Part shown: positions 1 to 8,372 of the stretch, piece by piece
How positions within the stretch are numbered: position 1 is the stretch's first letter
Layout of the letters: every line of letters begins with the position of its first letter
DNA from: a virus
Lineage: Duplodnaviria > Heunggongvirae > Uroviricota > Caudoviricetes
Direction: 5' to 3' (one strand)
IMG/VR virus record: IMGVR_UViG_2519899564_000011
Location: 1-8,372 of that record
DNA length: 8,372 nucleotides
The notes under the pieces: generated by a model
What the model was told of the DNA's origin: nothing
Seen by the model: the letters and a program-made list of their open reading frames with translations, nothing else
Databases searched by the model: none
Position numbers and translations under genes: made by a program

Positions 1-27
1 ATCACTCTCCATCGATGATTTTTTGGG

Positions 28-210
28 TTACCAATAATATTTGATAGTCGCCATAATTATCGGTAGCAACGCGCAGACAACTGAAAACCGTAAAACAAAA
101 CCTACTCCCAATATGCGATATCCATTATTCCAGAGAACAAAACTCATCATCAGAAGGAATCCATGAAAAATCGCGACAAGAAATAAACTACAAATAAATG
201 CATTTACCAT
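28..210 (-). CDS. small hydrophobic protein (60 aa, two predicted TM segments), hypothetical
   Basis: ATG at 210; GAGGGG about 10 nt upstream on the minus strand; product is mostly hydrophobic; AT-rich. No recognisable family. Confidence 0.3.
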   Translation of the reverse strand: MVNAFICSLFLVAIFHGFLLMMSFVLWNNGYRILGVGFVLRFSVVCALLPIIMATIKYYW

Positions 211-269
211 CGGTACTTACCCCTCGCTCTTAATCCAATAAAAAAGGGTTTGCTTCACTGAACACTCCT

Positions 270-455
270 TTATTTTTTATGCCTGTAACCCCATTCTTCC
301 AGCAACCTTGCGGCGTACCACCCAAGAAACAAAGGAAAGAACATTACAATGAGATATTCCCCGCCACGGTCAATGTTCGAAATTGACCAGATTACGATGT
401 AACCAGTGCAGGACAGGAATATTACAAACCCCAAAAAGCTACTTCTTCGACTCAT
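270..455 (-). CDS. small hydrophobic protein (about 61 aa), hypothetical
   Basis: The ORF track starts at a GTG at 461; I prefer the ATG at 455, which has AAGGAG 5 nt upstream. Two hydrophobic stretches. No recognisable family. Confidence 0.35.
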   Translation of the reverse strand: MSRRSSFLGFVIFLSCTGYIVIWSISNIDRGGEYLIVMFFPLFLGWYAARLLEEWGYRHKK

Positions 456-465
456 GCTCACTCCT

Positions 466-681
466 TCACTTTAAATCCAGACTCCGGATTATTCTGTTGC
501 GCTGAAACTCATTGTTGAGTTTGAACAACCGTCGAAGGACACGGTCACGCGGATAGCGTCGTGCAGCAGGTGAATGCTCATACAACTCATCAATCGGCAA
601 ACTGGACGATGAACGATACCGATACCAACGCACCAACTCTTCACGAAAATTAGCCCTGACAAGCTCAGCTATCGTACTCAT
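466..681 (-). CDS. hypothetical protein, nin-region position downstream of the replication genes
   Basis: ATG at 681 with GGAGG 9 nt upstream on the minus strand; 71 aa, basic, Arg-rich; lies immediately after a terminator-like hairpin that follows the helicase gene. Confidence 0.45.
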   Translation of the reverse strand: MSTIAELVRANFREELVRWYRYRSSSSLPIDELYEHSPAARRYPRDRVLRRLFKLNNEFQRNRIIRSLDLK

Positions 682-710
682 TTCTTAAAGCCTCCAATTC
701 CCTCTCCCCC

Positions 711-742
711 AAATAAAAAGGCCTGCGATTACCAGCAGGCCT
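711..742 (-). terminator. intrinsic terminator after the helicase gene (tR2-like position)
   Basis: Inverted repeat AGGCCTGC (719-726) / GCAGGCCT (735-742) with an 8-nt loop; on the minus strand it is followed by TTTTTATTT (revcomp of 710-718). Confidence 0.5.
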
Positions 743-767
743 GTTATTAGCTCAGTGATGTAGATGG

Positions 768-2144
768 TCATACGTCAGCCCCTTGTGCATATCGTCTGCC
801 ACGCGAAGCAGGTGCATTTGATGCTGTGCAAATCTGTCTGGCTTCATCCTGGTCACATGCAACAAAGTGTCCGTTACAGAACCGCTGGTAAACCGTACCA
901 AGTGGGCCAAACCGGTTTTTCGTCACAATGATTTCAGCAAATGGTGCGGCGCTACTGTTCTCGTCATATACCGCTTCCCGATAGAGCATGATGATTGAGT
1001 CTGCGTCCTGCTCAATGCTTCCTGAATCACGCAAATCTGCGTTTGTCGGGCGTTTGTTTGGTCGCTTCTCAACATCGCGCGAAAGCTGACTTAGGGAGAT
1101 AACAGGCGTTTTCAGGTCTTTCGCCATCGCCTTCAGGCTTCCTGAGATGTGAGCAATTGCGAGGTCGTTGCGGTCTGCTTTCGGCTTCTCAATCAGGCCA
1201 AGATAATCCGCCATGATGAGTGACAGGTTTGGATTTTCCTGTTTGTTCCGCTCTGCGATTGAGCGAATTTCTTCTACCGATAACCGCGAGGCATCGACTA
1301 CCCATACATCCAAATCTGCAAGCTGACTCATGCCGTTAGCAACACGCGCCCAGCCTTCGTCATCCATCGATGCAGGATTTCGCAGTACGCTAACCGACAT
1401 CCTCCCGGCGTTGGCAATGCTCCGCTCTGCAATCTGCAATGCGCTCATTTCCATCGAGAAAATCAACACTCCGCGCCGGACGTCAGAACCAGGAATAACG
1501 CGGCTTGCAACACCTTCGGCAATCTTCAGCGCCAGTTCGGTTTTCCCCATACCAGGACGAGCGGCGATAATCACCAGGTCTTCCGCGTTCATCCCTCCGG
1601 TGATGGCGTCAAGTTCTTCGATTCCGGTCTTCAGGGTATCTGACTCTTCTCCGTTCCTCAGACGCCTGTCAAGCGTGTCAGTGTAGTCAGTGATGATTTC
1701 CCCTAACCGTACAGGTTTAACCTCGTCACGGGGCTTTCTGATGGCTGAGAGACGCTTTACAAGCTCGTCCATCGCCTGACTCGATGTATCGATGGTTCCG
1801 CTCTGAATTGGTTCACGCATTTCGTCCATGATTTCCAGCACCAGACGGCGGTGATAGTTATCCGCGACCATTCCGGCATATCCCTTCAGGTTTGCGGCAC
1901 TCGGGCAGTTTTTGCTGGTCATCAGGATTGACGTGAAATGCTCCTCTCCGCACGCCTCGGCAACCATCAGCGCGTCGATTAGGTTTCTGTTTCTCGCCTG
2001 CTTACGGATAACTTCGAAGGCTTTCCGGTAGAGCGGAATTGAAAACGCTTCCGGCTCCAGCGTTGCCAGAACGTCGCTGGCGGTTGGTGTTAATCCACCA
2101 ATCAGCAAGCCACCGATAACGCTCGCTTCGATATCCTGTCTCAT
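768..2144 (-). CDS. replicative DNA helicase, DnaB family (phage P22 gene 12-like, lambda P position)
   Basis: 458-aa ORF; Walker A motif ARPGMGKT; DnaB-like N-terminal domain and RecA-fold C-terminal region; start codon overlaps the upstream O-like stop (ATGA at 2141-2144). Confidence 0.9.
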
Positions 2145-2962
2145 GCAATCCCCCTGTCTGCAAACTTCCCTTCCCGAACTCCCGTTAACGAGTCTTCCCT
2201 CAGCAGGTAATCAAAATCTGCCGTCCAGCCCGTGTCGTTGTCTCCGAAGTAAAACGGCTTGGCCTGATGCACAAACGCCCTGACATACGCTCTGAAACCG
2301 TCCACGTTTGGCGTTTTCAGTTGCGGGATGATTTTCTTCAGGCGGCGTTTTCGTTTCTCGTTGACCGCAACAGCGTGTGGAAGTCTGTCACCGACTTCGG
2401 TGTTGTAGGCGTTCAGGAAGGATTCGTAGTCGATTCGTTCTGCCTTGCGACGTTCAGGTTTAACCTGCCCATCGCCGCCCCCGTTAGGGGGTAAGGGGGT
2501 ATTTGTATTTATTGTCTTTTGTATATTGTCTTTTGTGTTTAGCTGACTTGGCTTATACCCATTAGCCGACTCGGCTAATGTTTTATTAGCTGTTTTAGCT
2601 AATGTTAAGCTGTCCTGGCTAATCCACTGAGAAACCACCTTGTTCACTCCGATTTTCACGCCATCAGCAATGAGGAATTTACGCTCAATAAGCTGGCGCT
2701 TGGCAGCGCAAACATGAGTGTGATGAATACCTGTCATGGCTGCTATCTGCGTGTTTGTGAGTCGATCCATCGGCTTATTGAATCCGTATGTCTTGCGCAT
2801 GATAGCGAGCATCACCTTCATCTGCCGGACGGTTAAATCAGCCATCAGCAGACTGTCGATAATCTCGTTAGCAACGCGCATGAAACCATCTTCGGTATCT
2901 GCCACGCGATGCTCCACGACCTCCAGTTGAGGCCTGTAATCAGCTAACTTAACGACGCCCAT
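2141..2962 (-). CDS. replication initiation protein, lambda O-like
   Basis: 273 aa; N-terminal region ([31 protein letters not shown]) resembles lambda O as I recall it (LTKRQFKVLLAILRKTYGWNKPMDRITDSQL); an iteron array and AT-rich tract sit inside the gene as in lambda ori. Confidence 0.85.
2497..2623 (-). repeat. origin of replication inside the O-like gene: four iterons plus AT-rich tract
   Basis: Four roughly 19-bp repeats with internal dyad symmetry TTAGC-N7-GCTAA at about 2538-2556, 2561-2579, 2585-2603 and 2603-2622; adjacent AT-rich tract 2497-2540 containing ATTGTCTTTTGT twice; GC hairpin CCCCCGTTAGGGGG at 2476-2489. Confidence 0.6.
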
Positions 2963-3110
2963 GTTTCACTCCTGCTTTGGCTAGTCTGTAAACACCAACA
3001 AGGCGCTCTGCGAACGCCCTGTTATTTGCTGCGGCTACCACTAATCCCTCAGGTGAATCAGGGTGTCGAATCTCTTCTTTTTCCTGGTATTTCTTACGAC
3101 GTTTTGTCAT
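2949..3110 (-). CDS. small basic hypothetical protein (53 aa) between cII and O
   Basis: Not in the ORF track (under 60 aa). ATG at 3110 with AGGAG 5-6 nt upstream on the minus strand; product [53 protein letters not shown]; stop overlaps the O-like start. Confidence 0.35.
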   Translation of the reverse strand: MTKRRKKYQEKEEIRHPDSPEGLVVAAANNRAFAERLVGVYRLAKAGVKHGRR

Positions 3111-3145
3111 AATTACTCCTGTGGATTGATACAGTCTTTCTACAA

Positions 3146-3424
3146 TCAGGCCTCAAAACTGTTGCCGCAGTCTTGAGGCTTTTCTTTTGTCAGCACCATG
3201 GCTACTTTCTTTGCCAGCTCCGCTAATTCCTCGTCTTCAACACCCCACTCCAGCACAGCCAGAAGCATGGCCATCTTTGGGATAAAGCTGTCTTTCCATC
3301 GCGAAATTTGCGATTCATTGATCCCTAATGCATCAGCAACCTTTCGCTGACCACGTACAGCAATTCGATTCAGGATGTTGCTTGTAATTGCATTCGCTTT
3401 CTTGCGAGTACTTGTAAGTTCCAT
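3146..3424 (-). CDS. cII: transcriptional activator CII
   Basis: From the ATG at 3424 (AAGGAAA about 9 nt upstream) the product contains GINESQISRWKDSFIPKMAMLLAVLEWGV, close to lambda CII as I recall it (GVDKSQISRWKRDWIPKFSMLLAVLEWGV). The ORF-track start at 3511 is rejected because it runs through nutR. Confidence 0.85.
   Translation of the reverse strand: MELTSTRKKANAITSNILNRIAVRGQRKVADALGINESQISRWKDSFIPKMAMLLAVLEWGVEDEELAELAKKVAMVLTKEKPQDCGNSFEA
3148..3189 (+). terminator. plus-strand intrinsic terminator antisense to the cII 3' end (oop-RNA-like)
   Basis: Stem GCCTCAA (3150-3156) / TTGAGGC (3173-3179) followed by TTTTCTTTTG (3180-3189) on the plus strand, while cII is on the minus strand ending at 3146. 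Confidence 0.5.
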
Positions 3425-3481
3425 ATGTAAGTATTTCCTTAACAAATAAGAAGTTATGCGCATCAACTTATGCGCGTTGTA

Positions 3482-3526
3482 TTCCCGCATTTCGGCGGGA
3501 ATGAGGACCATGACTGTTAAAGAGCG
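3482..3526 (-). promoter_or_regulatory. nutR (boxA plus boxB) between cro and cII
   Basis: Minus-strand CGCTCTTTAACA (revcomp of 3515-3526) matches the boxA consensus; minus-strand TCCCGCCGAAATGCGGGAA (revcomp of 3482-3500) is a 5-6 bp stem-loop and is identical to the boxB candidate at 5223-5241. Confidence 0.7.
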
Positions 3527-3533
3527 GTGTTAC

Positions 3534-3758
3534 TTATGCTGCCTGATTCGGTTTTGGAAACAGGTGTGGCAAATCGGGGCGAATTTCGTAAGCCTTGATC
3601 TGCCCTCCAGTGGCGTTAACGATGGCGGTAACTTTCTCTGGAGAGACCAACCCGCCTTTCAGCCATTTGTGTACTGCTGGCTGCGTTACACCACACTTGT
3701 CGGCAAGGCGCTTTTGGCTACCGACAATTTTCAAGGCTCGTTGAATTACTAAATTCAT
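3534..3758 (-). CDS. cro: Cro-like HTH repressor
   Basis: First gene leftward from the operator region, divergent from cI; HTH-like segment GSQKRLADKCGVTQPAVHKWLK; preferred start ATG at 3758 has AGAGGT 6 nt upstream, whereas the ORF-track start at 3779 has no SD. Confidence 0.7.
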   Translation of the reverse strand: MNLVIQRALKIVGSQKRLADKCGVTQPAVHKWLKGGLVSPEKVTAIVNATGGQIKAYEIRPDLPHLFPKPNQAA

Positions 3759-3789
3759 GAGCATACCTCTTGTGGTCATTACTTATAAC

Positions 3790-3860
3790 CAAAGATAACT
3801 CAAGTTATAAAAAATAGCAATAACCTTTGTTATTTTACTTTGGATAACCGTAGTTATAGA
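3790..3860. promoter_or_regulatory. OR operator region with divergent promoters (PR leftward, PRM rightward)
   Basis: Three 14-bp palindromes ATAAC-N4-GTTAT at 3795-3808, 3820-3833 and 3844-3857, spaced about 24-25 bp. Candidate PR on the minus strand: -35 TTGCTA (3820-3815), 17-bp spacer, -10 TATCTT (3797-3792). Confidence 0.65.
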
Positions 3861-3869
3861 TTTGTGGGT

Positions 3870-4577
3870 ATGAAAACATTCGCAGAAAGACTAAATGCAG
3901 CCATGAGCTCAGCAGGGGTATCACAATCACAGCTTGCTGACATGGTTGGAATATCTCAGCCAGCCATACAGAAGATGTCGTCCGGTAAAACAAACGGATC
4001 TCGCAAGATGGTTGAATTAGCCAATGCTTTAAAAGTGCGCCCTGAATGGCTTAGTTCTGGTATTGGTGAAATGAGGGATGGTGCACATGAAGAACCATCC
4101 AATGTCCGTGATTCATCTTTAAAAGCTGTGGTATGGGAAGACATTAAAAGAAACGATGACGAGTTTGTTGCGTTGCCTCTTCTTAACGTTTCGCTTTCAG
4201 CTGGAAGCGGTAGCTGCGAGCTAGAGGAATCATCGGAGTTCTCTTTGGTTTTCAGAAAGCACTATCTGAAAAAGATGGGAGTATCTGAAAGATCAGCCAA
4301 GCTAGTTAGGGTTGTAGGGCAAAGCATGGAACCAACGCTTCACGATGGCGATGTTGTTGGTGTTAACACGCAAGATACCACAATCAGAGATGGTAAAACC
4401 TACGCTATTTGCCAGTCTGATTTGTTACGAGTAAAAACATTAATCGCCACCCCTACATCGGTGATAATCAGATCAATAAATCGCGAAGAGTACCCGGATG
4501 AAGTAATGGATAGAGATGAATTTCATGAAACCGTAAGGATTATTGGCAGAGTATTCTGGTCGTCTCATAGTTGGTAA
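3870..4577 (+). CDS. cI: CI repressor (N-terminal HTH, C-terminal S24 LexA-like autopeptidase domain)
   Basis: HTH region QSQLADMVGISQPAIQKM; Ala-Gly candidate cleavage site in LSAGSG; Ser in GQSMEP and Lys in LRVKT fit the LexA/cI catalytic dyad. ATG at 3870 preferred over the ORF-track TTG at 3840, which lies inside an operator. Confidence 0.85.
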   Translation: MKTFAERLNAAMSSAGVSQSQLADMVGISQPAIQKMSSGKTNGSRKMVELANALKVRPEWLSSGIGEMRDGAHEEPSNVRDSSLKAVVWEDIKRNDDEFVALPLLNVSLSAGSGSCELEESSEFSLVFRKHYLKKMGVSERSAKLVRVVGQSMEPTLHDGDVVGVNTQDTTIRDGKTYAICQSDLLRVKTLIATPTSVIIRSINREEYPDEVMDRDEFHETVRIIGRVFWSSHSW

Positions 4578-4617
4578 CCGATAATCAGAAGAAGACTTAC
4601 GGAAGTGCGGAGGGATA

Positions 4618-4914
4618 ATGGAATTTCTGATAGTTTTTGTTGTTGTTTTGGTCATCATTCTTTTTGTTTTGCTAAGCATTAGTAAAAAGCTATCTCAAAT
4701 GATTGAACATAGCTCTAATCGTGCAAAAGAAGAAGAGCATATAATTGATATAAAAGAGATTCTCTCTGATATAAAAATCACATTAGATGAAATAAAATAC
4801 ACAACAGATCTAATTGAACAGTATAAAATACCAACCCCAAACGAGAGAAAAGCAATAGATCAATATCGTATTGACTTAGAAATCGACGAAATGCTAAGCA
4901 AAAGAAAAGACTAA
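4618..4914 (+). CDS. hypothetical single-pass membrane protein in the rex position (cI-linked moron)
   Basis: ATG at 4618 with GGAGGG 5 nt upstream; 98 aa with an N-terminal hydrophobic helix (LIVFVVVLVIILFVLLSI) and a charged helical C-terminal region; strongly AT-rich; about 40 nt after the cI stop and followed by a strong terminator. Confidence 0.55.
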   Translation: MEFLIVFVVVLVIILFVLLSISKKLSQMIEHSSNRAKEEEHIIDIKEILSDIKITLDEIKYTTDLIEQYKIPTPNERKAIDQYRIDLEIDEMLSKRKD

Positions 4915-4919
4915 AAACA

Positions 4920-4946
4920 CCCGGCCTCAGCGCCGGGTTTTCTTTT
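4920..4946 (+). terminator. intrinsic terminator ending the cI-moron transcript
   Basis: GC-rich stem CCCGGC (4920-4925) / GCCGGG (4932-4937) followed by TTTTCTTTTCC. Confidence 0.7.
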
Positions 4947-5067
4947 CCTGCCGTTCACCACCCAATCAACCATCCTCATCATAGACAAGCATCAAGCCAA
5001 AGGTAACACCTTCACCCCGCACGCAAGCCCTCAAACACCAATCAATCAGCAACATTTACAAAAATAA

Positions 5068-5153
5068 AATACCTTTGTTATCCATCACTTATAACCTATT
5101 CACCATAAAATATAAATTAGGTTATTGACCACACCTATAACCTAAGTTATCTT
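5068..5153 (+). promoter_or_regulatory. OL operators and PL promoter
   Basis: ATAACCTAAGTTAT (5137-5150) is a perfect match to the OR palindrome; ATAAATTAGGTTAT (5112-5125) has one mismatch; a degenerate copy sits at 5068-5081. Candidate PL: -35 TTGACC (5125-5130), 17-bp spacer, -10 TATCTT (5148-5153), the same -10 hexamer as the PR candidate. Confidence 0.6.
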
Positions 5154-5199
5154 TAAGCCATCAGCAGGACGCTGGAAGCCAAACGGAACAGATTGGCAG

Positions 5200-5241
5200 G
5201 CTCTTTAACATTGATGGGATTGTCCCGCCGAAATGCGGGAA
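5200..5241 (+). promoter_or_regulatory. nutL (boxA plus boxB)
   Basis: GCTCTTTAACA (5200-5210) matches boxA; TCCCGCCGAAATGCGGGAA (5223-5241) is a stem-loop identical to the nutR boxB; located between PL and N. Confidence 0.7.
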
Positions 5242-5347
5242 CCAAAGAGTAGTTGGCTTTGGGGTGACGTGAAGTGCAGCTGCAAGACGGCAACCGGAAG
5301 ATAAGCACGCGGCGCGTCACCGCCAAAGTCAATCATCGGAGGTCAAC

Positions 5348-5620
5348 ATGACAGTAGTCATTACATATCTGGCTGACGATAACGCCAGAAATCGCCGCAG
5401 AGCACGCAGACAGGCTCAACGTGAACAGGCAATGCAAGAACAGCGATTGGCACGAAAAATTGCGCTAAAGCTCTCTGGTTGCGTCAGAGCAGATAAAGCA
5501 GCATCACTCGGAAGCCTTCGCTGCAAGAAGGCAGATGAATGCAGTGGAAGTATTTGCCTGCCAAACGTAGCCATTTACGCGGCAGGCTACCGGAAATCAA
5601 AACAACTGACGGCGAGGTAA
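5348..5620 (+). CDS. N: antitermination protein N (P22 gp24-like)
   Basis: First gene after PL/nutL; GGAGG 5 nt upstream of the ATG; N-terminal arginine-rich motif NARNRRRARRQAQREQ; C-terminal LPNVAIYAAGYRKSKQLTAR resembles the P22 gene 24 product as I recall it. Confidence 0.8.
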   Translation: MTVVITYLADDNARNRRRARRQAQREQAMQEQRLARKIALKLSGCVRADKAASLGSLRCKKADECSGSICLPNVAIYAAGYRKSKQLTAR

Positions 5621-5622
5621 TT

Positions 5623-5802
5623 ATGGGTCAGGAAGAAAAATATGAGCTTAAAAAGCTCATTGGAGAAGACGCCATAGAAGAAATTGCAGCATTAACAACA
5701 GCTATAAAGAATATTAGGTATGCGCTAAATACGCTTATCTCCTCATGCGACAAAAATAGCAGGGAATTTTTTGATACTTGGCGCAGCTCTAGGAATAGTT
5801 GA
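5623..5802 (+). CDS. small hypothetical protein (59 aa)
   Basis: ATG at 5623 sits 2 nt after the N stop, with GAGG 5 nt upstream. The ORF-track version (5539) starts inside N and is probably over-extended. No recognisable family. Confidence 0.4.
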   Translation: MGQEEKYELKKLIGEDAIEEIAALTTAIKNIRYALNTLISSCDKNSREFFDTWRSSRNS

Positions 5803-5986
5803 TGCGGCAACGCTTCACCTAATTACTCATGACGATATTCTTATTGAGCCGTATGAAACATTACTGCTTGTCAGGCAAAAAATGGCTGATGCCGCAGCAA
5901 ATGGAGACCTTCAACTTTACATCGACTTAAGGAAAGTATTAAGGCGAATGGTCAAAACTGAAGGAGATATCCCCCTGACAAAGTAA
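5771..5986 (+). CDS. small hypothetical protein (TTG start; alternative ATG at 5879)
   Basis: The ORF-track start is TTG with AGGGAA 4-5 nt upstream; the only in-frame ATG is at 5879. AT-rich; start uncertain. Confidence 0.3.
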   Translation: MILGAALGIVDAATLHLITHDDILIEPYETLLLVRQKMADAAANGDLQLYIDLRKVLRRMVKTEGDIPLTK

Positions 5987-6016
5987 GGGGGTGAAGAGGC
6001 CATTTCAGGAATAAAA

Positions 6017-6511
6017 TTAATAATTTGTCAGCGGCGGTACATATACAGGCTTAGGGTCTGGCGCTCTATACATCCGGTATTCATTCTTACAGCGAGGACA
6101 TGAATGCACAAAGAACCCATTAGATTTTATAGTAACCGTGCTTGGTTGAAGTATCGATATTTTATGTTCGCCGAAGCAATGTGCACAAAGGTTATGCTGC
6201 TGAATAGAAGGATCGGAATGACTCTTAGGTCGATACACGACAGAACCACCTTCAGTTGTATGAAGTTCATAATTCTCAGCTTGCACAACAAACATCTTGA
6301 TTTTTCTATTTTCATCTCGAAGCTTCATTGCGATCTCCTTCTCGGCCTGATAAAGGCCAGAGAGCTCCGCATTAAGCATCTGTAAGTCAGTTATTCTTTG
6401 GTGTAGATCACCAATAGCTTTAGCGATAACAGCATCGTCTCTGGTTTCTTTTATTGTCTTCAGCAGATCATAAGCCTGTTTCGCGGCAGTTATACCAGAT
6501 AACACATCCAT
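6017..6511 (-). CDS. hypothetical coiled-coil plus C-terminal zinc-ribbon protein, antisense to the PL operon
   Basis: 164 aa, ATG at 6511; N-terminal half is heptad-like and charged; C-terminal CAHC...(26 aa)...CPRC pair looks like a zinc ribbon; AT-rich; the only minus-strand gene in the early-left region, with a repeat-rich upstream region. Confidence 0.6.
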   Translation of the reverse strand: MDVLSGITAAKQAYDLLKTIKETRDDAVIAKAIGDLHQRITDLQMLNAELSGLYQAEKEIAMKLRDENRKIKMFVVQAENYELHTTEGGSVVYRPKSHSDPSIQQHNLCAHCFGEHKISILQPSTVTIKSNGFFVHSCPRCKNEYRMYRAPDPKPVYVPPLTNY

Positions 6512-6720
6512 ATAAATTACTCTCTTACTGTAGGGGTAAGAGGATTTTACTATTTTTCTCGCTGTAGGGGTACACGAGAACCACCGAGCCTGATGTGGTT
6601 AAAAGACAGGCATACGAATAAACACTGCACTGTGTATTCATTCCAACGAGTGAATACACGGAGCAATGTCGCTCGTAACTAAACAGGAGCCGACTTGTTC
6701 TGATTATTGGAAATCTTCTT

Positions 6721-8372: not shown

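Follow-up and report, generated by a model that had tools for sequence, protein, structure and literature searches.

The window, by which we mean the whole 8,372-nucleotide stretch of DNA that was analyzed, very probably contains the replication origin of an HK97-type lambdoid replicon, located in the linker-coding part of the gene for its own initiator, an O-like protein. Its genes identify the window as the part of a lambdoid phage that carries the immunity and replication functions, presented in reverse orientation. The kind of origin, the module to which it belongs and its sequence are already known and have all long been public; the sequence of the HK97-type replication module has been available since 2000, and many lysogens of Stx phages carry it. 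Useful by-products of the analysis are a table that relates a motif of the initiator to the sequence of its iterons and a conserved inverted repeat beyond the AT-rich tract. The features on which the argument is built, in the order of O transcription, are the following.

2141-2962, minus strand: O-like replication initiator gene (273 aa), which contains the origin; open reading frame with PF04492, TIGR01610 and phrog_345
2684-2728, minus strand: predicted recognition helix of the winged-helix N-domain, codons 79-93 (AlphaFold2 model)
2605-2623: iteron 1, distal and first along O transcription, ATTAGCCAGGACAGCTTAA on the coding strand, right arm imperfect
2585-2603: iteron 2, perfect dyad ATTAGC-N7-GCTAAT
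2561-2579: iteron 3, perfect 19-bp palindrome ATTAGCCGAnTCGGCTAAT, also found as an inverted repeat
2538-2556: iteron 4, adjoining the AT-rich tract, ATAAGCCAAGTCAGCTAAA on the coding strand, left arm imperfect
2500-2537: AT-rich tract, likely DNA-unwinding element, ACACAAAAGACAATATACAAAAGACAATAAATACAAATA on the coding strand, with the 12-mer ACAAAAGACAAT twice
2478-2491: GC inverted repeat CCCCC-GTTA-GGGGG (CCCCCGTTAGGGGG)
2144-2467, minus strand: O C-terminal domain, about residues 166-273, presumed to recruit the helicase (likeness to the P22 gp18 C-domain)
768-2144, minus strand: DnaB-family replicative helicase gene (458 aa); PF03796 DnaB_C (E 4.6e-78), PF00772, TIGR00665 and TIGR03600

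Anatomy of the element within the O gene

At the protein level, the N-terminal domain of O exceeds both curated cut-offs of the Phage_rep_O family, PF04492 being matched over residues 19-113 (E 2.2e-33, 115.1 bits, cut-off 28.7) and TIGR01610 (phage_O_Nterm) with 96.9 bits (cut-off 45.5), and phrog_345 ('replication initiation O-like') covers the protein over its full length. The start of the helicase gene overlaps the stop codon of O, and both reading frames are intact. Upstream of O and on the same strand lie a 53-aa ORF and then cII and cro, beyond which a cI-type repressor gene is divergently oriented. The whole element (2478-2623) corresponds to codons 114-162 and follows the end of the Pfam domain at residue 113. 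Residues 114-142 are encoded by the iterons, 142-155 by the AT-rich tract and 158-162 by the hairpin, so that the origin region coincides with an interdomain linker that has no Pfam match.

The initial annotation had described four dyad-symmetric repeats of about 19 bp (TTAGC-N7-GCTAA), followed in the direction of O transcription by an AT-rich tract and a GC hairpin, and had likened this layout to that of the lambda origin. The four repeats are indeed present, with the correction that only the middle two are perfect and that each of the outer two has one degenerate arm. Along the minus-strand reading frame, iterons, AT-rich tract and hairpin were recovered in this order, and ATTGTCTTTTGT, which had been reported twice in the tract, occurs exactly twice, at 2511-2522 and 2525-2536 of the plus strand, with the hairpin following at 2478-2491, within the interval 2476-2623 given by that annotation. 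The likeness to lambda also holds, the repeats being spaced exactly like the gpO sites annotated for phage 434. As for the O-like and helicase genes named together in that annotation, the latter encodes a DnaB-type helicase in the style of P22 rather than a lambda P.

The density of these repeats is not that of a random sequence. Allowing at most one mismatch, TTAGC-N7-GCTAA is found at 2539-2555, 2562-2578, 2586-2602 and 2606-2622, plus a stray match at 3210-3226. These five matches in the window compare with 0.30 expected, and five or more were obtained in 0 of 200 shuffles. The fifth match, which falls inside cII, was judged to be a chance occurrence and was not retained as an iteron. Each of the outer iterons (1 and 4) has one mismatch in the 5-nt core of its arms and two over the 6-nt arms. 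When up to three mismatches were allowed, no extra degenerate iteron was found flanking the array, and matches elsewhere were at chance level. The iterons are spaced 20, 24 and 23 nt from start to start, with a further 19-20 nt to the sequence ACAAAAGA. Their starts fall on codon positions 2, 1, 1 and 3, that is, in three reading frames, which argues that the repeat exists at the level of the DNA and not of the peptide. Read from the sequences compared here, the HK97-type iteron consensus is ATTAGC-N7-GCTAAT.

Next to iteron 4, positions 2500-2539 contain 20% GC, and no other 40-mer of the O gene is less stable (-42.8 kcal/mol; the 40-mers average -55.2, with a standard deviation of 3.6). By analogy, this AT-rich tract is likely the DNA-unwinding element. 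In the window the ACAAAAGA box comes 19 nt after the start of iteron 4, and nearly all O classes, lambda and 434 included, have it at the same distance from the final iteron. The GC inverted repeat that comes after the tract corresponds in position to the palindrome at the right-hand side of the lambda origin, and a second run of five G residues (2495-2499) offers a possible alternative pairing for it. A scan of the whole window against Rfam at gathering thresholds gave no match. A scan for DnaA boxes returned 10 one-mismatch matches against 7.5 expected, none of them perfect; being at chance level, DnaA boxes were rejected as a feature of the origin here.

A separate observation, which offers a speculative lead, concerns the behavior of the iterons as single-stranded DNA. 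The perfectly palindromic ones fold into hairpins in this form (z = -4.9), and iteron 3 folds as a hairpin of 9 bp. A 2026 preprint proposes that defence proteins sense hairpins of the lambda origin, and HK97 is listed there as OLD-sensitive.

Occurrence and conservation among near-identical O genes

The DNA of the O gene is 100% identical to the O gene of an Stx1a phage, and 98.9-99.1% identical to those of HK97 (gp54), Nil2 (o), the Stx2 phages 1717 and 2851, HK544, HK446, mEp213 and several Salmonella phages. A 161-nt segment comprising the origin is present in 443 of 5426 complete E. coli genomes (about 8%), and 457 of its 460 matches in these genomes are chromosomal. The window itself probably comes from a prophage. 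None of the records inspected (HK97, Nil2, CUS-3 and HK544) has an annotated rep_origin feature, and as a practical consequence of this analysis a rep_origin can be marked in such records.

The effect of selection on the element was examined in 80 IMG/VR loci whose O gene is at least 99% identical to that of the window, which represent 66 distinct gene sequences. In every one of the 80 loci, four iterons in unchanged positions and both 12-mers are present. Absence of the repeats from otherwise near-identical O genes, which would have spoken against the initial annotation, was thus not observed. HK97 is one of these loci (L027) and has the same four iteron positions. Among the 66 variants, only 1 of 40 columns varies in the iteron arms and 1 of 39 in the AT-rich tract, as compared with 11 of 28 in the iteron centers, 4 of 16 in the spacers between iterons and 79 of 685 in the rest of the O gene. 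The difference in variability between arms and centers is significant (p 1.2e-4), and it persists when only third codon positions are considered, where none of 12 vary in the arms and 7 of 10 do in the centers (p 7e-4). Iteron 4 has no variable column at all, and iteron 2 combines invariant arms with a variable center. Purifying selection thus acts at the DNA level on the arms and the AT-rich tract and not on the centers. In the hairpin, 1 of 10 columns of the stem and 3 of 4 columns of the loop vary among the same variants, and the perfect 5-bp stem is absent from 6 of the 80 loci.

This selection has a direct bearing on the idea that the element is a genuine origin by descent that has become an inactive relic in this prophage and is kept only by recent common ancestry. 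The probable prophage source of the window and the fact that many prophages are defective would fit such a reading. It is nevertheless very improbable, given that the O and helicase reading frames are intact, that the origin is identical or nearly so in plaque-forming phages such as HK97, HK544, HK446 and mEp213, and that the arms and the AT-rich tract are maintained across the 66 variants.

Predicted recognition helix and iteron half-sites

The structure of the O N-domain was modeled with AlphaFold2, with a mean pLDDT of 74 that rises to about 90 over residues 71-100; the homologue search for this domain gave mostly truncated proteins and was used only for the structure-prediction alignment. 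The model contains helices at residues 45-57, 70-77 and 81-93, followed by a beta wing at 97-106, and a motif that varies among O proteins (residues 79-85) is predicted to open the third helix, which would be the recognition helix of a winged helix. Comparison of the O sequence with solved structures gave no match at E values up to 1, and a Foldseek search with the N-domain model returned winged-helix regulators of the CRP/FNR and MarR types, which act as dimers, with weak E-values near 1e-2.

A dyad site to which a winged-helix dimer binds is a typical operator, and Foldseek matched transcription factors, so the repeats might be regarded as operator or handcuffing sites of O or of another regulator, with replication starting elsewhere. 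On the plus strand, moreover, two hairpins resembling terminators, each with a run of T behind it, are formed by iteron 3 and by the segment between iterons 3 and 2; these two matches are the palindrome of iteron 3 itself and a hairpin over the spacer between iterons 3 and 2, both on the antisense strand. Against this reading, the geometry of the array and its AT-rich box are those of the lambda-type origin, where the function has been established (PMC8022706, PMC7466680), a sigma-70 scan found no promoter-like site in 2100-3900, and the window has no other repeat-plus-AT-rich structure associated with replication genes. We consider it extremely improbable that the sites are purely regulatory, and the interpretation of the element as an origin is retained.

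Further evidence for the origin comes from more distant relatives. The O genes of the window, P22, a Proteus phage, a Yersinia phage, Kapi1 and 434 were set side by side, and to these were added 80 loci from species-representative genomes whose N-domain identity ranges from 98% down to 41%. Nearly every locus of this diverged set has an array of dyad repeats in the linker with start-to-start distances of 20, 24 and 23 nt. Iteron 1, one of the two imperfect ones, keeps its relative position in 21 distinct diverged blocks of its class. After the last iteron the diverged loci have a ACAAAAGA(C/A)A box 19-20 nt on, usually repeated 14-15 nt further, and this AT-rich box is common to all specificity classes, lambda included. 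Expanded arrays of 5-8 iterons also exist among the relatives (L108, L128, L106 and L130).

According to the initial annotation, the sequence of the iterons defines the O specificity of the replicon. This proposal agrees well with the diverged set, in which the 7-residue motif of the helix maps one-to-one onto the iteron half-site in about 75 O genes, whatever the C-domain or the partner gene, a co-variation drawn from related and mosaic sequences whose loci are not independent observations. The correspondence between helix motif and iteron is as follows.

IHHTHVC, IHHTHIC, KHHTHCS and KHYTHCS: TTAGC-N7-GCTAA; 22 loci, including the Yersinia phage, which has an unrelated C-terminal half
IHRTHVC: GTAGC-N7-GCTAC; 1 locus (L105)
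MAxTKCS and xDxTKCS (P22 type): TTTAC-N7-GTAAA; 8 loci
(I/M)L(P/S)HKCS: TTACC-N7-GGTAA; 9 loci
(L/I)SRQNVN: GTCTC-N7-GAGAC; 11 loci
LPRQKVN: TGTCAC-N7-GTGACA; 19 loci
LPVKRCN (lambda type): TCCCT-N7-AGGGA; 4 loci

In L105, a single His-to-Arg change (IHHTHVC to IHRTHVC) goes together with a change of the half-site from TTAGC to GTAGC. N-domain classes occur both with DnaB-type and with lambda P-type partners, and with different C-domains, which indicates that the iteron type goes with the N-domain and is independent of the remainder of the gene. [quoted passage not shown]

These data leave almost no credence for the view that the repeats are a mere by-product of a repetitive linker peptide in O (for example, TLAKTANK / TLAESANG) with no function at the DNA level: iterons 2 and 3 do lie 24 nt apart in the same frame and encode similar peptides, in a linker that matches no Pfam family, but the four iterons span three codon phases, a peptide repeat does not require the dyad symmetry of each iteron, third codon positions are invariant in the arms and variable in the centers, and the half-site changes along with a helix motif encoded about 40 residues upstream, so this reading was rejected on the reading-frame and third-position data.

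Downstream elements, partner helicase and comparison with known origins

The inverted repeat beyond the AT-rich tract was surveyed in 60 nt beginning 20 nt past ACAAAAGA, with control windows taken from the same genes. A strong perfect inverted repeat (score of at least 14) was found in 61% of 69 distinct diverged loci and in 16% of the control windows (Mann-Whitney p 4e-11). At least 10 unrelated sequences occupy this position, among them the lambda-type palindrome with its EcoRI site, whose low score in the survey is due solely to its imperfection. What appears from this sequence comparison to be conserved is therefore the structure of the inverted repeat and not its sequence, and the repeat accompanies the module formed by the C-domain and the partner gene. 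It may represent a third element of the origin, for instance a helicase-loading or hairpin signal. Taken together, the proposal that the motif table is a readable recognition code for the initiators of the O family and that the inverted repeat is a functional third element is a tentative one, which we regard as less likely than not. If it were true, the code would predict replicon specificity and cross-interference among lambdoid prophages from sequence. The look-up table from motif to iteron could in practice help to tell whether prophages residing in the same cell are likely to share initiators or to compete for them.

The C-domain of O has no match among Pfam or NCBIfam families and is 60% identical to that of P22 gp18. 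C-domain type and neighboring gene are strictly coupled in the loci compared: in all 28 loci with an HK97-type C-domain the next gene is DnaB-like, and in none of them is it lambda P-like, and in all 11 loci with a lambda-type C-domain the next gene is lambda P-like. On account of this coupling, the phage most likely loads its own helicase. Homologues of the helicase are labelled 'DnaB analogue' or 'replicative DNA helicase' in HK97, Nil2 and others. In lambda, P delivers the host DnaB. In agreement with the loading of a phage-encoded helicase, a lambda hybrid that has received genes 18 and 12 of P22 is able to replicate, and it can grow on a dnaB grpD55 host in which lambda is restricted at low multiplicity of infection (PMC3349717).

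By analogy, we infer that O binding, unwinding and helicase loading would take place at this element and that it would be active as an origin. Dimers of O would occupy the four ATTAGC-N7-GCTAAT iterons, making contact by means of the recognition helix in the N-terminal wHTH domain (residues 79-93, with the motif IHHTHVC), and the resulting nucleoprotein complex would strain the DNA and open the adjoining GC-poor tract at 2500-2537. The C-domain of O would then recruit the phage-encoded DnaB-type helicase, whose gene is immediately downstream, as in the case of P22 genes 18 and 12. Rightward early transcription coming from the cro side would traverse the origin. The GC inverted repeat past the AT-rich tract is a third conserved element of this layout.

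The sequence features of the ori lambda type, namely a location inside O, an iteron array, an AT-rich tract and an inverted repeat, are all found here. The origins of lambda and 434 likewise lie in the linker of a homologous O, with 41% identity over the N-domain only, and consist of four dyad iterons of 18-19 bp, an A-rich tract of the coding strand starting ACACAAAAGAC and then an inverted repeat, transcribed from pR. The phage 434 record annotates four gpO sites at the same 20/24/23 nt spacing as in the window. The iterons themselves differ (ATCCCTC-N-GAGGGAT in lambda), as do the helix motif (LPVKRCN in place of IHHTHVC) and the sequence of the inverted repeat; the C-domain of lambda O is unrelated to that of the window, and its partner is lambda P instead of a DnaB-type helicase. 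With a different half-site and helix motif, the element falls outside the lambda origin specificity group. Lambda O binds four iterons in the middle of its gene, and gene 18 of P22 is reported to contain four different repeats of about 20 bp (PMC8022706). Footprints have shown that iterons 2 and 3 of lambda are the best bound (PMC7466680), and it is these that the perfect middle iterons of the window match.

The closest relationship in the downstream half is with the P22 gene 18/12 origin, in which the AT-rich tract is identical, the CCCCCTTACCCCCTAA(A/C)GGGGG element is nearly identical and the geometry of four iterons is the same. P22 also has the homologous C-domain and a DnaB-type helicase, gp12, to the available part of which the helicase of the window is about 87% identical, so that the window contains a module of the P22 gene 18/gene 12 type, with a gp18-type C-domain and then a DnaB-family helicase. 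However, P22 gp18 is only 50% identical to the O protein of the window overall, and its motif (MAPTKCS) and iterons (TTTAC-N7-GTAAA) are not those found here (IHHTHVC and TTAGC-N7-GCTAA). Since both motif and iterons differ, a different origin specificity is predicted, and the element lies outside the P22 specificity group.

The assignment is instead to the HK97 specificity group, for which the criterion is an N-domain at least 92% identical to that of HK97 gp54 (PMC2629481): the O gene shares 98.9% of its DNA sequence with that of HK97 and the iterons are identical. HK97 has been listed as a predicted replication specificity of its own (PMC2629481). Its gp54 (O) / gp55 (P) module has the same element, including the four iterons, the AT-rich tract and the hairpin, and this type of module is also found in Nil2, the Stx phages 1717 and 2851, HK544, HK446, mEp213 and ST104. 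In the literature searched for HK97 or Nil2 iterons, the papers found dealt with lambda, Stx phages and P22, and none of them described HK97-type iterons.

Two other groups of origins resemble the element to a lesser extent. Those of the Stx phages 933W and P27 are also inside O and have iterons followed by an AT-rich tract, but they comprise six iterons of the lambda type and use a lambda-type O and P, in contrast to the exactly four iterons and the other specificity of the window. Array size is known to vary within the family of lambdoid origins (PMC7466680). Iteron origins of plasmids (RepA, pi, TrfA) are alike in placing the sites of a winged-helix initiator beside an AT-rich unwinding element. 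Plasmid iterons are typically direct repeats, bound by monomers and situated in non-coding DNA, usually together with DnaA boxes. The element of the window stands apart from this class, with dyad-symmetric sites inside the coding sequence of the initiator and DnaA-box matches at the level expected by chance.

Exchange of modules at the origin

The O genes of two phages, Kapi1 and CUS-3, are a clean case of origin module exchange.

L004:643-1590, O gene of Kapi1
L008:1402-2349, O gene of CUS-3

The N-terminal half of both proteins is unrelated to Phage_rep_O, their genes carry direct repeats of the CCGCACA(T/A) type, and the fusion point of the foreign half falls at the iteron/AT-tract boundary. 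The C-domain is 95% identical to that of the window and the hairpin is near-identical, while the AT tract is related but diverged. In eight of the compared loci (L114, L116, L119, L147, L134, L135, L124 and L132), a lambda-type palindrome with an internal EcoRI site, TTCGTC(A/C)GAGAATTCTGGCGAA, is located ~35-60 nt past ACAAAAGA, the box of the AT-rich tract. Several N-domain/iteron classes precede this same palindrome, and the C-domain and partner gene of these loci are lambda O/P-like, so the inverted repeat past the AT tract moves together with the C-terminal module.

Many of the database proteins sharing the O N-domain of the window (P0001-P0066) are just 90-200 aa long and some bear unrelated Pfam tails (PF05810, PF11039, PF13333), suggesting either truncated gene calls or recombination breakpoints near the origin. 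Enterobacterial-type O genes were also found on short contigs from two Firmicutes-labelled metagenome bins, MAGs labelled Bacillota (L089) and Paraclostridium (L103). One of L089 and L103 shows 98% N-domain identity to the window, and both contigs are probably mis-binned.

Variation of the iterons

The O homologue of Enterobacter sp. BRE11 (L105, 1501-1845) presents IHRTHVC in place of the recognition-helix motif IHHTHVC, and its iterons, in the next ~250 nt downstream, read GTAGC-N7-GCTAC instead of TTAGC-N7-GCTAA. This co-variation of one residue with one base points to a specific contact. Copy number varies as well, with eight iterons in the O linker of L130, seven in L128 and L106, and five in L108 versus the usual four; these expanded arrays recall the Stx phage origins with six iterons. 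The array scan, which covered a narrower stretch, did not find ACAAAAGA in L130.

Iteron 7-nt centres:
2544-2550
2567-2573
2591-2597
2611-2617

Among the near-identical phages, these centres are richer in variable columns (11/28) than the rest of the O gene (79/685; odds ratio ~5, p 2.5e-4). Because of this excess, the O linker peptide seems to be almost without constraint while the iteron arms stay fixed.

Two hairpins in the array resemble intrinsic terminators when read antisense to O.

2560-2580, plus strand, iteron 3, 9-bp stem then T run
2572-2592, plus strand, across the iteron 3/iteron 2 spacer, 9-bp stem then T run

This likeness is probably a side effect of the palindromes and A-tracts, but the hairpins could instead block antisense transcription across the origin.

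Regions flanking the O gene

A pO/oop homology box, ACTGGATCaATCcACAGGAGTaATTATG, is conserved in lambdoid phages (PMC3349717). The window holds a one-mismatch copy on the minus strand at 3108-3135, between cII and a 53-aa ORF that lies upstream of O; an Rfam scan of the window gave no match for oop RNA. In the early-left region, Pfam matches neither of two sizeable ORFs.

6017-6511, minus strand, ORF of 164 aa
6869-7729, plus strand, ORF of 286 aa

In the immunity region, short repeats (CAT[TC]ACTTATAACC and ATA[AC]CTTTGTTAT) occur both between cro and cI and ~1.3 kb from there.

3777-3836, shared repeats, cro/cI intergenic
5060-5127, shared repeats

These two sites probably represent OR and OL, the operators belonging to this immunity type, and each ranks with the least stable 40-mers in the window.

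Follow-up and report, generated by a model that had tools for sequence, protein, structure and literature searches.

The oop RNA of lambdoid phages has been known for about 50 years. In phage lambda, OOP is antisense to cII and acts in an RNase III-dependent manner (PMC5869508, PMC3985674, PMC12197685); such down-regulation of cII through RNase III is known from lambda alone. The lambda oop promoter, pO, also acts in cis by damping convergent transcription from pR, and it affects replication (PMC3985674). The oop gene is dispensable for lambda growth (PMC5869508). In lambda, the 5' end of OOP is at 38675 and the -10 element of pO precedes it by 8-13 nt; a fragment that contains only the -10 and -35 elements (pO45) is non-functional, with 94 bp extending into gene O being required (PMC5869508). 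As cited in the same paper, a LexA site in the lambda oop-pO region was described by Lewis et al. 1994 (PMC5869508). Neither the GenBank nor the RefSeq record of lambda annotates oop; the lambda oop coordinates used here were taken from PMC5869508.

Relatives of lambda oop have been recognized in many phages. Hayes et al. 2012 described a conserved 33-bp sequence that spans the oop promoter and the RNA 5' end, and oop was placed by this sequence in lambda, 434, 21, several Stx phages, HK022, HK97, and P22 (PMC3349717). The presence of oop-like sequences in the cII-O regions of Stx phages is already stated in reviews (PMC5488031, PMC12197685). Small-RNA sequencing of P22 (2026) detected a 63-nt RNA, P22C-oop, which is antisense to c1, the P22 homologue of cII (PMC13397905). 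In BTP1, a P22-like Salmonella prophage, an OOP transcript was annotated from the transcriptome; the coordinates of the OOP start site were not found in the supplement of that paper (PMC7067206).

The DNA analyzed here, referred to as the window, is a stretch of 8,372 nucleotides from a tailed-phage record. It is highly likely, with a probability of about 0.88, that positions 3085-3188 of the window constitute a lambdoid pO-oop-tO unit of the P22-type allele, which would yield a 64-67 nt antisense RNA against cII. The unit itself is already known and ordinary; the P22-type allele is annotated in GenBank and has been RNA-sequenced before.

Genomic context

The window corresponds to a lambdoid immunity and replication region that is reversed relative to the usual lambda map. 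Positions 2940-3530 are 100% identical to the Stx1a-converting phage Stx1a_10051, and the 111-bp oop core has a 100% match in a prophage of E. coli O26:H11 11368, for which RefSeq annotates the same genes and no RNA. Unlike P22, the phage examined here is an Stx1a-converting phage of E. coli. The features considered are the following.

768-2144, minus strand: DnaB-like helicase
2141-2962, minus strand: O-like replication protein
2949-3110, minus strand: 53-aa ORF (PHROG 1331, E=1.4e-37)
3085-3113, plus strand: pO-like promoter, with a weak -35, a 17-bp spacer, and an extended -10
3103-3135, minus strand: 33-bp "pO promoter + oop 5' end" signature of lambdoid phages, 32/33 match
3117-3136: LexA-box-like palindrome TCCTGTGGATTGATACAGTC, with the core CTGT-N8-ACAG at 3119-3134
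3121-3187, plus strand: predicted oop RNA, 64-67 nt, from alignment to P22C-oop and the lambda +1 rule
3146-3424, minus strand: cII (Pfam PF05269, Phage_CII, E=1e-44; PHROG 191; RefSeq CDS)
3148-3188, plus strand: tO-like intrinsic terminator, with a hairpin at 3148-3181 and then a U-tract at 3180-3188
3534-3779, minus strand: cro
3840-4577, plus strand: cI-type repressor

The 53-aa ORF is a homologue of HK97 gp53 and Sf6 gene 42, and is annotated also in Sf6, ES18, HK633, and RefSeq. In lambda, gene O occupies the place held here by this ORF. The stop codon of cII is a TGA at 3146-3148, and the translated C-terminus of CII is ...LTKEKPQDCGNSFEA. A preliminary description of this DNA had regarded 3095-3135 as an AT-rich intergenic stretch. 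The base composition is as described, with a GC content of 0.37 compared to 0.454 for the whole window, but 3095-3110 are the first codons of the 53-aa ORF, and the true spacer between cII and this ORF is restricted to 3111-3145. The placement of the element is that of lambdoid oop, between cII and the replication genes and convergent to cII, with the 3' end inside cII.

The putative promoter region

The extended -10 of the pO-like promoter is TGTCATAAT at 3105-3113, with TG at 3105-3106 and CATAAT at 3108-3113. The -35 position is occupied by TGGTAT (3085-3090), which has 2/6 matches at 17-bp spacing. On the minus strand, the 53-aa ORF shares the positions of its ATG (3108-3110) with the -10, and both this start codon and the Shine-Dalgarno sequence of the ORF, GGAG (complement of 3116-3119), are interleaved with pO. 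CATAAT is followed by TACTCCT (7 nt) and then by G3121. The window aligns column for column with lambda pO in both the CATAAT -10 and the +1 spacing. In the lambda sequence, CATAAT is the complement of the O start codon region and is followed by 7 nt and the starting G, such that in both phages the -10 lies over the start codon of the next rightward gene with a G start 7 nt downstream. The -35 is situated within the small ORF here and within gene O in lambda. The pO-like promoter is positionally equivalent not only to lambda pO but also to the oop promoter annotated in P22virB-3 (GenBank OQ031658). In that record, the feature "promoter: oop; similar to phage lambda" corresponds to window 3085-3113, and the feature "terminator: oop" corresponds to about 3140-3183. 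A feature described as "similar to lambda oop mRNA" is annotated at the homologous site of HK633.

The -35 element is TGGTAT here, TGGTCA in P22, and TTGAGT in lambda. The difference from P22 results from a different upstream module, which is orf48 in P22 and the 53-aa HK97-gp53-type ORF here. Promoter strength is not transferable from lambda or P22 because the upstream DNA belongs to this different module. A generic promoter scan of the window did not call the pO site, owing to the weak -35, since the rule of the scan needs at least 4/6 matches in the -35. Extended -10 promoters can function without a good -35.

The literature signature ACTGGATCaATCcACAGGAGTaATTATGaCAAA was matched at 32 of its 33 positions at 3103-3135 on the minus strand, compared to no matches in 200 shuffles. 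In Sf6, a "boundary sequence" (bsq5), which marks a mosaic boundary, is annotated at the position of the signature. The junction between the upstream module and the oop body coincides with this annotated boundary.

Two other assignments of promoter elements were considered and rejected. The preliminary description had suggested TTGTCA at 3104-3109 as a possible -35. This hexamer overlaps the extended -10, as the lambda pO alignment places TTGTCA over TGTCATAAT. Moreover, the -10 candidates 16-18 bp downstream of TTGTCA match TATAAT at just 2-3 of six positions, and the implied start would be downstream of the 5' end observed in P22. The combination of TTGATA (3126-3131) with TACAAT (3141-3146) as an alternative promoter has a spacer of merely 9 bp.

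The terminator and the predicted RNA

The hairpin at 3148-3181 comprises 14 pairs with a single A.C mismatch at 3157/3172 and a UGCC tetraloop at 3163-3166; its G+C core extends from 3150 to 3179. The U-tract TTTTCTTTT follows at 3180-3188. The fold has a dG of -18.5 kcal/mol and a z of -4.58, and none of 200 dinucleotide shuffles was as stable (0/200). The hairpin and U-tract of the plus strand both sit within the final 13 codons of minus-strand cII, which bears out the proposal of the preliminary description that a hairpin and T-tract lie inside the last codons of this gene. On the plus strand the hairpin runs into UUUUCUUUU, the arrangement of a self-terminating transcript, whereas the minus-strand copy of the hairpin is followed by CUGAUUGUAG and lacks a U-tract, indicating the hairpin is a terminator for plus-strand transcription only. 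The covariance model R1 gave 78.3 bits at 3145-3189 on the plus strand. A generic terminator scan of the window made no call at the oop hairpin because the rule used does not handle the internal mismatch.

The 5' end of the RNA is predicted to be G3121, according to the lambda rule that +1 is 7 nt after CATAAT, or G3124, according to the P22 reads; the two positions are 3 nt apart. The 3' end is predicted to be in the U-tract, at about 3185-3188. The predicted RNA folds with a dG of -25.7 kcal/mol and a z of -4.9. At the 3' end, 42 nt of the RNA can pair without a mismatch with the stop codon of cII and the 13 codons before it (3146-3187); the 25 nt at the 5' end are complementary to the spacer that separates cII from the next gene. 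A short antisense RNA of roughly 50-80 nt had been proposed for this site, which is supported by homology to RNAs observed experimentally in related phages, with a predicted length of 64-67 nt.

The RNA detected in P22 is nearly identical to the predicted RNA. Positions 3124-3187 of the window and the 63-nt P22C-oop have three differences, consisting of two substitutions and one extra A. The two loci share the same terminator stem, CATAAT with an upstream TG, and a position opposite the end of cII or its homologue c1. The loop of the hairpin is UGCC here compared to UCCC in P22, the extra A is at 3144/3145 in the spacer, and A3131 makes the LexA-like core a perfect CTGT-N8-ACAG. Lambda is more distant. 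The 5' segment CTGT..GAT.CAG and the location of the terminator inside the cII 3' end are conserved, and the hairpin apex GUUGCCGC is identical, but no sequence relationship is seen in the middle segment or in the stems, and nothing here clearly corresponds to the 5' stem-loop of lambda OOP. The predicted RNA is also shorter than lambda OOP (64-67 nt compared to 77 nt), as is the overlap with cII (42 nt compared to 52-55 nt). The OOP of BTP1 resembles the element in its layout, -10, and 5' segment, but it has a different hairpin allele (GGCCUCGAAGAAU...) with compensatory changes, and the CII tail differs. The homologues in P22 and BTP1 and the annotation in OQ031658 all back the suggestion of the preliminary description that the arrangement at the cII 3' end is like that of lambda oop.

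Conservation of the element

In lambda, in BTP1, and in all the phages compared from Hafnia, Yersinia, Klebsiella, Enterobacter, Erwinia, and Edwardsiella, CATAAT sits at the start codon of the gene downstream. An antisense hairpin with a U-tract begins 32-50 nt inside the cII end in BTP1, lambda, Klebsiella RCIP0098, and the phages of Hafnia, Yersinia, Enterobacter, Erwinia, and Edwardsiella; in two other Klebsiella phages, the hairpin is located beyond the annotated cII stop. The stem sequences of the hairpins inside the cII end are very different among these phages of several genera.

A scan of IMG/VR with the upstream signature alone yielded at least 120 loci. Among the matches listed, a hairpin is present at the expected distance in 120/120 loci. 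A canonical U-tract follows in 96 of the 120 loci listed, with at least 26 distinct hairpin sequences, and the remaining 24 loci are of a Klebsiella type with an interrupted U-tract. The oop body is joined to many upstream modules, as revealed by at least 41 distinct 30-nt upstream sequences among the 120 loci listed. The gp53-type module found here is the commonest (27/120 of the loci listed). TTTG(T/G)CATAAT is retained beside all upstream modules among the matches listed.

The pairing of the hairpin arms was assessed with chimeras composed of the 5' arm of one allele and the 3' arm of another. Among the loci listed, native hairpins have a mean of -16.7 kcal/mol compared to -8.1 kcal/mol for arm-swapped chimeras, and none of 5000 arm permutations reached the native mean stability, in a test that somewhat favours native hairpins because each of these was delimited by folding its own allele and the sequences share ancestry. 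The arm-swap result was the same with trimmed hairpins from ten hand-picked alleles. Permutations were used instead of pair counts, as the pooled alignment from the R1 search, which recovered the oop-strand hairpins, also includes reverse-strand copies and unrelated terminators. A MAFFT alignment of the hairpin alleles placed stems of unequal length out of register and was likewise not used for pair counts.

The hairpin alleles encode differing CII tails (KPQDCGNSFEA, APKNGEFFEA, RPAATERSE...) and keep the stem. Since the tails vary while the stem stays, conservation of the protein is not enough to account for the structure. Coding could nevertheless be responsible for some of the conservation, because translation of the downstream gene uses the -10 region as its start codon and ribosome-binding region, and the CII tail is encoded by the hairpin and U-tract.

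Alternative explanations

It seems unlikely that the unit acts mainly in cis, with convergent transcription from pO against pR tuning the replication genes or origin activation, and with the RNA as a by-product or minor regulator. Such a role has precedent in lambda, in which inactivation of pO raises read-through from pR and impairs both phage and plasmid replication, and in which additional oop RNA provided in trans causes little change in plasmid copy number (PMC3985674). It would also be consistent with the position of pO directly upstream of the replication module here too, and with the dispensability of oop for lambda growth. However, CII function is blocked when OOP is provided in trans, both in lambda and in heteroimmune hybrids (PMC5869508, PMC3349717). 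For a role restricted to cis, there would be no need to place a terminator inside cII or to maintain co-variation of the hairpin arms across dozens of alleles. The cis and antisense roles of an oop unit can coexist. It is considerably less probable that the locus is a silent relic or a by-product of coding, in which the hairpin and U-tract are kept for the CII tail and CATAAT for the start of the 53-aa ORF, and no RNA is produced. In favour of this reading, the -35 is weak and went uncalled in the promoter scan, conserved TKEK/TNKK codons account for the U-tract and FEA for the 5' arm, and the lambda pO45 fragment is inactive (PMC5869508). Yet the extended -10 (TGn) is kept beside at least 41 different upstream modules, and promoters of this type can work despite a poor -35. 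Furthermore, the stem is retained while the encoded peptide changes, and the apex 8-mer GUUGCCGC is common to lambda, where it occurs in a different codon frame. Expression of the P22 allele occurs with a -35 that is just slightly better (TGGTCA) than the one here (PMC13397905).

The remaining two explanations account for the hairpin in other ways. The hairpin and U-tract could terminate longer plus-strand antisense transcripts that originate in the replication genes, with no dedicated short RNA. The terminator would halt any plus-strand transcript that reaches it, and antisense transcription is common in prophages (PMC7067206). This explanation is nonetheless very improbable, given that a generic scan revealed no plus-strand promoter-like site in 2100-3085, and that the P22 reads represent a discrete 63-nt species with its 5' end just downstream of the conserved -10 (PMC13397905). 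Membership of the element in the family of P22 sar RNA (Rfam RF00262) can be dismissed almost entirely. The sar model is the sole Rfam match obtained with cmscan (3106-3185, plus strand, 18.4 bits, E=1.1), and it arises from a shared upper stem-loop, ACUGUUxCCGCAGU; P22 sar resembles the predicted RNA in being a short antisense RNA of a phage, and the upper stem-loops of their terminators are alike. However, 18.4 bits is far from the gathering threshold of 43, and the alignment disrupts the model's 5' helix. The sar locus is in immI and is antisense to ant, whereas the element examined here is opposite cII. An oop unit that produces a short antisense RNA against cII is the preferred reading.

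Proposed function

By comparison with lambda and P22, RNA polymerase would start on the plus strand from the extended -10 TGTCATAAT, at about G3121-G3124, and transcription in the Stx1a phage would end at the hairpin and U-tract (3148-3188) to release an RNA of 64-67 nt. The 3' 42 nt of this RNA are expected to pair with the convergent cII message. By analogy with lambda OOP, RNase III would cut the oop-cII duplex, and the cII part of the pR transcript would be destabilised, resulting in less CII. A lower level of CII would, as in the lambda model, shift the decision from lysogeny toward lytic growth. Convergent transcription from pO may also damp pR read-through into the replication genes. 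Since lambda can grow without oop, the physiological effect of the RNA may be small.

A LexA-type palindrome across the start may couple oop to the SOS response. The palindrome at 3117-3136 covers the predicted transcription start and matches the 20-nt consensus at 14/20 positions, and CTGTGGATTGATACAG at 3119-3134 is the sole CTGT-N8-ACAG in the window, compared to 0.10 expected. The corresponding site reads CTGT-N8-CCAG in lambda and most relatives, in contrast to CTGT-N8-ACAG here. One possibility suggested by the sequence, though a doubtful one, is that the C-to-A change at 3131 perfects a putative LexA operator, which would allow SOS-induced oop to shut off CII, and, in addition, that the apex GU[UNNC]GC could serve as a recognition loop instead of being a neutral part of the terminator. 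If true, SOS-induced oop would reinforce lytic commitment on DNA damage, and hence Shiga-toxin release. The apex GU[UNNC]GC is widely conserved, and is retained in different cII reading frames.

Annotation and significance

As a discovery, the oop unit described here carries little weight; the practical point is annotation. Rfam 15 contains no oop model, and lambda's own oop gives no match to it. The element is widespread, an oop match being present in 870 of 5426 complete E. coli genomes. The lack of an Rfam model explains why oop is unannotated in the 870 matching genomes and in most phage records. This gap would be closed by a covariance model based on the at least 26 co-varying alleles. 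In Stx prophages, a brake of this antisense kind on CII, which LexA may control, would matter for the choice between lysogeny and lysis on which the release of toxin depends.

Results and Discussion

The end of cII carries two layers of information. Window positions 3146-3188, read as minus-strand codons, are coding on two levels, specifying both the tail of CII and the terminator of oop, the short antisense RNA gene convergent to cII. The U-tract of oop is the complement of conserved Lys-rich cII codons, which encode TKEK in the window and TNKK in lambda. The F-E-A codons at the C-terminal end of cII are likewise complementary to the hairpin's 5' arm, and the CII residues that lie between F-E-A and the Lys-rich codons change along with the hairpin stem.

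3161-3168: apex of the oop terminator hairpin, 8-mer GUUGCCGC

The apex GU[UNNC]GC is present in 17 of the 26 distinct oop terminator alleles among the matches listed for loci L101-L220, which carry the 5' signature of oop and its predicted promoter, pO; the stems beneath this apex vary between alleles. Lambda oop has the identical apex 8-mer, but the codon frame on the cII strand differs between lambda and the window. The same upper stem-loop accounts for a weak match of the window to the Rfam family 'sar'.

The oop promoter contains a mosaic junction (window 3085-3113; loci L010-L089 and L101-L220), with the break located between the -10 and -35 elements. Among the matches listed, one oop/cII body is joined to at least 41 distinct 30-nt upstream modules, which include a gp53-type ORF, a P22 orf48-type ORF, lambda O and others. 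CCTGGTA is kept at the -35 position in several upstream modules that look unrelated. In Sf6, the same spot is annotated as 'boundary sequence'.

Several candidate regulatory and replication motifs are found at the start of oop and nearby:

3117-3136: LexA-box-like palindrome TCCTGTGGATTGATACAGTC, spanning the predicted oop start
3120-3128: DnaA-box-like candidate TGTGGATTG (complement CAATCCACA), just downstream of pO, 7/9 against the consensus TTATCCACA by sequence reading only
3378-3391, plus strand: exact TTGC-N6-TTGC (TTGCTTGTAATTGC), within cII, in its 5' portion
2538-2623, within the O-like gene: direct repeats resembling iterons, four copies of (A)TTAGCYGnnnnGGCTAAT

Most relatives (P22, BTP1, lambda, and Yersinia and Klebsiella phages) have CCAG in place of ACAG, but A3131 gives the LexA-box-like palindrome of the window allele a perfect CTGT-N8-ACAG core. 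This core occurs once in the whole window, versus 0.10 occurrences expected. In lambda, DnaA-protected sites have been reported downstream of pO (PMC3985674). The TTGC-N6-TTGC sequence is located where Sf6, HK620 and P22 have the annotated site at which CII binds PRE, the establishment promoter. The iteron-like repeats, which are spaced at 20-24 bp and are each partly palindromic, are probably the replication origin, and the origins of Sf6, ES18 and lambda are annotated in the corresponding position.

Three further features lie elsewhere in the window:

742-719, minus strand: terminator-like hairpin, just downstream of the DnaB-like gene
4919-4938: G+C-rich hairpin with T-runs on both strands, 3' of ORF 4618-4914
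6869-7729, plus strand: 286-aa ORF, part of which is a long E-, A-, K- and R-rich stretch of high charge

The hairpin at 742-719 is also matched weakly by R1, the covariance model built on the oop terminator hairpin. The T-runs on both strands make the hairpin at 4919-4938 a candidate bidirectional terminator. The charged stretch of the 286-aa ORF is a probable coiled coil, and the antisense frames of this ORF contain long spurious ORFs.

Finally, a sub-family with the same pO/oop 5' signature comprises 24 Klebsiella-type loci among the matches listed (L101-L220), as well as L097 and L099. In the Klebsiella-type loci, the U-tract after the hairpin AAAGCCG...CGGCUUUC is interrupted (UUUCGCCUUUCUG), and the hairpin itself is positioned past the point where a shorter cII is annotated to stop. 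Therefore, both the termination efficiency of Klebsiella-type oop and its overlap with cII may differ from those of the others.

What the first reader, a model, noticed from the sequence alone, without database searches (positions are those of the whole stretch)
3482..5241. Matched nutL/nutR pair with rrn-like boxA and an identical 19-nt boxB
Seen in sequence: GCTCTTTAACA occurs at 5200-5210 (plus) and as the reverse complement of 3515-3525 (minus), each followed after 12-14 nt by the identical hairpin TCCCGCCGAAATGCGGGAA (5223-5241 plus; revcomp of 3482-3500 minus). Each site is correctly oriented and placed for the leftward and rightward early transcripts (after cro, and between PL and N). 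Established knowledge: this is the lambdoid N-antitermination architecture, and boxA here is closer to the rrn consensus than lambda's own. The boxB loop (CGAAAT) differs from lambda's GAAAA, which implies a specific N arginine-rich motif/boxB pairing.
Basis: partly seen in the sequence, partly recalled or inferred. Interest (0 to 1): 0.45.

Follow-up and report, generated by a model that had tools for sequence, protein, structure and literature searches.

The report
HK620-type phage nutL/nutR antitermination sites
The two matched repeats are the RNA landing sites (nutL and nutR) where a Shiga-toxin prophage's N protein loads onto RNA polymerase to override terminators; the reading is right, but identical sites are already annotated in coliphage HK620, so this is ordinary.

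Summary
GCTCTTTAACA and the 19-nt hairpin TCCCGCCGAAATGCGGGAA each occur exactly twice, in opposite orientation, 12 and 14 nt apart. One pair lies about 40 nt downstream of PL and 107 nt upstream of N. The other lies between cro and cII.

The window is 100% identical to Stx1a-converting phage Stx1a_10051. Its N, nutL and nutR are the HK620 alleles, and GenBank AF335538 already labels these positions "nutL/nutR; putative".

Comparative data support the N/nut reading:
- The same nut pair flanks four unrelated immunity modules.
- The boxB stem covaries and has U·G pairs on the transcript strand.
- Every natural loop variant fits N-GNRA-U.
- In a sample chosen by boxA and spacer alone, boxB class predicted the N arginine-rich motif (ARM) class with no cross-pairs. 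HK629 N has the same body with a phi21 ARM and carries phi21 boxBs.

The boxA matches the rrn boxA-spacer 11/11. The nutL 56-mer is in 500 of 5,426 complete E. coli genomes.

Verdict: a correct call of an already annotated, common element, so low novelty. One residual point: I found no open-access paper or solved structure for this ARM–boxB specificity class. The boxB is probably a true GNRA tetraloop on a C·U or A-U closing pair.

The parts
5200..5210 (+). nutL boxA (GCUCUUUAACA), about +40 from the PL start
   Evidence: Exact match. Identical to the rrn boxA-spacer. Annotated within nutL in HK620.
5211..5222 (+). nutL spacer (12 nt, UUGAUGGGAUUG)
   Evidence: UUGAUGG is conserved in nutL across boxB classes.
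5223..5241 (+). nutL boxB hairpin: 6-bp stem 5223-5228/5235-5240, loop C-GAAA-U 5229-5234
3515..3525 (-). nutR boxA (GCUCUUUAACA), 9 nt after the cro stop
3501..3514 (-). nutR spacer (14 nt, GUCAUGGUCCUCAU); its last two bases extend the boxB stem
3481..3502 (-). nutR boxB hairpin: 8-bp stem, loop C-GAAA-U 3494-3489; contains the 19-mer 3482-3500
5348..5620 (+). N gene (90 aa); arginine-rich motif DNARNRRRARRQAQREQ at about residues 10-26
   Evidence: Pfam PF25694, E = 1e-15. The protein is mosaic: aa 1-36 are HK620-type, 37-66 phi21-like, 66-90 P22/933W-like. ARM alignment.
5125..5153 (+). PL promoter (TTGACC-17-TATCTT), overlapped by ATAACC..GTTAT operator repeats
3792..3820 (-). PR promoter, inferred (TTGCTA-17-TATCTT, same layout as PL)
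   Evidence: Read from the sequence by analogy with PL. It scores 8/12, below the scan threshold.
3534..3758 (-). cro-like gene upstream of nutR
   Evidence: YdaS/HTH_3/P22_Cro hits.
3146..3424 (-). cII gene downstream of nutR
   Evidence: PF05269, E = 5e-45.
5252..5333 (+). Long N-leader hairpin between nutL and the N ribosome-binding site, with a boxC-like GGGGUGACGUG in its 5' arm
   Evidence: Fold z = -3.6. The base CUUUGG.../...CCAAAG is conserved, with compensatory changes in HK629, H-19B, a lambda-type leader and others.
6720..6748 (+). Intrinsic terminator-like site in the PL operon, a candidate target of N read-through
   Evidence: 8-bp stem plus T7.
712..742 (-). Intrinsic terminator-like site just after the DnaB-like P gene in the PR operon (tR2-like position), a candidate target of N read-through
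   Evidence: 8-bp stem, 6 GC pairs, T-run.

Best explanation
These are the nutL and nutR sites of a lambdoid N-antitermination system of the HK620 specificity type. Each is transcribed early, nutL from PL and nutR from PR after cro. In the nascent RNA the rrn-identical boxA (GCUCUUUAACA) is the expected NusB-NusE(S10) binding site. The G+C-rich boxB hairpin presents an N-GNRA-U loop to the arginine-rich N-terminus of the phage's own N protein (DNARNRRRARRQAQRE). The rest of N contacts NusA and RNA polymerase. RNA looping keeps the complex on the polymerase, which then reads through downstream terminators. Candidates are 6720-6741(+) in the left operon, and the tR1 region plus 742-719(-) in the right operon. 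Shown here: the sequence anatomy, orientation, conservation, stem covariation and ARM-boxB co-inheritance. Inferred from lambda, P22 and phi21: Nus-factor binding, N binding and terminator read-through.
For: - The repeats are exact and non-random.
- Gene context and orientation are correct.
- HK620 (N, nutL and cII/nutR segments 96% identical) carries GenBank 'nutL/nutR putative' features at exactly these positions.
- 74 of 80 IMG/VR loci with this N have both sites. The same pair brackets four unrelated immunity modules (1100, 1174, 1639 and 1683 bp). The six exceptions are contig truncations (L033, L069), a cro-ninG deletion (L038; L056 also lacks nutR and has the same cI-N region), an IS insertion (L027) and phage mEp213 (L054).
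- The stem is 88% paired over 24 distinct variants. Four of 8 pairs change on both sides, and there are 11 U·G cells on the transcript strand. Slid controls fall to 33-54% for the whole structure (80% unslid).
- In a scan with the loop left free, the nut-family loops were CGAAAU (177), CGAGAU, AGAGAU and CGCAAU. AGAAAU and AGUAAU occur in Serratia and Chimaeribacter. All fit N-GNRA-U.
- Natural swaps: HK629 N matches window N residues 37-90 at 98% with a phi21 ARM, and both its nut sites keep this boxA but carry phi21 boxBs. Conversely, N proteins unrelated after about residue 27 that keep the NARNRRRA(R/K)R ARM keep this boxB.
- In nutL sites sampled by boxA and spacer only: 88 NGNRAU/NARNRRRAR pairs, plus 5 with the same ARM type that the classifier missed; 13 phi21/phi21 pairs, plus 3 called from an upstream ATG; 8 NGNRAU sites with no ORF call; no cross-pairs. 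Three further matched classes also appeared.
- The general roles of boxA, spacer, boxB and the N domains come from PMC2724277 and PMC3526286.
Against: - No experiment on this allele was found. HK620's features are labelled 'putative', and no open paper contains this boxB or ARM string.
- The loop is not the lambda/P22 pentaloop, and the ARM lacks the residue aligned to lambda Trp18. The binding geometry therefore cannot simply be copied from lambda.
- tR1 between nutR and cII is not recognisable as an intrinsic terminator, and Rho-dependent sites cannot be predicted here.
- Much of the conservation among the 80 loci reflects very recent common ancestry, because N is 97-100% identical.
- Phage mEp213 carries this N without an intact cognate nut site in the fetched region.
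Confidence: 0.9

Rival explanations
1. The repeats are only conserved 'boundary' or linker sequences. They would be stretches of shared homology flanking the immunity module that promote modular recombination among lambdoid phages, with no RNA function of their own.
For: The same pair flanks four different immunity modules. CUS-3's record calls the cI-N interval a 'boundary sequence'. N itself is mosaic, with junctions nearby.
Against: A pure recombination linker would not show compensatory stem changes, strand-specific U·G pairs or GNRA-preserving loop changes. It would also not co-vary strictly with the N-terminal 25 residues of N. The two roles are not mutually exclusive.
Confidence: 0.03
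2. The 19-mer is a DNA-level inverted repeat bound by a dimeric DNA-binding protein, i.e. an operator-like site in each early operon.
For: It is a near-perfect palindrome present once per early operon.
Against: It lies in the transcribed leader downstream of the real ATAACC..GTTAT operators. The asymmetric centre is always in the same sense relative to transcription. Variants keep pairing rather than sequence, and include U·G pairs that would be A·C on the other strand. The sense-strand loop stays GNRA, while the antisense loop shows no conserved motif.
Confidence: 0.02
3. The hairpins are terminators, attenuators or RNase processing sites that act without N.
For: They are stable G+C-rich hairpins in 5' leaders. 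A second hairpin, GCGCAUAAGUUGAUGCGC, follows nutR, and HK620's record places tR1 there.
Against: No U-run follows either boxB, and the terminator scan does not report them. The strict linkage to ARM type and to an upstream boxA at a fixed 27-31 nt is what an N-binding site predicts. In lambda the boxB region also overlaps the Rho entry sites of tR1, so a secondary role is not excluded.
Confidence: 0.03

Closest known systems
Coliphage HK620 nutL/nutR and N (GenBank AF335538; also HK630, mEpX2, HK140, JEP4, CUS-3, IME10)
   Same: The boxA, spacer and boxB of both sites are identical, and N is 97.8-100% identical in HK140, HK630 and JEP4. HK620's record marks these positions as nutL and nutR.
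   Different: The window carries a different cI/cro immunity module and sits in an Stx1a-converting phage. HK620's features are 'putative' and not tested, as far as I could find.
Phage lambda N / nutL, nutR
   Same: Same architecture: PL-nutL-N and PR-cro-nutR-cII, boxA-spacer-boxB, an N-terminal ARM, and a long N-leader hairpin. The boxB loop is purine-rich and GNRA-related.
   Different: Lambda boxA is CGCUCUUA, lacking one U. Lambda boxB is a 5-bp stem with a GAAAA/GAAGA pentaloop. Here the stem is 6-8 bp with an N-GNRA-U loop. The ARM has no residue equivalent to Trp18. The boxA-to-loop distance is 27-31 nt against about 21 nt.
Phage phi21-type N/nut (seen here in HK629)
   Same: Identical boxA GCUCUUUAACA, a near-identical nutL spacer start, and 98% identity over N residues 37-90.
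   Different: The ARM is KSRYKARRAELIAERR and the boxBs are UCUCAACCUAACCGUUGAGA and CACCUCUAACAGGGUG, with larger, non-GNRA loops.
Phage P22 gp24/nut and H-19B N/nut
   Same: P22-type sites use the same rrn-like boxA (L165). The N C-terminus ...AGYRKSKQLTAR is shared with P22, 933W and H-19B.
   Different: Their boxB loop is the GACAA pentaloop: H-19B nutR is UCGCUGACAAAGCGA. H-19B's nutR boxA position is degenerate (CGCUAUUUUCAC). HK620's record note 'similar to H19B and 21 N' refers to the protein body, not the RNA specificity.
E. coli rrn antitermination boxA
   Same: GCUCUUUAACA is 11/11 identical to the rrn boxA plus the first spacer bases.
   Different: rrn antitermination needs no N and no boxB downstream of boxA.

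Membership tests
Lambdoid N/nut processive antitermination system | Two nut sites, one in each divergent early operon: between PL and N, and after cro, before cII | tested here: met
Lambdoid N/nut processive antitermination system | boxA (consensus GCUCUU(U)A) 5' of a boxB hairpin on the transcript strand, separated by a short spacer | tested here: met
   The boxA-to-loop offset is 27-31 nt across the family.
Lambdoid N/nut processive antitermination system | An N gene with an N-terminal arginine-rich motif immediately downstream of nutL | tested here: met
   PF25694, E = 1e-15. ARM alignment.
Lambdoid N/nut processive antitermination system | boxB forms an RNA hairpin, with conserved pairing and covariation | tested here: met
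   88% paired, 4 of 8 pairs with double changes, slid controls lower.
Lambdoid N/nut processive antitermination system | boxB specificity co-varies with the N ARM | tested here: met
   No cross-pairs in the boxB-blind sample.
Lambdoid N/nut processive antitermination system | Terminators downstream that require N for read-through | tested here: inconclusive
   Intrinsic terminator-like sites at 6720-6741(+) and 742-719(-). Rho-dependent tR1/tL1 cannot be predicted, and N dependence is untested.
Lambdoid N/nut processive antitermination system | N, NusA, NusB/NusE and NusG dependence of antitermination | not testable with these tools
   Needs reporter assays, nus mutants or in vitro transcription.
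Lambda/P22-class boxB (GNRA-like pentaloop with one flipped-out base) | Five-nucleotide loop GNR(N)A or GN(N)RA on a 5-bp stem | tested here: not met
   The loop is 6 nt, N-GNRA-U, on a 6-8 bp stem.
HK620-type nut specificity | boxB core CCGC-NGNRAU-GCGG paired with an ARM (D/S)-N-A-R-N-R-R-R-A-(R/K)-R | tested here: met
   Identical to HK620's annotated sites and N.
rrn-consensus boxA | UGCUCUUUA with the extra U relative to lambda | tested here: met
   GCUCUUUAACA against ugcucuuuaaca. The first base is G in nutL and C in nutR instead of U.

The most novel reading that the evidence does not exclude
The N-GNRA-U boxB and its NARNRRRA(R/K)R ARM form a separate ARM-RNA recognition class that has not been characterised biochemically. 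The boxB would be a genuine GNRA tetraloop stacked on a C·U mismatch, or an A-U pair in Serratia, Chimaeribacter and one viral contig, rather than the lambda/P22 pentaloop with an extruded base. It would be read by an ARM without a stacking tryptophan. It is widespread in E. coli prophages: the nutL 56-mer is in 9% of complete genomes. Its ARM scaffold can switch to a phi21-like boxB with few changes (NRRRARR to NRYRARR).
Probability: 0.5. Interest if true: 0.35.

Novelty: already known. Interest (0 to 1): 0.2.

Why it matters
N/nut antitermination controls delayed-early expression in lambdoid prophages. In Stx phages it lies upstream of the replication genes and Q, and hence of toxin expression. 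Knowing which N specificity a Stx1a phage uses tells which co-resident prophages could cross-activate or exclude it. Beyond that, the call confirms textbook architecture. The only fresh angle is comparative. The ARM and boxB behave as a portable two-part module that recombines independently of the rest of N and of the immunity region. The HK620 class appears to use a plain GNRA tetraloop, which would make it a simple natural peptide-RNA pair for specificity studies or synthetic tethering.

Tried and rejected
- Rfam scans of the whole window and of the mEp213 N leader: the window gave nothing and the leader only one chance-level hit (IRES_Bip, E = 0.13, far below its gathering score). There appears to be no curated nut/boxB family.
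- PDB sequence search with N: only chance hits to RNF168.
- H-19B type, as suggested by the HK620 record note: rejected. H-19B boxB is the P22-like GACAA loop and its boxA is degenerate.
- CUS-3 seemed to have this N without nutL. This was resolved: nutL is present at L084 3147, displaced by an insert of about 200 nt in the N leader.
- Pairing of nutL boxA with the downstream AAAGAGU is not in the longer fold and is absent in HK629. It was not pursued as a feature.
- Loci lacking one site were checked for a mismatched nutR. All are truncations, deletions, an IS insertion or mEp213.
- Literature: no open paper pairs HK620 with boxB beyond a passing mention, and none contains the boxB or ARM strings. 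Clark et al. 2001 and Cocozaki et al. 2008 are not held, so prior description there cannot be excluded.
- Not run, as unlikely to change the verdict: the large protein-database searches and structure prediction of N.

Full report
**Observation.** The described sequences are present exactly as stated. GCTCTTTAACA is found only at 5200-5210(+) and 3515-3525(-), with 0.19 matches expected by chance. The 19-mer TCCCGCCGAAATGCGGGAA is found only at 5223-5241(+) and 3482-3500(-), even allowing 3 mismatches, with none in 200 shuffles. The spacers are 12 and 14 nt. As RNA, the nutL copy forms a 6-bp stem and the nutR copy an 8-bp stem (3481-3502), each with a 6-nt loop.

**Context.** The open reading frames and Pfam hits give a lambdoid early region in inverted map orientation:
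- DnaB-like P, 768-2144(-)
- O, 2141-2962(-)
- cII, 3146-3424(-)
- a Cro-like HTH, 3534-3758(-)
- an S24 repressor cI, 3870-4577(+)
- a small membrane ORF
- N, 5348-5620(+), Pfam N_peptide, E = 1e-15

PL (TTGACC-17-TATCTT, 5125-5153) lies among ATAACC..GTTAT operator repeats. nutL boxA therefore starts about 40 nt into the leftward transcript. nutR begins 9 nt after the cro stop. Both sites have the same sense relative to their own transcript.

**Identity.** The window is 100% identical to Stx1a-converting phage Stx1a_10051, LC744178. The N/nutL and cII/nutR segments are 96% identical to coliphage HK620. Its GenBank record AF335538 carries 'nutL; putative N-utilization leftward' and 'nutR' features on exactly the homologous bases. 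HK630 and mEpX2 records mark the same nutR as 'putative Nut boxA'. The nutL 56-mer occurs in 500 of 5,426 complete E. coli genomes. The element is therefore common and already annotated.

**Is it functional RNA or just shared ancestry?**
- Among 80 IMG/VR loci encoding this N (97-100% identity), 74 carry both sites. The same pair brackets four unrelated immunity modules.
- The six exceptions are two contig truncations, a cro-ninG deletion (L038; L056 likewise lacks nutR), one IS insertion in the N leader, and phage mEp213.
- Pattern scans that fixed either the loop or the stem retrieved diverged relatives.
- Over 24 distinct hairpins the 8-bp stem is 88% paired, and 4 of 8 pairs change on both sides (G-C to A-U, U-A to C-G). 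Eleven cells are U·G on the transcript strand. Sliding the partner columns drops pairing for the whole structure from 80% to 33-54%.
- With the loop left free, the nut-family loops found were CGAAAU (177), CGAGAU, AGAGAU and CGCAAU. Species-level genomes added AGAAAU (Serratia fonticola) and AGUAAU (Chimaeribacter), although that scan was constrained to NGNRAU.
- All loops read N-GNRA-U. When the first base is A it can pair with the final U.
- I infer a GNRA tetraloop closed by a C·U mismatch or an A-U pair. This is an inference from few independent substitutions, not a demonstrated structure.

**ARM-boxB pairing.**
- N is mosaic. Residues 1-36 are shared with HK620, CUS-3 and IME10, 37-66 with phi21/DE3, and 66-90 with P22 and 933W.
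- HK629 N matches window N residues 37-90 at 98% with a phi21 ARM. Both of its nut sites keep GCTCTTTAACA but carry phi21 boxBs.
- Conversely, N proteins that diverge completely after about residue 27 (76-126 aa, three C-terminal types) but keep (D/S)NARNRRRA(R/K)R sit behind the CCGC-NGNRAU-GCGG boxB.
- I then sampled nutL sites by boxA plus the first spacer bases only, blind to boxB. This gave 88 NGNRAU/NARNRRRAR pairs, plus 5 with minor ARM variants or miscalled starts. It gave 13 phi21/phi21 pairs, plus 3 called from an upstream ATG. Eight NGNRAU sites had no ORF call. There were no cross-pairs.
- Three further matched classes appeared in that sample. One is a near-relative ARM, NRYRARR, paired with a phi21-like loop.
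- This is the pattern expected if the N-terminal 25 residues read boxB.

**Mechanism.** By homology with lambda, P22 and phi21, boxA should recruit NusB-NusE, the spacer NusA, and boxB the N ARM. The N body should bind NusA and RNA polymerase to give a termination-resistant complex. This is established knowledge; the general statements are in PMC2724277 and PMC3526286. The boxA matches the rrn boxA-spacer 11/11, whereas lambda lacks one U. Candidate targets are intrinsic terminator-like sites at 6720-6741(+) and 742-719(-). The Rho-dependent tR1 and tL1 cannot be predicted. None of the binding or read-through steps is shown here.

**Comparison and novelty.**
- The site is a member of the lambdoid N/nut family, of the HK620 specificity type.
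- It is not the lambda/P22 pentaloop class. It is not the H-19B type, whose boxB is UCGCUGACAAAGCGA and whose boxA is degenerate.
- The ARM aligns with lambda's but has Ala/Met where lambda has Trp18.
- No PDB relative of this N and no Rfam family were found. No open-access paper contains this boxB or ARM. The HK620 genome paper and the Cocozaki papers could not be read.
- Verdict: a correct, well-observed call of an already annotated and common element, so interest is low. The residual novelty is that this abundant specificity class seems not to have been characterised biochemically.

Noticed in passing
window 5252-5333 (+): A long N-leader hairpin lies between nutL and the N ribosome-binding site (fold z = -3.6). 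Its base CUUUGGGGUG.../...CACCGCCAAAG is conserved and the adjacent stem covaries across HK629, H-19B, lambda-type and Serratia/Pantoea leaders. It corresponds in position to lambda's RNase III-sensitive N-leader stem (from memory) and contains the boxC-like GGGGUG.
   Followed up: partly
L054 (= phage mEp213, JQ182733) 3218-5273: This phage has two N genes in tandem. The first has a lambda ARM, sits behind lambda nutL and is matched by a lambda nutR. About 1.1 kb downstream is a second, window-type N, preceded only by a degenerate boxB (CCCUCCGAAAUGCGGG, broken stem, no boxA). The second N has no intact cognate nut site in the fetched region. It may be a relic, or it may cross-react with lambda boxB.
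   Followed up: partly
L054 4640-4895; L069; 8 further loci (d352/d438); L084 (CUS-3) 3300-3490 and 13 further loci: The N leader shows insertion polymorphisms. One is an insert of about 250 nt between boxB and the leader hairpin (boxB followed by CUGAGUUUAACC...). The other is an insert of about 200 nt between the leader hairpin and the N ribosome-binding site, containing the hairpin CCCCGUCUAAUUGGCGGGG and an A-run. An Rfam scan of the first insert's region gave only a chance-level hit. Function unknown.
   Followed up: partly
Loci L232-L258: Further matched boxB/ARM classes sit behind the same boxA and spacer: UCUCCCGCCCUUGUGGGAGA with SVSRRYLKRGELIAKRRAE; UUCCUCUCUAGCAGGAGGAA with DNAKNRYRARRAAKRE; UCUCCCGGAUAGUCUGGGAGA with ENSKTRKFKRTGEFF. 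The second shares the window-type scaffold but has Arg-to-Tyr and a phi21-like loop.
   Followed up: no
L209-L214: The rrn-like boxA GCTCTTTAACAA is followed 21 nt later by a different hairpin, CACCGC-GAUGAU-GCGGUG. In the two loci inspected (L209, L210) no N-like ORF follows, and in L209 the next ORF looks ParB-like. This may be a boxA-dependent or other antitermination leader in a different phage group.
   Followed up: no
nutR of L092, L095, L104, L187, L206, L226, L230: A nutR subfamily GCUCCCRC-CGNRAU-GYNGGAGC keeps a conserved C·(C/A/U) mismatch at the third stem pair, never C-G. It shows G-C to A-U covariation at the second pair.
   Followed up: no
window 3415-3540 (-): In the nutR-cII leader fold, boxA (UCUUUAACAG) pairs with UUGUUAAGGA, which overlaps the cII Shine-Dalgarno sequence (z = -3.4). 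A second hairpin, GCGCAUAAGUUGAUGCGC, follows boxB where HK620's record places tR1. Its significance was not tested.
   Followed up: no
window 4618-4914 (+) and 4919-4938: A 98-aa ORF with an N-terminal membrane helix and no Pfam hit lies between cI and PL, the position of rex or a moron. A bidirectional intrinsic terminator follows, in the position of HK620's tIMM.
   Followed up: no
window 6869-7729 (+): A 286-aa ORF with a very E/A/K/R-rich, probably coiled-coil, central region and no Pfam hit lies in the PL operon downstream of the 6720 terminator.
   Followed up: no
MT713136 (Aeromonas phage AP1) 253467-253522; L229 and L231 (MAGs labelled Bacillales and Segatella copri): Perfect or near-perfect copies of this coliphage nut region occur at the end of a 254-kb Aeromonas phage record and on short contigs binned into unrelated MAGs. 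Assembly or binning contamination is likely.
   Followed up: no
L027 1-760; L038 and L056 3400-3960: Defective derivatives were found. One has an IS element inserted in the N leader that removes nutL. L038 has a cro-ninG fusion deletion that removes nutR and the replication genes, and L056 likewise lacks nutR.
   Followed up: partly

Follow-up and report, generated by a model that had tools for sequence, protein, structure and literature searches.

A probable CI/Cro operator set of ATAAC-N4-GTTAT sites in the immunity region of a Stx1a-converting phage

The window analysed here, the whole stretch of 8,372 nucleotides at positions 1 to 8,372 of the IMG/VR virus record IMGVR_UViG_2519899564_000011, is 100% identical to the Stx1a-converting phage Stx1a_10051. 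Gene order and Pfam families (Phage_CII, Phage_rep_O, DnaB_C, Peptidase_S24 and N_peptide) support a lambda-like layout, in line with the reading given in an earlier note on this DNA. The minus strand holds a P/dnaB-like gene, O, cII and cro, and the plus strand, beyond the operator region OR, holds cI (Peptidase_S24 and HTH), a small ORF and a terminator, beyond which lie the operator region OL with its promoter PL, nutL and N. OR is situated between the divergent cro and cI genes and OL 5' of N, about 1.3 kb away. This immunity region is widespread in E. coli O26:H11 and also occurs in other lineages; of 5,426 complete genomes, 105 carry copies that are at least 99% identical. The two regulatory genes are as follows.

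3534-3758, minus strand: cro, 74 aa; lambda-Cro/YdaS family, with a CI-like recognition helix, TQPAVHKW
3870-4577, plus strand: cI repressor gene, 235 aa; 434-like HTH domain and S24 autopeptidase domain

The HTH-S24 repressor is thus encoded next to a small divergent Cro. CI matches Peptidase_S24 (1.4e-17) and HTH_3 (7.9e-7) in Pfam, its S24 domain contains an Ala-Gly site within LSAGSG, and residues 4-67 match the 434 repressor (E 8e-8 to 7e-7), such that its five-helix HTH_3 domain is homologous to 434 R1-69 (E 7.7e-8 to 6.9e-7). The recognition helix, SQPAIQKM, occupies residues 29-36. Cro matches the Xfaso 1 Cro structure 3bd1 (E 5e-5) and YdaS_toxin (1.1e-17), and its HTH matches the N-terminal domain of CI (E 7e-8).

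Repeated palindromes occur in the gap between cro and cI and again 5' of the leftward early operon. The three 14-bp palindromes of OR, and the perfect and one-mismatch copies at OL, have the coordinates and letters that the earlier note had given them.

3785-3789, no strand: extra ATAAC half-site in the cro leader, 10 bp from OR1
3795-3808, no strand: OR1, ATAACTCAAGTTAT, ATAAC-TCAA-GTTAT; in the PR spacer, its last 3 bp being the TAT of the PR -10
3820-3833, no strand: OR2, ATAACCTTTGTTAT, ATAAC-CTTT-GTTAT; 1-bp overlap with the PR -35, other side abutting the candidate PRM -35
3844-3857, no strand: OR3, ATAACCGTAGTTAT, ATAAC-CGTA-GTTAT; in the candidate PRM spacer, 1-bp overlap with the PRM -10
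5112-5125, no strand: OL2, ATAAATTAGGTTAT, ATAAA-TTAG-GTTAT, one mismatch (left half, position 5); 1-bp overlap with the PL -35
5137-5150, no strand: OL1, ATAACCTAAGTTAT, ATAAC-CTAA-GTTAT, perfect; in the PL spacer, its last 3 bp being the TAT of the PL -10

The window contains four perfect copies of ATAAC-N4-GTTAT (starting at 3795, 3820, 3844 and 5137) against 0.01 expected, six sites with at most one mismatch against 0.24 expected, and 13 with at most two mismatches against 3.3 expected. The extra half-site at 3785-3789 is present in the window's lineage and in PA28, is absent from HK639-type relatives, and is probably without function.

These sites lie over the -10 and -35 elements of the predicted divergent promoters PR and PRM and of the predicted PL.

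3792-3820, minus strand: PR, -35 TTGCTA (plus-strand 3815-3820), 17 bp, -10 TATCTT (plus-strand 3792-3797); predicted, read from the sequence
3834-3862, plus strand: candidate PRM, TTTACT, 17 bp, TAGATT; proposed on the basis of its conserved position
5125-5153, plus strand: PL, -35 TTGACC (5125-5130), 17 bp, -10 TATCTT (5148-5153); predicted by promoter scan

Predicted PR would serve cro, cII, O and P, and predicted PL would serve nutL and N. PR and PRM each score only 8 of 12 against the sigma-70 consensus, and PR is missing from the scan list because this score falls just below the scan threshold. Two further claims of the earlier note are borne out: PR and PL share TATCTT and a 17-bp spacer, and the operators overlap the -10 and -35 elements as in lambda, with OR1 and OL1 ending in the TAT of a -10 and OR2 and OL2 sharing one base with a -35. 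No Shine-Dalgarno sequence precedes the cI ATG (3870), and the predicted PRM start falls at, or 1 nt ahead of, this codon, so that the cI mRNA may be leaderless as it is in lambda.

Conservation was examined in 125 loci, 120 of which are IMG/VR contigs from a motif scan; that set was picked for two adjacent perfect sites, and the apparent invariance of OR within it is inflated accordingly. Relatives were also retrieved by homology, independently of the motif, and include PA28, S. Kent 1-2-1 and HK639 (71-78% DNA identity) as well as Enterobacter and Kluyvera prophages; in each, the three OR sites recur with unchanged spacing but with different central bases and spacers. In 96 of the 125 loci the CI N-terminal domain is at least 55% identical and Cro at least 60% identical to those of the window. 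The 42 distinct OR regions form an ungapped alignment in which the half-sites are invariant, and in every relative the centre of OR2 lies 25 bp from that of OR1 and 24 bp from that of OR3. Promoter positions are likewise conserved, in contrast to the drifting spacers and central 4 bp. Among the 42 regions, the complement of the PR -10, AAGATA, is present in 40, the PR -35 is TGGACA at an unchanged position in 33, the PRM -35 is TTTACT or TTTACA in 37, and the PRM -10 is TA[TGA]ATT in 41; all 96 loci place the cI ATG 11-12 nt from OR3.

OL was absent from the OR scan pattern. Among 49 distinct OL regions, OL1 is perfect in 48 and the PL -10 is TATCTT in 46, with TTGCCA, TTGACC and similar sequences as the -35. 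OL2 has exactly one mismatch in 49 of 49 relatives, always at position 5 of its left half, and lies 25 bp from OL1; since OL pairs were chosen at no more than one mismatch and a spacing of 23-27 bp, information comes only from the lack of perfect copies and from the spacing being exactly 25 bp. The CI C-terminal domain has been exchanged between relatives (about 41-50% overall identity), and the CI N-terminal domain (75-100%), Cro and the operators move as a unit.

The switch shares much with that of phage 434, in which 14-bp palindromes, conserved in their outer bases and variable in a centre that is not contacted, form three OR sites over divergent PR and PRM, and in which the recognition helices of CI and Cro are likewise similar. 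The two CI N-terminal domains are homologous (E 8e-8), and the glutamine pair for operator position 1 is conserved: Gln19 and Gln30 of the window's CI, invariant among relatives, align with 434 Gln17 and Gln28, which read the A at position 1 in 434 complexes. The 434 half-site ACAA and the window's ATAAC agree in length of site, in the A at position 1 and in AA at positions 3-4, but the sites do not fit the 434 pattern ACAA-N6-TTGT. Position 2 is T in the window and C in 434, with CI Pro31 replacing 434 Gln29, and position 5 is a conserved C, with Lys35 replacing 434 Gln33. As T stands at position 2 in every site, the specificity is not that of 434. Other differences are that the window's Cro belongs to the lambda-Cro/YdaS family rather than to the 434 Cro fold, and that all three OR sites, unlike those of 434, have perfect half-sites.

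The arrangement of the sites is that of lambda, with OR1 in the PR spacer and -10, OR2 at the PR -35 beside the PRM -35, OR3 over PRM, OL1 and OL2 over PL, nutL and nutR flanking the region, TTGC-N6-TTGC within the 5' end of cII, and a cI start that is probably also leaderless. Lambda differs in having 17-bp sites with an unrelated half-site instead of 14-bp sites, in the 2.4 kb that separate OR and OL, and in carrying rexAB where the window has a single small ORF.

Operator sets of 14-bp sites also occur in the Salmonella phage UPF_BP1, the coliphage APC_JM3.2 and the HK022-like ST104 and 4A7, which have the same switch layout, homologous CI N-terminal domains (50-57% identity) and homologous Cro proteins, but half-sites of A(C/A)AAC, ATAGC or ATACG. 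Across these phages the half-site co-varies with the recognition helices of both proteins. QPAIQK in CI and QPAVHK in Cro pair with ATAAC; QAAIQK and QAAVQK pair with A(C/A)AAC (UPF_BP1); QPSVWK and QPSVWA pair with ATAGC-N4-GCTAT (APC_JM3.2); and QPTIWR and QPTVWR pair with ATAGC or ATACG (ST104 and 4A7). A change from Pro to Ala at helix position 3 accompanies T to C or A at operator position 2, and a change from Gln-Lys to Trp-Lys or Trp-Arg accompanies A to G or C at position 4. It is this co-variation that suggests binding of CI and Cro to the sites, and the matching helix changes (QAAIQK, QPSVWK and QPTIWR) mean that UPF_BP1, APC_JM3.2 and ST104/4A7 are presumably heteroimmune to the window phage.

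Could the palindromes instead be chance features of promoter DNA, or the sites of another protein such as a host factor or an antirepressor? Both regions are A+T-rich intergenic DNA and the operators are putative, yet none of 200 shuffled windows reached four perfect copies, 50 kb of the source phage contain no perfect copy outside OR and OL, the half-sites stay constant while adjoining bases drift, and half-sites co-vary with the helices of CI and Cro. We find this explanation hardly credible. A different concern is that the sites might belong to a classical immunity group (imm21/P22, H-19B, HK022, 933W or BAA2326) and be in no way distinct, which we consider highly unlikely. The imm21 identity was suggested by PA28, which has operators of the window's family together with an N (MVTVIWKESKG...) and boxB that we take to be phi21-type. 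Phage 21 reportedly shares the operator specificity of P22; the P22 c2 N-terminal domain, however, matches the window's CI weakly (E 0.0097), the 18-bp P22 sites differ from those found here, and inspection of OR and OL by eye showed no half-site of P22 type. The imm21 identity was rejected, as CI is not P22 c2-like and the operators are not of P22 type.

A further lead was H-19B, as the window represents a Stx1 phage of the O26:H11 type and that serotype is also the origin of H-19B. The N proteins of the two phages differ, however: N of H-19B has 127 aa and the arginine-rich motif RSRRRER (PMC3526286), that of the window 90 aa and NARNRRRARRQ, and the lead was dropped. Chen et al. (2005) describe a resemblance between the E. 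coli pckA upstream region and H-19B OR3; that upstream region has no ATAAC-N4-GTTAT, its best matches having three mismatches, a comparison made with pckA rather than with the letters of H-19B OR3. In the HK022-like ST104 and 4A7 the sites are ATAGC/ATACG and the helix is QPTIWR, the BAA2326 operators are unrelated to those of the window (PMC5977221), and the database clusters of CI, Cro, N and orf98 have generic names only, which for CI and Cro also speaks against a classical group. The P22/21, HK022-type and BAA2326 identities are largely refuted.

The proposal in the earlier note that the sites represent a distinct immunity specificity holds against lambda, 434 and P22, because the half-site differs, but the specificity is not new. 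Comparison with known groups sets it apart from P22/21, HK022-type phages and BAA2326 and matches it to PA28 and HK639, which share the ATAAC-N4-GTTAT half-sites, the 25/24-bp spacing and the CI helix SQPAIQKM; the motif is also carried by Enterobacter and Kluyvera prophages and by at least 120 IMG/VR contigs. The CI N-terminal domains of PA28 and HK639 are 91% and 85% identical to that of the window, their Cro proteins are 84-85% identical, and their operators differ in the central bases, as well as in one half-site base of PA28 OR2 (GTTGT). HK639 also differs in its CI C-terminal domain, which is unrelated in detail (41% overall identity), and in having put RNAs in place of N. Judging from these likenesses, the window phage, PA28 and HK639 are probably identical or cross-reacting in immunity. 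The HK639 operators are unannotated, and its GenBank record marks another pR (TTGGGT-17-AGTAAT), which was rejected in favour of TGGACA/TTGCTA-17-TATCTT because the spacing is not kept in the window, where the same elements are 14 bp apart. A literature search covering the motif, HK639, Stx1 operators and Cro half-sites found a sole listing, in which these palindromes appear as putative PA28 operators (Yin et al., 2015; BMC Genomics, Table S5); a search for binding, footprint, transcript-mapping or immunity data on this phage or members of the group found none in the literature covered. In the Yin table the OR and OL labels are swapped and the third OL site is a different one.

The third site of OL is less clear. 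The degenerate copy described in the earlier note is present as stated, but it is weak as an operator, and the relatives point as much to a second position.

5068-5081, no strand: degenerate OL3 candidate, AATACCTTTGTTAT, AATAC-CTTT-GTTAT; two mismatches, centre 44 bp from that of OL2
5091-5104, no strand: alternative third OL site, ATAAC half at 5091-5095, right half degenerate here (TCACC); centre 21 bp from that of OL2

Whether OL has two working sites only, with 5068-5081 no operator and an ancestral site at 5091 decayed to a half-site, seems to us evenly poised. Phage 933W has been reported with two OL sites. Sites with two mismatches are within the background of the window, and a lone one such as 5068-5081 is not significant by itself, because about 0.04 are expected per 100 bp; in most of the 49 OL regions this site has two or three mismatches, and its 44-bp distance compares with 24-25 bp for all other pairs. 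In 23 of the 49 relatives, HK639 with ATAACTTATGTGAT among them, the 14-mer homologous to 5091-5104 has a single mismatch; ATAAC is retained at position 5091 in 44 and displaced by 1 bp in the remaining five, and the different choice of site in PA28 by Yin et al. (2015) also favours two working sites. On the other hand, the GTTAT half of 5068-5081, its only well-conserved half, and the A-tract ahead of it are maintained, spacings of 21 and 23 bp resemble the others, and a half-site can still bind with cooperativity. The upstream OL site could also be read over 18 bp as ATAAA-N8-GTTAT, but this was discarded, the geometry being incompatible with the other sites.

Taken together, the sites very probably serve as the operators, OR and OL, of an immunity switch of lambda type that both CI and Cro read, and their identity as an ordinary lambdoid CI/Cro operator set of a Stx1 phage is well supported. 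We postulate that CI dimers and Cro dimers both bind the 14-bp ATAAC-N4-GTTAT, each monomer placing its recognition helix (SQPAIQK in CI, TQPAVHK in Cro) on one ATAAC half-site. CI, with its 434-like HTH domain and a presumably RecA-sensitive S24 domain that would allow SOS induction, would at OR1/OR2 and OL1/OL2 mask the spacer, -10 and -35 of PR and PL, thereby keeping cro-cII-O-P and N off. At OR2, abutting the weak PRM -35, CI would probably activate PRM, and at OR3, over the PRM spacer and -10, it would exert negative autoregulation; Cro would use the same sites with the opposite preference. With perfect half-sites throughout OR, the order in which its sites are filled must depend on the centre and on cooperativity. 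G+C is more abundant in the OR3 centre than at the other two OR sites (among the relatives' OR regions the four central bases hold on average 2.57 G+C at OR3, 1.31 at OR1 and 0.98 at OR2), and the non-contacted centres, A/T-rich in OR1 and OR2 and G/C-rich in OR3 as in 434, would set this order together with cooperativity at the fixed 25/24-bp spacing.

As a clean case of the lambda/434 paradigm, the switch involves no new mechanism and adds little scientifically. It governs, however, the induction of a Stx1 prophage common in E. coli O26:H11, and knowledge of its operators makes it possible to predict homoimmune co-resident prophages, to design PR/PL reporters and experiments on CI titration, and to correct the annotation of LC744178, the SH2026Stx1 cI and the HK639 pR, which are un- or mis-annotated. 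It is tempting to speculate, with some doubt, that the phages compared here form a natural specificity series, in which CI and Cro, which belong to different fold families, acquire one or two helix substitutions in parallel and the switch is thereby retargeted. If a few helix residues suffice, the recognition code would be simple and testable, and new immunities could emerge when two proteins and five or six sites change in concert.

The 2.3-kb core of the region (window 3100-5400) is 100% identical to the Stx1a-converting phage Stx1a_10051 (LC744178, whose record carries no annotated genes), and the cro-cI segment recurs at 99% identity or more in 105 of 5,426 complete E. coli genomes, O26:H11 str. 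11368 among them. Two matches to the cro-cI region occur in each of the E. coli genomes NZ_AP027159.1 (strain 2313) and NZ_CP025328.1 (ExPEC XM), which suggests double lysogeny by phages with the same or related immunity. The window holds a standard lambdoid early region, its named genes identified by ORFs and Pfam matches:

768-2144, minus strand, DnaB-like helicase
2141-2962, minus strand, O
3146-3424, minus strand, cII
3534-3758, minus strand, cro
3795-3808, 3820-3833 and 3844-3857, predicted operators OR1, OR2 and OR3
3870-4577, plus strand, cI (HTH_3 and Peptidase_S24)
4618-4914, plus strand, 98-aa ORF
4919-4938, plus strand, intrinsic terminator
5112-5125 and 5137-5150, predicted operators OL2 and OL1
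5348-5620, plus strand, N

The 98-aa ORF, present on at least 1,000 contigs, encodes a hydrophobic N-terminus, has no Pfam family and occupies the rexAB position between cI and the terminator; it probably shares one transcript with cI in the lysogen.

An earlier note had proposed six sites of an ATAAC-N4-GTTAT family at OR and OL, some of those at OL imperfect, and on re-reading and a mismatch scan of the window all six positions proved exact. The window has four perfect copies (0.01 expected; none of 200 shuffles reached four) and six sites with at most one mismatch (0.24 expected), and in 50 kb of the source phage the only perfect copies are the four at OR and OL. The predicted sites are a real, well-supported lambdoid operator set of 434 design.

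PL was found by promoter scan as TTGACC-17-TATCTT (5125-5153), and PR, on the minus strand, has identical geometry (TTGCTA-17-TATCTT, plus-strand 3820 down to 3792) and scores 8/12, slightly below the scan threshold, so that the proposed TATCTT -10 elements and 17-bp spacers are both present. OR1 and OL1 occupy the respective spacers and provide the TAT of the -10, and OR2 and OL2 overlap the -35 elements by one base, bearing out the suggested lambda-like placement of operators on the predicted promoters. A candidate PRM (TTTACT-17-TAGATT, 3834-3862) adjoins OR2 and is overlapped by OR3; its transcript would start at or beside the cI ATG, before which no relative compared has a Shine-Dalgarno sequence.

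Homology searches with DNA or protein gave relatives in whose selection the motif played no part; all of them carry three OR sites at the same spacing, with half-sites that are the same or differ by one substitution, whereas spacers and 4-bp centres vary. DNA identity to the window is 75-78% for the Stx2a phage PA28 and for S.Kent 1-2-1 and 71% for coliphage HK639; the prophages of Enterobacter bugandensis and Kluyvera with three OR sites were reached with the CI N-terminal domain as query. Scanning IMG/VR for the motif gave at least 120 contigs with the operator pattern, and 96 of 125 fetched loci encode homologues of both proteins, with identities of at least 55% for the CI N-terminal domain and at least 60% for Cro. 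The 42 distinct OR regions of these loci can be aligned gap-free, with invariant half-sites and centre-to-centre distances of 25 and 24 bp, an invariance partly built in by choosing loci with two perfect adjacent sites; the link to CI and Cro homologues, the third OR site and the promoter hexamers were unselected. OL was absent from the scan pattern. Among 49 distinct OL regions, OL1 is perfect in 48, TATCTT is found in 46, and OL2, for which up to one mismatch was allowed, has a single mismatch at left-half position 5 in all.

The degenerate third OL copy of the earlier note (5068-5081) lies where it was placed, 44 bp from OL2, but is a weak operator candidate: the window has 13 two-mismatch sites against 3.3 expected, so a lone one is not significant by itself, and most relatives show two to three mismatches in this copy. 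At 5091-5095, a conserved ATAAC begins another 14-mer, which in 23 of 49 relatives is an operator with one mismatch (HK639: ATAACTTATGTGAT) and in the window is degenerate. OL here may therefore comprise just two strong sites and, besides these, one or two that are weak.

CI has an N-terminal domain homologous to R1-69 of the 434 repressor (E 8e-8), and the Gln19 and Gln30 of this domain, invariant in the alignment, stand opposite 434 Gln17 and Gln28, which in the 434 complexes recognise A at position 1 of the operator. Pro31 and Lys35 take the place of 434 Gln29 and Gln33, and positions 2 and 5 of the operator are not those of 434. Although Cro is a member of the lambda-Cro/YdaS family, its HTH resembles the CI HTH (E 7e-8). 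The recognition helices of both proteins co-vary with the half-site across related phages, the strongest indirect evidence that CI and Cro would both read the sites.

Recognition helices and operator half-sites in related phages
Window, PA28, HK639: CI QPAIQK; Cro QPAVHK; ATAAC
UPF_BP1: CI QAAIQK; Cro QAAVQK; A(C/A)AAC
ST104, 4A7, RAH1 (HK022-like): CI QPTIWR; Cro QPTVWR; ATAGC / ATACG
APC_JM3.2: CI QPSVWK; Cro QPSVWA; ATAGC-N4-GCTAT

In prophages of Rahnella, Xenorhabdus and Mixta, more distant CI relatives (N-terminal identity 57-63%; helices QPSIWK, QPAIWR, VPSIWK) accompany 14-bp sites that are asymmetric, for example ATAAC-N4-GGTAT or TTAAC-N4-GGTAT. Since none of the OR half-sites has a mismatch, the order of affinity at OR would have to stem from the central 4 bp and cooperativity. 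Across the OR regions compared, the mean number of G+C among the 4 central bases is 2.57 at OR3, 1.31 at OR1 and 0.98 at OR2, and a G+C-rich operator centre weakens binding by 434 repressor.

Elsewhere in the early region, nutL (5200-5240, plus strand) and nutR (3483-3525, minus strand) carry the same boxA (GCTCTTTAAC) and the same boxB hairpin (TCCCGCCGAAATGCGGGA), which has a 5-6 bp stem and a GAAA-containing loop. The 90-aa N has an arginine-rich motif, NARNRRRARRQAQ, that differs from that of H-19B and, to our knowledge, is unlike those of lambda, phi21 and P22. Within the 5' end of cII, TTGCTTGTAATTGC (3378-3391, plus strand) forms TTGC-N6-TTGC oriented toward cI, like the CII-activated PRE of lambda in both placement and form; as 0.7 matches are expected by chance and this is the sole one in the window, it is only the position that suggests PRE. 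A direct repeat, TTATGCGC-N6-TTATGCGC (3454-3475, plus strand), lies between cII and nutR.

Putative PA28 operators, ATAACCTAAGTTAT, ATAACCACGGTTAT, ACAACAATTGTTAT and ATAACTCATGTTAT among others, were listed by Yin et al. 2015 (PMC4587872, Table S5), where the OR and OL labels are swapped. In the HK639 record (HM208537), the annotated pL agrees with our PL and the annotated pR (2745-2773, TTGGGT-17-AGTAAT) differs; we rejected the latter, as its spacing is not kept in the window, unlike TGGACA-17-TATCTT, which overlaps OR1 and OR2 and is conserved across the operator family. The SH2026Stx1 CI, 98% identical to the window CI, was assigned to clade V by Fagerlund et al. 2022. RefSeq starts this cI internally (570 nt), the full 235-aa ORF (NC_049919, 1853-2560) being intact, and therefore YP_009907967.1 was described as a CI without an HTH domain (Fagerlund et al. 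2022); the HTH-less CI looks like an annotation artefact.

Comparison with characterised immunity groups, as the earlier note had advised, gave no match: the P22/21 group is excluded by the weak match of CI to c2, the HK022-type group by the ST104 and 4A7 operators, and the BAA2326 group by differing operators. H-19B, compared through its N, has a different N protein. Database names of the window proteins are generic only, and our literature search found no experimental work on ATAAC-N4-GTTAT specificity. The suggested distinct specificity thus stands in that the half-site differs from those of textbook phages, but not as a novelty, since it is common to a large prophage group and had already been predicted in one relative; the operator set is of low surprise. 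Relatives have swapped the C-terminal domain of CI (overall identity 41-50%), while its N-terminal domain remains together with Cro and the operators, which is the behaviour expected of an immunity-specificity module.

Follow-up and report, generated by a model that had tools for sequence, protein, structure and literature searches.

The window (the whole 8,372-nt stretch of the Caudoviricetes record analysed here) is a lambdoid immunity and early region, as read from open reading frame (ORF) calls and from PHROGs and Pfam profile matches (Table 1). Its cI-type repressor, labelled an XRE family regulator in 163 Escherichia coli genomes, is preceded by a PRM-like -10 hexamer, and the position of this hexamer suggests that the cI transcript may be leaderless, as in lambda. 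Beyond the ORF that follows cI, a PL-like promoter (TTGACC-17-TATCTT, 5125-5153) is overlapped by the OL operators and is directed away from the ORF. Because the OR (3795-3857) and OL (5112-5150) operators flank it, the ORF is within the immunity region and occupies the rex position.

Table 1 Features of the window around the ORF that follows cI
Feature	Position (nt)	Strand	Basis
DnaB-like helicase	768-2144	-	
O	2141-2962	-	
cII	3146-3511	-	
cro	3534-3779	-	
OR operator cluster between cro and cI: three exact 14-bp palindromes, ATAAC-N4-GTTAT	3795-3808, 3820-3833, 3844-3857	n/a	Pattern search
PRM-like -10 hexamer, TAGATT, 7 nt 5' of the cI ATG	3857-3862	+	Sequence reading
cI-type repressor, 235 aa, HTH_3 + Peptidase_S24	3870-4577	+	Profile matches
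cI-ORF spacer, 40 nt, with Shine-Dalgarno (SD) sequence GGAGGG at 4609-4614	4578-4617	+	Sequence
Conserved portable cassette: ribosome-binding site, ORF and terminator	4608-4941	+	DNA comparison
98-aa ORF, ATG start; phrog_18389; WP_000394868.1	4618-4914	+	
Residues 3-21: single transmembrane (TM) anchor, fully hydrophobic, predicted N-out/C-in	4624-4680	+	
Residues 22-69: helical stalk	4681-4824	+	
Residues 44-94: conserved cytoplasmic domain (predicted), helix, kink at K-[IL]-P, helix	4747-4899	+	
Intrinsic terminator, 7-bp stem (6 GC), then T-run	4919-4946 (stem 4919-4938)	+	
C-rich, G-poor spacer (C 39%, G 9%)	4942-5059	+	Composition
OL operators: 5112-5125 (1 mismatch), 5137-5150 (exact)	5112-5153	+	Pattern search
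N-type antiterminator, 90 aa, gene 1 of the PL operon	5348-5620	+	Profile matches

The first-pass annotation, made from the sequence alone, had described a 98-aa ORF with a strong SD sequence about 40 nt after cI, more AT-rich than its surroundings, closed by a strong terminator and placed where lambda carries rexA and rexB, and this description held in every part. The cI stop at 4577 leaves a gap of 40 nt with the SD sequence GGAGGG, and the GC content of the ORF is 0.293, compared with 0.434 for cI and 0.502 for N. The terminator stem at 4919-4938 has a free energy of -13.7 kcal/mol (z = -3.2 against shuffles) and is followed by TTTTCTTTT up to about 4946; it is the sole terminator-like site from the start of cI to N, none having been found in the cI-ORF interval. 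The rex position is further borne out by a Citrobacter prophage (locus L002) with a repressor 78% identical to lambda cI, so that the homolog there takes the place of rexA-rexB.

Selection on the ORF and its distribution

Over its full length (residues 1-98 of 98) the ORF matches the profile of phrog_18389 (E = 6.4e-62), a family whose function is not assigned. Shuffling of positions 4578-4950 gave an open frame of at least 98 codons in 51 of 20,000 trials. Comparison with a 77%-identical homolog from a Citrobacter freundii prophage yielded dS of 0.84, dN of 0.13 and dN/dS of 0.15, and this ratio differed along the protein, with values of 0.067 (residues 44-98), 0.22 (linker) and 0.28 (TM helix). 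By these comparisons the ORF is a real gene under purifying selection, which is strongest in the C-terminal module. While a chance ORF in AT-rich spacer DNA, with no functional gene, would suit the bare label 'hypothetical' and the lack of the ORF from nearly all sequenced phages (present in 1 of 50,697 records), this reading is already effectively refuted by the family alignment (full-length homologs of the same architecture down to about 25-35% identity), by dN/dS of 0.15 at saturated synonymous change and by the shuffles, and the strong SD sequence and conserved terminator also speak against it.

The single phage record that matched, with 100% identical DNA, is the Stx1a-converting phage Stx1a_10051, which carries no annotation. 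Among complete E. coli genomes, 99 of 5,426 (about 2%) contain the ORF, always on the chromosome and in many cases in O26:H11 Shiga toxin-producing E. coli (STEC); in these 99 genomes it is always called a 'hypothetical protein' and is next to an XRE-family regulator. An identical cI and ORF (WP_000394868.1) are present in strain H19, from which the classic phage H-19B came. A literature search for WP_000394868 found no paper naming the accession, and no description of the ORF was found in the H-19B literature covered, which lies outside the original H-19B sequence papers. The family is tiny: among 5.8 billion proteins, clustering at 90% identity gave 11 clusters (E. coli and Citrobacter), and an exhaustive profile search of 1.84 billion proteins gave 14 representatives at 50% identity. 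No match was obtained in GTDB representative genomes scanned with the family profile, or in viral contigs scanned with the most distant member (P0018); a broad alignment (A2) was too divergent for pattern scanning.

Linkage to repressors and exchange of cargo

In all 38 loci first collected, a same-strand ORF of 219-244 aa ends 1-40 nt 5' of the homolog, and the same repressor-homolog arrangement is found in L042 and L046; the gap is a single nucleotide in L038 and L042. The upstream genes of the window and of L002, L004, L036, L037, L038 and L046 carry HTH_3 and Peptidase_S24 domains by Pfam, and in every enterobacterial locus examined the homolog is 3' of such a repressor, on the same strand. 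At least seven distinct repressors precede it. The window cI is 22% identical to the L002 and L004 repressors and 37% identical to the L036 repressor, the three Cro proteins compared are unrelated, and so are the N proteins.

The heteroimmune loci L002 and L004 have only positions 4608-4941 of the region in common with the window, at 81% nucleotide identity. This shared unit of 334 bp begins with the ribosome-binding site, 10 nt before the ATG, and extends through the terminator, which is thus retained with the ORF in heteroimmune phages, and it includes no promoter-sized upstream sequence. A consensus promoter scan of the 40-nt spacer found no promoter-like site, at a sensitivity that a weak promoter could escape. 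Within the 3' end of cI, and outside the cassette, there is a weak promoter-like site (9/12 matches, 4543-4571).

Because PL and PR both point away, only transcripts from the repressor promoter can cover the ORF. Co-transcription with cI, proposed in the first-pass annotation, is therefore strongly implied by a promoter-less unit with its own terminator that follows at least seven repressors on the same strand at gaps of 1-40 nt. Most simply, the ORF would be transcribed solely as the distal part of the repressor message: it would be read as the second gene of a transcript initiated at PRM in the lysogen and at PRE during establishment, and this transcript would end at the hairpin (4919-4946).

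The contents of the slot differ among related prophages. In O145 prophages (cI 79% identical), homology breaks off at the cI stop (4577) and is regained at 5060, and the slot holds a convergent 69-aa ORF; the C-rich spacer of the window lies within the segment missing from this relative. In strains that share the same Cro and have a cI 97-99% identical, the homology breakpoint falls at 4579, and the slot is occupied either by a pair of 120-aa and 42-aa ORFs or by a DUF3024 protein with a 173-aa protein. HK97, HK544 and HF4s carry other genes there; in these phages, as in prophages of the window's immunity type, unrelated cargo on the same strand occurs. Since strain 3CM has an IS3 element inserted in the ORF, the gene is not needed for prophage maintenance. 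The homologs have a GC content of 0.29-0.36, compared with 0.45-0.49 for their loci (including L002, L004, L036 and L038). The slot is a cargo bay, in that prophages of the same immunity type carry unrelated genes in it, and the ORF behaves as horizontally acquired cargo. Small convergent ORFs beside some homologs were considered as partners and rejected, as they belong to PHROGs 3975 and 3946, which are absent from the window. This exchange agrees with published work in which the interval from cI to N is called a mosaic hotspot, occupied by rexAB in lambda and by bstA in BTP1, both thought to use the repressor promoter (PMC8585504).

The first-pass annotation had called the gene a candidate moron, and this term fits in part. 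Its composition is deviant (GC 0.293; homologs in L002, L004, L036 and L038 deviate in the same way), it is inserted between genes that are adjacent in related phages (breaks at 4577-4579 and at 5060) and it has its own hairpin and T-run. It has no promoter of its own within a cassette that starts 10 nt before the ATG, whereas the classical definition, as given in a passage of PMC3594210 citing Juhala et al. 2000, demands one. A more fitting description is cargo of the repressor operon without a promoter, as for rexAB and bstA. Overall, the best explanation is a lysogen-expressed accessory gene in the variable slot between cI and OL/PL of a lambdoid prophage of the H-19B/Stx1 type.

Protein architecture and relatives

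Family members are 94-126 aa long and are built alike: a hydrophobic helix at the N-terminus leads into a variable linker, also helical, and the C-terminal part carries a conserved motif, which in a 19-member alignment approximates IKY[TV]TD[LI]IEKYK[IL]PxxxERxx[IL]DxxxxDxEI with Y69, P72, D81 and E88 invariant. The protein has one hydrophobic segment (residues 3-21; Kyte-Doolittle mean 3.67), which contains no polar or charged residues. The proximal part of the stalk, to about residue 43, is variable, and residues 42-69 follow a coiled-coil heptad pattern in which 7 of 8 a/d positions are hydrophobic. The tail is acidic, with 14 K/R against 18 D/E and a net charge of -4. The single N-terminal TM helix and charged helical tail described earlier were thus found, but the tail is more than a charged helix, given the sharply conserved motif in residues 44-94.

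Basic residues flank the cytoplasmic side of a membrane helix under the positive-inside rule. Each of the 19 aligned family members has no K/R ahead of the TM segment and 1-4 within the 15 residues that follow, so the protein is predicted to be N-out/C-in, with about two residues outside; the topology check suggested with the first-pass annotation gave this orientation for 19/19 members. By this predicted topology the conserved part is cytoplasmic, which argues against a periplasm-facing or receptor-blocking exclusion protein. The TM helix is likely to be an anchor and not a pore, because selection is strongest on the cytoplasmic module and the helix lacks polar residues. AlphaFold2 models from two alignments (pLDDT 82.5 and 77.8) are all-helical: a first, long helix extends to residue 68-69 and is separated by a break at K-I-P-T-P from a second one spanning 74-97; the low pTM of 0.29-0.30 means that the mutual arrangement of the helices is not defined by the model. 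Nothing in the cytoplasmic domain, which is acidic and all-helical, points to an enzymatic or nucleic-acid-binding activity.

Searches of Pfam, NCBIfam and PADLOC gave no match above noise. Sub-threshold matches to DUF5385, ZorB3, MscL and STM3941 were rejected as compositional and driven by the TM helix; in PADLOC-DB v2.0.0, which holds systems up to 2023, the sole match was ZorB3 (E = 0.017), over the TM helix and within noise. A PDB profile search returned only designed coiled coils and sodium-channel helices, likewise rejected as compositional, and fold searches of PDB and BFVD found no relative. Rfam detected no RNA family over the window. Remote homology and structure, the check proposed at the outset, placed the protein in no family of known unrelated function: it belongs to phrog_18389 and has no fold relative in PDB or BFVD. 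The heptad pattern and the designed coiled-coil matches in PDB are consistent with a putative oligomerising stalk. Taking expression and architecture together, we consider it highly probable that the ORF encodes a lysogen-expressed, cI-cotranscribed, N-out/C-in membrane-tethered cytoplasmic coiled-coil protein.

Candidate functions and known systems

The ORF shares with lambda RexA/RexB the slot and the presumed expression logic (after cI on the same strand, before OL/PL, within the immunity region and closed by a terminator), and both include a membrane component. Lambda has a 278-aa cytoplasmic sensor and RexB, a membrane-anchored ion channel according to Pfam, whereas here there is one 98-aa protein with a plain anchor helix. 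RexAB is a two-component system, and in the window a single gene with one TM segment is followed by no second same-strand gene before the terminator. BLASTP against lambda showed no sequence similarity (E = 23 for RexB and 0.55 for RexA), and the Pfam models of RexA and RexB detect the lambda proteins but not the ORF. BstA of the Salmonella prophage BTP1 is likewise encoded downstream of the repressor, presumably shares its promoter and has its own Rho-independent terminator, in a synteny conserved across diverse prophages (PMC8585504). It localises to phage DNA replication sites and is paired with a DNA-based self-immunity element, aba; rexAB and bstA are both abortive-infection systems (PMC8585504). 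The ORF shares this repressor-downstream placement but encodes a small membrane protein without PADLOC similarity.

In form, the closest analogue is HK97 gp15, a YebO-like moron and proven superinfection exclusion protein of the inner membrane that is expressed by the prophage and blocks genome entry (PMC3594210). Like the ORF product, gp15 is a small lambdoid coliphage protein; the two genes have in common a deviant composition and a terminator of their own, and the two proteins a layout of acidic N-terminus, TM helix, basic residues and charged helical tail. They differ in that gp15 has its own promoter and is encoded in the tail operon, while the ORF is placed on the cI transcript and has an additional conserved C-terminal module. 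Homology was rejected (hhalign probability 4.6%; Pfam YebO matches gp15 and not the ORF), and a BLASTP match between them (E 0.005) covers only the hydrophobic helix and proximal tail. AbiP of Lactococcus and PdpSau of Staphylococcus aureus prophages, the latter prophage-encoded, combine an N-terminal anchor with a cytoplasmic effector domain and act by abortive infection; in both, this domain carries positive charge, resembles an OB fold and is linked to nucleic-acid binding (PMC10127798). The ORF shares the plan of anchor and cytoplasmic domain, but its domain is instead acidic (-4) and all-helical in the AlphaFold2 models, and the basic OB-fold-like domain that defines AbiP and PdpSau in PMC10127798 was not found in it. 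P22 SieA, expressed from the prophage and located in the inner membrane, keeps superinfecting DNA from entering (PMC10883804, PMC11436027); no sequence relationship to it was detected via PHROGs, Pfam or PADLOC.

On the strength of position and analogy, the leading candidate is an anti-phage role, by single-protein exclusion or abortive infection, at the cytoplasmic face of the inner membrane, to which we give a probability of somewhat under one half (about 45%). The protein would insert in the inner membrane via its N-terminal anchor, which would serve to localise it and not to form a channel, and its coiled-coil stalk would reach into the cytoplasm, probably as an oligomer. The helix-kink-helix module (IKYTTDLIExYK[IL]P...ER..ID....D.EI) would thereby be presented at the cytoplasmic membrane face, where its target may be a phage protein, incoming or early, or a component of the host inner membrane that phages use for genome entry. 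A bolder version, which we regard as improbable, is that the protein is a minimal one-protein counterpart of Rex, a tethered coiled-coil oligomer whose YK[IL]P...ER..ID module senses or blocks phage and whose fold is unrelated to known Sie and Abi proteins, and that lambdoid phages captured an older cellular module, with homologs as far as Verrucomicrobia, into the repressor operon. Cargo in the slot need not all be defensive.

The most distant members of the family bear on a second possibility, that the tethered module is a host-fitness (lysogenic conversion) factor modulating a host inner-membrane protein such as a transporter, a protease or a signalling protein. P0025 is from Pelagicoccus, a Verrucomicrobium, and P0023 and P0022 are encoded after a SHOCT-domain protein and an NtrC-type sigma-54 activator, respectively. 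On the short contigs of the most distant members (Pelagicoccus and metagenomic contigs) there is no adjoining repressor and no adjoining recognisable phage or defence gene; neighbours of distant homologs gave 0 PADLOC matches and 0 phage-specific PHROGs, only an acetyltransferase and families of unknown function. These non-phage contexts tentatively suggest a conserved cellular target; the ancestral role of the module may be unrelated to phages, and the phage copy may exploit it for another purpose. The expression logic and cargo behaviour fit a host-fitness role equally, and morons are known for many non-defence functions (PMC3594210). Against it, the best-studied residents of the slot are the abortive-infection systems rexAB and bstA (PMC8585504), the protein has no likeness to characterised regulators, and surface action like that of Lom or Bor is excluded because the conserved part is cytoplasmic by predicted topology. 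We judge this role unlikely, though it ranks second among the candidates.

The constant, tight link to the repressor in lambdoid loci, with a 1-nt gap and thus apparent translational coupling in some, would also be expected of a protein that controls the lysis-lysogeny decision, stabilising lysogeny or tuning induction, for example through the membrane protease FtsH, as lambda CIII does. Expression in both establishment and maintenance, as deduced from lambda biology, fits this role, and other small membrane-associated modulators are loosely alike in being membrane-tethered with a cytoplasmic helix. However, prophages of the same immunity lack the ORF or carry unrelated cargo, an IS-disrupted copy persists in a genome, the composition is foreign and AT-rich, and the gene travels among unrelated sets of repressor, Cro and N, which argues against co-adaptation with one switch; such control is doubtful.

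A membrane-toxic peptide, whether an addiction or stabilisation element or a holin-like effector acting alone, is very unlikely. A small single-pass membrane protein with an oligomerising stalk would suit it, and RexB-type logic involves membrane depolarisation (PMC8585504), but the TM segment is entirely hydrophobic, without polar or charged residues, and selection is strongest on the cytoplasmic module and not on the TM helix (dN/dS 0.067 against 0.28). Moreover, the window contains no antitoxin gene and no Rfam RNA, and constitutive expression with cI would be intolerable for a free toxin.

Repressor-linked prophage cargo is a known kind of element, within which this protein is new and uncharacterised. 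Stx1-converting prophages of O26:H11 STEC, strain H19 among them, carry the gene in their immunity region. If it excludes phages, it would influence the range of phages, other Stx phages and therapeutic ones among them, that can infect these pathogens, and it would add a very small protein of new fold to the repressor-linked defences represented by rexAB and bstA; the 334-bp promoter-less cassette would then be a clean example of cargo exchange at the cI stop codon. Without a defensive role, it would still be a conserved, lysogen-expressed membrane protein of a medically relevant prophage.

Insertions and small open reading frames between cI and N

The compared loci include a natural knockout of the 98-aa gene, the small membrane protein gene that follows the repressor gene cI. 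In E. coli 3CM (L040), an IS3-family element at 4451–5679 lies inside the 5′ part of this gene and has left a 75-aa remnant with a replaced N-terminus (P0010). Several lambdoid prophages hold small convergent ORFs of 68–75 aa in the slot between cI and the antiterminator gene N, and these are found with as well as without the 98-aa gene; the ORFs of two loci, L002 and L039, represent two separate families of unknown function. In the window, the 118-nt spacer 3′ of the terminator that closes cI and the 98-aa gene (4942–5059, plus strand) is rich in C (39%) and poor in G (9%), with a GC skew of about −0.5, a composition that resembles that of Rho-utilisation sites. The spacer could provide a backup of termination ahead of OL/PL, or could be left over from other cargo.

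Features of the window and of the compared loci
Feature	Locus	Position	Strand	Family or description
63-aa ORF	window	270–461	−	hydrophobic, membrane-like segment
60-aa ORF	window	28–210	−	hydrophobic, membrane-like segment
OR operators	window	3795–3857		three exact copies, 25 and 24 bp apart
OL operators	window	5112–5150		two copies
87-aa ORF	window	5539–5802	+	phrog_7374, profile positions 1–50
71-aa ORF	window	5771–5986	+	phrog_7374, profile positions 50–120
164-aa ORF	window	6017–6511	−	phrog_1244, unknown function
286-aa protein	window	6869–7729	+	phrog_1376 and phrog_21365, unknown function
Small convergent ORF	L002 (heteroimmune)	6324–6530	−	phrog_3975 or phrog_3946, unlike that of L039
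Small convergent ORF	L004 (heteroimmune)	6324–6548	−	
Small convergent ORF	L046	4733–4960	−	
Small convergent ORF	L039	4361–4570	−	phrog_3975 or phrog_3946, unlike that of L002

Operators and the two ends of cI

In this immunity type, the operators have the motif ATAAC-N4-GTTAT. At 3857–3862, 7 nt upstream of the cI ATG, lies the hexamer TAGATT, which we take to resemble a −10 element in the style of lambda PRM and given which the cI mRNA looks leaderless. For the other end of the gene, here about 4480–4577, a 2026 paper (PMC12803456) describes svsR, an anti-phage sRNA that the lambdoid prophage NC-SV is reported to encode at the 3′ end of its own cI. Searching the window against Rfam at gathering thresholds gave no match.

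Genes of the PL operon and the nin-like region

Directly 3′ of N, two overlapping ORFs each match one half of a single family, the 87-aa ORF its first half and the 71-aa ORF its second, and strain H19 carries an annotated 120-aa CDS of matching length at the corresponding place (L041, 5754–6116). The window's gene therefore looks frameshifted, whether as a pseudogene, through a sequencing error or by a programmed shift. The 286-aa protein contains a very long, highly charged helical repeat region rich in E, A, K and R; at a similar place in its PL operon, phage HF4s has a 323-aa (969-nt) protein whose annotation reads coiled-coil 'antitoxin, similar to phi80 Agt'.

The 60- and 63-aa ORFs lie 3′ of the replication genes, in the nin-like region, and had no Pfam-independent family match in NCBIfam or PADLOC. 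The 164-aa ORF, which had no match in Pfam or PADLOC and has a counterpart in strain H19 (WP_000382838.1), combines a coiled-coil N-terminal half with a zinc-ribbon-like C-terminal CxxC...CxxC motif. It lies antisense inside the rightward PL operon, and this opposite orientation suggests an accessory gene with independent expression.

Follow-up and report, generated by a model that had tools for sequence, protein, structure and literature searches.

The minus-strand gene hkaP very probably encodes a member of the Rip1 family, the prophage-encoded single-protein abortive-infection defences, as judged from sequence similarity and a modelled fold. The gene is located in a stretch of 8,372 nucleotides from a virus of the Caudoviricetes (IMG/VR record IMGVR_UViG_2519899564_000011, positions 1 to 8,372), to which we refer as the window. 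HkaP apparently represents a divergent enterobacterial branch of Rip1; its position had already led to its annotation as a putative exclusion gene. It lies behind a promoter/antisense cassette that is found upstream of sieB in lambda and P22 as well, and that is a portable module of lambdoid phages with alternative cargo.

The window corresponds to the immunity/early region of a phage or prophage of the lambdoid, HK620/P22-like kind. Its best overall DNA match is an Stx1a-converting phage (99.3% over 78% of the window), and the segment 5900-6746 has 99.3% DNA identity to HK620. The following features could be assigned:

768-2144, minus strand: DnaB-type helicase (gene calls with domain and PHROG matches)
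2141-2962, minus strand: O-like gene
3146-3511, minus strand: cII
3534-3779, minus strand: cro
3840-4577, plus strand: cI
4618-4914, plus strand: ORF of 98 aa with a hydrophobic N-terminus
4919-4938: bidirectional terminator (scan)
5125-5153, plus strand: candidate PL, TTGACC-17-TATCTT (scan)
5348-5620, plus strand: antiterminator N (Pfam N_peptide, E 1e-15)
5623-5986, plus strand: hkaQ-like gene, convergent with hkaP
5962-5976, minus strand: weak terminator-like hairpin downstream of the hkaP stop, within the 3' end of hkaQ (scan only)
6017-6511, minus strand: hkaP, rip1-family coding sequence of 164 aa with an ATG start (ORF, homologues, profile match)
6720-6749, plus strand: tL2A-type intrinsic terminator of the early-left operon, GCCCTC..GAGGGC followed by a T run (scan)
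6869-7729, plus strand: Sf6 gp33/TolA-like gene
7754-7885, plus strand: cIII
7870-8022, plus strand: kil

The tL2A-type terminator lies inside a conserved lambdoid boundary sequence (about 6616-6746), and it is at 6616 that DNA homology to many lambdoid phages picks up again. The terminator tL2A is annotated in the HK620 and Sf6 records and the 'bsq4 boundary sequence' in that of Sf6; boundary and terminator (6616-6749) are common to hundreds of phages, and the hkaP cassette adjoins both. The gene erf lies beyond the end of the window and follows in related records. An Rfam search of the whole window (E up to 1) returned no known RNA family. Apart from hkaP, every early-left gene that can be recognised in the window is on the plus strand, as the original prediction had it, and since cIII and kil lie beyond hkaP, transcription from PL must cross the gene in antisense.

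The open reading frame at 6017-6511 is present exactly as first described, a minus-strand gene whose 164-aa product is 99.4% identical to HkaP of HK620 (AAK28864). A protein search yielded homologues in 34 clusters, at 45-99% identity, from Escherichia, Salmonella, Serratia, Yersinia, Pantoea, Hafnia, Edwardsiella, Sodalis and Enterobacter; 21 columns are invariant across these clusters, C109, C112, C138 and C141 among them. With pairwise dN/dS values of 0.14-0.35 against five homologues, at a dS near saturation, hkaP is by all comparative indications a real gene under purifying selection. The ORF might otherwise be a non-coding antisense shadow of the early-left transcript, from which no protein is made: it is antisense to an operon that is necessarily transcribed through it, and RefSeq still labels its product 'hypothetical protein'. 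We regard such a shadow as practically out of the question. It is excluded by the conservation of the homologues, with the frame kept at 45-99% amino acid identity across the Enterobacterales, and by the dN/dS of 0.14-0.35; in addition, the four cysteines are invariant, the cryo-EM structure of a homologue has been solved and the AlphaFold2 model is confident. A reading frame without conservation in related prophages would have spoken against the original prediction, but the frame proved to be conserved.

Of 5,426 complete E. coli genomes, 66 carry the exact hkaP coding sequence, O26 STEC strains among them, and the gene is also carried by an Stx1a-converting phage. It had been called AT-rich and compositionally foreign. 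AT-rich it is, with a GC content of 41.4% (GC3 36%) where the window as a whole has 45.4% and N and the replication genes have 50-53%. The adjective foreign, however, is not specific to this gene: hkaQ (39.8%), the upstream region (42.6%) and kil (41.8%) are similarly low in GC, and hkaP is therefore not compositionally distinct from its surroundings (39.8-42.6% GC).

Rip1, the subject of Patel et al. (Nature 651:1060, 2026), is described in a 2026 review (PMC13434031) and a conference report (PMC12908700) as a prophage protein without toxicity of its own. According to these summaries, escape mutations map to the portal in Pseudomonas phages and to the small terminase in E. coli phages, and 12 Rip1 monomers surround an 11-mer ring of the small terminase. 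The N-terminal part of the protein is an amphipathic helix and the C-terminal half touches the ring; the assembly is a membrane-permeabilising pore, by which the infected cell is lysed prematurely. In Pseudomonas the rip1 gene is placed between the genes for the small and the large terminase (PMC13434031).

The predicted architecture of HkaP corresponds to this division into two halves:

6278-6511, minus strand: long N-terminal helical region, codons 1-78 (AlphaFold2), the counterpart of the amphipathic, pore-forming half of Rip1
6062-6271, minus strand: C-terminal beta/zinc-ribbon-like domain, codons 81-150 (AlphaFold2, Foldseek, alignment)
6185-6187, minus strand: codon of C109
6176-6178, minus strand: codon of C112
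6098-6100, minus strand: codon of C138
6089-6091, minus strand: codon of C141

The AlphaFold2 model, which was built on a 35-sequence alignment (pLDDT 87), has helices at residues 3-22 and 26-78 (pLDDT about 90), followed by a small beta domain. A Foldseek search of this model against the PDB gave two significant matches only, both of them chains of entry 9oox, which holds the Rip1 protein of phage HK446 (gp37, YP_007111990) in complex with the small terminase of T6. The match to 9oox_M (E 9e-7) has a target-normalised TM score of 0.72 and an rmsd of 3.5 A over 123 columns, and the next match in the PDB had an E value of only 0.87. A search with an HMM of 35 homologues against the PDB sequences, which makes no use of the structure, matched the 164-aa sequence 9oox_L, 'ring interacting pore 1 (Rip1)', with an E value of 9.3e-18; the match spans residues 16-149 of the query and 28-159 of the target. 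By BLASTP, HkaP is 28% identical to gp37 of HK446 (E 4e-14) and 27% identical to gp30 of Pseudomonas phage JBD30 (E 1e-16). The latter two proteins are only 31% identical to each other, so that the divergence of HkaP from the characterised Rip1 is comparable to that within the HK446-JBD30 pair. HkaP belongs to phrog_1244 (E 8e-51), annotated in PHROGs as of unknown function, and all three proteins match this group (E 1e-51 to 1e-61). In a wider-family alignment of the HkaP-type, HK446, 689R2, JBD30, LPB1, Pelagibaca and PhiR29_2 homologues, the residues Y81, C109, C112, L121, Q122, C138 and C141 are invariant and the (S)ILQ motif is shared.

The structure prediction and the remote-homology search that the original prediction had proposed thus both point to Rip1. 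The coiled-coil-like N-terminus and the CAHC...CPRC C-terminus read from the sequence correspond to the long N-terminal helix and the four invariant cysteines, and the function, which had been given as unknown, can at the level of the family be replaced by that of a probable Rip1 homologue. The proposal that the gene is a moron with a role in defence gains support from this homology, and from that of its promoter to the P22 sieB promoter. The hydrophobic moment of the N-terminal helix (0.25-0.50) is near that of HK446 Rip1, but it is moderate and does not discriminate. Searches with Pfam, NCBIfam and PADLOC gave no significant match for HkaP, PADLOC-DB 2023 and NCBIfam being without a Rip1 family; sub-threshold matches to Zn_ribbon_SprT (Pfam, E 0.014) and Cas10 (E 0.0035) were treated as noise.

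Besides their equal length (164 aa) and common PHROG, HkaP and HK446 Rip1 share the long N-terminal helix with a Cys4 beta domain and the invariant Y, CxxC, ILQ and CxxC motifs. The HK446 gene, like hkaP, converges on N and is encoded antisense within the PL operon; it overlaps the end of N, and its GenBank note reads 'similar to HK620p16', which is hkaP. Moreover, the 120 nt upstream of HK446 rip1 are about 98% identical to the window, up to the ATG. The differences are found in the proteins, which are only 28% identical: HK446 Rip1 has a 12-residue N-terminal extension, and the ring-contacting C-terminal half is divergent. By homology, the C-terminal half of HkaP would be the one that contacts a phage ring protein, and since this half diverges from that of HK446 Rip1, the phage proteins recognised may differ. 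Indeed, because the identity to characterised Rip1 is only 27-28%, the specificity of the trigger and even pore formation could be different in HkaP.

The position of the gene relates it to a second, older exclusion system. In lambda, sieB (34482-35036, plus strand) adjoins N (complement of 35037-35438) on the strand opposite to PL, and P22 sieB is arranged in the same way. The inversion of hkaP within the early-left operon, which had been taken as an oddity, is real but not odd: the gene occupies the canonical lambdoid sieB slot. Like the sieB/esc/sas module of P22 and lambda, it lies between N and ral/cIII in the same orientation; it has a homologous promoter, start site and cassette of about 100 nt with sas on the PL strand, and, if homology is a guide, a role of the exclusion type. 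In 1993 Ranade and Poteete reportedly found that sieB is expressed from the prophage and that sas, made by the infecting phage, blocks SieB translation.

One could therefore expect HkaP to exclude phages by a SieB-like route with an Esc-like internal product, and not by a Rip1-type sensing of rings. Slot, orientation, promoter and antisense cassette are indeed as in lambda and P22 sieB, and the HK620 record of 2001 annotates hkaP as a "putative superinfection exclusion protein". The proteins themselves argue otherwise. SieB is a PF14163 protein that begins with hydrophobic stretches, whereas HkaP is a soluble-looking protein of helix and zinc ribbon: its hydrophobicity profile contains no hydrophobic transmembrane segment (mean at most 0.21), and it shows no similarity to the SieB family, without any match to PF14163, which the SieB proteins of lambda and P22 match at about 1e-29. 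A conserved internal start with a Shine-Dalgarno sequence like that of esc was not seen either: the internal Met codons M45, M62 and M73 have no obvious Shine-Dalgarno sequence upstream, and M45 is not invariant. As both sequence and fold of HkaP point to Rip1, we consider a SieB-like route quite unlikely and a Rip1-type mode of action the better description of the protein, with the sieB resemblance residing in the slot and the control region.

This control region contains the following elements:

6567-6574, minus strand: -35 region TGTACCCC, a poor match to the consensus that overlaps the first ACCCCTACAG repeat and is homologous to the 5' end of the P22 sieB promoter
6562-6571, minus strand: first ACCCCTACAG repeat, 34 nt upstream of the second
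6544-6549, minus strand: -10 hexamer TAAAAT of the candidate hkaP promoter, aligning with the -10 TAAACT of P22 sieB
6528-6537, minus strand: second ACCCCTACAG repeat, whose first A (6537) is the predicted 5' end of the mRNA
6512-6537, minus strand: predicted 5' UTR of 26 nt, with a weak GAGAG Shine-Dalgarno sequence at 6520-6524

The hkaP promoter was placed only by homology to P22. In the P22 record (BK000583) the sieB promoter is annotated at 29690-29720 and the 'sieB RNA start site' at 29727, which is the A of the second ACCCCTACAG repeat, with the -10 hexamer TAAACT 7 nt upstream. The TAAAAT of the window is found in the homologous place at the same 7-nt distance from the start-site A, which argues that the hexamer picked out beforehand as a -10 candidate is the correct one. 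A generic sigma-70 consensus scan found no minus-strand promoter upstream of hkaP; it missed this one because the -35 region is poor, as it is in P22. In the window, ACCCCTACAG occurs in two exact copies and one copy with a single mismatch, versus 0.2 expected, and the first repeat is invariant in 57 distinct cassette sequences. About 100 nt upstream of the ATG are strongly conserved even though the proteins are only 28-70% identical, and this conservation extends to a Yersinia copy that is located in a different slot. The same element with its ACCCCTACAG repeats is found upstream of sieB in lambda and in P22. Expression of hkaP from the prophage is supported by these sequence comparisons.

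The repeats also bear on the question whether HkaP might be a nucleic-acid-binding regulator, built as a coiled-coil dimer with a zinc ribbon, and not a defence effector. CxxC...CxxC zinc ribbons are common in DNA- and RNA-binding proteins, the sub-threshold Pfam match to Zn_ribbon_SprT (E 0.014) would fit, and the two identical ACCCCTACAG repeats in the hkaP control region could be the sites of an autoregulator. The repeats are, however, equally conserved upstream of the unrelated SieB genes and hence not specific for HkaP; on this ground they were rejected as operators of HkaP itself. Moreover, no helix-turn-helix or other DNA-binding family was matched in Pfam or NCBIfam, and Rip1 is the only significant relative in structure and in sequence. 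A regulatory role seems very unlikely to us, and we retain the defence effector of the Rip1 family as the preferred reading. By eye, the repeats did not match sigma-32 or sigma-54 elements either.

The strand opposite to this control region corresponds to the small antisense RNA of the sieB system:

6507-6628, plus strand: sas-like antisense RNA region, in the PL direction (homology to P22 sas)

The published P22 sas is a 127-nt sequence from a 2026 RNA-seq study, in whose data set it was seen only in infected cells (PMC13397905). It is the exact reverse complement of P22 from -122 to +5 of the sieB ATG, and spans the start codon, Shine-Dalgarno sequence, 5' UTR, start site, promoter and upstream hairpins. 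The plus strand of the window is 86% identical to it over 6517-6612, and a sas-like RNA would therefore span about 6507-6628, a region that is the reverse complement of the start codon, Shine-Dalgarno sequence, 5' UTR, promoter and upstream hairpins of hkaP. No promoter for such an RNA was found inside hkaP in a scan, so that it would have to come from read-through of PL followed by processing.

For the plus strand we propose a structure in which a 5' hairpin, variable in its stem, is accompanied by another hairpin (UUCUCG/CGAGAA) and, at the 3' end, by an H-type pseudoknot that combines CCAC/GUGG with GCCUG/CAGGC; both hairpins expose CUGUAGGGGU in the loop. In 57 distinct cassette sequences, 86.8% of the cells were paired versus 38-51% in slid controls, the structure having been derived manually from these same 57 sequences, most of which are close relatives. 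Half of the pairs (11 of 22) were changed on both sides, the compensatory changes being contributed by a small number of divergent sequences; in none of the shuffles was the covariation score as high as observed. The first helix shifts its register between cargo classes (63.7% paired). The minimum free energy of the sas-like strand is unremarkable (z = -1.25, not significant), and RNAalifold, when applied to the cassette, gave an uninformative structure in which every column was invariant.

The modular nature of the cassette became apparent when viral contigs were scanned for the ACCCCTACAG repeat pair. At least 120 stretches were found, in 119 of which the downstream ORF was readable. Among these 119 matches listed, the cargo behind the cassette belonged to the SieB family in 91 cases, to the Rip1 family in 25 and to an 80-aa ORF in the remaining 3. 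The SieB cargo among the matches listed fell into a lambda type, a P22 type and a divergent one with its match to PF14163 retained; the Rip1 cargo among them could be sub-divided into an HK446 type (19 genes) and an HkaP type (6 genes). In HK620 hkaP and HK446 rip1 the cassettes are nearly base-for-base alike up to the ATG, after which the proteins are 28% identical; a shared cassette followed by a diverged protein suggests that cargo has been exchanged through recombination at this site.

Rip1-type genes also occur in other settings. Homologues of hkaP in Serratia and Salmonella prophages are inverted next to N, in the sieB slot, whereas the Yersinia pseudotuberculosis homologue is inverted between the Q antiterminator and the holin. 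In PhiR29_2 and vB_EcoM-689R2 the gene lies next to cI, inverted relative to the early-left genes, and around the Yokenella homologue there are no recognisable phage genes. The Pseudomonas Mu-like phages (Casadabanvirus) encode Rip1-type proteins as well, for example JBD30 gp30 and those of DMS3 and D3112 (orf25). The JBD30 type resembles HkaP in its 27% full-length identity, in phrog_1244, in the Cys4 and ILQ motifs and in being inverted relative to the flanking lytic genes. It differs in that the gene directly precedes that of the large terminase and follows a gene whose sole annotation is 'DNA binding protein' (the inverted homologues of JBD30 and LPB1 both lie between these two genes), and in that it is without a PsieB/sas cassette and has no ACCCCTACAG repeats. 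In every recognisable phage context examined, all of them prophage or phage, the Rip1-type gene runs against an operon of the lytic cycle; a conserved partner gene was not encountered in the homologue contexts examined, and the scan of genome contigs returned only 6 loci.

Taken together, these observations suggest the following working model. In a lysogen, with PL repressed, hkaP would be transcribed towards PL from the PsieB-type promoter, starting near 6537. HkaP alone would be harmless until another phage makes ring-shaped oligomers of small terminase or portal. By analogy to Rip1, the C-terminal Cys4 domain would then bind around the ring and the N-terminal helices would assemble into a membrane pore, so that the infected cell would die before progeny mature. 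This sensing and killing step is drawn from the published Rip1 mechanism combined with the homology in sequence and fold. During the phage's own lytic growth, N-antiterminated transcription from PL would cross hkaP and its cassette in antisense and yield the sas-like RNA; the convergent transcription, along with an antisense RNA covering the hkaP 5' UTR, Shine-Dalgarno sequence and start codon, would stop HkaP synthesis. This shut-off step follows from the anatomy of the locus and the precedent of sieB and sas in P22. For HkaP itself, we infer pore formation, trigger, expression and antisense control alike.

The biology of HkaP is thus largely explained by the Rip1 work of 2026 and the sieB work of the 1990s. 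What the analysis offers is a concrete, testable function for a gene that has been 'unknown' or 'hypothetical' since the HK620 genome of 2001; the only paper naming hkaP in the searchable literature has reporters inserted in its flanks and assigns it no function. It extends the Rip1 family to a divergent enterobacterial branch that may recognise other phage ring proteins. It also places lambdoid Rip1 genes in the classical sieB slot, with the promoter and the antisense RNA (sas) in common with sieB; we found no paper in the searchable literature linking Rip1 genes to this promoter and antisense cassette. The link hints at a way in which a prophage entering its own lytic growth might keep a pore-forming suicide protein silent, and in which Rip1 might be evaded by related phages.

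A tentative generalisation, which we regard as possible rather than probable, is that the PsieB/sas cassette of about 120 nt is a portable self-immunity switch for interchangeable abortive-infection effectors, which may include SieB, the two divergent Rip1 types and the 80-aa protein. If this is true, the cassette would drive the effector in the lysogen, and in the phage's own lytic cycle read-through from PL would turn it into the source of a structured antisense RNA that blocks translation of the effector. It would then be explained why a phage with a Rip1 gene survives the terminase or portal rings that it makes itself. The effector would likewise be silenced by a superinfecting phage whose cassette matches, and cassette-matched phages are accordingly predicted to be the natural escapers from this type of defence.

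The predicted sas-like antisense RNA, the putative homolog of P22 sas that would be transcribed across the cassette upstream of hkaP (6507-6628, plus strand), can form an H-type pseudoknot in its 3' part, in which the pairing CCAC/GUGG is interleaved with GCCUG/CAGGC. The cassette alignment shows that compensatory changes preserve both stems in divergent cassettes (e.g. GCCGGG/CCCGGC in the Serratia cassette). In addition, both 5' hairpins of the RNA present the identical loop CUGUAGGGGU. No family for this RNA was found in Rfam.

A homolog of HkaP, the Rip1-family (ring interacting pore 1) protein, was identified in a Yersinia pseudotuberculosis prophage (L008-L010), where the gene (5001-5465) has the Q antiterminator on one side and the holin on the other and is inverted with respect to the late operon, as elsewhere in the family. 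It is accompanied by a PsieB/sas-type cassette, which retains both exact repeats in L008 and one in L009 and L010. The gene has moved, cassette included, to the Q-holin slot, the same slot in which stx is found in the Stx phages.

Two further types of ORF were found at other loci:
L015/L016, 5067-5276: 69-aa remnant ORF, Shigella flexneri / E. coli chromosome, adjoining ydfC
L024, 1092-1135; L101, 632-677; L140: 80-83-aa third cargo of the PsieB/sas cassette, viral contigs

The 69-aa ORF shares 31% identity with the C-terminal zinc-ribbon half of HkaP, including CPEC...CPSC and the ILQP motif, and appears to be a Rip1-family gene that has decayed. In other E. coli genomes, DNA resembling it is annotated adjoining ydfC, a gene of the Qin cryptic prophage. 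The third cargo, which starts with MSDIPEMIFPVALTHP, had no Pfam match and matched phrog_19636 only weakly; it is a candidate additional exclusion or defence gene.

Several neighboring features of the window were also noticed:
4618-4914, plus: 98-aa ORF, hydrophobic at its N-terminus (phrog_18389)
4919-4938: bidirectional intrinsic terminator, after the 98-aa ORF
5623-5986, plus: hkaQ-like gene (phrog_7374)
6869-7729, plus: 286-aa Sf6 gp33-like protein (phrog_1376/21365)

The HK620 counterpart of the hkaQ-like gene encodes 120 aa, whereas in the window a single extra T at 5767 breaks it into a pair of ORFs, 5539-5802 and 5771-5986, that overlap; either the gene is a pseudogene or the T-run contains a sequencing error. 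The Sf6 gp33-like gene, directly 3' of the early-left terminator tL2A, encodes a product rich in glutamate, alanine and lysine, and is annotated as 'TolA' in several records. In strain PEC422 its counterpart is interrupted by an IS3 element.

Finally, the very AT-rich 98-aa ORF (GC 29%) lies directly 3' of cI, a position that is occupied by rexAB in lambda, and is possibly another prophage-expressed moron.
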